NCBI GenBank assembly: GCA_964019335.1
Contig: OZ025649.1
Location: 682,001 to 746,000, forward strand
Direction of reading: 5' to 3'
DNA: 64,000 nt
Origin: Diplonema japonicum
Taxonomy: Eukaryota; Protista; Euglenozoa: Diplonemea
Part shown: positions 1 to 64,000 of the stretch, piece by piece
Position numbering within the stretch: position 1 is the first letter of the stretch
How the letters are laid out: the number at the start of each line of letters is the position of its first letter
Translations under genes and position numbers: made by a program
The notes under the pieces: generated by a model
The model's input: the letters and a program-made list of their open reading frames with translations, nothing else
Databases searched by the model: none
What the model was told of the DNA's origin: nothing

Positions 1-3000
1 ACGTGTGCCAGCTTGATGCCGAAGGCTGTGTTCCAAAGACGTCGCAACTCTCCACTCTGCGGGCACCCTATTACTAAATGCTCTTTGAGCATCACATCCC
101 CCGATAGCGTGGAGGTCAGTGTACAGGCAGTCGATGTGGACCCTTGGCAAGTCGCACCTCGTCAATATTTACAAGCAGCCGGTGGTGCTTATTACAGGCC
201 AGGTTCCGACCCACCTGTAGTGATAGCAGTGTGCGAGGAAAGCCAGGAGGGAAAGGAAGACGTATTTGGGTTGAGCTTTGTTACAGAGTCTGCAAACGGC
301 AGCATCAACCCCAACGACGTGCAGTGCCTGTTGCAGGCCCTGACGTATAGAGCCGCGACGTCACTGGGAAAGGAAGTCATGGTAGTGGACATCACAGCTT
401 CCATGGTTATAAGCACAGCCTACAGCGCTACTGTGTCCGTGCCCGTCGAAGTCGTGCTGCCTTTGGTGGTCATTCCGCCCACAGACTATGTGCTGAGATA
501 CAAGGCCGAGACACCGCGAAGCCCTCTGCAGCTTGTTGCCGGCCCGTCCCTGCCTGGTGCTTATTTGAATCCTTCGCAGCAGCGCAGCTACTCGAATGGC
601 ACTATTGAAGTACGCTTCTGCGAGGGTGTGACAAGCAGCGACATCATCTCCATTGGTGCACCCCTGCAGAGTATGGAAGGCGCTCACCTGTACGACCAGC
701 TTGTTTATGAAATTTCCTACATTCGAGATAAACGACGGTTTGGAAGGCGTAAGTCGTCAGTCTGCGGCACAAAGACAGGGTTTAGGGTGACTTTCGGCGG
801 TGAGGAGGCATGGAACGAGTCTGTAGTGAGGGGTATGTTGCAGACGTTGTCATTCTCGAATGACTCTGAAGTGCCTGCGCGTCCTAGGAGGACGCTTGAG
901 GTGGTATTGAGCGAGTCCCCCAACAGGGACCCCTCACGCCTCCCGTACTTTAGTGCGGTCACATGCGAGGTTAACTTGATTTTTGAGGACGAACCTACGT
1001 TCTGGGTTTTGAGTGACAGAGAGAACTCAGGTGGCGTTCCGTGCCAGGATGCAACGCCGAAGTGCCCTTTCAGAATCTATAGAGGGAACCCTAACCTTGC
1101 CTCTCTTCCTCCTGACCACGCCAGGCACATTCCTCAACAAGCTTTGCTACTGACCTCTGATGCTGTTGTTCAAAACCAGAACTCCCTCACTCACTTCTAT
1201 GGCGGGTACTTCCATGCCATGATCACCCAGGGTTGGTGCCGAGACGATCACATAGGGCTTGAACCGACAGCTGACTTGTATCTTGATGGCAGCAGCCTCA
1301 TGTGGAAGGGCGAGGCTGTGGGCAAGGCTGTGATAACAGATGAATTACAAGCAGTGCCAACAGGCTTGCGCATTGACTTCAACTTAACAAAGCCGCTTGC
1401 TGAAGTGTCGTGTGTGCAAGAGCTTTTAAGAAGAGTTTCTTATACCAGTTCAAAGGTGCGACTTGGTAACAAGATAGTCTCTCTAGAGGTGTATGTGAAC
1501 GACCCCAGCACAGGGCACTCACAACCACTGAGGACTACTATGGGGTTGCGAATTCTGCCGCCGTGTGCAGAAATAAGTCAAAGCTCGCAATATCTTGGAT
1601 ACACTGAAGGCCAGGGCTGGAAGAGGCTTGGAATCTTCGAGTCCTCGACCAACGTGGAGCGCCACGAGGATGCAACAGTCAACTTCTTTGACGGTGGAAC
1701 CATCACTTGCTTCATTGAAGCCAGCACTGCTGACGACCTTCTGGGCCTTGTCCCTTTGCACGGGTCTGAGCTATCTATTCATCTAGACGAGGGGGCAACC
1801 TCCCAACGGCAGGAGATGCTCGTCAAGCTGCGTCCTGACACCATGATCGACGAGGCCAGAATCATAGCCTCTTTCACCGTCCCGCTACCAGGGGAGCCGC
1901 TTGTCATTCACTTGGGCAGCCCGCAGGGGAGATGGTCAGCTACATATGCCTATAACGAGCTCACGACTACTGGGAAGCCGCAAGTTCGGAACAAGGTCTT
2001 AAAAATGCTGCTTGGAATGCTGGCCTACAGGAATGACTCCGACAACCCAACGATCCTGTGCAGGTATGTGGTGGTCACCGTGCAGGACTGGCTGGGGGCC
2101 GAAACCTCGAATGTCATCGAGGTAGACATTACTCCAGTGAACAACCCTACTGAGATTGTGCTTCAGCACCAGAGACTGCTGTACAGACAAGGGACACCTT
2201 CGGTCGAGGGTGGCTTACAGATGTTCCCAGGGGTGGAACTGACTGACGTGGACACTGAAGAGGCAGAACCGGGGGCCATGCTGATAGTAGAGCTGGTGAG
2301 CGGCGATACAGGGCAGGACCGCATCGTGCTGTGCGACAACGAAGAAGTGTCATTCGAGGGCGAGACCGTGTGGGTGGGTGGGGTCAGCGTTGGTATTGCG
2401 AGTTTGAAAAGCAAGACCACCGGCAGAGGCCCTCTCGCTTCAATCACGCTGCACGCAAGTATCAGTTTGCGGGTTTGCGGGTTGATCCTGCGATGTTATT
2501 ACTACGTCAGCGACTCCAAGGTGGTGAAGCAGGGAGTAAGGACGTACGTTGTGAGGTTCAACGCAGGCGACGGTGTGCAGGACTCACGCGCGAAGATTGA
2601 GATCGACGTCACGCAGCCTGTCATTTGGGCACCCACCTTCTCTCTCACCACGAACTACACAGAGCGCGCTGATCCGATCACCCTCAACTCCAAGATCACC
2701 ACTAGCCTGCCGCAATCAATGTATCTCAGCGGTTCTATCCTCACCGTTACTATCATAGTCGGGCACGCACCTGCCGAGGACATTCTCTCATTTTCGAACC
2801 CCCAACTGTTCCTTGTTGAGAAAGGTGTAATTTATGGGAGGGCGCTGGGCAGCAAAGGCATGGTGTTCGGTGAGATGGAGCACTTCCCAAAAGAGGGGCA
2901 GATCCGCATCACCTTCCCAGGCAACTCCCAAGCTATGGCGAAGCACTTGAACGCCTTGTACCGCGCCTTCAAATACGCAAACACCAGTGATGACCCAACC

Positions 3001-4308
3001 CCTGTGGCCCGGAAAATAGAAATGAAGCTGATGTTAGGGGTCGAGGCGCTTGGCACTTCGCTCGGGGCGGATAGACAAGTCAGCTGGCCAGTAACGGGGA
3101 CGGGGTCTGGTGTGGTGACGGTGGAAATGGATGTAGTGGCTATCGACGACAAGACTGTGGTGGACCCCAAGAAGAAGGTGGTGCATGGCGTAGCAGGGCA
3201 GGACGTGTGGTTGTTCGAGAATTGCCACGTTGACGATGTGGACACCCCAATCTTCTATGCACCACACTCATATGTAGAGGTTCTCCTGATTGGGACAGAG
3301 AGGCTCTTCACTGACCACCACGATCTGTGTATATTGCTTCCCCCCGACTCGCATCTCACATATCATACACAGACAGCGACTATTACTTCCTCCAACACCA
3401 CCATTGCGCACGTCGCCACATCATCCGAGGGCCGCGGCATCAAGTTGAAAATCCTTTTGCGTGACTGCCCTCTCCCAGACCTTGTGACAATCATTCGATC
3501 GTTGACGTACAAATGTGTCAAGCCTCCTCCCTTGCCTATCCCTTCTCTGAAGGTGATGAGGTACACAGCCATGATATCGGTACGGGGCGGACCAAGGGTG
3601 GCACCCACCAAGGCAAAGGTCCAGCTACTTGTCGTGCAGAAGCCTCTAGAAATGAGCCCGGGGTTCCAGGACGGTAGTGTCAAATACCTGTACGTGGATG
3701 CTTGGTTTGGACATGCTGTGAACTTCAGCGAACAGGCCTTGTACAACTGTGATGCGAAGCCGACGGGTGCTGTGGTTAGTGTGGGGTTTACCGATAAAAA
3801 GGTAGTAGGAACAGCTGTGGTGATGGATACAAAAAGCAGGAACAGGAGGCATACCATAGCGGAGGGGTTTCCAGAGACAAGGCTGCCGGTGATAGATGAA
3901 GATGTGCTGAGCATCAGGCTAGGCGCGCAGCACATGATCAAGAATGGGTTCATCACGAGAGGAAAGGAAAAGCTCGCACAGGTATCGAAGTACATGGACG
4001 TGACCACGGGCTGCTACGGGATATCGGCTGCTCTGATGAAATCCCAGCGGGCTGCCGCCTTCTTACCCGAGCTGCTTTCAAGCTTCTGGTACGAATCTTC
4101 ATCAAAAGCGCAAACAAGCCCTTATATGGTAACATTGTGCTTGTCGATCGTCCTTTCCTTTGAGGTCGACGGCAAGAAAACCCAATTCAGGATGGCCGAC
4201 CACATCGTCATTGCCGTCCAGCGTAGTTCCGGGGTTTCCCCAAGCAGGGATATTCTGGGCAGTAGGTTCTGCTCCGGCGGTATGAGCCGTCGCTACACAG
4301 ATAGCTAG
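1..4308 (+). CDS. Large repeat protein (>1430 aa, probably 5'-truncated by the window edge) with tandem cadherin-like/adhesin-type beta-rich repeats
   Basis: Frame is open from base 1. Recurring ~125-aa unit ending L..L.Y.N.SD.P...R.I.V.V.D ... V.I..V(N/D)(N/D).T (e.g. LAYRNDSDNPT...DITPVNNPT; FKYANTSDDPT...DVVAIDDKT). Confidence 0.7.
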   Translation, partial: TCASLMPKAVFQRRRNSPLCGHPITKCSLSITSPDSVEVSVQAVDVDPWQVAPRQYLQAAGGAYYRPGSDPPVVIAVCEESQEGKEDVFGLSFVTESANGSINPNDVQCLLQALTYRAATSLGKEVMVVDITASMVISTAYSATVSVPVEVVLPLVVIPPTDYVLRYKAETPRSPLQLVAGPSLPGAYLNPSQQRSYSNGTIEVRFCEGVTSSDIISIGAPLQSMEGAHLYDQLVYEISYIRDKRRFGRRKSSVCGTKTGFRVTFGGEEAWNESVVRGMLQTLSFSNDSEVPARPRRTLEVVLSESPNRDPSRLPYFSAVTCEVNLIFEDEPTFWVLSDRENSGGVPCQDATPKCPFRIYRGNPNLASLPPDHARHIPQQALLLTSDAVVQNQNSLTHFYGGYFHAMITQGWCRDDHIGLEPTADLYLDGSSLMWKGEAVGKAVITDELQAVPTGLRIDFNLTKPLAEVSCVQELLRRVSYTSSKVRLGNKIVSLEVYVNDPSTGHSQPLRTTMGLRILPPCAEISQSSQYLGYTEGQGWKRLGIFESSTNVERHEDATVNFFDGGTITCFIEASTADDLLGLVPLHGSELSIHLDEGATSQRQEMLVKLRPDTMIDEARIIASFTVPLPGEPLVIHLGSPQGRWSATYAYNELTTTGKPQVRNKVLKMLLGMLAYRNDSDNPTILCRYVVVTVQDWLGAETSNVIEVDITPVNNPTEIVLQHQRLLYRQGTPSVEGGLQMFPGVELTDVDTEEAEPGAMLIVELVSGDTGQDRIVLCDNEEVSFEGETVWVGGVSVGIASLKSKTTGRGPLASITLHASISLRVCGLILRCYYYVSDSKVVKQGVRTYVVRFNAGDGVQDSRAKIEIDVTQPVIWAPTFSLTTNYTERADPITLNSKITTSLPQSMYLSGSILTVTIIVGHAPAEDILSFSNPQLFLVEKGVIYGRALGSKGMVFGEMEHFPKEGQIRITFPGNSQAMAKHLNALYRAFKYANTSDDPTPVARKIEMKLMLGVEALGTSLGADRQVSWPVTGTGSGVVTVEMDVVAIDDKTVVDPKKKVVHGVAGQDVWLFENCHVDDVDTPIFYAPHSYVEVLLIGTERLFTDHHDLCILLPPDSHLTYHTQTATITSSNTTIAHVATSSEGRGIKLKILLRDCPLPDLVTIIRSLTYKCVKPPPLPIPSLKVMRYTAMISVRGGPRVAPTKAKVQLLVVQKPLEMSPGFQDGSVKYLYVDAWFGHAVNFSEQALYNCDAKPTGAVVSVGFTDKKVVGTAVVMDTKSRNRRHTIAEGFPETRLPVIDEDVLSIRLGAQHMIKNGFITRGKEKLAQVSKYMDVTTGCYGISAALMKSQRAAAFLPELLSSFWYESSSKAQTSPYMVTLCLSIVLSFEVDGKKTQFRMADHIVIAVQRSSGVSPSRDILGSRFCSGGMSRRYTDS

Positions 4309-4440
4309 GTGATGGGTGATGGGTGATGGGTTCACTTCCGTGTTCACACCAATGATCTGGAATTAGTTTTTGTTCTTCTAGAGACCTGTATTTTCAAGCG
4401 TACTCCCACACAGCACGCATTACAGCGGGGCAAGCCATAC

Positions 4441-5613
4441 ATGTCGTACAGCAACCAGAGGATAGGGCTGGCCGTGGAGTACCTTACGTCTTCTAACCAC
4501 ACTGCAGCAGGATGCGCGTTGCATTTCTTCATGGTGGTGGAACAAGGGCGGAGAGCGGGGGGGAAACCCTCCAAGCGGATGATAGTACTAGTGGACCGCC
4601 CCACGTTCCTGGCAGAGGTGGACACGGCGATCCACAGGTGCGTGACAATGTCGAAGATAGAAACCATGTGCTTGTACGAAGAACACCTGCGGCCCATGAC
4701 GGGGCCCCTTACACAGTACGACGTGCTGCTGCAGGGGTCTGTGATGCTGGATTTCATCAGGACCATTGGGTCCGTCTTCAAACCAAACGATCCAGGTGTG
4801 GATGGCACTTTTTTTAAAAATTTATTTTACTATTTTTTTTTTTTTTTTTTTTTTTTTTTCGGTCGGGCCGTTGCTAACCACTTCGTTCCTATCATAGTGA
4901 ATTTTTTTTTTTTTTCAATCACAGCGAACCCCTGCCCGATGTATGAACTTGAAGAGAACCAGCCCCTTTCAGCGAGGGTGAACTGCAGGATCAGCACGGT
5001 GGCGCTGGATGACAGTTTCTCGCGGACGCAGTCTGAGGAGGTGTTGCGGCGGATTCGCGAGTCGAACTCGCGTGAGGTGTCGTCGCTGAAAGACGCGCTT
5101 CAGAGGCAGAAGGACGAACAACTGCAGGAGCTTGTTGACCTACACACGCAGAACGAACAGCTAAAGCACACTTTAGCACAGACTGAGAACTTGCTGATGG
5201 AGTCGAAGCGGAGCATCAAAGAACTTAATGCCAACCACCAGTCAGGGCACGATCCCCACCAGTCGATTATAACACCAGTTAAACAGTACCAGCCAGCAGG
5301 GCAGGCTCCGCAGAGCCCACTCGAGTACACACCTGGTCACAACCGGTATGCAGTAGGAAGCCCTGGCCCTGTCACAGTCGGTGGTGGTGGTGCGTCAATT
5401 AATATCTACCCTGCCGGCAATGGTCCTAGTGGTTCTAGCATCGAAGTGACGCATCCCCACCGTCCTGGCTACTCCGGGCCTGTGCGCTCTCCTGGATCCG
5501 TCTATGCCTCCCCCCGACCTTCCTCCCCCCGCCCTGGGGACATCCACCCAAGATATGCCTCCCCTCCAGGCAGCAGACCTCCAAGGGATTCCAAACCTTC
5601 TTGGAAGATGTAA
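4441..5613 (+). CDS. Hypothetical protein: N-terminal PH/TH1-like beta domain, coiled coil, Ser/Pro-rich tail; probable in-frame intron 4796-4924
   Basis: The ORF reads through a poly-T segment (poly-Phe) flanked by GT at 4796 and CACAG ending 4924; removal keeps the frame. Heptad region LKDALQRQK...LNAN follows. The domain call is tentative and this could be two genes. Confidence 0.5.
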   Translation: MSYSNQRIGLAVEYLTSSNHTAAGCALHFFMVVEQGRRAGGKPSKRMIVLVDRPTFLAEVDTAIHRCVTMSKIETMCLYEEHLRPMTGPLTQYDVLLQGSVMLDFIRTIGSVFKPNDPGVDGTFFKNLFYYFFFFFFFFFGRAVANHFVPIIVNFFFFSITANPCPMYELEENQPLSARVNCRISTVALDDSFSRTQSEEVLRRIRESNSREVSSLKDALQRQKDEQLQELVDLHTQNEQLKHTLAQTENLLMESKRSIKELNANHQSGHDPHQSIITPVKQYQPAGQAPQSPLEYTPGHNRYAVGSPGPVTVGGGGASINIYPAGNGPSGSSIEVTHPHRPGYSGPVRSPGSVYASPRPSSPRPGDIHPRYASPPGSRPPRDSKPSWKM

Positions 5614-5709
5614 AAAAAAAGAGAAAAAAAAGGCACACTTTTTTTTTTTCTTAATAGGAAGATGTTGCGAACCCTCGCCCTGCACCCTTTCTTTTTTTTG
5701 TTTTTTTTT

Positions 5710-5741
<32 letters not shown>

Positions 5742-6265
5742 TTTCTCTCCCGCTGTACGTATTACTAATTGTTAATTATTTTTTTTTTCTTAAGAAGTAG
5801 CAAAAGGGAAATTCCAAAGAAGCCTGCTTTGTCTCATCTTTTTTTCTGGTTCCCTTCTTTTTTTGTTTTGCTGGCTTTTTTTATTTTTAAAAGAAGGAAG
5901 GGAAAGAAAAAAGAAAAAAAAGAGAAAAGAATGGGCGAAAGAAAAAGAATGAAAAAAAAAGGGTGACTGCACCCTGTTTTTTTGTTTGTAGATGTTTTCT
6001 TATTTTTTTTTATATTTTTTTTTTTCAAAATGAAAACGGGATGAAGCCGCTGGACTATCCAGTGAGCGCGAAAAGAAAGAAAAACACAAAAAAAAGAAAC
6101 CGTTGTCTAAATTATATTTCGTTCCCTTCTGTAGGTGTATCCCTCCCCCCCCCCCCCCCCACCTTCCACTTTACTTGTCTAAAGATATTCCATGTCACAT
6201 CCACTACCCAGACTTTAAATATAAAAAGGAGAGGGGGGGGAAGAAAGAGTGGGAGAACAACGCAA

Positions 6266-7135
6266 ATGGATCCGTATCTAAGAGAGGCCAGCAGGTCACT
6301 GTCGAACACAGACATAGCGTTGGCTAACGCAGTGAAGTATATGAGTGATTTAAAAGTCAGTGGAATGGAGTCACCTGTAAGGTCCCCATTTAGAAGTGTC
6401 TCTGATGGGGTATCAGGAGCACAAATCGTGCGATCTTGTGAGGATGATACAAAGAGACTTTTACAGGAGTCCAGCGCGTTGAAGGCGTTGTTGTCAACTG
6501 GGATCCCAGAACCAGCACCGCACACACCAACCATTATACCTACTTTGATGGCCTCGCGCAACGAGGTCATATCAAAGACCATTGAGAATGCCATGTCAAT
6601 GATGCCCGGGTGGTCCAGGCCCGACCCATGTGGCTCAGACCCCCTTCTTAACGAAGCGCTTCTTGAGGCGCTTTGCGTACGAAACGAAAACGGCATGTGG
6701 ATCCCTGATCAGACTGTAATACACAATCGGCGCACTGCCCTCCGAGAAGCTTGGGAGGAACGCACAATAGAAAACATCAACAAGCTTTGCAAACAGGAAG
6801 TTTCTGCCAGGTTCGAAATCGAGAAAGCATGTGAATACGACTATGGCGGTCTAGAGAGGCTCGAAATGCAGACCAAGTCAGACAGGCTTGATTCCATCCT
6901 TGCCAGCGAAGCAGCACGAGGGAAGCAACGGCCCTTGCACCCGATCCCCTCCAACACCGTCGATACGCAGGACCTTACGAAATGGCTAATCGCCAAAAAG
7001 GGCTGGACGCCATACGATGCGGCTTCGTTCGCCAGCAAGCAGCGAATGGAAACAGACAACCCGCGCCCTCAGTGGGTTCGCATAGAAGAGCCCCTCCCAG
7101 ACGGCACGTGCATCGCCCGTTGGGTGCAACAGTGA
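6266..7135 (+). CDS. Hypothetical protein (MDPYLREAS...)
   Basis: Coding-like composition from the ATG at 6266; the upstream part of the ORF is homopolymer-rich spacer. Confidence 0.65.
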   Translation: MDPYLREASRSLSNTDIALANAVKYMSDLKVSGMESPVRSPFRSVSDGVSGAQIVRSCEDDTKRLLQESSALKALLSTGIPEPAPHTPTIIPTLMASRNEVISKTIENAMSMMPGWSRPDPCGSDPLLNEALLEALCVRNENGMWIPDQTVIHNRRTALREAWEERTIENINKLCKQEVSARFEIEKACEYDYGGLERLEMQTKSDRLDSILASEAARGKQRPLHPIPSNTVDTQDLTKWLIAKKGWTPYDAASFASKQRMETDNPRPQWVRIEEPLPDGTCIARWVQQ

Positions 7136-7359
7136 GGCACCATCATCGCTAGATACAATGTGTCCCCTTCCCACCTTTGTATATAACTTGTTTATTTCTT
7201 TCTTCTTTTTTTTTTTATTGGGAGCGAAAGATCGTGTAACGCTAGACGTATCCCTTCCATTGTTGTTTTCTCTTTTTTTTTTTTGTGAGATCTTGCGGCT
7301 GCTTGAAAGAACAATTCACTCACACTCTCTCCCCCCCCCGCTCAGGTCGCCGTCCCGAA

Positions 7360-8133
7360 ATGAGGAAAGGCACACGCATGAGGAACGTGGGTAGCGAGGC
7401 AGAGAAGAAAAGACTGGCAGACAAGATCGCTGCAGTGGAAAGCCAGATGGGGAAGACATCGGGAGGGTTCGACAGCGGGATCACGGGGTACAAGGCAGGG
7501 ACCAAGACGAAATGCAGCACGGGGGGGAAAGTGTGTGACAGCGCAAGGAAGAAGATCCACTCGGAGGAGGTGATTGTGCGGCGAGCGGATGGTGGAGTGA
7601 AGCTGGAGATCCTTCTAGAGCCTTGGAACGGCGCCCCGCCTGTGATGGTGCGGAGGGTTGTAGGGGCGAACCAAGCAGTGGTTCCTGCACTGCTGCAGAA
7701 CGGTGAAACAGTGGCGGTCCTTGAGGAGCCTGGGTGGCGTCTTAGGCATCAGGAATTCGTGAAGATCAACCGATGGGGGGACGAACCGTGCTCGGGGTAT
7801 ATCCAGAAGATCCACCTGGACTCTGTTTCCATGATTAAGCACAACAAGTCCTGGGTTCACACCAAAGCCAAGCCTGACCTGCTCCCCAACTCCAAGATGC
7901 TCCGTGAGGACATCATCAAGGACACCCGTGGCTACCCCAAACGCGACCTCCGTTGGGAGTGGAACGGCAAGACCCTCTCCTGTCCTGTCCGCCTCACCGA
8001 CGCTCGCGACACGCTCGACGGCCAGGTCATCGCGACACCACCAACTTACACAGATAAACGCCACTCCTCGGACTTGATCGCAGGTTTCCACCCCATGGCG
8101 CCCCCCAAGCAAGTGGTGGTTTGCCCCCGTTAG
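7360..8133 (+). CDS. Hypothetical protein, possible SH3-like central domain
   Basis: GC-rich ORF with strong GC3 bias. The segment LQNGETVAVLEE...FVKI...SGYIQKIHL resembles an SH3 fold pattern. Confidence 0.65.
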   Translation: MRKGTRMRNVGSEAEKKRLADKIAAVESQMGKTSGGFDSGITGYKAGTKTKCSTGGKVCDSARKKIHSEEVIVRRADGGVKLEILLEPWNGAPPVMVRRVVGANQAVVPALLQNGETVAVLEEPGWRLRHQEFVKINRWGDEPCSGYIQKIHLDSVSMIKHNKSWVHTKAKPDLLPNSKMLREDIIKDTRGYPKRDLRWEWNGKTLSCPVRLTDARDTLDGQVIATPPTYTDKRHSSDLIAGFHPMAPPKQVVVCPR

Positions 8134-8261
8134 CATTCTCTACGTTGCAATGATGCCATTCATGTGAACCTTGCAGACCTGACGTGACATGTTTTTTTTT
8201 TTTTCCCCGGTCGGGAGAAGTACTCTCCAACCTGCTGGGACGCTAGTAGGAGCCATTGAAG

Positions 8262-8330
8262 GGTGCCTCTCGCCTGATGAGGACAGCACCTGGAGGAGTC
8301 GCGAGATATGTCCGAAACTGAGAGATACCT
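8262..8330 (+). ncRNA. Structured RNA with a hammerhead ribozyme core (alternative reading: short box C/D RNA)
   Basis: CTGATGA 8274-8280; stem II GGACA 8281-8285/TGTCC 8309-8313; GAAA 8314-8317; stem I TCTCGC 8268-8273/GCGAGA 8301-8306 immediately after GTC 8298-8300; stem III ACT 8317-8319/AGT 8297-8299. Confidence 0.5.
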
Positions 8331-8568
8331 AGTACTCCCTTTTTAGGGCATGCGGCTTTCGTCTCAGGGAGCTTGCATGTTAATTTGAATTTTTTTTTTT
8401 TTTGCATTGTGTTGTACCTTGCCCATTCGCTTCAAACTGTACATGCCTTCGAAGTGAGCGCTTTTCTTCTTTATTTCCTCTTTTCTTGTTTTTTCTTTTC
8501 ACAATACTCTTCTCCGCAACAGCATATCTCAGGGGGCAAAAAGAAGCCAGACGACGACCCCCTGCATC

Positions 8569-10512
8569 ATGATGAAGGTCTGGCTTGTACTGGCGTGTGC
8601 AACTGTGTGCGCGTGTGAAGAGCTTGTGGGGTGGGGGTGCATGGGGGATGACTTAGAAGATGTTAACGCAAGGTGCGGTGCTGATATCAGCACGAAGAGC
8701 TGTGCAGAGTGGTGCGAGAAGACAGTAGGGTGCGCTGCGTGGGTGTACAGTACGGAAACGAAGTGCTGCGAGTTAAAGGCAGCTTGCAACACACGGCAAG
8801 CAGACGACATCTATGTGTCAGGCACCGTTGACATCCAGGACCTTTGGGACGCAGACTGTCCAGGTGAAGACATCTTCGTCAACGGTGTTTACCAAAAGAA
8901 GTGCGACATCACCCTCGACCACTGCCTACAGCGATGTGACACGACCGCTGGATGCGGCGCTGTGGTCCACAACTACGAAGAGAGCCCTTCCGGTGCCAAG
9001 GGGAAGTGGACAGACGGCTGTTGCTGGCTCAAAAAGTCCTGCACATCCCCCAAGAAGATGGATGGTAAACACGCTGTAGTGTTCCGACAAAAGGTTGAGA
9101 AGTTGAGCCTCTGGGACGCAGATTGCCCTGGCGAAGACGTCTTCATCAACGGCGTTTACCAGAAGAAATGCGACATCACCTTCGACCACTGCCTAGACAG
9201 GTGTGGAAGGACACCTGGTTGCAGCGCTGTCGTGTATAACTACGACGAGAACTACTCAGGCGACAAGGGGAAGTGGACAGACGGTTGCTGCTGGCTTAAG
9301 AAGTCCTGCAAGTCACCGAAGCCGATGGTGGGCAAGCACGCAGTTCTATTCCAGTTAAAACAACACCCCGAGCAAGGCCAGAAGGCAGAGGACGCGCAGC
9401 CAGTAAAGTTGCCGAAGAACGAATACGGGTCGGTGCAACTGACACAGCTCATCTTTGACCCACCGTTGGAATCTGATATCAAGAGCACGACAGCTCCCCA
9501 GGGAGAGAGCCCGCAAGGTGAAGGACCAGAGAAGCTGTTCGACAACAAGCACGACACTAAGTGGGTCGACTTTAGGTATGAATCTCTGTATATGCTAAGT
9601 CACACAGACACGCACCCGTGATCATAGAGCTGAACCGTGCAGTTGATGTACAATCGTACAAGTTGGTGATGGGAAACGACTCACCGGAACGCGACCCGAT
9701 GGCTTGGAGGCTTTCGGGGTCAGAGAACGGGGTAGTGTGGGAGGAAATGTCCGAGGTGACGGAGGACGTGGGCATTGCAAGGCTCTCGGAGTCGAAAGCT
9801 TATGAGACGAAAGGGTCTTGGAAGTGGCTCAAATTTGAGGTTCTTTCCATCAGAGCACAGCCGGGCAAGGTGAAGGCAGTGTCGGTGGAAGCCACTGTCA
9901 TCGATGGCATTGCGTGTGAAGGCGGCGATCTTGTTGTCAACGGATACTACCAAAGGGCATGCGGGATAGAGGAGTCGATGTGCCGGATGGTGTGCAGCAG
10001 GACGCTGTCGTGTTCCCTCTACACGTACGAGCTGGAGACGAAGTGCTGTGCTTTGAAAACGTCGTGCAGTGACCACCGGGAGCAATACGGGCGACACGTG
10101 TACATCGTGCGTCACACCCACTACCCGCAGCAGTACCCTGGCGGCAGATCGCCTGTCGAAACGATGAAAGACGCAATGGAGGGGCACGACCTCAATGACG
10201 TCAAGGAGGTCTTAGACCTACTGTCGAAGGTGTGCAACACAGTACCCCCAGTTACAATACTCAGGACCACGATCACGACGAGGTGATGAAGGCCGTTCTA
10301 GAATGGGCCGAGAGGGAAGAAGAAGACCTCCTCAACGCCAGCGAAGAGACCGAAAAAGAAACAGACTTTGTGCTGCCGTGGTTCGCACTGCCGAGGTACA
10401 TTCCTTTCTTTAAATTCATTATTGAGAAGAAACTCCCTTTTTTTACAGGAAGCAAGCGCCCCGTGATCTGAATGTAATGCTACAAGAGCTTGAGATGCCA
10501 AGGAGGAACTAG
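8569..10512 (+). CDS. Secreted PAN/apple-domain protein with an F5/8-type C (discoidin/CBM32-like) domain; introns 9576-9607, 10230-10264, probably 10396-10448
   Basis: Signal peptide MMKVWLVLACATVCA. Four C..C....GC.A..Y....CC.LK apple repeats. EKLFD...TKWVDF...SYKL...NDSPERDPMAWRLSGSENG discoidin-like motif. GT-AG introns join the ORFs in frame. Confidence 0.8.
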
Positions 10513-10619
10513 TAGAAAAGAAAGGGAGAAAGTGTTGCTTCTCTGCTCAAAGAATGCGATACTTGTAGTACTTGAGTTACATTTAGCGTTTTACATCGTC
10601 AAACAACAAGCCTTTAGGC

Positions 10620-11541
10620 ATGGATGTAGAGATTTTGTATGGGTTGCTGATCGCTGTCCTTTGCGTGCTGCTAGCGGCGCTGGTGACCCAATTGGCATAC
10701 AGGCATGGACAACGAAGACTTGCGAGAGAAACAGCGGAACAATCTCCGCCCTTGGAGACAGTGGTGGTGAGCATTGCGAATGTTGAGGAATCGCAGGTTG
10801 TGAGGGTTCCAAGGGTTTGTATGAATTGTGGGGAATTTGTGCATCCAGCTTTGATCAGCGGACACCTTGAGGTGTGCCGGTTACGGCAGCAGCAACAACA
10901 GCAGCAGCAACAGCCGCAGACTACACAGCGCCCCCCCTCTCCTGCCTCCAGCTCTTCCTCCGAACAGCTTTCTAGTGATGACACCACATGTGTCATCTGC
11001 CTCTCCAAACGACGCACCGTTGCCTTCGTCCCTTGCGGGCACTGGACGTGCTGCAAAGCTTGTGCCAAGCAAGTTGAATGCTGCCCTTTGTGTCGAAACG
11101 ACATCACCCAGTACCTCCTCGTCAGCGGCGAGACAGTCAACAAGGTATTAAAAAAGAAGAATATAAAGGTCAAGAAAATATAAATAGTGTCCTGTCTGCA
11201 GCCTCCAGATACACCACACCTTCTACACCTCACACAGAGAGGTGTGTAGAATACAGATGAAGATGCGAGAAGAGCGTAAGAAGGAAGAAGAAGAAGCTGG
11301 ACTCGCACGGCAGGCATCTATAGTCAGCATGAAGGAGATACAAAGTGATGACGCGAAGTGCTGTGTGTGTCTAAAGAAGCCGCGGGAGGTATGGACTGGG
11401 GGGGTCTTCAAGTATTTTATTGTGCAGGTGGCGTTCTCTCCGTGCGGGCATTGGTCCACGTGCACAGACTGTGCTGAGGGGATAAAAAAGTGCCCCATTT
11501 GCAATACCGAGATAGCCAAGTCTCTCACCATTTATGCGTGA
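10620..11541 (+). CDS. Membrane-anchored E3 ligase candidate with two zinc-finger + C3HC4 RING units; introns 11145-11187, 11389-11427
   Basis: N-terminal TM helix; CVICL...AFVPCGH..CC..C...CPLCR and CCVCL...AFSPCGH...C..C...CPIC. Splicing restores the second C..C...H...C finger. Confidence 0.85.
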
Positions 11542-11774
11542 CACCTATGCTTCCCTGCACTTGGCTGGTGATCGTGACGACAGAACGCGATGACACGAAA
11601 GCCTCAGCAAAGGGGATTGTGTTCAGCAGCTATTGGGCTTTTACCTTCAACCCGCATCTTTCGTTTTCTGTTCAGTTCGGATATTTATTACTTCTCATAC
11701 CTCCTCTCTGCACCACAGACATCACAACAGGGAAAGCGGACAGGTTTACAGAATATGACCTGCGCCCAATTAAG

Positions 11775-14700
11775 ATGTTGAGCAGTTTCACAGCCATCGA
11801 GGGGTCCTCCACGGGCGGGGGTCACAGCACATGGACCGTCTCCACGCAGCGGTTGCTTGCGGTGACACATTTTGGGACAGGGATCGTGAGCTGCGTCCTG
11901 ACCGTCCTGCTCATGTTGGCTCTTGGGTGTGAAGGGCCAATTTACTGTTGGATAGTGTCGGTATTCGTGCCTTGCATGACAGCTCTTATGTGGAGTGCAT
12001 GGATTCAAAACAAGGTGCTCCAAACCGTTGTGAAGCCGCATACCACGATCACTGAATACCTCAGACAAGTGAGCAGTGAAACAGCTTGGGGATTCATAGA
12101 TGAGGTGCCTGAACTGTCCGAAGCTATGCCACAAGAGCTGCGAGAACTTACGCTCGTTGCTGATGTCTTTCGTGACAGGCTGCTTGAGCTCCTCCAGCTT
12201 GCGGTAGTCGACGGGAACCAAGGCGAGGTGGAGGAGGAAGATGAACACGACGATGCTATGGTAGGGGTCCGTCGCCAAGGCCGTGCCTGCATCTTCGAAG
12301 ACGAAAGCTTCGAAGTAGCGTCACCCCATAACCTCATCGAGTCGCAGTCGCAGTCCATATCCTTCTCGAGAGGGGAGGTGAAACCCTCTTCAGACTTACT
12401 TTGCATCTCGCCTTTAGAAGCCTCTCTGACTCTCCCTTTCGCGGCCGGGTCTGTGAAGGGGAGGACGAATGCAAAAAAGCGCAATTCGATGAGCGGCTCG
12501 TCAGGTATGATGTAAAACTGCATTCAGAAATGTTTTTTTCCCCCTTCTAGGCCTCCCACTGCGCTGCGATAGTGAGCCGTCCGCTTCCACGTGGCGTACA
12601 GGAGACTCGGCGTTCCTTGCTATCAAGGTCTACTACGAGGACGCGACCGAGGTCCCTCTGCTCCACCACGGCGTCTTCGATTCGATAAAGGAGGTAGCGC
12701 GTGCGTACGGCGCAAGGATGGAGTGGTCTGGCGGCTCAGAAGTGGCGCTATATTGGATGGGTGGTGACGACGCGTTGCTGCGAGTGGTGTCATGCTCCAA
12801 GGGTATCTCTACCATGCTGTCCACGACAAGCACCGTTGGCGGTATTAAAAAGTTCAGATGGGGAGGTGGCATCGCTACGGGCGATTCTAGATTCGGCTCT
12901 CTTCGAGTAAAGTCACGCCTCGTTCAATCCTGCGTGCTGTCTGCAGGCAAGGACGAAGCATTTGAACTTGCTCGCTTCGCTCTTGAGATCTCCGCTTCTG
13001 TGCTAATGTACGAACGCGGGCTCAACAACCTCGGCCCTAACGTGGGTGCGTCGTCAGGGCCTGCTCTTGGGAAGGAGTCCGGCATGACACCTATTGCTGA
13101 TGTTAGAGTAAGCTCTAACGGTAACACGCCTTTAAGAACCATCTGCTGTCTTGTAAATGAATCCCAAATACCAGCGCTGACTGATATATCAGCAGCTTTC
13201 AAGAGACAGGACTTCAGAGGTGCTACAGCAGTCTTAGAAGGACTTCTAGCGTTGCCTGAAAGTGAACGGGAAGGACTGCCTTTGGAGTGGTTGCGGAGAA
13301 CAGCGCACGACTTGGGGCAGGTGGCCGTGGGAGGGATGAGCATGTCCAGAGTGAGCTCCATGATACACAAAACGATGAGCATGTCGCGTGCCGCAAGCAT
13401 GATGGGCATGACAAGGACGCACACGGAGGGAAGTTTGGCCGAGCAGATCAGAGCAAGCCTCCCCGTTCAGTCTGTCTTGAAGAAACCGATGAGGGGGAGC
13501 GGGTCGCAGCTGAACTCAACTTTCGGACAATTCTCTCAGAACTCAAACGCGAGCCCCCCTGGAATGTCGAGCGACCAGGACTACGCCGCTGAGGAGGTAA
13601 ACTCCTTAGAGGAGCTGGAAGCGTCGACTGCACCTTCATCACCCGATACGGATCTCGAAAGATTTGCAGCCCTCTTCTCGAACCACATTCTGACTCATCT
13701 ACTCATAAGCACTCCAGGTGGGTGTTTCAAGAAGTCCACTCCTGAAGTCTTCACAGGATCTTCTGTGGTGAGCTGGCTTACGTCCACTTTCAGCGTGTCT
13801 GTGGATGTAGCCATAATGGTTGCAGAGATTCTGAGGTCCCGCGGGTTGTTTTATCCCTTGCAAGACAGGTGTAAGACGTTCATGAACGACTCAGCATCCT
13901 ACTACAAGTTCCGACAAGCAACCTTAGAAGTGGCCTTGGAAAAGCTGCAAGAGACTGCAATAGAGGACTGGAAGGGCGGGATGCTACAGAAGCTCGTGCG
14001 TGACATCGAAGAGGACGAGGTGTTGAAGACACTGCCCGAGAGGCGCAAGACGACAGACAGGGTACGACGCCTGACCGTAGTCTCTAGAAACAAGCTCCAA
14101 GAAGAGCAAGACAAGGAGATTGCAAGGAGGAACCTGCACAAGAACATCTGGACTGCTGCCAAGCTGCTTGCCCTGATATTTAACTGCATCAACATCCCTC
14201 TTCATGTCGGCTTTGATGTACCCTTCACACTGTACATTGCAGTCCTTCAGTGGATTGTAGACGTGGCCGTGTACTGGGTGTCTATACTCGTCACTGCACG
14301 GTTTAACCTCAACTATCTAAAGACGAAAGCGTTTTTTTTCTCTCTAATAGCGTGTTTCCCTGTGGAGTTCGTAGCTGCAATGTGGGACCCAACGTACTTG
14401 TGGCTCTCGTACTTCAGGTTGAACAGGCTACTCCACGTTACAGCCTTTGGTGAATTGTTCGCAGAGTTCGTGAGTGTGCACCTCAGATCTGTGTCTACCA
14501 TCAGGTTGCAAGCGTTGAAGTTGCTGCTGTTTTGCTTGTTTTTGCTGCATGTGGCAGCCGCCTCGATGCACTTTATCTTGTGGACGAGCAACATCGATTC
14601 CGCTGACAGCGGCGATCTGTACATGAATATACCGGACTTTCAAGGAAAGGACCTTGCAACGAGATACTTCTCCTGCCTGGACTGGGCTGTAAGGGCTATG

Positions 14701-15970
14701 TCGGGTTATGGCTGCAGATGGCCTGACACCGATGCGCAGACGCTTGTTGTCGGGGTGGTGCAGATATGCGGTGTTGCCGTCTGGGCCACTGTCATTGCCT
14801 ATGTCACGGTACTCCTCGACTCCGCCAACCCAGCACAGAAAGAGTACGAACGTCTCATCGAACAGCTGAGAATCTGTTTGCGTGAACGAAAGCTACCAGA
14901 GTCCTTCAGAAACGAAATCAATGGGTATGCACCACTGAAAGCTAACAACACCGCAACACACAGATACGTGAGGTTCCTATGGGTGACCACAAGGACGTAC
15001 CACGTGGGGCAGTACGACTTCCTCCTCAATAGCGACTCCATTAACACTTCGGGCGATGCGCTAGCATGGGGGCTCCCTTCAGAGCTGCGCTCTGCCTTTG
15101 CATACCACATGAACGAGCATGTGCTAGAGGGCATCCCGTTGCTGAAGAATGAGGCTAATGACAACTTCATTGCAGATGTTGTAAGCAAGCTGCGCCTGCG
15201 TGTGTACACACCCACGTCGGAGATCATCACACGTGGCGGGGAGGGCACTAACTTCTACATGATCATCAGGGGCAGTGTCGACATCTCACGCGATGGGCAG
15301 GCACTCGGCACCCTGTCAGAAGGGTCCTTCTTTGGGGAGCTATCGCTGCTGTATGGTGTGCCCAGCCCGTACACCATCACGGCGAGGACGTACTGCCAGC
15401 TATACGTTCTGAACCAGCAGGGTTTTGTGTGGGCAGCCGATAACTACCCGCACTGTTTGCAGGTTTGCTAAAAGAAAAGGGGGGGCGGGGGGAAAGAAAA
15501 CAACCGCAGAAAGTGTTAGAGAGCGCAGACGAAGGGTTTGCGAAGTACATTGGTGGAGTCCCAGGGGCACCACCTGTAACACGGAGGGTATGCACACACA
15601 CACACACACCACTTTATCTTTCCAGACATCGTCATTCAGTAAGAGACCTTCGCTGAGAAGACCTTCCCTGTTCATGTCGAGTGACGACTCTGTGAGCCTT
15701 GGAACCACGCTCACGAGCCATGACGGGGCAAGTAGTGTAGCACCCTCTAGCTGCTCGCCTGTTCCTGTCCCTGTGACGCGGAACCCCCTCGGACCACAGC
15801 GGCGGCCTACCTTCTGCGAGAATCTGCCTCAGTCTACTGCGTGCGTTGCGCAGTCGCAGTCGCAGTCGCAGTCGCAGTCCCAATCCCTCTCAGGACCTTT
15901 GCAGCAGACACGTGCCTCACGGGCCTCCGTCACATTCTCAGATTCGCCCTTCAAGCCGGGGCCTTTTTGA
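11775..15970 (+). CDS. Cyclic-nucleotide-regulated ion channel-like protein with N-terminal TM pair, degenerate class III cyclase-like domain and DEP domain; introns 12505-12550, 14925-14963, 15463-15509, 15588-15625
   Basis: DEP motif FTGSSVVSWL...A..VAE.L...G.F...F.ND...YYKF; S4-like YFRLNRLL; pore AMSGYG; CNBD GEGTNFYMIIRGSVDI...GSFFGELSLL. All four GT-AG introns were checked for frame. Confidence 0.8.
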
Positions 15971-16746
15971 TTCTCATTCTTTTTCGAGGCATCGGTATCT
16001 AAGCCGTAGCCAACATGTCTCTTGACATGTCTTATTTCTTCCTAAAAACTATTCGTTTAACGCAGTTTGTACCCTTTTTTTTATAGAGTTGAAGAAGAAA
16101 GGGATGGGGAGTGCTGAGGGATAGGGAGTGCTTGTGCCGACTCTTGAACAAACGCTTTTTCACTTTCCGTGCGTGAGCACGCTGAAAGGGAAGTGTAGCG
16201 AGGGGGAGCAGGAGAATTGGCTTTTTAAGGGTGGTCCTCACGTTGGGAGATGCCCTTAAGTATCGCGTTTTCTTTCTTTTTCTGTTTTGTTCCCTTCACA
16301 ATTGCTGTTTCCCCTCTCTCGTCAAGTTTAGTATTATGTTTCTTTTTTTTTACCCCCCTACTGGGAAGCCGTTTAAAAGGTGCCTCTTGCCTGAAGAGGC
16401 CAACCCCCGGCATATCGTGAGATATGACCGAAGCGAGGTAATTTCCCTCACCATTACTTCTTCTTTCTGATTTTTGTTCCCCAAGGTTCCCCCAGGGGCC
16501 CGCAACGTATTCGGATTTCAAGGCAATTGCTGCCTAGAAAATGGTACACCAGGTACTGGGCTGTTATCTATGTATATCATGCGAGCTGTTATTTGTCTCC
16601 TTGATTTTTTTTTTTTTTTTTGCACTCTGAGTGTGTAGCAAGCCCTCTGGTTTTTTTTACCTTGATGATCTGTGTCCACCCCTTAGGTTACTGGTTAAGG
16701 ACACGAAGAGACCACGAAGAGTCAGGCTTTGAAAAAAAGAAATTAA

Positions 16747-18530
16747 CCCATAAAGGACCGCTATTTTTCGTCTAAAAAGTCGATTTTGAACTTTTCGTTC
16801 AATACCAAAATAAAATGGCGAGGGTGGAGTTAGAGGGTGTGTACCTATATTATTTTCACTACCCCATTTCTGGAGCGCGAAGCGGCCTGCATTTCAGCCC
16901 CAGACGCGCCCAAACTTTGGTGGTAGAGCAGCATTTGAGAGAAACAACTCTTGCAAAGGGCACATGCTATCTGGAGGTTCCATGGTTTCGGCAAGCAGCG
17001 CTTATTCAGCGTGCAGAGTGGGCTGGTTATTTTTTTTTCACCACTTATGGCCGTTCTTTGAACATAAGGTCCGAGGTGCCGCAGATATGCGACTTGTCCA
17101 ATTTAAACGTATTTCTATATTCAAGTGGTTTTCAAGAGGTTTTCAGGTGGTTTTTTAAGGTGTCGTTAATGTGAAAAAATTCGAAACAGGGCACATTGCT
17201 ACGTTGCAATCTCTGCACGAGAACATGGCCTGGGTGCGTTTTTTCTCTAATTTGTTGCACACAGTGCAATTCCGTGCCTTTTGCATCTTTTCAAGACACA
17301 TTAAAGGTGCACCCTTGGCACGTGAAGGTGCACCCTTGGTACGTGAAGGTGCACCCTTGGCACGTGAAGGTGCACCCTGAGGGGTAGGTATCTCAGGCTC
17401 CGGCGGGGAACACTTGATGTGGGTGCCACCCTTTTGCGATGATGTTGTTTGACAAGATTTCTTTGCCACACACTTGCTGACACTGAATGGGTATTCTGGG
17501 AGCAATTTCCGGGTTTTCCTGATGGTCCCCATGCAGTGGAAATCTGCATTGTAAATCCGTATCAACAATGGTACAAGCGAAAGCAGTTGTCAAAGACAAT
17601 CCAGTAATTCTGGTGCTGATATTCGGTGAGCTCTGCCTCTTTCCTCCGGGTGCCCGCGCCGGTACAAACAATCATGTTTAGAGTGTAACCGGTGTCTGAT
17701 TTGCATTTTGAACCCATAACGCTTCCTCTTCTTCGGCTCATAAACAATGAACCCGACACGGCTTCTACAGCGTATGATGGTTCATCCACAGCAAGGTTTC
17801 GCTTGGGTACATACAGGGATGACCAAGAAGGAACCACAAGATTTATAAGATTGCGCCCGTTAGCCATTCTGTCTCCTTCTCCTCCACCAAGGGGCAACCC
17901 AAACCGCATTTAGCGCATTATTTTTAGGAGCCTGTTTCTTTCCATTACCGTTCTGAAATATTGTGAATATGGGGTATCTGTGAGTTCATCCTGTGCCCAG
18001 TAGACCTTAATATCTGTCTTGATTATGAGCCCTGTAAGTATCCAAAGGCCTCTATACCACTCGAATGGCTTGCTGCCCACCCCACGATAGCCTTTTAGAG
18101 CCGCAGGAGTGAAAAACAACTCAAGGTACAGGACAAGCCCCCTGCTGGAGGGCCGCCCTATCAAAAACAAAGGGAAAACCTCCAGCCCGTTGAGACCCAC
18201 TACTGGTACACTTGGACCTGGTACCTTGCGAAATATCTTCCTCCCCACCTTCTCGATTTTGTCATCCCATTCCATATCCGGGATATCCCCATCATCCGGT
18301 GACACTGACCCTTCTTCAGAAGTACTTTCGGCACTACTCCTTATGGGGTGTAAAAAAAAAACAATGTCTGTGCCACTATTTTTTTTCTCCCCTTGCAGTT
18401 TGGATGCAAAAATTTACGGGCGATATAGCGTCAGTATAAAAAAAGTCGCGCAATAAGGCCCCTCTTTAAAGAGTGGGCATGCAGAGCACTAAAAATGCCT
18501 TAGCAGAATTTAAAAAAGTTTTTTTTTGGG
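16747..18530 (-). mobile_element. Degenerate piggyBac transposon (frameshifted transposase)
   Basis: Left end TTAA|CCCATAAAGGACC at 16743-16759. Minus-strand fragments LELFFT, TP...FRTVMERNR..KIMR, LAVDE, DTGYTLNM, VFDN, CMGTIRK and a Cys-rich CTVC...CRDCNVAMC. The right end (TGGG|TTAA, 18527-18534) is only weakly supported. Confidence 0.8.
17304..17378. repeat. 21-bp minisatellite, about 3.6 copies (AAGGTGCACCCTTGG[C/T]ACGTG), inside the piggyBac remnant
   Basis: Directly visible tandem copies. Confidence 0.95.
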
Positions 18531-18661
18531 TTAAAAAAAAAAAAAAAGAAGAAGAATAAAAAGACTTTTCAGCTGGGCAGAAAGAAAGGGTGGACCTTAT
18601 GATAGATCTTGTAAGAACGAATCTCGCGGTTTGAAACCCCTTTGTTTTCTGAAAGGTTTTT

Positions 18662-18665
<4 letters not shown>

Positions 18666-18723
<58 letters not shown>
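18666..18723 (+). repeat. Long poly-T tract
   Basis: Uninterrupted T run; one of many intergenic homopolymers. Confidence 0.9.
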
Positions 18724-18725
<2 letters not shown>

Positions 18726-19691
18726 TTCCTCCTCTCCCGCTCTCTCTCTCTGTGTTTCCCTAAAAAAACACTACTCCGTATTCATGAATTACGCCCCTGT
18801 TAAGTTGCTTTTAAAAGAACTCTGGCGGCGATAGCATGTTAAGAGTTGAAGAGGGATTTAAAAAAGAAAAAAGAAAAAAAAAAGACGGGGGGGAAAGGGA
18901 GAAAATAAAATAAAAAGAAAGCGATAGTTAGAATCAAAATGTGCGTCTTTTTAAAGGTTTTTTTTGGGGGGGGGTTTTCCCTTAAGCTTTGCCTGTTTTT
19001 TTTCTTCTTCTATGTGTGTGTCGAAACACGCCTGCTTTACTTTTTATTTTATTTTTTTTTTTACACAGCACCACTTGTGGCCAATTGTTCACAATTTATT
19101 TTTACCCCTTTTCTCTCCTCGGTCTCCTTTTTCTTCTTTTTTTTTTCTTCCATCCGTTCATCGGTTTATTAATTTGTTACGTTGCAATCTGGGGTGGGGG
19201 GGGGTAGACTTCTTTCTCGACACTTTCTCTCGGAGGCCCTCTCTTTTTTTCTTTATTTATAAGGTTCGATCAAGAGATAGATTGAGACTCTTCAGGCGTC
19301 CTGCCACATACCGCAGGTACCCTTAAATGTCTCTTTTTTTTTTTTTTTTTTTTTTTTTTTATTTTCTTTCCTGTCCCTAGTCGTGGCAGCTTTCTCGTTC
19401 TTAATGCAGTGAAGGAAGATAAAAAAAAAAGGGGGAACAACGGGTGAATTGCAACATTTATCACCACTTTTTATGTTCCTTTCCTTTTCTTTCCAACAAA
19501 TTTGTTACAATGAAGAGAATAAAAAGTTTGTGTATCTCCATTTAATCTGTCGACGGCAGGAAGAAAAAAAGTAAAAAGAAAAAGGGGGGGAAGAAAAGGG
19601 AGCAGAAAGAGAACGTGGTAAACAACGCAGCGAGATAAGAAAAGAAGAAAAAAATAGAAAACAAGGAAACGAAGTAGAAAAAACCTGTTCT

Positions 19692-19728
<37 letters not shown>

Positions 19729-19772
19729 TGGTTCCATATCTCCCAGCACCCATCCAATTTTTGTTCTTCTTC

Positions 19773-19803
<31 letters not shown>

Positions 19804-20149
19804 TTTTTTTTTATATTTTTCCCTTTTGGGTTAGGTGTAGAAAAAGAAAAAAAAGAAAGAAGAAGAAAAAAGAGGGAGATGCGCTCTGTACTGTTTAATT
19901 CCTTTAATGGGTGTCGTTGCTTGCTTCATCCCCCATCATAACGAATTATTTTCTTCTTCCCTTCGTTAAGCAAGCGGCTTTTTTTTCTTCTTCTTCTTTT
20001 TTTTTTTTCCTATTTGTAATTCGGATCGTGCCTTTTTATTTCCCATTTTTTTTTTTTTTTTGTTGTTGTTCACCTTACCTCCTGTTTCTTCGTTATTACT
20101 GCACCTCCGTTTGTTTTTTTTAAAGAAAGAAAGTGGGGGGTGAAAGAAA

Positions 20150-22095
20150 ATGCCACCGAAGAAGAAACGGGCAGCCTCCGTGAGCAGCAGTGAGAGCAGC
20201 AGCACAGATTCGGCAGCATCCTCAGACGATACACAGTATTCAGTCTATGTGGTGGGGAATGTGAAGCTGCTATCAGGCCAAGCCGCGAGTCCTGCAGAAA
20301 TACTTGACTTCCCTACTAAAGAGGCCTCGTTCACTGAGTTGGGTGTCACAGCACGGCAGTCAGCTGGCGGGTTAAAGCACATCGTGATCCTCGCGGATGA
20401 TGGCCGTGTGTACGGCTGGGGCAGCAACAGCCACGGCCAGCTTGGGCTTGACCCCAAGAAGGTACCTTACTGCTACCAGTGGACCTTAATCAAGCAGCTC
20501 TCAAACAAGAAGGTTTCCAAGGTTTCCTGCGGTGCAAACCACACCCTTGCGCTCACCCAGCTCGGCATGGTATTCGCCTTTGGTGCGAACAACCACGGAC
20601 AGCTCGGCACCACGCTCACCAAGATCATGCGCTTCGAACCCCAGACAGTCCCCAAGGTGTGCCTCGTGAAGGACATTGCAGGCGGCGGCGACGCTTCCTA
20701 CGCAGTGGACAAGACAGGCGATCTCTTCATGTGGGGGCACAACAAGAACGGCATGTGCGGGGTGCCGGAGTTCGGGGGAACAGTAGTTGAAAAGCCCAAA
20801 AAGATACCCACCTTTGAGGAGCTAGGCAACGAGGTAGAGGCGGTGACCGCAGGCCCCTACCACGTGGTGGTCAGGTCGGGCGCGCAGATCTACACTTTCG
20901 GGTGCGGCGAGTACGGGAAGCTTGGCACAGGCGACATTTTCCCCCGCAAGGAACCCACAGAGGTCGAGGTGTCCTGGGAGAAGGGCGAGAGCGTACCTGA
21001 CATCACGTGCTCCGGCTACGCAACACTGCTCCTCTCGCACACCGAGAAAAAGAATCAAATAGTATCCACGCTGCGCGGGTTCGGGAAACTGAGCGATGCC
21101 GGCGACGAGTCCATTCTGGAGCCACGCGAGATCCAAATCCCAACAACATCAAAGATCATTAAGACTGGGGCAGCAAAAGGGTGCCAGATGCTCATGACAG
21201 AAGAAGGAGAGCTCTATTCATGGGGGGCATCCGCACAAGGGTTGTTCCAGAAGCACGTTGAGGGCAGCAAGCGGACAGTCCCTCAGAGGGTAACTATGCT
21301 GGAGGGGAAGTTCGTGTCGGACTTCGTGATGGCACAGAACTTCACAATGATCTTCGTCAACGAGGGCAAATCGGAGAAGCGGGGCGACATGAACACAATC
21401 CCCGTGGTATGCACTGACCAGCCTAGCAACAACAATACAGTTCGGGCGGTACTACCAGAACCCTGGTTTTCCTAAAAAGAAGTTCACCTATGAGACCTGC
21501 AAGAAGAGGTTCGAGCTGTCATGCGAGGCGAACAAGTTGATCGACAATTGCAGCGAGGCATCGGTATGGAAGGAAAGGAAAATAAAAGGAAAACCAACAG
21601 TACGACGGCCCGACCAGAGAGGTTGTGGGCGCGAGCAACCTAAAGCTTGGTGATGAAATATCTTTGTGGGTGCAGAATGTCTGGGCATGGGCGACCATCC
21701 GGGAGTATGGATTGACAAAAAGAAAAAAAAAGGCCCTCGCACACAGGATCCACGAAGACAATAAGTTCACCGTCGAGTGGGAGCGGAATGACTGGAAACA
21801 GAATACTGCTGACATCGATCTCGAAAGCGAAAATGAAGATGTTGACTGTGAGAGCCCTAACAGGTGGACATATGGATTTTATTCGTATTGGGTATGCGAA
21901 AAAGGGACAAAAAGTAAGGGGGAATAGGATTCCGAGAGCTCATCATCAGAGAGCACCAGCAGCGACGACGATGAAGACGATGCGAGCAGTAATGCCGAGA
22001 GCGGCAAAAGCGATGAGGAACAAGAGAAGAGTAAAGACGATGAATCCCAAGAGGAAGAAAGCTCCCCTCCCGCCAAAAAGAAAAGGGGTAACTAA
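20150..22095 (+). CDS. RCC1-repeat protein with C-terminal Tudor-like domain and acidic tail; introns 21407-21440, 21564-21600, 21705-21746, 21892-21927
   Basis: Repeated VYGWGSNSHGQLG / VFAFGANNHGQLG / IYTFGCGEYGKLG. Basic NLS-like ends PPKKKR and PAKKKRG. Introns restore one continuous frame. The Tudor-like call is tentative. Confidence 0.85.
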
Positions 22096-22434
22096 GGGGG
22101 GGTAGGGAAAATAAGGCTTCTTCTTTTTATCTCATTTATTAAGAAGTTAAACTGAAAGGCTCCCCTTTCCCCCCGTTTTTTTTTTCACCCCCCCCTTAGA
22201 TTCGATACTGTAAAACAAAATACCCCGGAAGGATAAACTCCCGGAATCTTTTTTTTTCTCTTCGTTTTACAAATTTTTTTAGGGGGACAAGGAAAGAAAA
22301 GAGAGAGTCTTTAACAAAGAAAAAGATCCACCTTTAGATGACCTATTTTATTATGTGTGGAAAGGGTGCAGCACCAGTATGGATCTCGTTCAGAGGGAGG
22401 GAGGGGGGGGGGGGGGGGGGGGTGAAACAAGAAG

Positions 22435-25400
22435 ATGTCTTCGAATGAGTGTTCGGTGACGGTGGCAGTGAGGGTGCGGCCCTTGAACGCGAGAGAGCTC
22501 TCCATGAAGAGCAAGGTGGTCGTGAAGCCAGAAACCACGCACGCTGCGTTGAAGCTAGAGAACGGGACCAACCCGCACAACTTTTGTTACGACCACATCT
22601 GGAACTCAATAGACCCCAAGGCCGACGACTTCGCCAGCCAGCAAACTGTTTACAACGATGTTGGCAAGAAGGTACTAGGCGCTGCCTTTCAAGGCTACAA
22701 CGCCTGCATCTTCGCCTACGGCCAGACCGGCTCTGGGAAGACCTTCTGCATGATGGGCGTTCCTGAGAACCCCGACCTCCAGGGCGTCATCCCCCGCCTT
22801 TCTAAAGCAGTCTTCGAGAAGGTCAACGCGAAGGAAGCACCTCCCAACGGCGTCTCATCTGTCTCGTACCAGATCGAAGCCTCGTATTTGGAGATCTACC
22901 AAGAACGGGTGAAGTGCCTTCTCAACCCCAAAAAGGAGAACCTCAAAGTCAGAGAGCACCCCGTCACAGGGCCGTACGTTGAGGACCTCACAAAGCTCGT
23001 CGTTTCCGACTACGCTGAAGTGCTGCGACTGATCGAGGACGGGAGCGCAGTTCGGCAGGTACGTTGAAAAGTAAATGGGGAAAGAGAAAAACACTTAGGT
23101 TGCCGCCACCAACATGAACGACACCAGCTCGCGTTCCCACGCCATCTTCACGCTCATCCTGACCCAGACCAAGGTGTATCAGGAGGGCGGCGAAGGTAAG
23201 AAGCGTGTTGCCCACGACACAGTCAGCAAGATCAATCTCGTCGACCTTGCTGGGTCCGAACGAGCGAAGTCAACCGGCGCTACTGGTACACGGCTGGCGG
23301 AAGGTGCTCAGATTAACAAGTCCCTCACTACTCTCGGCTTGGTCATCTCCGGCTTGGCCGAGATGTCAAAGAGAAAGAAAGGAGCAGCAGCTCCCCATGT
23401 CCCCTTCAGAGACTCAACCCTCACTTGGCTCTTGAAGGACAACCTTGGCGGGAACTCCAAAACATTCATGATTTCGACCATCAGTCCCGCTGAGGTGAAT
23501 CATGACGAGACTCTCTCCACACTGAGATACGCAGACCGTGCCAAGTCCATTGTGACCAAGGCAAAGGTTAATGAGGATCCCAATACTAAGCTCATCAGGC
23601 AACTGAGAGAAGAGGTATGCTGTGCTGCTGTATCCACTGTTCATCACAATCACAGCTCGCGAAGTATAAAATGAAGCTTGACGAATTTGAGAGTTCTAGC
23701 CGCCCCACATCGATCCCTACCACGATCCCAACCCTGCAGCAAGTCGAGGGCCGGTCGCTGCAGACACCGCGAGGGCTCCAGGAAGTCCCTCCAACGCCTA
23801 GGGGGGACGACGGAATGGCCACCCCGCGTGTCCCTCACGACTCACGCGAGGCAGCTATGATGAAAGAGAAGTTGGAAGCAATGGAAAAACTGATGATAGA
23901 GGCAGGCAAAACGATGGAAGAGAAGCAAGAGGCATCGATGAAGGAGGAAGTTGCTCGGCAAACTAACCTGCGGGAAATGGGCATCAAAACGGTGCATGCA
24001 GACTCAAAGCATCCACACCTTGTGAACATGATCTTGGATGGCTCGTGGATGATTCAGTTGCTCCCCCCAGACGAGGAGCTGACTGTGGGGACCGCAGAGA
24101 GCTGCGGCCTGACCCTGCATGAGGATGGTGTGTTGCCGGAGCATGCACTGGTGAAGTGCACGCAAGTCGACGAGACGTTCAAGGTGACCATCGAACCCAT
24201 GTCCGACGAGGCCGTCATCGAAGTGCACGGGGACGGTGCCATGGTGGAGCCCGACAAAGAAACAAAGCAAGTAGCCCTCACACACGGGGATACCATTGAT
24301 ATAGGCGAGAACATTTTTAAGTTTGTTGACCCCTCGATATCGGCCGACAAGCGGGCGGAAAAGCGGAAGCACCAGCTGGAACTGCTGAAAGCGAACAGAG
24401 AGAAGGACACGGCCCTGGTCCTTGCAGAACAGGTATGTTTTTTTCTGTCGCCTCCGATTTCGTAATAAATAAACTATAGGCGCAGCCCGCAATAGTGGAG
24501 CATCAGGACCCTGTCATTGATGAGGATGAGCTGCGAAAGGAAATCAGAGCTGAGATCTTAGCGGAGCATGAAAAGAAGAGACTAGAAGAAGAGGCGCGGA
24601 AGGAGAAAGAACGTGAAGAAGCGGCCAAGGTTCAAGTGCCTATCTTGAAGCTGCACGAGATAAGCAACTCTGGACCGACTGCACTGAGGCAAATAGGCAC
24701 GTCGCGTCTGCCAAAACCTGGCTCAGGGTTCCTGAAGCCTGCTGGAGGAAGTACGCAAGAAAACCCCCTATCAGCAAGAGGCCCTGCGTCTACTAAACAG
24801 GCAGCAGAGCAGGTTGTTCAGATATTCAAGCAAACGGTAGTGTTGGTAGGGGACGCAGGCGTGGGGAAGTCTTCGGTACGGAAGTGTTTGATGAAAGAGC
24901 CGTCTTTCTGGGAGAAGAAAGATCTCCCTACTGTAGCTCCGACGCTGGGCGTTGACCACGCTGAAGTGAAAGCCAATGTGCAGGGTTCGCAGGTGGTGAT
25001 CTTGATCGAGGACACTTCGGGGAGCCTATTCTATTCAACTACAATGCCCTTCTGCATCCCCAGCCAGCGCTCTGTCGTTGGTGTGGTGTGGGATCTGTCA
25101 GACCGGTTTGACGAGGAAGCGATGAAGACATATGTCCACAATGCGCGGATGCACTCGCCTGGGTCAGCAATACTGCTGATCGGGACGCACAGAGACTCTT
25201 GCAGGGAGAGCGATGACGGGATACAGAAGTTACTGAACGTTGTTGAGCAGGCGGTGCACGCGAGCTTCGTGGGGTGCAAGTTCCTCGGCACCTTTGCAGT
25301 GTCATGCAAGCACCGCACTGTGCAGCATGAGGGAAAATCGTTGAAGTTTAAAGATTTCCTGAAGCTGATCGCGCAAGCCGCGCATGAAAGGTGTCTGCAA

Positions 25401-27032
25401 GACGTGAGCTTCCCCAACGGGAATGTACCGTCATCGGTGGTCACACTAGCTAGAAAGATCATTGAAATGCGGACACAGGGCTCGTGGATGGTCACTTCTA
25501 CAGAATTCAAGGCGACCGCTTCATCTGCCGACTCGCGCTACCACTTCGACATACGTGAGCTCGGTAGGGTGACGAGCCTGCTTGACTCGTGGCGGGTGCT
25601 CCTCCACTACGGGGCGCACCCTACTCTCCGCAAGCAGGTCTTCACGGACCCCTTGTGGCTGTACGGCACCCTCAACGTCCTCAACACCTACAACCACTAC
25701 TATTCTGAGAACTCCCTCTCCTACAGCGGCACAGGTATCCACAGCAACTCTAGGACCTTCACCATCTCCGAGCTCCCGTTCGTCCCATCAGATGCCTTTG
25801 CAAAAGACCCTACCAACTCCTTCACGAGGGGCATTCTCACGCTCCCCCTTGCAATGGTGTTGTTCAAGCACCAATTGTCTCTTATCAAGAGATCTGTGAA
25901 GGAAGTGTCGCACTGCATCCAGCTGCTGATGTACTTCGACCTCCTGTACCCCATCATCCCTGCGCAGGAAGGTGAAGCCATCCTCCCGACAAACGACCTC
26001 CCCGAGCAGCGCGGACAGGAAAATGAAACACCGATCTATCTGCTTCCCTCGCTCTTCACGCACCCCTTCCCTAGCGTGCTCACAGACGTCATGCCTGCAC
26101 TCCTTAACGGCGGGCGGAAGAAGGTCGTGTTCGAGCCCACTATCCCCAACGGGCTGTTCAGCAGGCTGATGACTAGAATCGCAAGGTATGCATAAGCAAC
26201 ACAAAACAACAGCAACAGGTGTGTGAAGCGGCTGTACATCGGTAAGCTGGAGCACCTTACGCAGGACCCGTCGAAGAACATATTGTGGAAGACTGGTGGG
26301 TGGGTGCAGGACTCAGACACCTCCAGGCTGATGTTCTGGGTGAGCAAGAATGAGGTGCATCTGTGCACCAACGTCCCGTCAAGGGAGGGCCTGCCATGCA
26401 GAATGCTTATAGATGGCGTGGTGCAGTCCATCAAAAGCCTGGTGGCAGAACACCAGGGATGCAGAATAAAGGAGATGATGCCGTGCCCTGGTGGGTGCGA
26501 GGGTTGGGTCGAGGTCGTCGACGCTGCGGAAGTTAAATGCGAGAAGTGCAAAAGTGAATTTGAGAGGCGTGCTGTCCTCAATGCAGTGGGATGTCTGGGG
26601 AGGGGGAAGATGGAGGAATCGATGAGGTACTGCGAGGTAGTGTGCAAGGACGATGGAGAAAGGGTCGCGGAGTTCATGGACAAGATCGAGCAGTCAGACG
26701 TGGTAGAACCATCGCTGGAAGAGGTCAAAGAGGCAAGGGAGCTCATCCAGAGGACGCTGCCTGACTCAGAAGCACTCTCCTCTCACATCGAACATGTACA
26801 GCAGCTCCTTGCTAAGATAGACGCCTTTACCTCTGCAGGTGACACCTCTGCCGCAGGGGCCTTGGAGCGGGCCATGAATATCACCTCCACTCACAGCAAG
26901 CTCGTCTCTTCCGCACAAGCACTTGACCAGCTTCTTGAACTCCTCACCAACCCTCCACCCATCGCAGTCAGCACTAGTAGCGGGCTTGGCGGTGCAGGTG
27001 GCAAACTCGCTTCTTTCAAGCGGAACAAATGA
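22435..27032 (+). CDS. Kinesin-3-type motor fused to FHA and Roc-COR-like domains; introns 23059-23098, 23615-23655, 24433-24479, 26186-26218
   Basis: Motor motifs [58 protein letters not shown]-like PHLVN...VG...VLPEHA...[10 protein letters not shown]. GTPase motifs [24 protein letters not shown]-like [11 protein letters not shown]...VFTDPLWL. Confidence 0.88.
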
Positions 27033-27799
27033 AGCAAACAAAAGAGATATTCACGTATAACGGCTCTCTGTGTAAGTTAGCATGTTCGTTGAATAGATGA
27101 GCAAAGAAGAGAGAAACGAAGAAAGGGACTTGGTCACCGTTTTTTTCTTTTTTTTTTTCTATCTCCTTCCCCCCTTTCAGAAAGAAGGTTTCCCATCTCG
27201 TGTGTAGTCGTTCCCCTCCCACCTTTTTTTTTCCCTTCGTCTTGGTAAGATAGATTGATGGCAGTGAGGTTAGTGTGTACTTCAGATATGATAAGAAACA
27301 GACCCCCCCTTTTTTTAGAGATTATTTGCCTCGTGTGTGAAAGTATCGGTTTCCGTTTTTTTTTTCCCTCGTCCCCTATCCTTTTTCTCTTCTATATATA
27401 CCCTCGTTTCTTTCTTGTTCAGCAGAGCCCACTGATGATTCATCGACTTTCCTTTTTTTTTTTTTTTTTTTTTTTTTTTTCGTTCTATTCATCCCCTAGA
27501 AAGAAACGACAAATGACCCAGGAGAAAAAGGGGGGGGGGGGGGGGAGGGGGGGGAGAACGTTCCAGAAGAAAGAAAGAAAAAAACAAAACAAAACAAAAA
27601 AAAGAACCCAGGAACCACCTTCATCTCATCTCTTTTCTGTTTTTTTTTTCTTTTTTTTTTATTCGAAAACCTCCCGTCTTTCCTCTCACTGGGGGGAAAA
27701 AGGAGGGGGAAGATAGTGTGCCTGCTTTTTTTTTTTTTTTTTCTTTCTTTTTTTCTCATATTCTCACACCCATTCCTCACCAACCTACAGAGGAGGACA

Positions 27800-28456
27800 A
27801 TGAAACGCAGCGCGGACGAAGCGTGGGGGAGGCCGTCCTCAGCACCTGTAAAAGTAGAAAAAGTGGGGGATGGCTTATTAGTAAGGCAAAGACCGAGCAC
27901 TGGTACTGCAACAGGGTCAGACGTAAGGGTGAAAAGGCGCCATATGCCTATGACAGGATTTAACATCGAAGGCATGCTAAAGCTGGAACAGCGGAAAAGG
28001 GGCTTTCACGAATTACTAGACAGCGGGCTGTCAGTGTTCTTGGGTTTTGACGTAGACCCAGTACCGCTTGAAGCGTACGGTGTCGAGACGATAGCAGACC
28101 TTGCAACGTGGGAACCGTACTTGCTGTGCCGTTCGCTTGTGGTGCTTGCTGGTGCAGAGGTCCCGACACCTACTGTGACAAGGGTCAACTACAACGTGCA
28201 CCGTGCATTTGAAGCGCGGTTCGAGTCACATACATTGCACGAAATGCTTTCTCTTCCGATCACATCTCTTGTTTCCTTCGGTGAGCGGGCTGAACAAGAC
28301 TTTAAGCTCTTTGACATCACCAGTATTCGAGACCTCGGAACATGGAAGTACGCGGAGTGGGCTCACTGCATCTACAATATCTCCGCTTACGAAAAGATCC
28401 GCACTCGTTCCCACCGCTATAGCACCGACAGCAGCCAGTCTATTTCCGGTGTTTAA
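27800..28456 (+). CDS. Hypothetical protein with an internally duplicated ~70-aa helical module
   Basis: Two copies: ELLDSGLSVFLG...YGVETIADLATWEPY and EMLSLPITSLVS...FDITSIRDLGTWKYA. Confidence 0.75.
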   Translation: MKRSADEAWGRPSSAPVKVEKVGDGLLVRQRPSTGTATGSDVRVKRRHMPMTGFNIEGMLKLEQRKRGFHELLDSGLSVFLGFDVDPVPLEAYGVETIADLATWEPYLLCRSLVVLAGAEVPTPTVTRVNYNVHRAFEARFESHTLHEMLSLPITSLVSFGERAEQDFKLFDITSIRDLGTWKYAEWAHCIYNISAYEKIRTRSHRYSTDSSQSISGV

Positions 28457-28934
28457 GTAGAAGGAAAAAAAAAAAAAAAAAAGGCCTGTCGTTACAAAGA
28501 GGAGGCAGCTTACCGCCCCAAATAAAAAAGAATGCTGAGAAACTGGTGGCCTTTTTTTTTTTTTTTTTCCCCCTGCCCCGCCTTTTTTTTTTATTGTGTG
28601 TGATGGGGCAGAGAATGATGGGGGAGGGGAATCATTCCCACCAAAAGGCATGCAAAAAAAGCTCAATTGATAACCCGTGCCATGCGGCACCGGGTCTTCC
28701 ATGGGTGGACATTTTTTTTCCCCCCCTCTTTTTTTCCCCTTCTTCTTTTTGTTGCCCCCCCCCCTTTTTTTTATCGAGATTTAAATGAGAAATCGGGGAA
28801 GTGTTTTTTTTTTTCTTCTTTTTTTTATGTTATTTTTCTTTTTTATTTTCTTTGCTATCCTTTTTTTTTTTTTATTATTTCTTCTTTCCCCTTCCATCTC
28901 TTCCTTCCTTCAATCCCATGAAGTGGTCGGTAAC

Positions 28935-31202
28935 ATGAACATACCCTACACAATCAACCATGTGGCGGTGGAAGCAGGTGCGAAGGAGCAATGCGTCGAT
29001 GTAAGCATGAAGATCGACTTGGAGGTCCTTAAGGAGGACTATCTGTTGATACCGCTCTTGCAACAGAACGTGGCCATCCTTGACACTAACATCAAGGGCC
29101 CTGAGACAATGCACATGGCAGTGACGAGAGGTAGCCATACGCTGCTGGCAAACGGGAAGGGTGTCTACACCATAGACCTCAAGCTAGCTGTTCCTTACAC
29201 GTCGGCCATCAAGCAGGGTGTCAGCATCCCGTGCCCTGAGTGCATTGACACCACGTGCGTCTTCACTGTTCCAGACGAGGAAGTCAAGCTTCATGTGAGC
29301 CCCAGTGTCGTTTCCCAGCAAAAGGACTCCATGATCACTGCCAAGCTCCCCCCCACGAAGGCCATCAACGTGAAGTGGACTTCGTCAGGGCCCTCCCTTG
29401 CTGCCACCCCGTTGAGCATGACAACCTTGACACCCCCCAGCACCCCAGGTGACCGAGTGTCCGAGAAGCCCGAAGAAAAGAAGCCCGAAAAAGAAAGAGT
29501 CATCACCTCCGGCCAAGAGATCCTCCACAGCATCGGTGGTGGTGTGTGCAGGTCACGCCTGTCGCAGACCTTCACAGTGACCAATGGCAACGTGGCATCC
29601 TTCCAGCTGAAGATCGGGAAGCACGGGTCTGCTTCCCTCAACGCAGGCAGGGACTGGATCAAGTCGCACTTGAAGGACGAAAACCTTGTTAAGATAATCT
29701 CGGCAGAGGGTGCCAACCTCCGCTCGTGGGACTACACAGATGACACAATCACCTTGAGCCTTGACTCCAACACAGAGGGCACCTGCTGCTTCGTGATAAC
29801 CGCAGAGTACGACCTTTGCAGCACCTCTTGCCACTTGTACCTCCCGACATTCTCGCCGATCAACGTGAACAGGAACAAGGGTGCTATAGCCATCCAAGGT
29901 ATGAGCGTCACCACACACCACACACCACAGGGCGCACTGCTGTCGAGATCATTGAGGGTGAGGCTAAGTACATCTCTAAGGTCGACGTTGCGGAGCTTCC
30001 GCCTGACTTGAAGAAGGAGTCGAATGTGCTGTTTGCTTTCAAATATCTAGTGTCGTGCTACAGGCTGTGCCTGGATGCCATCAAGCACGAGGACGTCGAG
30101 GTCATCATTGCGCTGTGCGAGTCTGCGACGTACAAGATCACCCACACAGGGGAGCAGCTGTTGTACGACCTGTCCTTCAACATAAAGAACACGCAGTGCC
30201 AGTACGCCAAGATCCTCCTCCCGCCGAGGGCATCGGTGTGGTCGGCGCTGGTGGGTGGCGAGACGGTGAAGCCCGCTGTGGATGGCTCTGGGAAGACGCT
30301 GCTGCCCCTCATTAAGGGGTCGGACGTGGCCTTTAATGCTACGCTGGTGTTCATCACACCAGCACCGGGCCTGCCGGCCGATAAGGGGAAGATAAACTCT
30401 CTGATGTTTACGTTGCCGACGATCGACCTGCCTATCACGCACTTGAGGACGGAGCTGTGGTTGCCGCAGACACACATCTACGCGGCCTTCGATGGGGCCA
30501 TCGATGAGGTCAAGTACTTCAACGAGGCTGAGGTCCTGCGTGAGGTGCACAACGTGAACCAGTACCAGGCTAAGTTCTCGCACGCCGTGAGCAAGAGGAA
30601 GGCGCCCATGAACAGCAGGAGCCGCATGCGCAACAACCGCATGCCGCTCTCCAATGCGTACAACGCCCCACAGCAGGTCCAGCAGCTTAACCTTCAGATG
30701 CAGCAGCAGCAGCAGCAGATGCAGCAGCAGATGCAGCAGCAGCAGTACATGCCCCAACAGCAGATGATGATGCCTCAGCAGCAGCAGTACATGCCCCCTC
30801 AGCAGATGGCGACGAGGCAACAACTGCCTCATTCCAACATCATGATGAGGCAGATGGAGAGACGCAGCTCAATCTCAATGGCGTCCATTGATGAGGATGA
30901 CTTGGATCTTGATGAGGAGGAAGACGAGGATGCACCTATGGGCGGGATGGCACAGGGGATCAAGCCCCTGAAGGTTTCCACGGACACCCTGAGGAAGGGG
31001 GCGTATGTCGGGGGAAGATGGGGGAAAAAGAAGAAGAAGAAAAAAAAATAGGAGGTACTTGTTTGAAAAGCTCCTGATCCCATCAGGGACAGTCCTCTCT
31101 CTTACCACAGAGACGTGCATGGCAGTGGTGGCTGAAGAACGTATGTTTTGTGTACTGGAGAATCAAGTGAAACAAACAAACAACAGGTACTGTTCAAAGT
31201 GA
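28935..31202 (+). CDS. Hypothetical beta-rich protein with a Gln/Met-rich low-complexity segment; introns 29899-29930, 31003-31051 (3' end uncertain)
   Basis: Three ORFs joined in frame by GTATG...AG introns; strong coding bias; poly-CAG at about 30700-30810. Confidence 0.7.
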
Positions 31203-31973
31203 CAAAGGCAAGAAGGGTTGCTGTATTCAGTAAAAGGGAGAAGGGGAAGAAAAAAAGAAAACACATCGGGAACGGGAAAACGAGAAGGAAAGAAGGAAAA
31301 AAGAAAAAGAAAAAAAAAAGAGAGAATATAGAGCTCACGCAGAAGCCAAGGAGAACAAAACCAAAAACAAACACACATAACAAAACTTCCTTCTAGCCAA
31401 TAGTCTTTTGTTGAGCTTTTTCTTCTTCTTTTTTTTTTCCAAGTAATAATATCTTTTGAAATATACCCATTTCCTCCCATTTACCATAGGCCTTTTCCCA
31501 TACCCTTCTCGTTTCCTTTCTGCACACCCAGGCTTTTTTTTTCCCCCTTTTTCTTTTTTATTGCTTTAAACGTCTTTTTTTCCTTTTATTCTTCTTCTTG
31601 GTGGTTTCTTTCTCCTCTTCCCCATTTTTTTTAAAGCACCAATAGCTTTTAGGCCCCCTTCCTTTTCTTATTCCCACCAAAGAACACCCCATGTTTTTTT
31701 TTTTTTGTTTTTCTTTTTCTTTTCCCATTCCTTTCTCCCCACTTAAAACAGAAAAAAAAGAAGTAAAAAAAAAGATTAAAAAAAAAAAAAAAAAGAAACT
31801 CCAATTCCTCCCCTTTTTTTTTTCCTTCTTTTTCTTTTCCTTGTTCTCTTCTTTAGCTTATTTTCTTTTCCTTATTTTTTTTTTTACCCCTTCTGTTTTT
31901 TCTGCTCGACACATTTCTCACCCCGTCTAAGAGGGGAGAGGGTGGGGGAAGAGAAAATAAAAATAAAGAAAAG

Positions 31974-32954
31974 ATGGACTGCAGTTTAGGCCCGCTACGA
32001 GGGGATTCTATAGCATTCAGGGCGCATGAATACAGCAGCAATAAACAACATATTTTATATGTAATTCGAGTAGAGTGGGGGGCAGGATCGCCATGGTCAG
32101 TGAAGAAGAGGTACAGCGATTTCGAGCAGCTGCACAGGCAGCTGAACGACGTCTACGGCAAGCAACAGGTACCGGAACTCCCAAGAAAGAAGAAGATCCC
32201 AATTGGAGGTATGGCGACTGGATTCGTGGACCGAAGGATGGTGAAGCTTCAAATGTACTTGAGAAACATCATAGACCAAAGCGGCATTTGGTTCAAAATG
32301 AACAGCGACACCCAAGCAGCTGCATCGCAAGGCCCGATCAGTGCGACTCTTGGGATCAATGACATAATCTTCGAATTTTTGGAATTTGCAAGCAACGCAA
32401 TTATGTCGAAGCCACAAACAGGTAAAAAGAAAATGAAAAAAAAAAAAAAAAAACCCACCACAGTGATTGAAGGAGAAGGTGTGACGGTAGTTTCGCCATC
32501 GGACCTCACAAAGCCAAACCCACAGATAAAGGTCCTCCCTATGATGTCTGGGGTTGAACTGGCTGCGTTGCAAGAGAAGCTGTCTGACGTGCCTCTCTTT
32601 GATGACGATGATAAACCTGACATTCTCAAAGCGGAGATGTCGGAGCTGCGGAGGAACGGGATGACCACCTACATCAACATCCTCCAGGCAAAGACCTTGG
32701 TCAAGGAGGCCTTTCTGTCCAACAACCGTCTCGACATCGCCCTGCACCTCGTCCCCTTGATACAAGACCCCCACAACTACCCCCAGCTGGTCGAGCTTAT
32801 TGACTTTGACGCTCAGGTTGATGAAGTCACAGGAGCCTTCTCCGAACACATAAAACGGCGCCACAGGGAGTCACTGAACGCGACCTTGGCTGACCTCCAA
32901 AGCCCCCCTGTCCCAAGGAAACGTGGGATCACCGTGACTCCAATCGATGAATAG
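31974..32954 (+). CDS. PX (phox homology) domain protein; probable in-frame intron 32422-32463
   Basis: WSVKKRYSDFEQLHRQL...VPELPRK...FVDRRMVKLQMYL...IFEFL is a PX signature. The poly-Lys stretch is a 42-nt GT-AG segment. Confidence 0.88.
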   Translation: MDCSLGPLRGDSIAFRAHEYSSNKQHILYVIRVEWGAGSPWSVKKRYSDFEQLHRQLNDVYGKQQVPELPRKKKIPIGGMATGFVDRRMVKLQMYLRNIIDQSGIWFKMNSDTQAAASQGPISATLGINDIIFEFLEFASNAIMSKPQTGKKKMKKKKKKPTTVIEGEGVTVVSPSDLTKPNPQIKVLPMMSGVELAALQEKLSDVPLFDDDDKPDILKAEMSELRRNGMTTYINILQAKTLVKEAFLSNNRLDIALHLVPLIQDPHNYPQLVELIDFDAQVDEVTGAFSEHIKRRHRESLNATLADLQSPPVPRKRGITVTPIDE

Positions 32955-33139
32955 AAGAATAACGAAGAAGAAGAAAGTATGAATCTTTCCTTTCATTGTT
33001 CCCTCCCCTCCCCTTTTTCATGTTCGTGCATGATCCGTGTCCTTTTTTTTTTTTTTTTTTTATTATTATAAGGTATTCGAAAGAATTTTTTTACCCCCTC
33101 CCCCGGATAGACCGCGAAAAAAAATAACAGCGACGGGGG

Positions 33140-34831
33140 ATGAAGAGGCATGGTAATGTACTAAAGCCGACCACACTCGTGGGTGCCTTGCTGTTGTTAG
33201 GTGTTGTGGTGCTGCTGTTTAACGGGTCGGCATTGGGTGTCGGGAGGAGGGTGGACCCATGCCCGGTGTGCAAGGATTGTAAGTGTCCGAAATATAAAGA
33301 AAGTCGAAAAGAAGAGCTTCCTGTGAGCGAACACGTGCACACTTCACTACCGCGCCTCGTCAAGACACAGGGGAAGGGCCTCACACAACTGGAGCGACTG
33401 TACAACGAAGAAGAGCAGAATTTCCTTGCGTACAACGCCGATGCTGCAAAAGCACAGCAAATCCGGGAAAAACATGGCGTCCTCAAGATAGCGGGTTTCA
33501 CAAGGCTGTGGCCACCGCCCATCCACGCCAAGGGAGGGATGCAGTACCACGCACAGCATTTATACTCCAGGCTTGCCTCTTTAGGACACACCGTACATGT
33601 TTTCACAACAGGGAACCCTGGAAACCCTGTCACCCACTACTTTAAGGTTGACCTCAAAACACTGAAAGTCGAGAAGAGCAGTTCTGGGAACTCGAACCTT
33701 GTCGTGCATCAATGCCCTTCGAAGAGGTCGGGCAGCTACTCTGTAACATGGTACAAAAGCACTTTAGAGAAGTACCATGAGGTGGGGGAGAGCATAGGGG
33801 GCTGGGATGCCGCGCACTCAGAGAGCTGGGCCGGTGTCGCTAATGCACAGCAGCTTGGCGTGCCCTTGGTGGTGACGTGGCATGGCAGCATGATGGACTG
33901 GTTCAGAAATGAGATGAACTTGATAATACAAAACTTCAGGCTGAAGCACAACGCGCCATCGAAGTCAAACGTGGACCGGCTAAAGGGTTTGGGGGAGAGC
34001 GTTGCGTACGAAACCTACGCGCTGCAATCTGTCCCGCATCACATTACCATCTCGGACTCGGCAAGGGACGACCTTGTGGGCGTAGACCTCATCCCCACAG
34101 ACAGGGTGCATCTTGTGTACAACGGTGTCAATGAGGAAAATTTCAAGCCAGATGCAGAAGCACGACCTGCATTCCTTTCAAAGCACAAGCTCAGCGATAG
34201 TGACTTTGTGGTTGGGTGCGGTGGAAGGCTTGCCCCTGAGAAGGGACACGGGCAGCTTGCCAGGGCCATGGCTTCTGTTTTAGAGGAACATCCTGGAATT
34301 GTGTTGATGGTAGCTGGGTCAGGCGCGGAGGGCAAGAAATATGAAAAACTGAAGGACAAAGGCCTCCGTGTGCACATGATAGGGATGCTGTCGCAGGTGG
34401 AGCTGGCGGAGTTCTACAACGCAATCGACGTATTCATCGATCCCTTTTGGCAGCACCACGGGCTCAACACTGTCATGATCGAGGCTTCTCTCACTGCAAC
34501 ACCCATCATTGCTACGAGGCTGGCCTCTGCAAAGACCACAATTCCTAACGACGCATTTGGCCTCACGTTTAATCTTGGCCTCAAGGAAGACCTCATAGCT
34601 GCCATCACCTACCTCAAGGATAACCCTGCGGAGTCTAAGCAAATCGGTATCAATCTCAGAAAGCGTGCGCTAAAGCTCTTCACCTCCACTGTCATGGCGC
34701 AGAAATACGAAAAGGTGCTTTATGATGCAGTGTTACACCCCCTGTCCCCTGCACACCAGTTGGATGGTGAGGTGGTGTGCAAGGACACCTACCCTGCGAT
34801 GTGCTTCAGGTTACCTAAAAAAGATGAGTGA
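33140..34831 (+). CDS. GT4-family glycosyltransferase, type II membrane protein
   Basis: N-terminal signal anchor; GGMQYH...LASLGHTVHVFT; VYNGV; GRLAPEKG; FYNAIDVF...GLNTVMIEA. Confidence 0.9.
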   Translation: MKRHGNVLKPTTLVGALLLLGVVVLLFNGSALGVGRRVDPCPVCKDCKCPKYKESRKEELPVSEHVHTSLPRLVKTQGKGLTQLERLYNEEEQNFLAYNADAAKAQQIREKHGVLKIAGFTRLWPPPIHAKGGMQYHAQHLYSRLASLGHTVHVFTTGNPGNPVTHYFKVDLKTLKVEKSSSGNSNLVVHQCPSKRSGSYSVTWYKSTLEKYHEVGESIGGWDAAHSESWAGVANAQQLGVPLVVTWHGSMMDWFRNEMNLIIQNFRLKHNAPSKSNVDRLKGLGESVAYETYALQSVPHHITISDSARDDLVGVDLIPTDRVHLVYNGVNEENFKPDAEARPAFLSKHKLSDSDFVVGCGGRLAPEKGHGQLARAMASVLEEHPGIVLMVAGSGAEGKKYEKLKDKGLRVHMIGMLSQVELAEFYNAIDVFIDPFWQHHGLNTVMIEASLTATPIIATRLASAKTTIPNDAFGLTFNLGLKEDLIAAITYLKDNPAESKQIGINLRKRALKLFTSTVMAQKYEKVLYDAVLHPLSPAHQLDGEVVCKDTYPAMCFRLPKKDE

Positions 34832-34857
34832 ACCCTAACTATAGTGGAGTATTAATA

Positions 34858-36990
34858 ATGGGGTGTTTTAAGAAAAGAAAAAGAAAAGGGAAACTCGTTT
34901 CCTTTCATCTTCCTAAGTCTCTATTAATCCACCACAGGCCACGTAGCAAGCTGCGTCCTAACGCATTATATGAGCGCGAGGTGCTGAGGGCGGGCTTGGA
35001 GACGCTGCAGCAGGATGAGAGAGAGAGAAAGGGCGCTACACTTCAAGAAGCTGCTCGAGGTACGATAGAGAGCTATTACAGGGTGTTGAAAGAGTTGGTG
35101 GTGTGGGAGGGCAGAGCAAAGCTGCGAGAAGCCCTGCGGCTTGAACGGGATAGTGCTGGCTGTGTTGAGATTTTCAAGAACAGTGAAGGGCACTTCAAAC
35201 ATAGATGCGAGTATCAAGGAGAGTCCGTAGACACAGCAGTCTCTCTCACTCTCCTCGATGGACCTCCTCAACCAATGGCTGTATGTTTCCTCTTCTCCAA
35301 CGGAGGGCTGGTCTCCACCATGCAGACCACAGGACGTTTCATCGCAACGCCTTTATGCCGCATGACAACACTCAGGAGGATCTACCTTGCTGTGTGCTCT
35401 TCCCAGCCTCTGTTACCCCCCATTTGCAGTCTGTGGCTCTCTAAGCAACCACCACCTACAAGTACAACACACATTTCCTCTCCCCAGAGACCCACAGGCA
35501 TCTCGTTGAATAAGGAACAACATAAGGCCTATAGTAGGTTTCTTGCTATGCAAGATGGACTGCTCAGCGTGCAGGGGCCACCTGGAACTGGGAAGTCTAC
35601 TATGATAGCTGCTGCTGTGGCAGGTGAGGTAGTGTTGGGAAACGATGTTCTCGTATGTGCTGAAGGGAACAAACCAGTCCTGCAGCTGCTTGAAAAGTGG
35701 TGCGACATCAACGAGAATTTGGACAGCCCTACCGCAGGATATTGGTTGCAGAGCGAGTCTTCAGATGTTCCAGTCCCGAAGCGGCTGCTGCGGTACCGTG
35801 TGTCAGATGGTGCGCGGTTTATCGATGAATGGTGCAAGGTCGTCGCAGAGTATGCCGACAGATTGAGAAGTTTGAAGAGTATCACAGTGCCACAGCAGCA
35901 ACTCGAAATGATTCTCGTCATGCTGGAGAAGTTGCTACCTGCAGGAGTGGCTGATGCTGCGAGGAAAACATGCTACTCGGGGCAGCTTGCTGACTGTGAG
36001 GACTTGCTGAGCGGCATAGTGATCAGCTTGCGTGAAGTGGACGCAGAAAATGTAGAAAGCACCATACTGGGACGCAATGAAGAACCCGGTAGAAAGAAGC
36101 GGAGGAGAACAGATGAAAAAGGGATCAGTATGTTCAGCACGTTGAGCAACAGCAACAGACTGCGAGCGGAAAAGGCTTTTAGGACGGTGATAATCGACGA
36201 AGCAGCTGCGTCAGTAGAGGGCCTCCTTGTGGTGGGTTTGGCTGCTGCAAAGGCTAGGAAGGTGATGCTGGTGGGTGACGACATGCAGCTGGCTGGTTGC
36301 TGCACGAGTAGAGCGTGCGAAGCAGCTGGGTTTGCCGAGTCTGTATTCCGGCGCTTTCTTGCGGAACCTAACATGCTCCTCACGCAATACAGAATGGACC
36401 CAAGCATTTTGCGTTTCCCAAACGCAGCTTTTTACAACAACACTCTACAGTCATCGAGCAACTACATAAGGCCCGACAGCACTCTGCTCGTGAGGCCGTA
36501 CTGCGTTGTGCACGTGAAAGGGAAAGAGACACGTGACGAAAGTATGTCGTGGTCGAACAGCAGCGAGGCACGAGAAGCTGTCCAGCTTGCGGCGGCTCTT
36601 CAAGAGCGTGGTGTCTCAGACATTGTAGTGCTCACGTTCTATGCTGCACAGAAGCAATACCTTGAGTTTCTTTTTTCCCTCGAAGGCCTCACAGGAGTCT
36701 CCCTTCACACGGTCGACAGCTTTCAGGGCAGCGAGGCATCCTCTGTTATTATCTCTATGGTGCGCACTTCACATCCCGGCTTCGTGTCTGACTTCCGCAG
36801 GCTGAACGTTGCCCTCACAAGAGCGAAGCACTCCTTGTTCGTACTTTGTGACAGTAATGCTATGCTGCACAGCACGGGACACACAAGGGACTTGTTGCAA
36901 GATGCCAGCAACCGCAGTCTCTTGTTTACTTGCACAAGTAACTGCTTCGTTACTCCAAGAGGGGATGGTTTGAATCCAGGTTGTTGCTAA
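34858..36990 (+). CDS. Superfamily 1 helicase, Upf1/Sen1/DNA2-like (start uncertain; possible intron 34863-34937)
   Basis: QGPPGTGKS, IIDEAA, LVGDDMQL, LLTQYRM, TVDSFQGSE, RRLNVALTRAK. Confidence 0.9.
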   Translation: MGCFKKRKRKGKLVSFHLPKSLLIHHRPRSKLRPNALYEREVLRAGLETLQQDERERKGATLQEAARGTIESYYRVLKELVVWEGRAKLREALRLERDSAGCVEIFKNSEGHFKHRCEYQGESVDTAVSLTLLDGPPQPMAVCFLFSNGGLVSTMQTTGRFIATPLCRMTTLRRIYLAVCSSQPLLPPICSLWLSKQPPPTSTTHISSPQRPTGISLNKEQHKAYSRFLAMQDGLLSVQGPPGTGKSTMIAAAVAGEVVLGNDVLVCAEGNKPVLQLLEKWCDINENLDSPTAGYWLQSESSDVPVPKRLLRYRVSDGARFIDEWCKVVAEYADRLRSLKSITVPQQQLEMILVMLEKLLPAGVADAARKTCYSGQLADCEDLLSGIVISLREVDAENVESTILGRNEEPGRKKRRRTDEKGISMFSTLSNSNRLRAEKAFRTVIIDEAAASVEGLLVVGLAAAKARKVMLVGDDMQLAGCCTSRACEAAGFAESVFRRFLAEPNMLLTQYRMDPSILRFPNAAFYNNTLQSSSNYIRPDSTLLVRPYCVVHVKGKETRDESMSWSNSSEAREAVQLAAALQERGVSDIVVLTFYAAQKQYLEFLFSLEGLTGVSLHTVDSFQGSEASSVIISMVRTSHPGFVSDFRRLNVALTRAKHSLFVLCDSNAMLHSTGHTRDLLQDASNRSLLFTCTSNCFVTPRGDGLNPGCC

Positions 36991-37377
36991 GTTCCATTGT
37001 GGACGGCTAAAAACGATAGCCCTCTTTCCATCGAGATGTGGTATCCAATAACAACCAGCTTTGAGGGGACAGGGTTTTCGATTGCATTTATCCATTTTTT
37101 CGGCACGTAATAGTTGAGTATCAATTGTTTTCATTATTCCTTCTTTCGGCTATCTCCCCCTTTTTTTTAACAAACAAATGCACAGGAGGGGTGGGGAATA
37201 ATCAGTGTTTAAAAAAAAAGAAAAAAAAGCAAAAACAAAACAAAACAAAACAAAAGCAAAACAAAAGCAAAAACAGAAAAGGGAAATAGAACAAAACATA
37301 CATAACGAAGAAAGAAAACTGGAATAAGAAAGAAGCAACGGAAAGAGCAGGAAGGAAGTAAGGAAGACGAAGGGAGC

Positions 37378-40300
37378 ATGTCGGGGGTTACCTTAGAAAG
37401 TGTGAACCCTGCGGCTTGCACCGATATGGAGTGGCAGAATTTCAAGGAGGCGGCGTTGAAGAATGCTAGGGACCAGTCCGGGTACCTAAAGGCGCTTGCA
37501 AACGCATTGGAAATGCGGTTTTCTGGGGGCGAAAACAGCCGTATCACCGGACTTCTGCAGAGCCTTCTTGCAGACGACAAGCTAGTGAAGGCAACAACGC
37601 TGGTTTCGGTTGCAGGGAGAGTTCCCGATCCTAAGAAGGAGCTCCCAAGTGATTGCTTACAGCAAATCACAGAAGAATGTTCCCTCTCCGACAGGGCGCA
37701 AGTCTGCTTGTCCGTACTTTGCGCCTTTATCTCTCACCCTACTCTGCAGAGCATTGGTATTGCGTTCGGGAAGGCTATACTTGCTGGTAGCACTACGGAA
37801 CCATTCATCTCAAGCCTCCCTGCTGATGTCAAATACTGCATTCTGCGCCACAGCGCTGCCTTTGGACTCAGCACCGCAGCACAGCAGGCCCTGCGGGCCG
37901 AACGCCATGAATTCGTGCCTCTCTTCGAACTTGTGGGCCCCGCCGCAGGCTCTAACGACGCATTCATATGCGAAGAGCTCTTCATGAGAGCAGCCCCTAC
38001 CGCAGCTGACATCGCGGAATGCATCTCTATCATCCATACACGCAGGTGGGAACACAGGGCCTTCTGCAATCAGCTCAAAAGTGTCGTCAACGAGGGCTTC
38101 ACCTGGATTGACATCCTCCGAGCCTATTCCAGCCTTTCCCACGTTGCACAAGATGCGAAGGTGTTCCTTGCTGTGTTTCAGGAGACCATGGACAGGAAGA
38201 TGAACATCTCCATAGCGTGTGAGACTTCTGGCATCAAGCTCTCTCTACTCCTGAAGTTCTCCGCCGAGAGCATGGAGTGTGACTTTAACACGTACAGAGT
38301 GCAGGACTCAGCAGGCCTCCATGGCAATGAACCGTGGAAGTCGATCGATTACGTAGAGGCGCTCATCACCACCGTCAGCACGTCGACCGATGCGCATCAC
38401 CTGAAGGAGGCCCTCGCGAAAGGGCCAATCGCGCATTGTCCAGGGGTGCTTCTGGTGTCGCTCTGCGAGGTGGAGAACCGCCCACGCCATTTCCAGGACA
38501 TCCTCAGCAGCACGTTGTACGCAGTGCTCAAGGCATGCGACCCTCAGATCATACAAGCCATCAATTTGTCACCCGATACCATCCTCCAGGGACTAGAAGA
38601 ACTGCGCTCAAAAGAGGCAGGCTACATTTCTCTACTAGCACCTGCTGTCCCCGTTATTGTGCTACACAAGCTGCTTGAAGCCTGCCGTGCACCGACTATC
38701 TTCATTGAGCTCCTAGCAGGGAGCTTTGAAAAGGACTTCGGGGGGACGTGGGAGTGGACACGGGGTGTTCTCAACAACATGATACCAATCAGGTAGCGCA
38801 ATAACAAACAGCAACAATAAAACAACAACAGGTTAGAACAGCCGCTGATGGACGTGTTGGCCCAACTTCCGCAACATATCATTGCTAAGTTCCCCGAAGG
38901 AGTCGGGGCACCACAGGCTCCCCCGACCCCGCCGCCGCTGCCAGTGCAACCTGCGCCATTGGCGCTGCCTACCGAGGAGTGGCCTCAGAACATAGAGGAA
39001 GAGATCCAAGATTTCATGACGAAGCTGTTCAAAGAAGGTGCCGACGTAAACCAGCTGGTGTCGGTGATCAAGGGGTGGAAGGTGAACGGTCAGAATGAGT
39101 ACCACTGTCTCGTTTACTCTTTGCTCAGGGAGTTAGCTTACATTAAAGATTTCCCAACGAGAGAACTGAGGCTGATGGCTTCGCTCTTTGGGAAGCTTGT
39201 GAAGGGTGACTTGCTGCTGAATGACAAGCTGTTGCACGCATTGCAGTACGTGTTGCATGTGTTGAAGTACTCCACAAACGAGAATGAGAGGGAGTTCTGC
39301 TTTATCGCTATGAACATTTACAGGCCCAAACTGAGTTCGTGGCCCAACTACTGTGAGAAGCTGAAAGAAGTGCCGCACCTAGAACAGCTGATGCCAGGCA
39401 TTACGCTGGACATGTCGCCCGAGACGGCGAACCCTTCAGCGATCCACCAGCTGGATATCTCAACACTCACGAATAAGATGGACGAGGAGATCAACATTAT
39501 AACGCCTCCCGCGCATATTATTGAGAAGACAGGCTTCATTGTCAACAACTTGGACCTTGCTAAGATGGAGCAGTCGATCGATGATCTGAAGGAGCTGATT
39601 ACGCCCGAGTACTACCCATACTTCTCAAACTACCTTGTAAAGAAGAGGATTTCTCTGGAGCCCAACTTCCACAAGCTGTATCAAACCATGCTCGACACCA
39701 TAAAGAGTAAGGAGCTTGATAACTATGTGCTTCAGGCTTCGTATATGGCTGTAAGGACGTTGCTGTCTAGTCAAAAGATCACTACCAACTCAAGCGAGAG
39801 GTCGCTGTTGAAGAACCTGGGTGGATGGATCGGGCTGCAGACGCTTGCAAGGAATAAATCCCTGCTTGCGAGAGAGCTCAATCTCCGAGATTTGCTGATG
39901 TCAGCCATGGAGCAGGGTAAGCTCATTGCTGTTGCTCCATTTGTATCGAAGATTCTTGAACACGCCGCCAGCTCGAAGGTGTTCCGTCCTCCCAACCCGT
40001 GGCTCATGGGCATTCTTGAGGTCATGGTTGACATCCACCAGCTCCCCGACATCAAGCTCACGCTAAAGTTCGAAGTCGAGGTGCTGTGCAAGTCGCTGGA
40101 TTTGAAAATCAACGACCTCATCGATACAACAACGACAGGCAGGCGCCAGCAGCAGAGGACTAAACTCGAGGAGATGTGGTCGAAGCTCAGCCATAATAAC
40201 AACTCTGATTTCCACATGCAGGTATGTTAAATGTCCATTTACCATCGTAACTCCCTTACCCCAGACCCAGCGAGTACCCACTCCCCCACAGCAGGAGTGG

Positions 40301-43300
40301 GGCCAACAGCAGGAGCCGCAGCAGCCACCTCCGCCACAACAGCAACAACAACAGCAACAGCAGCCACCGCAGCAGCAGCTGCAGCAGCCACAATCCCCTT
40401 CTCATCAGATGAAGCCACAGGCACAGGTATTTTACATGCCCATCAAAACAACATTATAGGAATGGTACCCTCGAGCCATGCAGCAAGCTCAAGCTACGCA
40501 GCCGTACCAGAGCAACCAGGCAACCTGGGACTCACAGCATAGAGTATGTACATTTGGTGTTGCTCAAAACTTCAGCAGGAGCTGCTTCCGAAACCCAAGC
40601 CAACTGGGCTCAGCATTGTCATTCCTCAGGAGTTCCTCATGAGCCCGCATGCAGAGATCATGAAAGAGGCAGTGATGATCGGTCTGCAGGAGTCCATCAA
40701 GAACCTGCAGGTATGTCGGAAGCTCACGGCCATTCATCACAGGAGACCCAGTCCCTCCCGCAGCGTGCCTCGACTGTCGCAATCAAAGCGACTGCCGAGT
40801 TGGTGTTCAAAGACTTCATCGTCGAGTCGGACGATATGCTAGTGTGCGAGGTATGTTCAGTCTTGTAATGCACACGAAACCACAGGCCGCAGAAGGGGTC
40901 GTGACCGTGCTGGCAAACCAACTTGCAATGGTGCAAGCAAAGGTATAGAACAAGACTTAACTCAGAGAAATCGCGCACAGGGGGGCCTCACGGGAACCAT
41001 GACGCCAAAGATCATCGAGTGCCTGAAGAACGGGATGCCACCATACATACCGCAGGAGCAGTTTACAGATATCGCCAACAAGCTGACCACTGAGAATCTG
41101 CACCTTGGTGTCACGGTTATCTGTAACTCCGCTAAGGCGCTTGCTTTGGATGGCATGAAGCTTGAAATCGAGAAGCATCTCCGTGACAGGAACAACTTCA
41201 GGAGCCACGGCGGTTGGTCTGAAGGCATGAAAGCGGTTGATATCTTCAGAAGATTGATGCCCAACCCCACTCAGGTAGGCTCTCTGTTTCACATCAGCAT
41301 TTCCTTAACAGACGCAGGTTGACATAGTTTCGAAGCTGAAGGATCCTCTGTTCCCGTTCCCGATGGTATGTTGTACCCATAATCGTTAGCAACCAACAGC
41401 TGCACATGCACCGAGAGCTTTACAAGTCGTTCAGAAACTTCGAGGACAGCTGCCTTGCTGAGCTTGAGGCCGTCTTCCTTGATATCGAGCAGAACCTCGA
41501 CCTGCATTTCAAGGAGTCGCGAGAGCCACTTTCTCTCACTCAGCTAGAGTTCGGGCAGCAGAACTACACTGCACACCATGTACGGGTGAGGGACCTCGTG
41601 AAGAGCATTCCTGTTGTTTTAAAGAAGGTATGTACACTGTTAATGTCTTGCACCGTCACAGCTCTCTCTCGACGACATCTTGCGCATCGTTGCGTGGTCC
41701 TGCAAGAAAATGTTCAAGTACGCACTGGAGTCACCCCATCAGGAGATCGTTGTGTTCCTGACGGAGGTCTGTCTGTTCGTGCTTCAGGACGTCGTCAAGT
41801 CCCACCCCGAGGAGGTCAAGGCAGAGGCAACGACACAGTTCCTGAACTGCGAGAAGAGATGGTCGCTGAAGGACACCGCCAGGAACTTTATCGGCCTGAA
41901 GCTCATCGACATGACAAGGCTTGACGAGTGCCTGTCCAGGGAGCTCCGCAGTGCCAAGAACAATGTGATGGCATCCACTGTGGACTTCGTTAGGACTTTG
42001 GTGCAGAAGTGTGTCATCGACGAGAAGTTGGTGCCGCAATCCGATTTCAACCTGTCATTGAACTTCTTGCAGGAAGCCGTCAAGAAGCAGAGGGAAAGAC
42101 TTGTGGTCAGGGTGCCCTCGCTGATTGCATACCAGCCCGATGGTAAGCCGTGGAGAGACAAGGTACTATCACTGTTCAACCAGCAGCTTGTGCTGTACGT
42201 TAAAAAGTGCCAAGGGGGCGACAAGCCTCAGGAGGAGACGCAGATTCTTACAAAGCTTCAAACCGCAGGCCTTCTTCACGAAAGCAATCTGGATAAGTTC
42301 CTGTCACTGCTGGTTGAGACGAGCGTTGAACATTTTTCAACGCTGGTGTACAAAGCGGGTCCTGTCAAGTACGAGAAGCAGGTCGGAGGGAAGCTCAAGA
42401 CTGGCGGTCGCCCTGCAGCAACGCCCCCTAAGCCTCCTATCATGCTGGCAGACCAACCTGATCTGTTCAGAGGTGTTGATGCTTCCTGTGAGCTGATCTT
42501 CAGGCTGATCAAGGGCTGCTCTTGGAAAACACTGTCTGAAGACGGCACAGCTGGGTTACACCTTGTGAAGAAGGTTCTATCAGTGGTGACTGCTGTCCTT
42601 GTCAACAACCATGAGTTCCATGCAAGCCGCGGTTCAGCCGCCTGGATCAACACCATCGACAAAGAAGAACATGCGCAGCAGCAGTTCATGCAGCAACCCT
42701 ACTTCCGACTGTTCTCGAATCTTCTCGGGAACCTCAGTTACATCATACCCAAGGGCCCCAACGAGCCGGAATTGCTCAAAGCGTTCCTGAACCACATTTG
42801 TGAGATGTTAAAAATGCTGATTCCTTCAAAGGTACCAGGATTTGCCTTCGCGTGGCTCGACGTCATCGCGCACCGTGTGCTGCTCCCGAAGCTCATTCAA
42901 TACAACAGCGACGCGTACCTGCGCCTGCTGAGCGCCGCCATCGTCTATCTCTCTCCTGCTTTGAAAACAGCCGAATTCACCGAACCCCAAAGGCTGTTCT
43001 ACAAGGGGTTGCTGAAGGTGTTCATGGTGATCAACCACGACTTCCCGACGTTCCTGTACAAGTATTTCGTACCGCTGTGCACTGTTATTCCGAGGAACTG
43101 TTTCCAGTTGAGGAATGTGGTGCTGTCAGCGAAGCCGAAGGGTGTGAGGCTCCCTGAGTACTGCCTCATGTACACGAAGGACGCAAAGGATATTAATGGG
43201 TTGCCATCGCCAAAGTTGGCAAGTGAGTATGTGGAAGCATTGATGACAGAGGGCGTGCTCGAGGTGGAGACATTCGATGGGATACTGCATGGGGGCGTAA

Positions 43301-43816
43301 CGGGGAATGTGTGTGCAAAGGTTGTGGCGCAGATTATGAAAGAATCGTCAGACGGAGTTGAACCGGGGCCAGTGTACGATTTGAAGCTGATCAATGCGCT
43401 GGTGGCAAGGACAGCTACGGTTTGCACGGACAGCTCGATGTCCGCTGAGGAACGGCAGACGTGCACAAGGAACACCTTGTTGCTTGTAAGGGGGATGCTG
43501 GAACTGCTTCCTGTGGAAGGAAAGTACAATGTTGTGTCTTCGATGTGCAACCATCTGCGAGACGTAAACACCCACACCTACCACTTTGGGAACCTGCTCC
43601 TCGCTTTATTCGAAGACCAACAAGACGAGGTATGGGTTCGATTTTTCACGATTTTAAGTTTTTCGTTTTCCAGCTGCTTGTGCAAGAGCTAATTGCCTCT
43701 GTCCTGGTCGAACGAACGCTGGAACACACCACTCTCTTCTTGTGGGGTGTCCTTGGGACGCTGAGTGAACTGCTCCGAAATGAAAAGTATGGTCAAAGAA
43801 AAAAAAGAAAAAAAAG

Positions 43817-43847
<31 letters not shown>

Positions 43848-43973
43848 GAAAGGTACAATTTCTGGGAAAAGCCATTTTCCAACGCTACTCCGCAAATAAA
43901 CCAATTCTTCAACGCCCTTCAGAAGGCATTCAAGAAACAACCGGGGCAAAAAACTGACGCCCAACCTAACTGA
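37378..43973 (+). CDS. NOT1: CCR4-NOT complex subunit 1, about 11 introns (38793-38831, 40222-40264, 40427-40459, 40544-40575, 40711-40742, 40851-40885, 40943-40980, 41275-41311, 41366-41399, 41628-41661, 43630-43673) plus probably 43787-43851
   Basis: KRISLEPNFHKLY, ERSLLKNLGGWIG..TLARNK, VFRPPNPWLMGIL, LKFEVEVLCKSL, QQPYFRLF, PGFAFAWL, HDFP, QLRNVVLSA, N.HTY.F and WG motifs typical of Not1. Confidence 0.95.
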
Positions 43974-44520
43974 TTTTTTTTTGTTTCACATAACTGTAAT
44001 TTTTGTTTTCTTTTTCCCTTTTCTTCTGGGTAACGGGGGGGGTTGGGTAGATTTTGGTAACTTTTTCTTTTCCTTTCTTTCTTTTTTTTTTTTTTTTTTT
44101 CTGATGTTTTTGCTGAAGGAAAACAAGGGTGTTTTATTTTTTAAGTGCGAGAATGACAAATATGTTTGTTGGCCAACACGGCAACTAACAAAAATGTTAC
44201 TTCTCATGTGTTAATATGGATATGAACGGGAGGACAAAGAAAGTGGAATGCCTACGATAATCATAGTGGGAAAAACTCACGTAAGTTTGGAAGGGGAAAA
44301 AAAATTTAAAAAAAAAAAAAAATAAAAAAAAAGTAATGGGTTGGGGTAGATCTATTTCTCGACACTAGTTTTTTTTCTTCTTCTTTCTTCTGTTCCCCCC
44401 TTGTTTTGTACAACCATTTTTTTCTTTTCTTCCACAATTTTATTCTCTTTTTTTTTTTTGATCGTGTAGCAAAATTTTGACGCCCAACGTGAACACTCCG
44501 GATCGCGCCGGTGATTGCAC

Positions 44521-44592
44521 GCTCCTATGGTGTAGTGGTTAGCACTCTGGACCTTGAATCCAGCAGCCTGGGTTCAAACCCCAGTGGGAGTG
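44521..44592 (+). tRNA. tRNA-Gln(TTG) with atypical C33
   Basis: Acceptor GCTCCTA/TGGGAGT; D arm with TAGTGGTTAG; anticodon stem CTGGA/TCCAG, loop CCTTGAA; T arm CTGGG-TTCAAAC-CCCAG; T5 terminator follows. Confidence 0.88.
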
Positions 44593-44669
44593 CTTTTTGC
44601 TTTTGTCACAGCGATCTCAATTACATCAGTGTCTAGGTGATTACATTAATAGCGCCGCCGAGTGTCAGA

Positions 44670-44743
44670 GGCGCCTTAGCTCAGTTGGTTAGAGCGCACG
44701 CCTAGTAAGCGTGAGGTCGAGGGTTCAAATCCCTCAGGTGCCT
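44670..44743 (+). tRNA. tRNA-Thr(AGT)
   Basis: Canonical cloverleaf: GGCGCCT/AGGTGCC, GCTC/GAGC, CACGC-CTAGTAA-GCGTG, GAGGG-TTCAAAT-CCCTC; poly-T terminator. Confidence 0.97.
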
Positions 44744-44782
44744 TTTTTTTCAAGTTAAGTTCTTCTAAAGGGTGGTGTAAAA

Positions 44783-45434
44783 ATGGGATGTTGTGTGAAT
44801 AAGGAAAAAGACCGGAAGGTTCAGGAGAATGAAGTCAGCATTGTCGTGTTGAAGAGCGGCGATGCAAAGAAGCTTCGGATGCATCCCAGCAGCAAGAGTG
44901 AGTACGTCGCTTGCTTAGATGTATGTCATGACTGAATTAACCATAAACAAACAGAAAATACGAATTACACCCGGCACGCGGATGACGGTAGTCGGAAAGT
45001 TCGCAGTGTGTGCAAAGTACACATTGGTGAGGGTGCACGGTACAACAGGCTTTTTGAGGAAACGGCATCTGATTCCCGTGGATAACGTTGAAGCAATTCA
45101 GAAGCTGAAGAGAGAGGTCATGGTGGCGCTGTGGTGTTTAGTTGGGAAGGAAGTACCAAGCATGTGCTGTACCGGGGTAATCTCGATGCTTATGACCGAA
45201 GTGGTTCCTTGGTGGTTGCTGACCACTCCCGTGGACAAACGGCTCGAAGCAGGCCCTCAGTCTGGAGTAGATATCCAAGCCTGGCGACAGATCGTCGAGG
45301 CTACAGCAGTACTTCCTCCGCCCCTACCTCTCAAAGAACTCGGCAACTCCGAAGAAGAAGACGACGAGGATTACACACACCCTTTTACTGTAGACCCAGC
45401 TGCCATACCCGGTTGCCCCTTCTTTCTGTCTTAA
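44783..45434 (+). CDS. Small putatively N-acylated protein (MGCC...) with an SH3-like domain; intron 44921-44954
   Basis: ATG 44783 begins MGCCVNKEK. The 34-nt GTATG...ACAG intron joins it in frame to ORF 44919-45434; ITPGTRMTVV...YTLVRV.GTTGFLRKRHL. Confidence 0.7.
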
Positions 45435-47264
45435 AGTTTACACTTAACTATAATTAACTCTTCTCCCTCTCTCTCCTTTCTTTTTAAATTTTAATTAAAG
45501 ATCTTTTTTTTCCATTCTCTTGTCATGTTAAAAGAAGAATGTTTACTTGATATAAATAAATGGTGTGAACCTTGACTCTCTCCCTCCCTCCCAACTTCAA
45601 GTTCACCGAAGCCTTCTCCTCACGGGTGTTCTTGTTTCTGCTTCTCTTCAGGGGTCCTCCTGCCCCACCCACCTAAACACACATGCTGTTTCTGAAGTAT
45701 TCATTCAGGATGATCAGTACGTGGTCTCAGACCAACTTAATGCCAGTTCCATTTAGGTTACCAGCAGTCCCCTCCTTCTCACTCCTTCGTGTGAAATCCG
45801 TTTTTCATTCCCCGGGCAACTCCTCCCGTGCCGCTGTACCCTTTTCGGTGTCAGTGTCAGTGTGGCTCTGCTTGCAGCTTCTTCTGACAGTAAAATAATA
45901 GACTCTGCACCCCAAGCGATTTCCTCTTGCTGCAGCGAAACCTGCTCTGGAGATTTCCCCTTCTTTCTTTTTTGTTTTACAGCTTTTCTTCTTTTTTGTC
46001 TTTTCCATATGATTATTTTGCAGGGAGATAAAAAGAAACGAGAGAAAAAGAGTAACTTGAACTGGGAGGGGAAGAAATGTACCCTCTTCTTACCCTTTGC
46101 ATACCCCTGCCGCCCTTTCTTTGAAATAAATCTCACCGAGGTCATGCTTTTGTAGCAGAAGCACAATGGCCACCCCCCTGGTGAATTAGTTGCCCGAACA
46201 GAAGAACATGGGAGTGTCAACTAACTCCAGGGGTTTTCCTTCTTCTTCTTTTAACAGAATAGAGATACTGCAACTTCTATAGGCACGTTAAAGAAAAAAG
46301 AAGATATAGCGCAATGCTGGGGGAACAACGAGGAGTTTAAAAAGAAAAGAAAAGGAATTGACGAATTATTCATTGTTTTGTGAACAACGGTTACAAACTT
46401 TTTTACCGTAGAAGAATGATTTTTGTAATGCATAACGCTGCCTTACATTCTTTTTGATAATTACAATAACATGCATCGATCCATTACCCGAGTAGCGTGC
46501 AGCATCCGGGTGCCAGATGTGCTTTCCCCATCTACTTTCATCATCTCCCTTTTCTGTGTTGCAGCTTTGCTATGACATACCCTTGCAAGGCCGGGTCTAG
46601 ATCTTTATGTGCGCGAGCAGCCTCCTTTTGTGACCCCTCCACTTATTCTCTCTTTGCCTTCCCCATCTTGTCGCGTCGCACTTCCTGCTTTCATTTCTAC
46701 AATTTTCTTCCCCCTCCCCCTTCTTTTAAAAGGGTGGCCCTCCAGGAAGGGGCTTGTCCTGCACCTTGAGTTTTTCCTCCGACATAAATCGGCATATACC
46801 TCACGGATCACATAGAGCAAGCCACGTGGTACCTTGCAAGGAATCTTTTCGTTTACACTTTTTTTTGTCTATTTTTCTTTATTTCACCTCTTCCCTACCT
46901 CATCGAGCAGTCTTTCTAAAGACCGACGTTCCAAAAAGGAAAAAGTAACACATAACATATTGCAAGCATCGCTTTCATCGGTGGGCCTCAGCACTTGAGA
47001 CACATTTAGGCGTTTAAATTCTTTTCTTCCCTTTTCTCCAAGTACCCTTTCCCGCATTCTCCTACATTAGTCCTTAAGTAGTCTCTTTTCCCCCCCCATG
47101 TGTTTTCTACAGCAGAACGAGAATAATGTAACCCTTACGCTACCAGTCTATGATAACCATTTATCTCTTTTAGGCTTTGACGCCCTACTCCTGGTGGCCT
47201 AAGGGTTATGGAAAATGGCAGGGGGAAAAGAAAGATCATTACATCACCATCAGGAGGAGGGGGG

Positions 47265-49268
47265 ATGCTGGGGACAATATGGGTGATACACACAATGTGC
47301 CTGGCCAGCGGGGTCATTGACTACCCCTTAGATGCCATGCCGAGGATGGAGCAGAGCTATGGCCAGCACGGGAGGGAGGGGGTTGTGTTGAATGACAAAG
47401 AACCCATCCGCATCAGCTGGTTTCTTCATAATTTAACGTGCACGGGAAGCGGGCGGTGTTTCTGCTCTGAGGCAGGCGACAAGGTGAATAACTTCCAAGG
47501 GACTGACTTCACGTGTAAGGAAGAAGACGTGTTGACCGCGGAGAAGGAGGAGTACCTCACGCTCATCATGGGTGAGGCAGTGGCCTTTCTCCAAAAGGCT
47601 ATGCGCGTCCACCACGTGAATGGGCCTCTCAAAGGTGCGGCCCCAATATGCGGGATTCCTATGCCATCTGACCACTCGGACGTGAGGGGGGTCATGCTCC
47701 CAGCAGACCACCTTGTCACCGGTGTCCCAGAAACGGATTTCATCGTCTACGCCACTTCGGTTCCCTCTTCTAACCAGACGCAAGCCTGGGCTCTCTCTTG
47801 CCAGCTCGACCATCGTGAACGGCCCATCGTCGCTATGATCAACTTCGTCCCCGCCCTCCTCACCCCCGCCTCCAAGGTCACCGCACCCGCCGAACATACA
47901 AACTCTGTCAACACTGCCATCCATGAGCTCTTCCACGCCCTTGGCTACTCCGTGCAGTACTACACCTCCACAAGATGGTTCCCCACCTACCCCATCAAGG
48001 AAATCAACGGCAGACACTTCTTCACCGGTTCCAAGGTCCTCGAAAAAGCAAAAGAGCACTTTAACTGCTCCGAGCTCCAAGGCCTCGAACTCGAGAACCA
48101 AGGTGGGACCGGGACCATGCTCTCTCATTGGGAAAAGAGGATCCTCGGGAACGAAGCTATGACTGGTGCGCAGACAGATGAAGTGTCGGTGATTTCCGAG
48201 ATGACCCTCGCCTACTTTGAGGACTCGGGTCTGTACAGCGTAGACTACAGCATGGCGGGGAAGCTGAGGTTCGGGAAAGACAAGGGCTGCTCGTTTGTGC
48301 AAGATCGCTGCGACAAGATTGAGCCAAGGTCTGATTTTTGCTTCCCGGAACCATCAGAGCCGTACAGGGAGCAGTGTACATCGTCGCTTCTGGCACATGG
48401 CCCGTGCATGGTGGCACAGTACAACGCCGACCTCGACCCGGAGTACCAGTACTTCAGCGACCCGAAGCGTGGAGGATATGTAACCTTTTCGGACTACTGC
48501 CCTTTCTACAGTGCGCTGACGCAATGCACGGATGAAGACACCCATGACACGTTGTGCCCGAAGTACATTACTGAGAGAGACTGCGTAGTAGTGAAGGGAT
48601 GCGTGTGGGGGACAACCTGCGTGAGCATCAAGCACGTGGTGCAGGGTGAGTCCTTTGGTGCGTCATCAAGGTGCTTCAAGTCAGATGTGGTTGCGAAGGG
48701 ATGGAAGATCAACAGTGCCAGCAGGTGTTTTGATGTGACATGTGCCGCAGACAGCGCGTCGTACTTGGTCCGCGTGGGGACACATGATGTGTACTGTGGG
48801 CAGAACAATGCAGTGGGCATCACACCGGAAGGCTTCTCAGGCGACTGGATCGGAAGCATTCCGTGTGAAGACCCTTCTTTGTTATGTGACGGGACTGTTA
48901 AGGTAGGCGAAGTGCCATCGCCGCCGCCAATGCCGGAGACCAATCCTCCCGGGAAGAACAATGAGATCGATGTGAAGGCGCTGCTTCCCGTGGTGGGTGG
49001 TGGTGTCGCAGTGGTTATAATCGCCTTTGTTCTCTATAGATGGTATGTCATAGCATAGGGACAGTTAAACACGTTACCATTAACTTACAGTGTCTGCAAG
49101 TCGAAGCAGAAAGAGCCAAAGGGTGCGATGAAGAAGAACACGCGTGAGTTTGTCATGCCGCCTGCCACTATTCAAACGCAGAAGCTAGATGACGTCGTAG
49201 TCATGGACACCATGGATGGCCAGCCACTGCAGTCTCCTCTGCTTCCTTCGGGTCAGGTTGCTTCTTAG
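47265..49268 (+). CDS. GP63: Leishmanolysin/GP63 (peptidase M8) with C-terminal TM helix and cytoplasmic tail; intron 49043-49090
   Basis: AIHELFHALG (HExxH), GLELENQGG.GT..SHWEKR...NEAM, MTLAYFEDSG.Y.VDY, FSDYCP. The start could be 47208. Confidence 0.93.
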
Positions 49269-50941
49269 TCTACTTTTGCTTTTCAGAGGGGATGGGTTGT
49301 TCCATTCTGTTGCTGCTGATTTGATGGTAGCGCTCTTTGCTTGATCATTTCCAAAGGGCCTTTGCCTGCAGGTTGGACACCCTCACAACATTAGTATGTT
49401 GATTAAATATAATGATCTGGTGGGAGAAATGGTTACGGTGTTCCTCCATTTTTTTTTAAAAACAAGAGTTCCCTTTCAACGACACCTTTTTTAAAGTTCT
49501 TTTTTTTTTTTTCCCCTTCACTTGGCGTAGTGCGTACTTTTCTACTCCAATTGTTTTTTAAAAAAAAAAGAGAACAGAAAAGCGACAAAGAATGGGGGGA
49601 AGGGGGGAAAAATAAAACGGTCAGTACATTAGTTCAGGAGGTCACTCCTTGTTTCTTTCTTTTTTTTTTTTTTTTTTTTTTTTTTGTTCTTCACTCTCTC
49701 TTCATTCCTTAAGCGAGGCATACCGATATCTAGGTAGTACCTACGCATTTTATGTTCACTTTTTACTGTGTGGTGCTAACTATAAAGAAAAAAAAGAAGA
49801 AAAAAAAAAGATGATTTACGAACTCCATCGGATTTTTGCATAGAAAGAAAGGAACCGAAACAGGAAGAATTTTTCTCTTTTTTTTTTTTTTCCCCCTTGT
49901 TTCGATCAGGGCTTCCTGTGAACACGGTAAAAGGGGGCATGTTGAGAGGTAAGGAAGAAAAACAAAGAACCATGACCATTACTGCGTCCAAAGCTTGATT
50001 TGACCTGCTGATTGTCGAAGCTATGTCGGTTCGGAGTGAACTTTTGTCCTCTCTTCTTGTTTGTTTTTGTTTCTGTTCTGTTTTCTCCATTCGATTTTGG
50101 GTCCAGTGTGAATGCGTGCCTTTCTCCCGCTCTCCCCAGGTACCCAGGTTCTTTTTTTTTTTTTTTTTTTTTTTTTGCTTGAACAAGAAGAACAATATAT
50201 TGATAATGAATTGTTAATGCTAAAAAAGAGTAGTGGCAGCATTGCTGGGCTTATCCTTCTACAGGTCAACCCCCGCTGTGCATACAACATACAATCAACC
50301 GACTCTTTTTTTTTTTATGACATTTATCTTTATTCTATAATATAACTATTTGTGCAACTTGTGCCGAGCAAGCAACTTTCACAGCTTTTTTAAAGGTATT
50401 TTTAGCTCGTGCGAACAAAAGAAAACATGTAGTCATAAAGAGAACAACAAAGACATGTCATAAAAATATATATATTTTTTTTTCTCGCTAACACTTGCTT
50501 GTTTTTTTTTTTTTTTTTGGTTTTGTTTTTTTTGTTACTCTTGGGTGAGGGCGGTGGAAAAGAAAAATAGAATAATAATAACACAGGAGCAAGGAGAATT
50601 ATCCACCGTTTTCCAAAGGAAAAGAAGAATAAGGAGGGGGAGGGGGAACATAACAGTCAAGGTGAACGCAATGAGACCTTTGGGTGCGAGCTCACACCAA
50701 TTCCTTTGCGCAGAAGAAGCGAGGGTGATTACTTCACATATCTGGAGTAGTGCTTCTAATCTCCAGGAAATGCAAAGAAGAAGAGGAGAAAAGCCCTGCG
50801 AAGGCAAAAAAAATAAAAAAGAAGAAAACTAGTTCTGCCATTAGTATCGACAACAGAATTGTTAAACAAAAAGAATGGATTCTGATTGCGTCATAGTAGG
50901 GCACATCGAATGCCACGGTTTTTGTTTTTGTTTTTGTTTAA

Positions 50942-53012
50942 CCCTTATGCGGCCGGGGGGGTCTAATTGATTTTTGGATTTTCTTGATTTTGGGCTCTTG
51001 TTGGCATGGATCGAACATACTGAAGTCTTGGGGTTATTTCTTGATTCGAGGTACGCATTTGAAAGATATTTGAAATCTGCGTTCATTCCACTAAGTATTT
51101 TGTCGCGAGGACCCTTTTTTCGCAACTCAAGGGTTGGGTGTTCTTTGTTCCTTAGGATGCACGCATTGATAATTGTTACACCAAGCATGTTATGAAACAC
51201 TTTCGTGTACCACCGTTTCGATTTAACCTCTCTTCGGAATTTGGCAAGCCCCGCATCGCAGGCACCCCCCATGTGCCTATTTTAGAGATCAGCAAGATAC
51301 GGGCGTTCGTATGTGACCTTTCGTCCGAGGGATTATCGAAACGTGTTCTTGAAACTGTTGCTTCGTCTACAGGTAAAGTAGATAAAAGGCGCACGTCTCG
51401 TCTGCGACCAAGCAAGGTAGACCAGACCAGACTTGTTCTGATATGTCATGCTACCTGCTTCCATGGCACTCACGTCGGGTGGATCCCTCCGGTTTTTTCG
51501 GACCGTTCCACAGCAGTGTATTCCCACTTCTCTCATTTCGCGGAAGAGCTGAACACTGCTATACCAATTGTAATGTAAGTGGTAACCTTTGTCCTCATAT
51601 GCAGAGAGGAGCTTTCTTACAACAGCCTTCGGTGTTTCCCCTGCAAGTGTCGACCTCTGCCCTTCGTACACCATTATGTCGAGGCAGTACCGTGTGATGG
51701 AGGCTTCCTCTTCTTCAATATCTTCCTCTTCCTCTTGTTCTTCATCACCCCTCGTCAGAAGTAGGTGTCTCGTCATCGCTAAACAGGTCCAAAAAGCCTA
51801 AATGAGGCTGGGGGCTGCCCCCAATACGTTCGTTGTGTGCTGGCATGTTGATTTTAATAGGACTACAAATGGCCAAAAAAACACCCGTTTTTGGGGTGGC
51901 ACCCGGTGTCTCGGTACCCCCTTTAGGGTTGAAGTTATGAAGTTTCAGATAAATACAAATAGCGCATTTAACGCAGATTTTATATAACTCGAGCCGGGTT
52001 TTCAAGGGTGGGAGTGAAAATAATATTTTACATTATGTCACTCCCAGCTTTATTTTTCACTCCCAGTTTACCTTGAAATTAGGCCCAGGAGTGAAATAAT
52101 GTTCGAGCGTGAAATAATGTAACATTATTTCACTCCTGGGCCTAATTTCACCTATTTCGCCTATTTTTACAATGGGAAGGAAGCCGAAGGCAATGGGCAA
52201 AAAGGTGAAGGGTACAAAGGCAGAGGCGTCGAAGATCATGAACGCCAGCTTGCCATGAAAAGCACCAGCACTTACGAAGCAGAGTGGCAGCCGCTTTTGC
52301 TCTTTTCACAACTTCAGAACAACAAGATCGAAAAGCCCGACGGAAGACGAGTTAGTATAGTATTTCCAAGATATGAAGGACAATTTGGGCAAGTTACAGC
52401 AAGATCAACGCCATCATCCAACGAGACTTCGGTAAAAAAATGCAGAGCTTTCCCAGGGTTGCACTTCTTTTGAAGCGCTTTGAAGAAGGCCATGAGGTGA
52501 AAAAAGCTTCGGTGTTTAGTCAGGAACAAATGAAAGAGTATCTGGCAATGAAAATCAGCGACCCCTACAACATAGTGTGTCAGGCATATGCAGCTTGCAT
52601 GTTTGCAGGACAAAAGAGTCACACAAACTGAAATTTAGCGACGACACCCTGTAACCCAAATCCCACTTTTCACCTGTTGTAACCCTGCAACCTCCCACCC
52701 TTTCAAACCCGGCTCTTGTTAAATAAACAACGTATTAGTGAAAATAAGAGCATTATTCCACTTGTGGTGGCAGGTTTAACTCGTAGCTTTTTACTTCACT
52801 CGCTTCGCTCGTGAACTAAGATCCCTACTCGTTAAACCCCCTGCCACCACGCGTGAAATAATGCTATCTTATTTTCACTTAATAAATAGCTATTAAATAT
52901 CTTTCCATTCCATCTTTTTTCCGTGAAAACCGGTCCAAGACTTTGGTTTGAATGGACCCGAGAACACTACACCTATTATCTACTCAAATATGAGTAGTTG
53001 GCCGCATAAGGG
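50942..53012 (-). mobile_element. Non-autonomous piggyBac element with intact ends
   Basis: 13-bp perfect TIRs CCCTTATGCGGCC (50942-50954 and 53000-53012), each flanked by TTAA. Minus-strand transposase remnants YCLDIMVYEG, KGYHLHY-NWYSSVQLF, GIHCCGTVRKNR, RRDVRLLST, MGG.D...KRWYTKVF...IINA. Confidence 0.93.
51957..52894 (+). mobile_element. Crypton-like tyrosine-recombinase element remnant nested in the piggyBac
   Basis: Frameshifted ORF pieces KSTSTYEAEW... and FPRVALLLKRFEEGHEVKKASVFSQEQMKEYL...AACMFAG resemble the N-terminal part of Crypton-type recombinases. 30-bp perfect inverted repeat 52074-52103/52121-52150; long hairpin 52733-52884 with apex TTCACTCGCTTCGCTCGTGAA; inverted repeat 51979-52014/52692-52727. 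Boundaries are approximate. Confidence 0.7.
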
Positions 53013-53438
53013 TTAAACTTAAATTTTTTACCTCTCAGATCCTTATGCATAATTGATATCAATATTGTAGCTTTAACCTGTTCCCCTTTATCTGTGGAGT
53101 TGACGACAGAGGGAAAGATGACAGTCACCAGAATAGATAGTGTTGAAAAGAAAGTGAGGAGGGGAAAAAGGGGAAAATACACACGAAGGCAGAACCCGAA
53201 CCGCTGTGCTGCCATGAATAAAAGAGGGTTTGCTTTTCTCGTCCCTCTCCCCCCTCACTGTTTCTTCTTCCCCCCCCCTATTTTATTCTTCTTTAGTCTA
53301 TTATGCTCCACCACTGTGGCTTGATCTGGTACTTCGGGGGTATTCCCTTTTTTTTTTTTCCCTTTTCATCTGGACTTCCTTCTTCCTTCCTCCTTTCTTA
53401 AGGTCCAACAAATAGATTTGAACAGGACGAGCCGGGGG

Positions 53439-55088
53439 ATGAAAAAGTGGCAACGTGTGAACTTGAGCACAACAATGGATATCCTAGAAGCATTCACGCA
53501 GGCTAGAGTGATGCATGCACGTGTGATTACAGGTGTCGAGAGTACGTTAGAGCAAAGAGGCCGTCTGCTTGGGTTCCAAGATGTAGCGCGATATATGGGG
53601 TTGGTTGGTAGTGGGGGAGAAGGTAGGTGGGGTCTCGTGAAGCATCTAGCTGATAAGCATCCTGTAAGCTATGCAGACGTGTGCAGGGTCGCAAGGGGTG
53701 TTGGTGTGGTCCGGACAGACGGACAGCGCGAGGCGTGCAAGACGATCGCGTCAGTGTTGAAGAAAGAGCCGTTTCTTATTGAGCAGATGCCGCATGACGA
53801 CTTCCTGGCCACTCTCACAACCCTGCATCACTCCGGTACCCTGCCCTTTATCTCTCAGTTGTTCGTTAGTGAAGCTGTTCGCCGTCTCACCACTTACACT
53901 ACACCACCCGCCTCCACCCTCGCCCTCACCACCCTTGTCCTCACTCAAAGCATTCCCCTTCTCACTCATCTTGAGGCACACCCCTCCCACGCCCTCCCGC
54001 TCACCCCCAGAGGATGCCTCGCCATCTTTCAGCTTGCCAGGAAGCACAACACCCCGAAGCTATCCCAAGCCTGCAAGCAATACCTATCTGAGGTGGACAC
54101 CTCTCTCTTAACACTGGGCGATGCAGCTACGTGCCTGCTGGCATCTAGTCTCGCGAAGGGCAGCGCACGCGACTGTTTGAAGTTTTTAGAGCACATCGAG
54201 CGTTTGACCGGCGTGCACGCGATGGGTGATGGAATAGCTGAGAGGCTCCCCCGGCGCAAGAGGAAGGGTTTGGCTGTTTGGGGTCAGAAGCCAGGTGCGA
54301 CCTCGCCTGTCTCACCACGAAAGGTGTCTGTTGGTGAAGCGGTGTTGCAGAGACGGGTGCTACAGGTGAGTGCGACAGGATGGGTGCTTGTGTTCCTCAA
54401 AGGACTGTTGAAATGGCGGTCGGTCATTGACAAGTCGAGGTTTCAGCCGATGATCGACTGGTGCGTCATGAAGGCGATGACGACGTCTTCAGAAGCACTG
54501 CGTGCAGGCACCTTGAATGGTGCGCGAAAGTTAGGCTGGTGGCACGCCCCTCTTCTGGAGCTGCAGGTGCAGCACTGCACTGCTTCCACACTGATTGAGA
54601 CCTTGCACCTTGTTGCGAGGTTGCCGTCTTCTTCTAAAGGTGCTTACTACAGTGCCCTCCTTTCCCACGCCGATGAGTCCATCGGGACTCTCGTGTTCAA
54701 AGGGCCAAAATCTTTCATCCATCTGATTCACGTGCACCGCGACAGCCTGACGTACCTCACAGCGGATCACTCCCTGACACTCTCAAATCTTATCAAAGCC
54801 GCTTCTTCTTTCAAAGAGCCTACAGTGCCTCGCACATACTTGCGTCTCTTCCTAGCTGCTTCATATGGCAGACAGTACTTCCCGTATCTCGAAAGGATCG
54901 CAGCGCAGACAGGTGCTGTTGTGCAAACGCAGAGGTTCTTGAAGTCTTGCAAGCAAGCACCTCATCTGGGCCCTGTGATCATTGCCCTCAAGCAGCTAGG
55001 CCTCGACCCTCGGCACTGGCAAGTCCACAAGCAGCACGGTGGGTTAGATGCACGGAAGAATCCGTGGAAGCTTAAGAGAGCGGTGTAA
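53439..55088 (+). CDS. Hypothetical Leu/Ala-rich helical protein (possibly organellar)
   Basis: Uninterrupted ~550-aa ORF; no recognised motif. Confidence 0.7.
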   Translation: MKKWQRVNLSTTMDILEAFTQARVMHARVITGVESTLEQRGRLLGFQDVARYMGLVGSGGEGRWGLVKHLADKHPVSYADVCRVARGVGVVRTDGQREACKTIASVLKKEPFLIEQMPHDDFLATLTTLHHSGTLPFISQLFVSEAVRRLTTYTTPPASTLALTTLVLTQSIPLLTHLEAHPSHALPLTPRGCLAIFQLARKHNTPKLSQACKQYLSEVDTSLLTLGDAATCLLASSLAKGSARDCLKFLEHIERLTGVHAMGDGIAERLPRRKRKGLAVWGQKPGATSPVSPRKVSVGEAVLQRRVLQVSATGWVLVFLKGLLKWRSVIDKSRFQPMIDWCVMKAMTTSSEALRAGTLNGARKLGWWHAPLLELQVQHCTASTLIETLHLVARLPSSSKGAYYSALLSHADESIGTLVFKGPKSFIHLIHVHRDSLTYLTADHSLTLSNLIKAASSFKEPTVPRTYLRLFLAASYGRQYFPYLERIAAQTGAVVQTQRFLKSCKQAPHLGPVIIALKQLGLDPRHWQVHKQHGGLDARKNPWKLKRAV

Positions 55089-55147
55089 CTTTACAGTACT
55101 TTTTATTTTATTTTTAAATAAGAATTTTGTGGTCATGATAGGGCATT

Positions 55148-55534
55148 ATGTCAAAGCTGAGCCTGACTTCAGAACCTGCAGAGCCTGATCAGAACTGTGC
55201 GCCTGAGGGCTTCCTGACAAGAGTGCAGCGAGAGAGGATCAGGAGATGGCTCGATAAGGTAGTGCCTCCGTCAGTTGGTACGGAACTGCCTGACCCGATG
55301 CAGTACTTGTGCGATCAGGGTGCCCTGAAACCCGGGAAGAAGAAGCGCATCAATCTCCATAAGGTGCTGCCAAAGAACGCCCCGTGCCCCGCTTGGTCTG
55401 CCTTTCCACCCGACCCCTTGGTGAACCTCTTCGATCCCATCCCTGACCCATCTTACACTCTACCCTACTCCGCTGACCGGTTGTGGCGGAAGGAGCTTAA
55501 CGGCTGCGGCAGGGACAAGGACCTATGGTGCTGA
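55148..55534 (+). CDS. Small hypothetical protein
   Basis: 128-aa ATG-started ORF with coding-like GC content, between AT-rich spacers. Confidence 0.6.
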   Translation: MSKLSLTSEPAEPDQNCAPEGFLTRVQRERIRRWLDKVVPPSVGTELPDPMQYLCDQGALKPGKKKRINLHKVLPKNAPCPAWSAFPPDPLVNLFDPIPDPSYTLPYSADRLWRKELNGCGRDKDLWC

Positions 55535-55644
55535 CACGTGCAGCCGGCCCGATCTCTCATCTATCTAACTTGATTTTTTTTTTATATCACTGTCAACCTA
55601 AGGTCATCGGAGACAAAAACAGTTAGGTGGTGGTCATTAAGATC

Positions 55645-56397
55645 ATGGCCGACATTGAGCAGAGGGCGGCACACGTGCTGCTTGGGGTTTCCAAGAAACG
55701 GACTAAAAGAAAAGCTGTTTGTTTTGGGGCGTTGCGCGAGGAGCGGAGGTTGCCGCCTGTGGAGCCCAAGATACCGACAGAGACGATGAAGATGAAGGCA
55801 TTTCGAGGGGGGAAGACGCCCCCGTTGCTGAAGAGGAGGGTAATGGTGCAGATGGGTATACGGGAGAAAGGTGAGCTGACGCAGGATGAGACATACTGGA
55901 GCGGGAAGGTGCAGCGGCCATACAACCTGTCAAATCGAATATACGAGGTTCCAAGGCCAGCCGCGGCGCAAAATGTAGAAAGCTGTATCATGAATCTAGG
56001 TGCTTTTGACTCTTCCACAGGTAAGATACCAAGGTCGCTGAAAAAGCTGTTGTCTAAAGGAGTGAACGTGACGGGACGCGAGCGTGCAACGACTGGAAAC
56101 AGCGACAAGACAGTCCAACATGCAATCATCTCACAACATGCATCGGAGAGAGACCCCAACGACCCCCTGACTGCCATGGCAGTGCAGGACCTCATCCACC
56201 ACTCTCGCATGACTGACGGTACGTCCAGGAAGTCTAAGAAGAACGACACCGCTGGACTCACCCACTACTACCCCCCTGGAATCCCCATCCAGGTCACTTT
56301 CGTTGGCCCTACTCTCCACAAGACCACCAGGCCCTTACAGGTACCTAAGTCGCATACATCTACAAAATTTGAGCTCCCGAACCCAATTGATTCGTGA
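55645..56397 (+). CDS. Basic hypothetical protein
   Basis: 250-aa ORF with coding-like composition. Confidence 0.65.
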   Translation: MADIEQRAAHVLLGVSKKRTKRKAVCFGALREERRLPPVEPKIPTETMKMKAFRGGKTPPLLKRRVMVQMGIREKGELTQDETYWSGKVQRPYNLSNRIYEVPRPAAAQNVESCIMNLGAFDSSTGKIPRSLKKLLSKGVNVTGRERATTGNSDKTVQHAIISQHASERDPNDPLTAMAVQDLIHHSRMTDGTSRKSKKNDTAGLTHYYPPGIPIQVTFVGPTLHKTTRPLQVPKSHTSTKFELPNPIDS

Positions 56398-56684
56398 TAG
56401 CTTTCCAGCTATTCTTCTTTAAAAGACCTTAAAACAGGCCTGTTGTTTGGAAGCCCCCCCCCCCCCCCCCCCCCCCCCACTTCTCTTCTAACCAAAGAGA
56501 ACAGAAAGTCGTGAATCAGTGATTTCTTTTGATTTCTTTCTTATATTTTTTTTCTGCTTCCTTGAGTGTGTTTTTTTCTGCTTGCCACACAGCGCTTTGA
56601 CGTTGTTTTAGCATGAGGCTACTTCTTCGTCTGCGTTATGAATGGATGATATGGATGATAGGCTTTCTTACACACGCAGCAAAC

Positions 56685-57788
56685 ATGACCACACCCACTC
56701 CGTGGATCGTCGAGTACCTATGGGTCAGTGGCAAGAACACTTATACCGATCTCCGATCGAAGTACAAGACGATGACAGGCATCAGCATCACAGCTGCCAC
56801 CGTCGCTGACATGCCGGTGTGGAACTTCGACGGGTCGTCGACAAACCAGCACAGGGGGAACAACACAGAGATCATCATCAAGCCAGTGGCGCTGTACGAC
56901 CACCCGTTCTTGGACAACGCGAAGGCGTGCCTGTGCGAGTGCTACTACCCAGACGGGACGCCAGAGAAGGCGAACACGCGAAAGATTGCAAACGACATCT
57001 TCGAAAAGAGCCTTGAGCAGGTGCCCATGTTCGGGTTGGAACAGGAGTACTTCATTTTCAAGAACGGAAAACCGTTCATGTGGCCGGAGAATGGGTTCCC
57101 CGCTGCGCAAGGGGACTACTACTGCGGGAACGGCACACAGGTGTGCGGGAGGGAGATTGCACTGGAACACTACCAGGCCTGCCTCAGGGTCGGGCTGAAG
57201 ATTTCAGGGGTGAACGCAGAAGTGGCACCTTCGCAGTGGGAGTACCAGGTCGGGCCGTGTATTGGGATTGAGAGCGGCGACCACATGGTGATGTCGAGGT
57301 GGGTTTTCCAGAAGATCGCTGAGAAGTACGGGTTGGACATCAACTACGACCCGAAACCGATCAAGGGTGACTGGAACGGGTCTGGGTGCCACATGAACTT
57401 CTCGACGAAGAAGATGAGGGAAGATGGAGGTCTTGATGAGATTTACAAGGCGTGTGAGCGTCTTGGGGAGACGTTTCTGGAGGACGTGAAGTTTTACGGT
57501 GGTGACAACAACCAGAGAATGACTGGGATCCATGAGACATCGAAGCTCTCTGAGTTCACTCACGGCGTGGGCACTAGGCACACGTCCGTCCGTATCGGGA
57601 ACGACGTTGCGAAGGCAGGGAAGGGCTACTTCGAAGACCGCCGCCCGGGGTCCAACATCGATCCCTACATTGCCACAGTTCGTCTTTACGCTTCCTCTAT
57701 GGGCTACGAAGGTCCTTCCTCTTCTGTCATTGAACCACAGTCGTGGTGGGCGACCCTTGAGGCTGAGGCAAATGCTAAGAAGAAATAG
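56685..57788 (+). CDS. GLN1: Glutamine synthetase type II
   Basis: EYLW..G...DLRSK, WNFDGSST, FGLEQEY, QGDYYCG, SGVNAEVAPSQWEYQVGP, PKPIKGDWNGSGCH.NFST, RMTGIHET, GYFEDRRP.SN.DPY. Confidence 0.97.
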   Translation: MTTPTPWIVEYLWVSGKNTYTDLRSKYKTMTGISITAATVADMPVWNFDGSSTNQHRGNNTEIIIKPVALYDHPFLDNAKACLCECYYPDGTPEKANTRKIANDIFEKSLEQVPMFGLEQEYFIFKNGKPFMWPENGFPAAQGDYYCGNGTQVCGREIALEHYQACLRVGLKISGVNAEVAPSQWEYQVGPCIGIESGDHMVMSRWVFQKIAEKYGLDINYDPKPIKGDWNGSGCHMNFSTKKMREDGGLDEIYKACERLGETFLEDVKFYGGDNNQRMTGIHETSKLSEFTHGVGTRHTSVRIGNDVAKAGKGYFEDRRPGSNIDPYIATVRLYASSMGYEGPSSSVIEPQSWWATLEAEANAKKK

Positions 57789-58369
57789 GTTGTTGAAACA
57801 CCCAGATCACTTTCCTTTTTAAAAAGGAAACTAACATTTTTCCCTCTTCCTTACGCACAAGAAACAGAAGGGCAAATGGTATTGAGGTCTCTCCTTTATT
57901 TTTTTTTAAGGCGAGGAGAGCGAAGAAAAATGAAGCTTAAAAACAGTCCCTGCACAGCTTCACTAGCGGTTGGTGTGCGGTGTGATGCTTTGAGTATCTC
58001 GGCAAATAAGAAAAAAAGAACTAAAAGGAAAGGGATATTGTATTATTGCCCCGGTTTTTCTTGTCTGTTTTCGGGCTTTGCCAGCATTCTTTTTTCCCCT
58101 TTACATAATAAGAGCCTCGAAGCGTTTCTATTAGTTTATTTTGTTCTTCATTACCCAGAACACGAAACTGTTCCCTCCGATATTTACACCCCCCTCTCTT
58201 TTTTTTTTCCTTCGGGCTCAGTTTCTTTTTTCTTTCTAACCTTTTTGCTCCCTATAAAGCTTTTTTCCTGCACTCCTACCCGTTTTCTTGTTCCTCTCTA
58301 TTTATTTTGCTTTTTATTCTTTGAAAACAACAGCTCTCCGTTCTCACAGGCAGCCAAAGATGTTGAGCG

Positions 58370-59476
58370 ATGCCGAAGGTGCGGACATTGATCACTGTGC
58401 TACTGGGTGTGGGCGTGTTGTTGATGATGTTCAACTTGAAGGCGGCGTCACTGAGAAGGGAAAGTCTGAGGAAGCAATTAGAGACAAGATTGCAAGAAAC
58501 AACAGTTGATGAGGTTTCTGTCGGTGTGGTGTCCGACTTACAGTACGCAGATAGAGATGACGGTTACGACTACAGTGGCGTGCACAAAAGAACCTTCCGT
58601 CGTGGGCTTGAGGTGTTGCGCACATCAATGGAGCAGTGGGGGCTTGACCCAAGCATTCAGTATGCGCTCAACCTAGGTGACCTCTTAGATGGCTGGAACC
58701 ACCGTGCAGGGCAGCTAGCGACTGCGCTGGTCGAGGTGAACACTGTCATGTCCACCGGCGGCATCAAGTGGATACACAACCAAGGCAACCATGAGTTCTA
58801 CAACAGCCAGTTCGCTGCTCTGCAGGACCTCCCCAAGACAACCGACCTCTCGGACCGTTGGACCATCATCTCCCTCAACTCCTACGCTGTCAGCGTTCTC
58901 CTTCCCGACCAGCAGAGCCAACGGTACCAAACCGCCAGGAGCCTCCTCATGGAAAAGAATCCAAATCTCAAGCAAGGTAATATGACACCAGGTGCATCAG
59001 TCTGGCTTGCAGGTCTTGAAGGCCTCGACAAGCGCTACACCCCAGTTAACGGCGGGCTTGGCATGGGACAGCTCTTCTGGCTTAGCACCCAACTCCGAAA
59101 AGCACGGCAGGAAGGCCGCTACGTAGTTATTGCCACACACGTCCCGCTGCACCCCATTGCGTGCCAAGGGGAGGACCTTGCTTGGGACTACCGGCAGGCC
59201 TTGAACGTAATCTCAACAGAAGGCCGTGGTGTCGTGGCACTCGTGCTGTCTGGTCACGACCACCAAGGAGGCATGTCCACCCTGGGCAACACTCCGTTCA
59301 TCACTGTTCCTTCTCAGCTAGAGAACCCTTCCTTCGTGTCTGTCACGATTAGCTTGAAGGCATCTCTAACACGTGCCACAGTCACGCTGAAGGGTCTCCT
59401 TGAAGGAGACGGCGAGTACAGTATAAAAAGAGAACCTGCAGGCCCTCTGTTGAAAGACCTGCCAGGCGGGTTGTAA
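58370..59476 (+). CDS. ADPRM: Mn-dependent ADP-ribose/CDP-alcohol diphosphatase-like metallophosphoesterase with N-terminal signal anchor
   Basis: SDLQYAD, LGDLLDG, GNHE, NGGLG..QL.WL, THVP, LSGHDHQGG. Confidence 0.85.
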   Translation: MPKVRTLITVLLGVGVLLMMFNLKAASLRRESLRKQLETRLQETTVDEVSVGVVSDLQYADRDDGYDYSGVHKRTFRRGLEVLRTSMEQWGLDPSIQYALNLGDLLDGWNHRAGQLATALVEVNTVMSTGGIKWIHNQGNHEFYNSQFAALQDLPKTTDLSDRWTIISLNSYAVSVLLPDQQSQRYQTARSLLMEKNPNLKQGNMTPGASVWLAGLEGLDKRYTPVNGGLGMGQLFWLSTQLRKARQEGRYVVIATHVPLHPIACQGEDLAWDYRQALNVISTEGRGVVALVLSGHDHQGGMSTLGNTPFITVPSQLENPSFVSVTISLKASLTRATVTLKGLLEGDGEYSIKREPAGPLLKDLPGGL

Positions 59477-59588
59477 AACTCATTAGAGATTCTTGGAAGG
59501 ATCCAAAGATCATTTTTTGTACTGGAAAAACCATTTTAAATGTAACTCGAGCTCTTTTACTGCAAGCCAATCACCTCATACAAGCGCC

Positions 59589-60386
59589 ATGAAGCTCCGT
59601 CTGTTTAAGCTTGACTCGTTTGCCGAGAAGGTGTTTTCGGGGAACCCTGCCTGTGTAGTGCCATTGGATGGTGCGGAGTGGCTTTCTGAAGATGTGATGC
59701 AGCAGGTGGCGAGCGAGAACAATGCTACAGCGACAGCGTTTTACAAGAGCGCAGGTGAAGGGTGTTATGATATCAGGTGGTTCACTCCGTGTAAGGAGGT
59801 GAAGCTTTGCGGACACGCCACACTGGCAACGGGGTACGTGCTGTTCAACATAATGGGCGTGAAGGAAGACGTGCTGAGATTGAACTCTTTGTCGGGTCCT
59901 CTGACTGTGGTTCGTGCTGGTGATAAGTTCACACTTGACTTCCCTGGGAAGATTTCAGAGTCATTGGCAAGCTACCCCCAAGAGCTGCAAGAGGCCTTCG
60001 GTATCTCCATCAAGGAAGTCATGGCTGACGACGACTTCCTTGTGGTATGCGAGTCCGAAGAGGAGTTGAAGAGCATGACCCCCGACATGAACCTCCTCAT
60101 GCAGCTCCCCAGAAGGGGCGTCGCCGTATCAGCCCCCTCACAAGAGGAGGGCATCGATTTCTCCCTCAGATTTTTCGCGCCCAAGTATGGCATCCCTGAA
60201 GACTCCGTCACAGGTTCCGCGTTCGCACGCGCCGCACCCTACTGGGCAGCCAAGATGGGGAAGGCAACGCTGGAGGGGAAACAGCACTCGAAGCGATCTG
60301 GGTTGGTTACCTGCACGGTAGATGGTGAGAGAGTCCTGTTGACAGGCAATGCTGTCTTATACATGACAGCTGAGATTGAGATTTAA
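59589..60386 (+). CDS. PhzF/YddE-family epimerase-like protein
   Basis: DSFAEKVFSGNPACV, IRWFTP..EV.LCGHATLA, RFFAP.YGIPEDSVTGSA. Confidence 0.92.
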   Translation: MKLRLFKLDSFAEKVFSGNPACVVPLDGAEWLSEDVMQQVASENNATATAFYKSAGEGCYDIRWFTPCKEVKLCGHATLATGYVLFNIMGVKEDVLRLNSLSGPLTVVRAGDKFTLDFPGKISESLASYPQELQEAFGISIKEVMADDDFLVVCESEEELKSMTPDMNLLMQLPRRGVAVSAPSQEEGIDFSLRFFAPKYGIPEDSVTGSAFARAAPYWAAKMGKATLEGKQHSKRSGLVTCTVDGERVLLTGNAVLYMTAEIEI

Positions 60387-60477
60387 CTACGTGCGCCCAG
60401 TGGGTAGGTGCGGCACAGAGTTTTTTGTTTCCATAGAATGAGAAAATGAAAAAGATGTTCACCTAACCGACAGGAAA

Positions 60478-62688
60478 ATGAAGGCCACACATAAAGCTAC
60501 AGTGCTGGCCGCAGTCCTGGCGAGTCTGGCGATGTTCTTCTGGGGGTTCATCCTGCCACGGGAGGTGACCACCTTGAGAGCGCCGCCATCAGATGCGACA
60601 CGTCTGTGGAGGTCTTGGTACGGCGACAGGAAGGTTGTAATGATAATTGTTGATGCGCTGCGGTGGGACATGCGGAACATGCCCAGCCTGGGGGGACGGG
60701 GGTGGCAGTTAATGTCAGAGGCGCCTACCACAACCAGCCAGAGACTGAAGTCTATGACAACAGGAGGGATACCCGCCTTCATGGAAATCGCATCAGCTTT
60801 CGATTCTGATGAGGTTGTGCAGGACAACATCATTACGCAGTTGCTCAGCCACAACAAGGCGGCCTCTGTATACGGTGACGACACGTGGCTATCTCTGTAC
60901 CCCTCAGCGCTGTGGTCTCATACTGCTGTCTTCCCTTCCTTCAATGTGTGGGACCTCGATACGGTAGACGACGGCATCGGCAGAGCCCTCCCAGAGGTCC
61001 TCGATGACGACTTCACTGTGATCCACTTCTTGGGGATCGATCATGCAGGGCACAGGTATGGCCCGCGGCACCCTGAGATGGAGAGGAAGATCCGGGAGAC
61101 CGATGAAAAGCTTGCACAGATCTTTGAACAGGTTGAGCGATCAGGCAGTCCTACGGTGGTGTGGGTGCTGGGTGACCATGGGATGACTGATGATGGCCAG
61201 CATGGTGGTGGCACTGAATTAGAGGTGCAAACAGTACTGCACCAGTCAGTGTATCCAAACAGCGGGCTTCAAGAAGACGGTCGTCCAGACATGATAATAG
61301 AACAAGTGGAGTTAGTGCCCACAATCGCGACTTTTCTAGGCATCCCTGTGCCCTACGGAAACATAGGAAGAGTCAACAGGCAGCTCATCAAGCAGGCGTG
61401 CCTGTCTTGCGACGACCCTGTCGAGGAGCTCATGAGGTACCTCACTGTGTTGGATGCCAACGTGAAGCAGGTCATGAAGTACCTTTCGTCTGAAATGAAT
61501 GTGCAGGCGTTGAAAGTGGAGGCTGAGGCCGCAGCGGGGAGACTGCGACGCCTGCTTGCATCACATGAAGAAGACCCCCAGAGCGAGATGGGGAGGAGAG
61601 TATTTCTCGCGGAAGGCGAGGCAGTTGCAGGTATCTTTGAGCGCGTTATCAACGGGGCCGCGAGCAGCGCTAGGCAGGAGTGGGCGTCTATGGTACCGGA
61701 AAGGATGTACCTTGCCGTGATGGGTGCAGCTCTTGCGGCATTTCTTGTGTGCACCAGTATGACGGATCCATGCGGGTGGCTCCTGCTAGCCCCTGTGGTA
61801 CATGCGTTGATGCTGACCTCGAACAGCTACGTGGTGTGCGAAGATGCGGTCTGCCCTTACATTTTAACGTCTCTCTTGATATGGTTCGCCTGCCGTCACA
61901 GGTCGGTTGCCTTCATGATAGCTGCCGTATGTTCGTACGCTCTCCCGCTTGTGGTCAGCAGGAGCACTCGTAGCTTTGGTACCCATGTCCTGAAGCCATC
62001 GTTGCCCATCCACGATCTGCACTCGCCTCTTGAACTGCTGTACACGGTAGTCTTGCCGGTGGCGGCGGCTGGCTACTACACAAAGACGTCGTCGTACTTC
62101 TCGTGGGGGTGCCTCGTGCTGCGGGCTGCTCTGAGGGTGGCGGGTATTGCTGGGGTATGGGTGCAGACCATGTCATGGGTGTGCTTTGCTTGCAGTCTTT
62201 ACGAACGGAACTTTTGGTGCGCTGCTGGATTATTTAGCGGGCCGCGTGGCATACCTGCATGGTGCCTGGGCCATGCGGTGCACAACGTATTGGCAAGGAA
62301 CGCAAGGCTGCTGTCGGCAACGGAATGTGCAGTGACGGGGTTTTACCTGTCGTGGGTGCTGTTCTTCTCGACGGGGCACCAGACGGTTCTGTCCAGCATC
62401 GACTTCGGGTCTGCCTTCATCGGCTTCACACATCTGCACCACACTGTCCAAGGCGTGCTGCTTGTCGGCTTCAATACATTCTCGTCATTTCTAACTCCTT
62501 CCTTCTACCCATCCCATCGTCTCTCAGCACCGATTCTCGCTTCCCATCTTGTCTTGTTCGCAGGCGCCTTGCTCGCAACCGCAGTGCACAGGAGGCACCT
62601 CATGGTGTGGGAGGTCTTCGCGCCTCGTATGCTGTTCGGAGCTGTCGTAGGCATTGTGGCTTCTGTGAAGGAACTCTGCGGGTTATGA
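60478..62688 (+). CDS. PIGO: GPI ethanolamine phosphate transferase (PIG-O/Gpi13 type)
   Basis: IVDALRWD, PTTTSQRLKSMTTG, GDDTWL.LYP, SFNVWDLDTVD, HFLGIDHAGH..GP, GDHGM...G.HGG, FFSTGHQ, HRRHLMVWEVFAPR. Confidence 0.93.
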   Translation: MKATHKATVLAAVLASLAMFFWGFILPREVTTLRAPPSDATRLWRSWYGDRKVVMIIVDALRWDMRNMPSLGGRGWQLMSEAPTTTSQRLKSMTTGGIPAFMEIASAFDSDEVVQDNIITQLLSHNKAASVYGDDTWLSLYPSALWSHTAVFPSFNVWDLDTVDDGIGRALPEVLDDDFTVIHFLGIDHAGHRYGPRHPEMERKIRETDEKLAQIFEQVERSGSPTVVWVLGDHGMTDDGQHGGGTELEVQTVLHQSVYPNSGLQEDGRPDMIIEQVELVPTIATFLGIPVPYGNIGRVNRQLIKQACLSCDDPVEELMRYLTVLDANVKQVMKYLSSEMNVQALKVEAEAAAGRLRRLLASHEEDPQSEMGRRVFLAEGEAVAGIFERVINGAASSARQEWASMVPERMYLAVMGAALAAFLVCTSMTDPCGWLLLAPVVHALMLTSNSYVVCEDAVCPYILTSLLIWFACRHRSVAFMIAAVCSYALPLVVSRSTRSFGTHVLKPSLPIHDLHSPLELLYTVVLPVAAAGYYTKTSSYFSWGCLVLRAALRVAGIAGVWVQTMSWVCFACSLYERNFWCAAGLFSGPRGIPAWCLGHAVHNVLARNARLLSATECAVTGFYLSWVLFFSTGHQTVLSSIDFGSAFIGFTHLHHTVQGVLLVGFNTFSSFLTPSFYPSHRLSAPILASHLVLFAGALLATAVHRRHLMVWEVFAPRMLFGAVVGIVASVKELCGL

Positions 62689-62815
62689 GTTTTTAGTGTT
62701 TGGTTTACGAAATACTTCCCATTTTTTGTGTTTTTTTTTTCTTCCCCCTTTCAATGTACCATCACGACGGTTGGGGGGAGCAGCGCAGCGAGGCGCAAGA
62801 AATACAGAAAAAACC

Positions 62816-63313
62816 ATGGGTATTTGCAGCGGAAAGGAGAAGAAGCCCCCGAAGCACCAAGCACGGGGTGGGGATTTTGTAGGCAAGCAGAGGTCGCTCA
62901 GCTTCGACTCAGACAATCCACCCGCAGAGGGGGTGGGGCTCGCGTGCCATGGGTGCAGAACACCATTAGGGAAAACGAGGGTGAGGTTTGAGGGAAAGGA
63001 GCTGTGCCATAATTGTTATCAGCTGGCAGCGAGAAGGCAGCCGCTGCCAATGGAGCAGCATCAGCAACAACAGCACTATGATGAAGATCCCTATAGAAGA
63101 CAGTACGAACCGGAGCGCCGCCACCACCACCACCACCACCACCACCGCCCAAGCAACCACTATGATGACAGACAGCACTATCAGCACGATCAGCACCACC
63201 GCCCTGAGAGGCACAACAATCATTATAACAATGTTCCCAAGCCCAACAGAGGTGGCAGAGGGTATTATGACTACACTCGTACTTCCAAGAACGATCAGGA
63301 GTATGACCAGTAG
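62816..63313 (+). CDS. Small putatively myristoylated protein with one zinc finger and a His/Gln-rich tail
   Basis: MGICSGKEK start; CHGC...LCHNC; poly-His. Confidence 0.7.
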   Translation: MGICSGKEKKPPKHQARGGDFVGKQRSLSFDSDNPPAEGVGLACHGCRTPLGKTRVRFEGKELCHNCYQLAARRQPLPMEQHQQQQHYDEDPYRRQYEPERRHHHHHHHHRPSNHYDDRQHYQHDQHHRPERHNNHYNNVPKPNRGGRGYYDYTRTSKNDQEYDQ

Positions 63314-63834
63314 AAGGAGGAGAAGAAGAAAAAATAAGAAAAAAAAAATAGACGGGAAACAGAATTTAAGATATTTTCTTCTTTATTTCACCCCCCCCAG
63401 CCCGCATAGTTGTAGTATCAGCATGGTGCTTCGAGAAGATTAGAGATGCCACCTTAAATATTTTAAGAGTTTTTTGTTCTTTTTAAATTATCCCCTCCCC
63501 TTTTTTTCTTCTCCCCCCCCCCCCCCACAGGCTGTTCTTTCAGGGGTATTCGTGCGGAAGATTGTTGTTGTTGTGTCAGCGCTTCTGCCCCATCGTTAGC
63601 CCTCCCGATTTCGCTACTTAATACAAGGCAGCTGCGGCCCTTCTAGAGCAATTTAGGAAGACCCCCTCACCCCTTCCCTTTATAATCTTTTTTTTTATAC
63701 ATATGCTTGCCTTTGTGAGGAAAGGTAACACGTACTTTTACGTGTAGGGCCTCACGGTGGCGTGGTTTTGAAAAGCACCCCCTCTCCCCTCCCCCCCTTT
63801 TTTTTAAATGTTCTATTTTCCTTTGCTGATGCCT

Positions 63835-63836
<2 letters not shown>

Positions 63837-63886
<50 letters not shown>
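63837..63886 (+). repeat. Long poly-T tract (candidate splice-acceptor polypyrimidine tract)
   Basis: Uninterrupted T run. Confidence 0.85.
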
Positions 63887-63889
<3 letters not shown>

Positions 63890-64000
63890 TTGTTGCCTTC
63901 GTCAGTTTTTCTTATTGATCGGAGGTCTTTTTTATTTTTTTTTTGTGATGATGTTTGCTTGGCGGGTCATTGCTGACTTCCCTATCAATCAGTCACCGTG

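Follow-up and report, generated by a model that had tools for sequence, protein, structure and literature searches.

Hammerhead ribozymes are the best-studied small ribozymes, and reviews list only three forms, types I, II and III, which are circular permutations of one another (PMC6155905, PMC3088659). Their catalytic core comprises CUGANGA, GAA, the pairs A15.1-U16.1 and G10.1-C11.1, and a GUH cleavage site, and three helices surround the junction. Natural hammerheads hold the far ends of stems I and II side by side through loop-loop contacts, or through a Watson-Crick pseudoknot in about 40% of cases, and they are sensitive to stem length (PMC3088659, PMC6155905). Several hammerheads are carried by repeats or retroelements. 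The Schistosoma Sm-alpha repeat, with a type I hammerhead, and the metazoan or plant retrozymes are short, non-coding and highly repeated elements transcribed by read-through (PMC6155905, PMC7761336). They have canonical type I or III topology and tend to be tandem, producing unit-length and circular RNAs. The minimal type I hammerheads of Penelope-like elements and Terminons lack helix III and tertiary contacts, sit in pseudo-LTRs, have an unknown role, and some act only as dimers (PMC7761336). HDV-like ribozymes lie at the 5' end of L1Tc/NARTc of Trypanosoma cruzi, R2 and RTE elements. In T. cruzi, the carriers are retroposons of a euglenozoan that transcribes its genes in long clusters, and the cut lies at the first base, so the whole element survives. 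The discontinuous hammerhead in mammalian CLEC2 3'UTRs (Martick et al. 2008) reportedly has an unusual arrangement of strands within a host transcript, in an order that is still compatible with the known types but contains a very long insertion.

Here, we describe a motif in a 64,000-nt stretch of the Diplonema japonicum genome (contig OZ025649.1, positions 682,001 to 746,000; hereafter the window, numbered from its first letter) that carries every core base of a hammerhead, with its three stems wired in an order for which we found no reported precedent. An earlier note on this sequence had listed a complete hammerhead core with the cleavage strand inside the stem II loop, and all of its listed bases are present on the + strand. 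Stem I is formed by UCUCGC (8268–8273, hammerhead positions 2.6–2.1) and GCGAGA (8301–8306, 1.1–1.6). The core segment C3-U4-G5-A6-N7-G8-A9 follows directly (8274–8280), reading CUGAUGA in the window and CUGAAGA in most copies. Stem II pairs GGACA (8281–8285, 10.1–10.5) with UGUCC (8309–8313, 11.5–11.1) around a 23-nt loop (8286–8308). Within this loop, an 11-nt, nearly invariant linker a (GCACCUGGAGG, 8286–8296) leads from the far end of stem II to the far end of stem III, followed by the stem III strand AGU (16.3–16.1) and C17 at 8297–8300, with the predicted cut between 8300 and 8301. Linker b (UA, 8307–8308) joins the far ends of stems I and II, and measures 1–2 nt with a 5-bp stem II or 2–4 nt if stem II is read as 4 bp. 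The core G12-A13-A14 and the other stem III strand, ACU (15.1–15.3), occupy 8314–8319. The resulting order, I5'-II5'-III5'-I3'-II3'-III3', is what the sequence encodes. No circular permutation gives this order, and all three helices would cross each other. In addition, GGUGC (8262–8266) could pair with GCACC (8286–8290) and tie the far ends of stems I and II into a second three-way junction. This helix is inferred only, since its sequence is conserved and the only change is C8290 to U, giving G-U. A competing hairpin is also present, in which 8261–8272 pairs with 8319–8330, excluding stems I and III.

Searching the window with Rfam, which holds the models Hammerhead_1, Hammerhead_II, Hammerhead_3, HH9 and HH10, returned no hammerhead match at the gathering score or at E up to 10, as expected because those models cannot represent this strand order. 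Canonical type I or III readings that use the element's 5' end (GGUC|GGG) or downstream GUC sites were rejected by inspection, because the registers do not pair. We also could not fold the head as an HDV-like ribozyme, since the only partner for its 5' end lies 120 nt away. In the literature searched, we found neither a fourth hammerhead type nor a natural euglenozoan hammerhead.

The motif is not a unique intergenic signal. It is the conserved head of a SINE-like retroposon of about 196 nt (GGTCGGG...TTAATTTGAA), whose window copy occupies 8209–8389 on the + strand. A 106-nt query found 40 scored copies out of 201 candidates, at 87–98% identity, on many contigs of the 62.5-Mb genome, and a wider query defined the unit. 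An exact pattern for the core with free stems hit 72 places against 0 for the reversed control, a covariance model gave at least 150 hits, and a motif just downstream of the fold hit 137 places against 3. The genome thus holds at least 150 copies, probably up to about 300. The covariance-model search for deeply divergent relatives returned only decayed copies of the same subfamilies. One lone old and decayed copy lies in the window itself at 16366–16452 (+), where CUGAAGA and stem I are kept, position 15.1 is G, and stem III is lost. A weak model hit on the minus strand at 19245–19333 (E 0.53) is probably chance; it lies in a region (18001–20000) where GC drops sharply to 0.37, against about 0.50 for the rest of the window. 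A scan of marine and other metagenomes with free stems reported at least 120 matching stretches, and none of the 80 loci listed is homologous to the element. One of these loci came from a human-gut metagenome assembly and was screened only in bulk. We first considered the repeat to be SIRE of T. cruzi, and this identity was dropped because the gene content did not fit a trypanosomatid.

The copies show SINE architecture. They are short, non-coding and dispersed, with target-site duplications of variable length (copies are numbered with L; TTTAAAG in L023, ttattgtttc in L009), sometimes a short A-tail (L015, L018), T-rich insertion sites between genes and many 5' truncations. In the window, a T-run plus CCCC at 8192–8208 and the T-run at 8390–8403 form the probable T-rich target-site duplication. 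Compared with the family, the window copy lacks 15 nt after 8336 (element positions 129–143), and a contig of one RNA run, X2, carries the missing letters. About a third of the copies (for example L036 at 1416–1500, L038 and L040) carry an extra 5' module of about 79 nt (CCGTCCCCCCCACCCGCGCAGGAGCC...GGAGACCGT) joined directly to GGTCGGG. The head of about 130 nt is shared by subfamilies with at least three alternative 3' tails. The tail in the window, type T1 (8337–8389, ...GCATGTTAATTTGAA), is the probable recognition end for a reverse transcriptase. A search for the autonomous partner through this tail did not identify one and returned mostly tail-only copies: about 40% of the listed sites of the tail motif TTGCATGTTAATTTGA are tail-only insertions of about 50 nt, and in a sample of 20 sites (L272–L291), 14 begin at element position 146–148, just after the CCCTTTTT run. 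This may be either a preferred stop for the reverse transcriptase or a separate mini-element. No tRNA, SRP or 5S match was found by Rfam in the head, and the only promoter-like feature is an imperfect B-box-like CGAAAC. Most copies are solitary, whereas a few places hold two copies head to tail or a few hundred bases apart (contig C27 at 419319–419806, C12 at 106543–107172, C81 at 64597–64741). A retrozyme-like tandem mechanism is therefore unlikely but not excluded for these loci.

The flanking long ORFs, 7285–8133 and 8569–9621 (the latter with PAN domains), lie on the + strand. Among 74 long ORFs flanking 51 copies, 66 are on the strand of the element, and the sense strand of the motif is therefore co-transcribed with host genes, which lie in same-strand arrays with T-rich spacers. 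Gene clusters and trans-splicing are described for diplonemids (PMC10161547). Insertion into sense-strand T-tracts would explain the bias. The repeat is present in RNA runs, including an oligo-dT seawater metatranscriptome. These runs are genuine RNA, since contigs of two of them (X1, X3) splice out a 32-nt GT..AG intron at 9574–9605, joining the ORFs 8569–9621 and 9618–10286 into one gene, a very short cis-intron in a genome that otherwise looks intron-poor. As assembled contigs, however, they show only the presence of the repeat and not the ends of molecules.

Five subfamilies (A to E) provide a natural mutagenesis experiment on the fold. The earlier note had held that a lack of covariation in homologues would count against it, and we found the opposite for stems I and II. 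On an alignment of 67 sequences, 93.4% of cells are paired in the hammerhead pairing, against 24–48% when the partners are slid by 1–3 columns. Meanwhile, 51 cells are changed on both sides, against 20.7 ± 3.0 in shuffles (0 of 500 reach it), and the covariation score is 0.180 against 0.097. Three pairs switch between Watson-Crick states: 8271–8303 in stem I (C-G in 36 and U-A in 16 distinct rows), and 8282–8312 (G-C in 43, A-U in 12) and 8283–8311 (A-U in 27, U-A in 21) in stem II. The fifth pair of stem II is lost in two subfamilies.

Because copies of a repeat are related, we counted events instead of rows. All four combinations of stem I and stem II states occur as multi-copy subfamilies, even though the paired sites are interleaved along the sequence. 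Characters outside the stems group D with E, and A with B and C, so that the U-A state of stem I arose at least twice. That makes at least four compensatory double substitutions. In contrast, the rival hairpin is 96.7% paired but has no change on both sides and is indistinguishable from shuffles, its variation being C to U opposite G. A third possible partner of 8268–8273, the element's own 5' end (8210–8216), behaves the same way and shows no compensatory change. The 3-bp ACU/AGU helix of stem III is 98% kept, but it is invariant and so offers no covariation, and alone it is not stable (+1.9 kcal/mol).

Thirteen positions in 8262–8330 differ between the majorities of the five subfamilies. Six form the three compensated pairs, one is the dispensable fifth pair of stem II, one is N7, one is H17, two lie in linkers and two in flanks. 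None is in the nine invariant core bases, stem III or G10.1-C11.1. Only N7 (A in 52, T in 22 and C in 1) and H17 (C in 57 and U in 17 copies, never G or A) vary in the core between subfamilies, and these are the two positions that hammerheads leave free. This is the pattern expected of a hammerhead, although the invariance of the core alone is only weakly significant (roughly p = 0.04–0.09). The stronger argument is joint: a pseudoknot whose reality is shown independently has, at its junction and in the right register, every constrained hammerhead base and a GUH site, a coincidence that we estimate from base frequencies at about 1e-7 per pseudoknot.

The analysis thus establishes that the head of a sense-transcribed SINE folds into a pseudoknot in which 8268–8273 pairs with 8301–8306 and 8281–8285 with 8309–8313, that selection has maintained these two helices in the source elements, and that all invariant hammerhead bases, a GUC/GUU site and a predicted 3-bp stem III lie in the correct places around their junction. 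What we infer from this, at even odds or slightly better, is catalysis: a hammerhead ribozyme whose substrate strand has moved into loop II, and which would work like, and probably derives from, a hammerhead. In this view, a 2–4-nt strand (with a 4-bp stem II) ties the far ends of stems I and II covalently, where ordinary hammerheads rely on loop-loop contacts. The RNA would cut in cis after C8300 by the usual attack of the 2'-OH, leaving a 2',3'-cyclic phosphate and a 5'-OH, and the competing hairpin would hold it in an inactive form. All 14 base pairs would continue to hold the two halves together after the cut, favouring religation, which is efficient in full-length hammerheads (PMC6155905), and this could explain why genomic copies contain both halves. 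For the element, the cut could limit or time its RNA, or allow reversible cleavage and ligation. The geometry, argued from the sequence alone, is plausible, since stem I has 6 bp and stem II 4–5 bp, the link between their far ends is 2–4 nt (with a 4-bp stem II) in all subfamilies, and the 11-nt linker a can span stem II, the core and stem III.

The observation of the earlier note is confirmed in every base, and the motif is more than chance. Its interpretation, a pseudoknotted or dimer-forming hammerhead cleaving after C8300 that might process a polycistronic pre-mRNA between two same-strand genes, is only partly supported. The complete core, the unusual connectivity and the exact register of stems I and II hold, whereas cleavage remains a prediction. 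A locus-specific device for processing this polycistron does not hold, because this copy is one insertion among a few hundred of a retroposon family.

No genomic signature of the cut was found, and copy starts and deletion breakpoints are neutral to slightly negative as evidence for it. If the 3' product were a common template, copies should begin at element position 93. However, none of about 16 true 5'-truncated copies does so; they begin at 56, 58, 71, 81, 83, 95, 95, 98, ~99, 103, 104, 105, 114, 114, 120 and 120. The cluster at 95–105 could equally reflect stalling of reverse transcriptase at the fold, or the usual 3' bias of truncations. We further asked whether reverse transcription across a cut leaves deletion scars, and breakpoints are not enriched at the site (about 12 in positions 91–95 against about 9 expected). 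We notice that two identical copies 5.8 kb apart (L231 and L232, contig C101 at 291532 and 297334) are replaced by unrelated sequence right after GAGTCGC, 2 nt past the predicted cut, but this is one event inside a local duplication and is not significant on its own. The folding energy of the region is ordinary (z = -0.75). Nearest-neighbour energies favour the rival hairpin plus stem II (-17.8 kcal/mol; MFE -21.4) over the hammerhead stems (-6.6, -5.2 and +1.9 taken singly). Nested models never predict stem I, and pair UCUCGC with 8319–8324 (P about 0.97) or with the element's 5' end. Prefix folding does not give a simple kinetic window. These models ignore pseudoknots, Mg2+ and tertiary structure. 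A cut in the middle of a retroposon also has no obvious benefit.

The alternative that survives best, though we consider it unlikely, is a non-catalytic pseudoknot kept for another reason, such as binding the partner reverse transcriptase or a host protein, RNA stability, or nuclear retention, with the hammerhead-like core being a relic of a former ribozyme or a coincidence. Covariation proves pairing and not catalysis, the genomic copies carry no mark of the cut, energy models favour other folds, and linker a and GGUGC are as conserved as the core, so that conservation is not specific to catalytic bases. On the other hand, all 13 constrained hammerhead positions, the GUH site and the register of three helices would have to coincide with a real pseudoknot by chance, and the core positions that commonly vary are the two left free in hammerheads.

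A hammerhead acting between molecules or as a dimer is more doubtful. Here, the enzyme arms (UCUCGC and ACU) of one transcript would bind the loop II substrate (AGUC/GCGAGA) of another copy's transcript, so that cutting would depend on concentration and act across the family. The enzyme strand on its own has the classic trans-acting layout, dimeric action is known for newt, viroid and Penelope-type hammerheads (PMC6155905, PMC7761336), a few hundred copies are co-transcribed, and the tight 2-nt link is avoided. However, the arms and the substrate covary within each copy while subfamilies with different stem I states coexist, which fits a cis partner best. The predicted lowest-energy dimer uses the rival pairing instead of the hammerhead arms, and a 3-bp stem III is weak for binding in trans.

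Very unlikely is the reading of CGAAAC and nearby bases as an internal RNA polymerase III promoter, with the rest as ordinary SINE sequence and the stems incidental. GATCGAAAC in subfamily C fits the B-box consensus GWTCRANNC, and copies often end before a T-run. Nevertheless, the A and B subfamilies have GTCCGA/GACCGA, which break the TC of the B box, no A box was found, and the T-runs are target duplications and not part of the element (L023, L009). Co-transcription with host genes removes the need for a promoter, and this reading does not explain the compensatory changes. The least likely reading is a C/D box snoRNA or a repeat derived from one, since, although UGAUGA (8275–8280), CUGA (8318–8321) and a terminal stem (8262–8269/8322–8329, 97% kept) are present in the window copy, 52 of 76 copies have CUGAAGA, which breaks box C, the would-be guide covaries with 8281–8285 instead of being fixed on a target, its best complementarity to the rRNA of this genome is 9 nt and is matched by 57 of 300 shuffles, the 37 nt between the boxes is too short, and there is no Rfam snoRNA hit.

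Compared with types I to III, the head has the identical catalytic core, stems I and II and a predicted stem III in the same register, with stem I about 2 bp longer than stem II and the far ends of these two stems likewise predicted to be held together, and differs in strand order and in the predicted covalent link. Compared with the Sm-alpha repeat and retrozymes, its copies are mostly dispersed singles bounded by target duplications, with the predicted cut in the middle of the unit. We found no link to a Penelope-like element, and a GIY-YIG search of the genome gave one, probably cellular, gene. Unlike the HDV-like ribozymes of L1Tc/NARTc, a cut here would split the element, and unlike the CLEC2 hammerhead, its strands are re-ordered.

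We tentatively propose, at less than even odds, a fourth natural hammerhead architecture, active in cis, toggled by the competing hairpin, possibly also tied by the second three-way junction, and carried by a SINE family in a diplonemid. It would be the first natural hammerhead reported in Euglenozoa. Search tools such as Rfam models and RNAMotif descriptors assume one of the three circular permutations, so if this fold cleaves, they are blind to a whole class and the census of ribozymes in genomes is incomplete. It would also be a natural experiment in RNA architecture, in which a covalent tie would replace the loop-loop contacts that prime the active site. An active fold would also add a second ribozyme class to the retroposons of organisms that transcribe genes in long clusters, where elements without promoters depend on RNA processing. 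Even if inactive, the family is a clean, naturally mutagenised example of a selected pseudoknot in a SINE head.

Elsewhere in the window, two tandem 390-aa ORFs on the + strand (4441–5613 and 5963–7135) have no Pfam match and are probably a recent tandem gene duplication. Two tRNA genes (44521–44592 and 44670–44743) lie 78 nt apart on the + strand, inside a protein-coding gene array. On contig C119 (L269, L270), the rDNA unit repeats every 6825 bp, and separate SSU rRNA fragments of 260–590 nt are scattered on other contigs (C37, C78, C80, C18, C34), recalling the dispersed rRNA pieces described for Diplonema papillatum (PMC10161547).

Follow-up and report, generated by a model that had tools for sequence, protein, structure and literature searches.

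Does this locus of the marine protist Diplonema japonicum encode a single protein in which a kinesin-3 motor is joined to a Roc-COR (Roco) GTPase module, and what could such a tail do for the motor? The gene lies at 22435-27032 of the window (the whole stretch of 64,000 nucleotides that was analysed), on the forward strand like all features below, and it was the only copy matched there in the family search. Five spliced exons (22435-23058, 23099-23614, 23656-24432, 24480-26185 and 26219-27032; 4437 nt) gave an open frame of 1478 residues with a lone stop at its end. All four introns have GT-AG ends: intron 1 (23059-23098, 40 nt), intron 2 (23615-23655, 41 nt), intron 3 (24433-24479, 47 nt), which marks the junction of the motor half and the Roc-COR half, and intron 4 (26186-26218, 33 nt), which contains an in-frame stop. 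In the EukProt transcriptome of D. japonicum, protein P0003 was identical to residues 214-1478 of the model in every letter. Introns 2, 3 and 4, which are spliced out in P0003, were thus confirmed, and the motor-GTPase junction is therefore spliced into a single mRNA. Intron 4 was also exactly missing from one contig of run X1, which is RNA by guess only. Intron 1 lies outside the P0003 span and was predicted from its GT-AG boundaries, from the reading frame and from the D. ambulator orthologue, a full-length protein that aligns across it (84% and 92% on the flanking sides). Intron joints were not seen in runs X3, X4, X5, X6 and X7, as expected for DNA. The proposal of the initial annotation, five ORFs joined in frame by four introns, was borne out in this way, by P0003 for introns 2-4 and by prediction for intron 1.

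The fusion could still be a prediction artefact, in which a kinesin gene had been run together with a neighbouring, separately trans-spliced Roc-COR gene of a polycistronic unit. The pyrimidine tract in intron 3 could serve trans-splicing and a motor-less isoform was present in one assembly, both of which would fit. However, P0003 does not stop before 24480 but continues through the intron 3 junction, full-length fusion proteins also turned up in trypanosome genomes and in several further transcriptomes, and four runs carried the locus without any sequence difference. The artefact is effectively refuted, and we treat the gene as one coding unit.

The motor domain (PF00225, aa 6-358; 22450-23548) scored far over the Pfam cut-off, and its P-loop GQTGSGKT (22720-22743), switch I (23117-23140) and switch II (23243-23260) are all intact in sequence. 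When PDB sequences were ranked with an orthologue motor, 89% identical to the motor of this gene, as the query, KIF1A (410 bits), KIF13B (381) and KIF14 (340) stood above KIF3B (266) and kinesin-1 (at most 233). By this ranking the motor is a kinesin-3, closest to KIF1A/KIF13B. Loop 12 is basic, with 4 K/R, and shorter than that of KIF1A in the alignment. The segment that follows (23570-23985) consists of a neck coil, a Pro/Thr-rich linker with three TPR motifs and a CC1-like helix resembling Kinesin_assoc (PF16183; E 1.2e-5 on P0003, under the cut-off), the coiled coil being judged by eye. After it comes a divergent FHA domain (PF00498, aa ~500-606; 24013-24333), which was marginal here (19.3 bits, just under the cut-off of 20.7) and passed the cut-off in the orthologues of Papus (30 bits), T. 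grayi (24.7) and T. brucei (23.2). The earlier assignment to kinesin-3 from the combination of motor and FHA agrees with the PDB ranking. Phospho-threonine-binding FHA domains rely on an Arg and a Ser; an intramolecular latch between phosphorylated TPR motifs and the FHA was set aside, as the aligned FHA has neither.

The Roc GTPase domain (PF08477; 24825-25397) reached 36.2 bits against a cut-off of 27, and its best PDB sequence matches were LRRK2 Roc. All five GTPase motifs quoted by the initial annotation were found, at residues 763 (G1, 24849-24872), 793 (G2, 24939-24956), 817 (G3, a divergent DTSG, 25011-25022), 874 (G4, GTHRD, 25182-25196) and 913 (G5, 25299-25310). Roc is directly followed by COR in tandem, both by Pfam on P0003 and by structure. 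COR-A (25410-26057) stayed under the Pfam cut-off (PF16095, 17.7 vs 35.3 bits) and matched LRRK1/2 and bacterial Roco in structure, while COR-B (26058-26465), which intron 4 splits, reached 33.0 bits on P0003 (PF25497, cut-off 27), and only after splicing. A single-sequence AlphaFold model of Roc-COR was discarded (pLDDT 37.8). The tail model used (pLDDT 93.3, pTM 0.92) had only Roco proteins among its leading fold matches, such as LRRK2 1329-1856 (Z 24.3, rmsd 5.7, 455 residues aligned) and M. barkeri Roco2 (Z 22.5, rmsd 3.9, 310 aligned). In the model, the tail has the Roc-COR fold of the LRRK1/LRRK2 type, which settles COR by structure; the COR region claimed earlier is thus upheld by Pfam for Roc and COR-B and by fold. 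The Cys cluster, likewise noticed before, lies at the end of COR-B (Cx3C...Cx2C, 26484-26549), within the range aligned to LRRK2. This four-cysteine pattern was present in 20/29 family rows tested and is predicted to form a zinc ribbon, which would bind zinc. Behind it, AF2 secondary structure gave a domain of five helices and about 115 residues (26601-26951), which had been overlooked and is conserved in Diplonemidae; the ESM Atlas gave a usable match neither for this domain nor for the second paralogue described below (B).

Dimerisation on cargo activates kinesin-3s, and their plus-end motility is processive. In Roco proteins, nucleotide state drives a monomer-dimer cycle via COR-B and switch II, and COR provides the dimer interface (PMC6337361). 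Because of these two properties, nucleotide-dependent pairing of the tails would gate motility, switching it on or off within one chain. The PMC2867816 supplement lists kinesin-3 tails with PH, PX or CAP-Gly domains, and the Roc-COR tail would occupy the position of these cargo domains. We therefore propose, with the balance standing about even, that this single kinesin-3 motor-FHA-Roc-COR protein likely carries endocytic organelles towards microtubule plus ends, and that its tail likely attaches to cargo membranes and controls when the motor becomes active.

The fusion was found in diplonemids, Papus, Bodo, Leptomonas and Trypanosoma brucei, cruzi and vivax, a reach over diplonemids and kinetoplastids that had escaped the initial annotation, as had the second of two ancient paralogues, A (this gene) and B. 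Motor trees and Roc-COR trees recovered identical groups, and a motor was present in 27/27 A-clade proteins with a Roc start past residue 600. Judged from the sequences, both paralogues of the fusion have come down by vertical inheritance from the common ancestor of diplonemids and kinetoplastids. A word-based search found no trypanosomatid names among 18 matches to paralogue B, which is no proof of loss. Roc-COR relatives that lack a motor (motor in 0/6) group together as a sister subclade, and one isoform of D. ambulator begins right before Roc. Both would suit a motor that merely delivers a signalling GTPase, with Roc-COR and the C-terminal helical domain as an effector module brought to the flagellar pocket, cytostome or endosome and no regulation of the motor; the conserved helical domain also stands at the position of output domains in other Rocos. 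However, Pfam detected no output domain after COR, be it kinase, TIR or another, in the gene model or P0003, and motor and tail were co-inherited in both paralogues. We consider delivery of this kind very improbable and retain the tail-gated carrier. Motor-truncated and motor-less forms also occur in transcriptome assemblies.

Paralogue A is conserved at G1 (32/32 rows), at the G2 Thr (31/32) and, as T[HY]xD, at G4 (24/32). Switch II, which the literature presents as the best conserved part of Roco proteins (PMC6337361), behaved differently: Gln or Arg after DxxG was found in 0/32 A rows (0/11 for diplonemids) vs 24/25 B rows and 8/8 outgroup Rocos. The motif is DxSG in diplonemid A and ExxG in most kinetoplastids, where Glu replaces the G3 Asp in 18/21 kinetoplastid-clade A rows, and the flanking residues differ in all A rows. 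This gene keeps the DxxG core as DTSG, with Asp and Gly present, and paralogue B retains the Roco motif DFAGQ. The missing Gln/Arg and the Asp to Glu change argue for a pseudo-GTPase in paralogue A, whose Roc-COR would be a fixed cargo-adaptor or dimer scaffold without nucleotide cycle, only B being able to switch. However, G1, G2 and G4 are conserved throughout A, this gene retains the G3 Asp and Gly, and LRRK2, with Arg and not Gln after DxxG in the alignment, nonetheless hydrolyses GTP (PMC6337361). A pseudo-GTPase is thus a serious but rather unlikely explanation. Under the gated carrier that we prefer, paralogue A still probably binds nucleotide yet cycles slowly or differently because its switch II has drifted, and B would be the better candidate for a full nucleotide cycle. 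The earlier idea of a motor with a GTPase/dimerisation switch holds for the architecture; the switch itself is unproven for this copy, since switch II of paralogue A has moved off DFxGQ.

In both trees the T. brucei orthologue is Tb927.11.2490 (Tb11.02.0090, XP_828332), a distant one with 43 identities in 189 aligned Roc residues. The orthologues of T. brucei, Bodo, Leptomonas and other trypanosomes have the domain order of this gene. They differ from it in the G3 Asp to Glu change and in the unmatched four-Cys pattern, and Roc-COR of kinetoplastid orthologues stays under the Pfam cut-off. Databases name them by the motor alone, such as "Unc104-like kinesin" in Bodo, Leptomonas and other trypanosomes, and the supplement of the 2010 survey lists the T. 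brucei protein as motor-FHA only and as Kinesin-3 by phylogeny (PMC2867816). In the TrypTag supplement, the C-terminal tag is labelled "endocytic, cytoplasm [points, weak]" and the N-terminal tag gave background signal only (PMC9981465). A 24 h RNAi screen showed a mild drop, from 93 to 70 TPM. The endocytic, not cytoskeletal, label speaks against a further explanation, in which Roc, like that of LRRK2, would give the protein a second site for binding microtubules. The protein would then be a tethered or cross-linking motor and would organise arrays of microtubules, e.g. of the feeding apparatus, instead of carrying vesicles. LRRK2 requires K1358 and K1359 for microtubule binding (PMC9758056). 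A lysine pair in the loop after G1 aligns with the KTKK patch that contains them (1356-1359) and is partly matched here at the sequence level, and an aromatic-plus-basic motif recurs there in the majority of diplonemid A rows and in the majority of B rows. However, acidic residues also occur in this first loop, and the segment matching the second patch (KRKR, 1383-1386) is not basic here and has a net charge of at most +1 in 11/11 diplonemid A rows. Microtubule cross-linking is accordingly improbable in our judgement.

For the gated carrier speak the fusion transcript, motor-tail co-inheritance, the Roco fold, the kept G1, G2 and G4 and the endocytic label in T. brucei; against it speak the altered switch II across A, the weak localisation from a distant orthologue, the mild RNAi drop and the motor-less or truncated forms. 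More tentatively, with chances clearly below even, it may be a fourth kind of Roco, a motor with its own LRRK2-type GTP switch, in which paired Roc-COR tails would toggle processive movement without a separate Rab/Arl adaptor, and which would have arisen and duplicated before the diplonemid/kinetoplastid split and gone unrecognised in sleeping-sickness and Chagas trypanosomes. Research on the Parkinson's protein LRRK2 has long asked how the nucleotide state of Roc-COR leads to output. With motor and Roc-COR naturally in one chain, a single-molecule assay could make the disputed Roco monomer-dimer cycle visible as movement, and paralogues A and B, with a divergent and a canonical switch II respectively, provide a comparison made by nature. 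Kinesin-3 gains a type of cargo domain, Roco proteins are extended to Euglenozoa, and a conserved trypanosome kinesin with reported endocytic localisation is re-annotated.

In the openly accessible literature we found no published description of a kinesin-Roc-COR fusion, in line with the initial annotation, which knew of no characterised protein with this architecture, and the 1624-kinesin architecture table of the PMC2867816 supplement has no Roc, COR or Miro label. With KIF1A/UNC-104, KIF13B, KIF16B and KIF14 the protein shares the N-terminal motor, neck coil, CC1-like segment, FHA and basic loop 12. However, its FHA is divergent, and in its tail Roc, COR, the Cys4 cluster and the helical domain take the place of PH, PX or CAP-Gly. 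As in LRRK1, LRRK2, DAPK1 and the Rocos of Chlorobium tepidum and Methanosarcina, Roc precedes COR-A and COR-B and G4 is of the THxD type, whereas a motor stands in front and switch II reads DTSGS and not DFxGQ. Roco proteins were divided into three topology groups, LRR-Roc-COR, the same plus kinase, and the DAPK1 type (PMC6337361). LRR, kinase and death domain had no Pfam match in 8/8 Diplonemidae-type proteins, and the motor-Roco protein described here therefore stands outside all three groups.

Splicing of the genomic sequence joined five exons on the + strand (22435-23058, 23099-23614, 23656-24432, 24480-26185 and 26219-27032). With the four GT-AG introns (33-47 nt each) removed, the frame runs for 1478 residues to a single terminal stop. 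This agrees with the four small introns and five in-frame ORFs of the initial annotation, whose quoted motifs were all found in the spliced protein. The GTPase half, used as query for homologues, recovered P0003, a transcriptome-derived EukProt protein labelled Diplonema japonicum. Model residues 214-1478 were exactly identical to it, indicating that introns 2, 3 and 4 are spliced as predicted and that one mRNA carries both the motor half and the GTPase half. Transcripts ending before 24480 had been named as the outcome that would speak against the fusion; P0003 instead spans the motor-GTPase junction, and a gene-model artefact is extremely improbable. Intron 4 was also precisely skipped in a contig of sequencing run X1 (97-99% alike), though that X1 is RNA is only a guess. 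Intron 1 (23059-23098) falls outside P0003; its splice ends and the reading frame support it, as does P0004, the full-length orthologue from D. ambulator. The locus was present in four runs with zero letter differences. In gene predictions P0008 and P0009 an intron at the position of intron 2 was read through, so that this position looks conserved among Diplonemidae.

Transcriptome assemblies also contain short forms (P0003, P0015, P0013). In two species ORFs start at a Met directly after intron 1 and miss half the motor; for D. ambulator, one isoform shares this internal start with P0003 and another begins just before Roc. Such ORFs may reflect intron retention or partly spliced RNAs, or may be real short isoforms, and the D. 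ambulator ones count against a simple mechanistic picture.

Across the window (1-64000), 21 of 22 stop-to-stop ORFs of at least 300 aa were on the + strand, a bias expected for a directional gene cluster in a euglenozoan. A 986-aa ORF (12511-15471) had a cyclic-nucleotide-binding domain, besides a DEP-like match that stayed below the cut-off. An RCC1-repeat protein (20144-21475) directly upstream of the kinesin gene, a PX-domain protein (31857-32954), pieces of CCR4-NOT subunit 1 (38821-43692) and a leishmanolysin-family (M8) peptidase (47181-49058) have no apparent tie to the kinesin.

Pfam Kinesin scored 150 bits on exon 1 and 182 bits on exon 2, and the P-loop and both motor switches were intact. 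The P0004 motor, 89% identical, ranked KIF1A (410 bits), KIF13B (381) and KIF14 (340) highest in the PDB, with lower scores against KIF3B (266 bits) and kinesin-1 (233 or less). The assignment of the motor to kinesin-3 is based on this ranking and on where a published phylogeny puts the T. brucei orthologue. FHA was marginal in the window protein (19.3 bits against a Pfam cut-off of 20.7) and above the cut-off in the Papus, T. grayi and T. brucei orthologues. Three TPR motifs were observed in the linker before CC1 (23692-23850), and at least one lay upstream of Roc in 14/14 clade A proteins checked; TPR is a weak candidate for a proline-directed phosphorylation site, the motif being common in low-complexity sequence.

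Roc was above the Pfam cut-off, with LRRK2 Roc as the top PDB sequence match (E 2.4e-8). COR-B cleared its cut-off only once spliced (33.0 vs 27) and COR-A stayed below even in spliced P0003. The AlphaFold2 model of residues 749-1463, built from a 57-row alignment, reached pLDDT 93.3 and pTM 0.92, and all Foldseek matches listed to rank 31 were LRRK1, LRRK2 or prokaryotic Roco proteins. VIA-align placed 455 residues on LRRK2 1329-1856 (Z 24.3, rmsd 5.7), the best Rab reaching only 17.0. The COR call of the initial annotation therefore holds, by Pfam for COR-B and by the modelled Roc-COR fold. The C-terminal domain is predicted to form five helices. The four-cysteine cluster falls inside the range aligned structurally to LRRK2; of the 29 rows tested, 20 have it, including 11/11 diplonemid A rows and Papus A, and was absent from the other 7/7 kinetoplastid-clade A rows.

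An unindexed homologue search yielded 115 matches among 1.84 billion representatives, 39 of them with E 1e-10 or better. Named relatives were the diplonemids D. ambulator, D. papillatum, Rhynchopus, Lacrimia, Flectonema, Sulcionema, Namystynia and Artemidia, together with Papus, Bodo saltans, Leptomonas and eight Trypanosoma species (brucei, cruzi and vivax among them). None of these named relatives is a euglenid. In a quick Roc-COR tree (IQ-TREE, LG+G4, SH-aLRT only; 66 family segments and 18 other Rocos, without isoforms, duplicates or short fragments), the family split from outgroup Rocos at 100. It comprised clade A, which holds the window gene (34 rows, 99), and a second clade of 32 rows (99) made of paralogue B (26) and subclade C (6); the motor tree recovered the same groups. 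Because diplonemids, Papus and Bodo all occur in A as well as in B, the duplication is older than the diplonemid-kinetoplastid split. Paralogue B (P0034, P0148, P0156, P0030) is kinesin-FHA-Roc-COR in D. ambulator, D. papillatum, Namystynia, Papus and Bodo, and no trypanosomatid name occurred among its 18 matches. The motor was present in 28/34 A and 11/26 B rows; where Roc starts beyond residue 600, the counts were 27/27 and 11/13, and most remaining rows are short and probably partial. Subclade C (P0040, P0160, P0061, P0039, P0041, P0042; the one named member is from Namystynia) has Roc-COR with canonical motifs and a motor in 0/6; its members may be fragments or may make up a third paralogue that lacks the motor. 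P0058 combines motor, FHA and Roc, stops inside the Roc domain and reads DMSGQ at G3; it fits poorly in either A or B and may come from an earlier-branching lineage.

Among rows covering Roc (32/34 A, 25/26 B), G1 was conserved throughout, the G2 Thr in 31/32 A rows, and G4 T[HY]xD in 24/32 A and 25/25 B. G3 was DFAGQ in 24/25 B rows and DFxGQ in 8/8 outgroup rows; diplonemid A rows had DxxG without Gln/Arg in 10/11 (DTSGS in the window copy) and kinetoplastid-clade A rows ExxG in 18/21. Switch II, that is G3, is described as the most conserved region of Roco proteins (PMC6337361), and the window copy is thus the drifting paralogue. This drift is no proof of inactivity, because LRRK2 itself carries Arg there in the alignment; it is conceivable, if rather doubtful, that the tail is a scaffold independent of nucleotide.

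The architecture, fold and inheritance of the fusion are established. Kinesin-3 motors are switched on by dimerisation on cargo. Roc-COR dimerises via COR-B, with a monomer-dimer cycle that tracks nucleotide (PMC6337361). In the PMC2867816 supplement the T. brucei orthologue XP_828332 carries the identifier Tb11.02.0090, which corresponds to Tb927.11.2490. Its supplement row in PMC9981465 reads 'endocytic, cytoplasm [points, weak]' for the C-terminal tag and a signal fainter than parental for the N-terminal tag; that in PMC9464253, from an RNAi screen, gives 93 to 70 TPM at 24 h. We consider the chances about even that the tail would be the cargo-binding and regulatory end of a motor for endocytic organelles. 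A second microtubule site resembling that of LRRK2 is unlikely: one of the basic patches described (PMC9758056) was partly matched in sequence, but the second was absent. Slightly less likely still is a signalling module delivered by the motor.

A full-text literature search, with subscription journals and preprint supplements outside its reach, found no description of a kinesin-Roc-COR fusion. In the PMC2867816 supplement the T. brucei protein is entered as 'KISc-FHA', and the architecture table there has no Roc, COR or Miro labels; the supplement also lists Leishmania major LmjF33.2560 as Kinesin-3. In the accessible parts of PMC7002101 and PMC3008729 the gene appears only as a KIF1/UNC-104 BLAST match, and those of PMC13615690 and bioRxiv 10.64898/2026.05.12.724483 concern other kinesins. 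Roc is already marked on the diplonemid proteins in automatic Pfam tables. Databases thus show the fusion, although the search turned up no account of it in print. The architecture, which the initial annotation did not recognise as characterised, is apparently undescribed. The available Roco text of PMC6337361 does not contain 'kinesin' and distinguishes three Roco groups, a motor in none of them. The architecture is real and conserved, and is built from two known modules, kinesin-3 and Roco.
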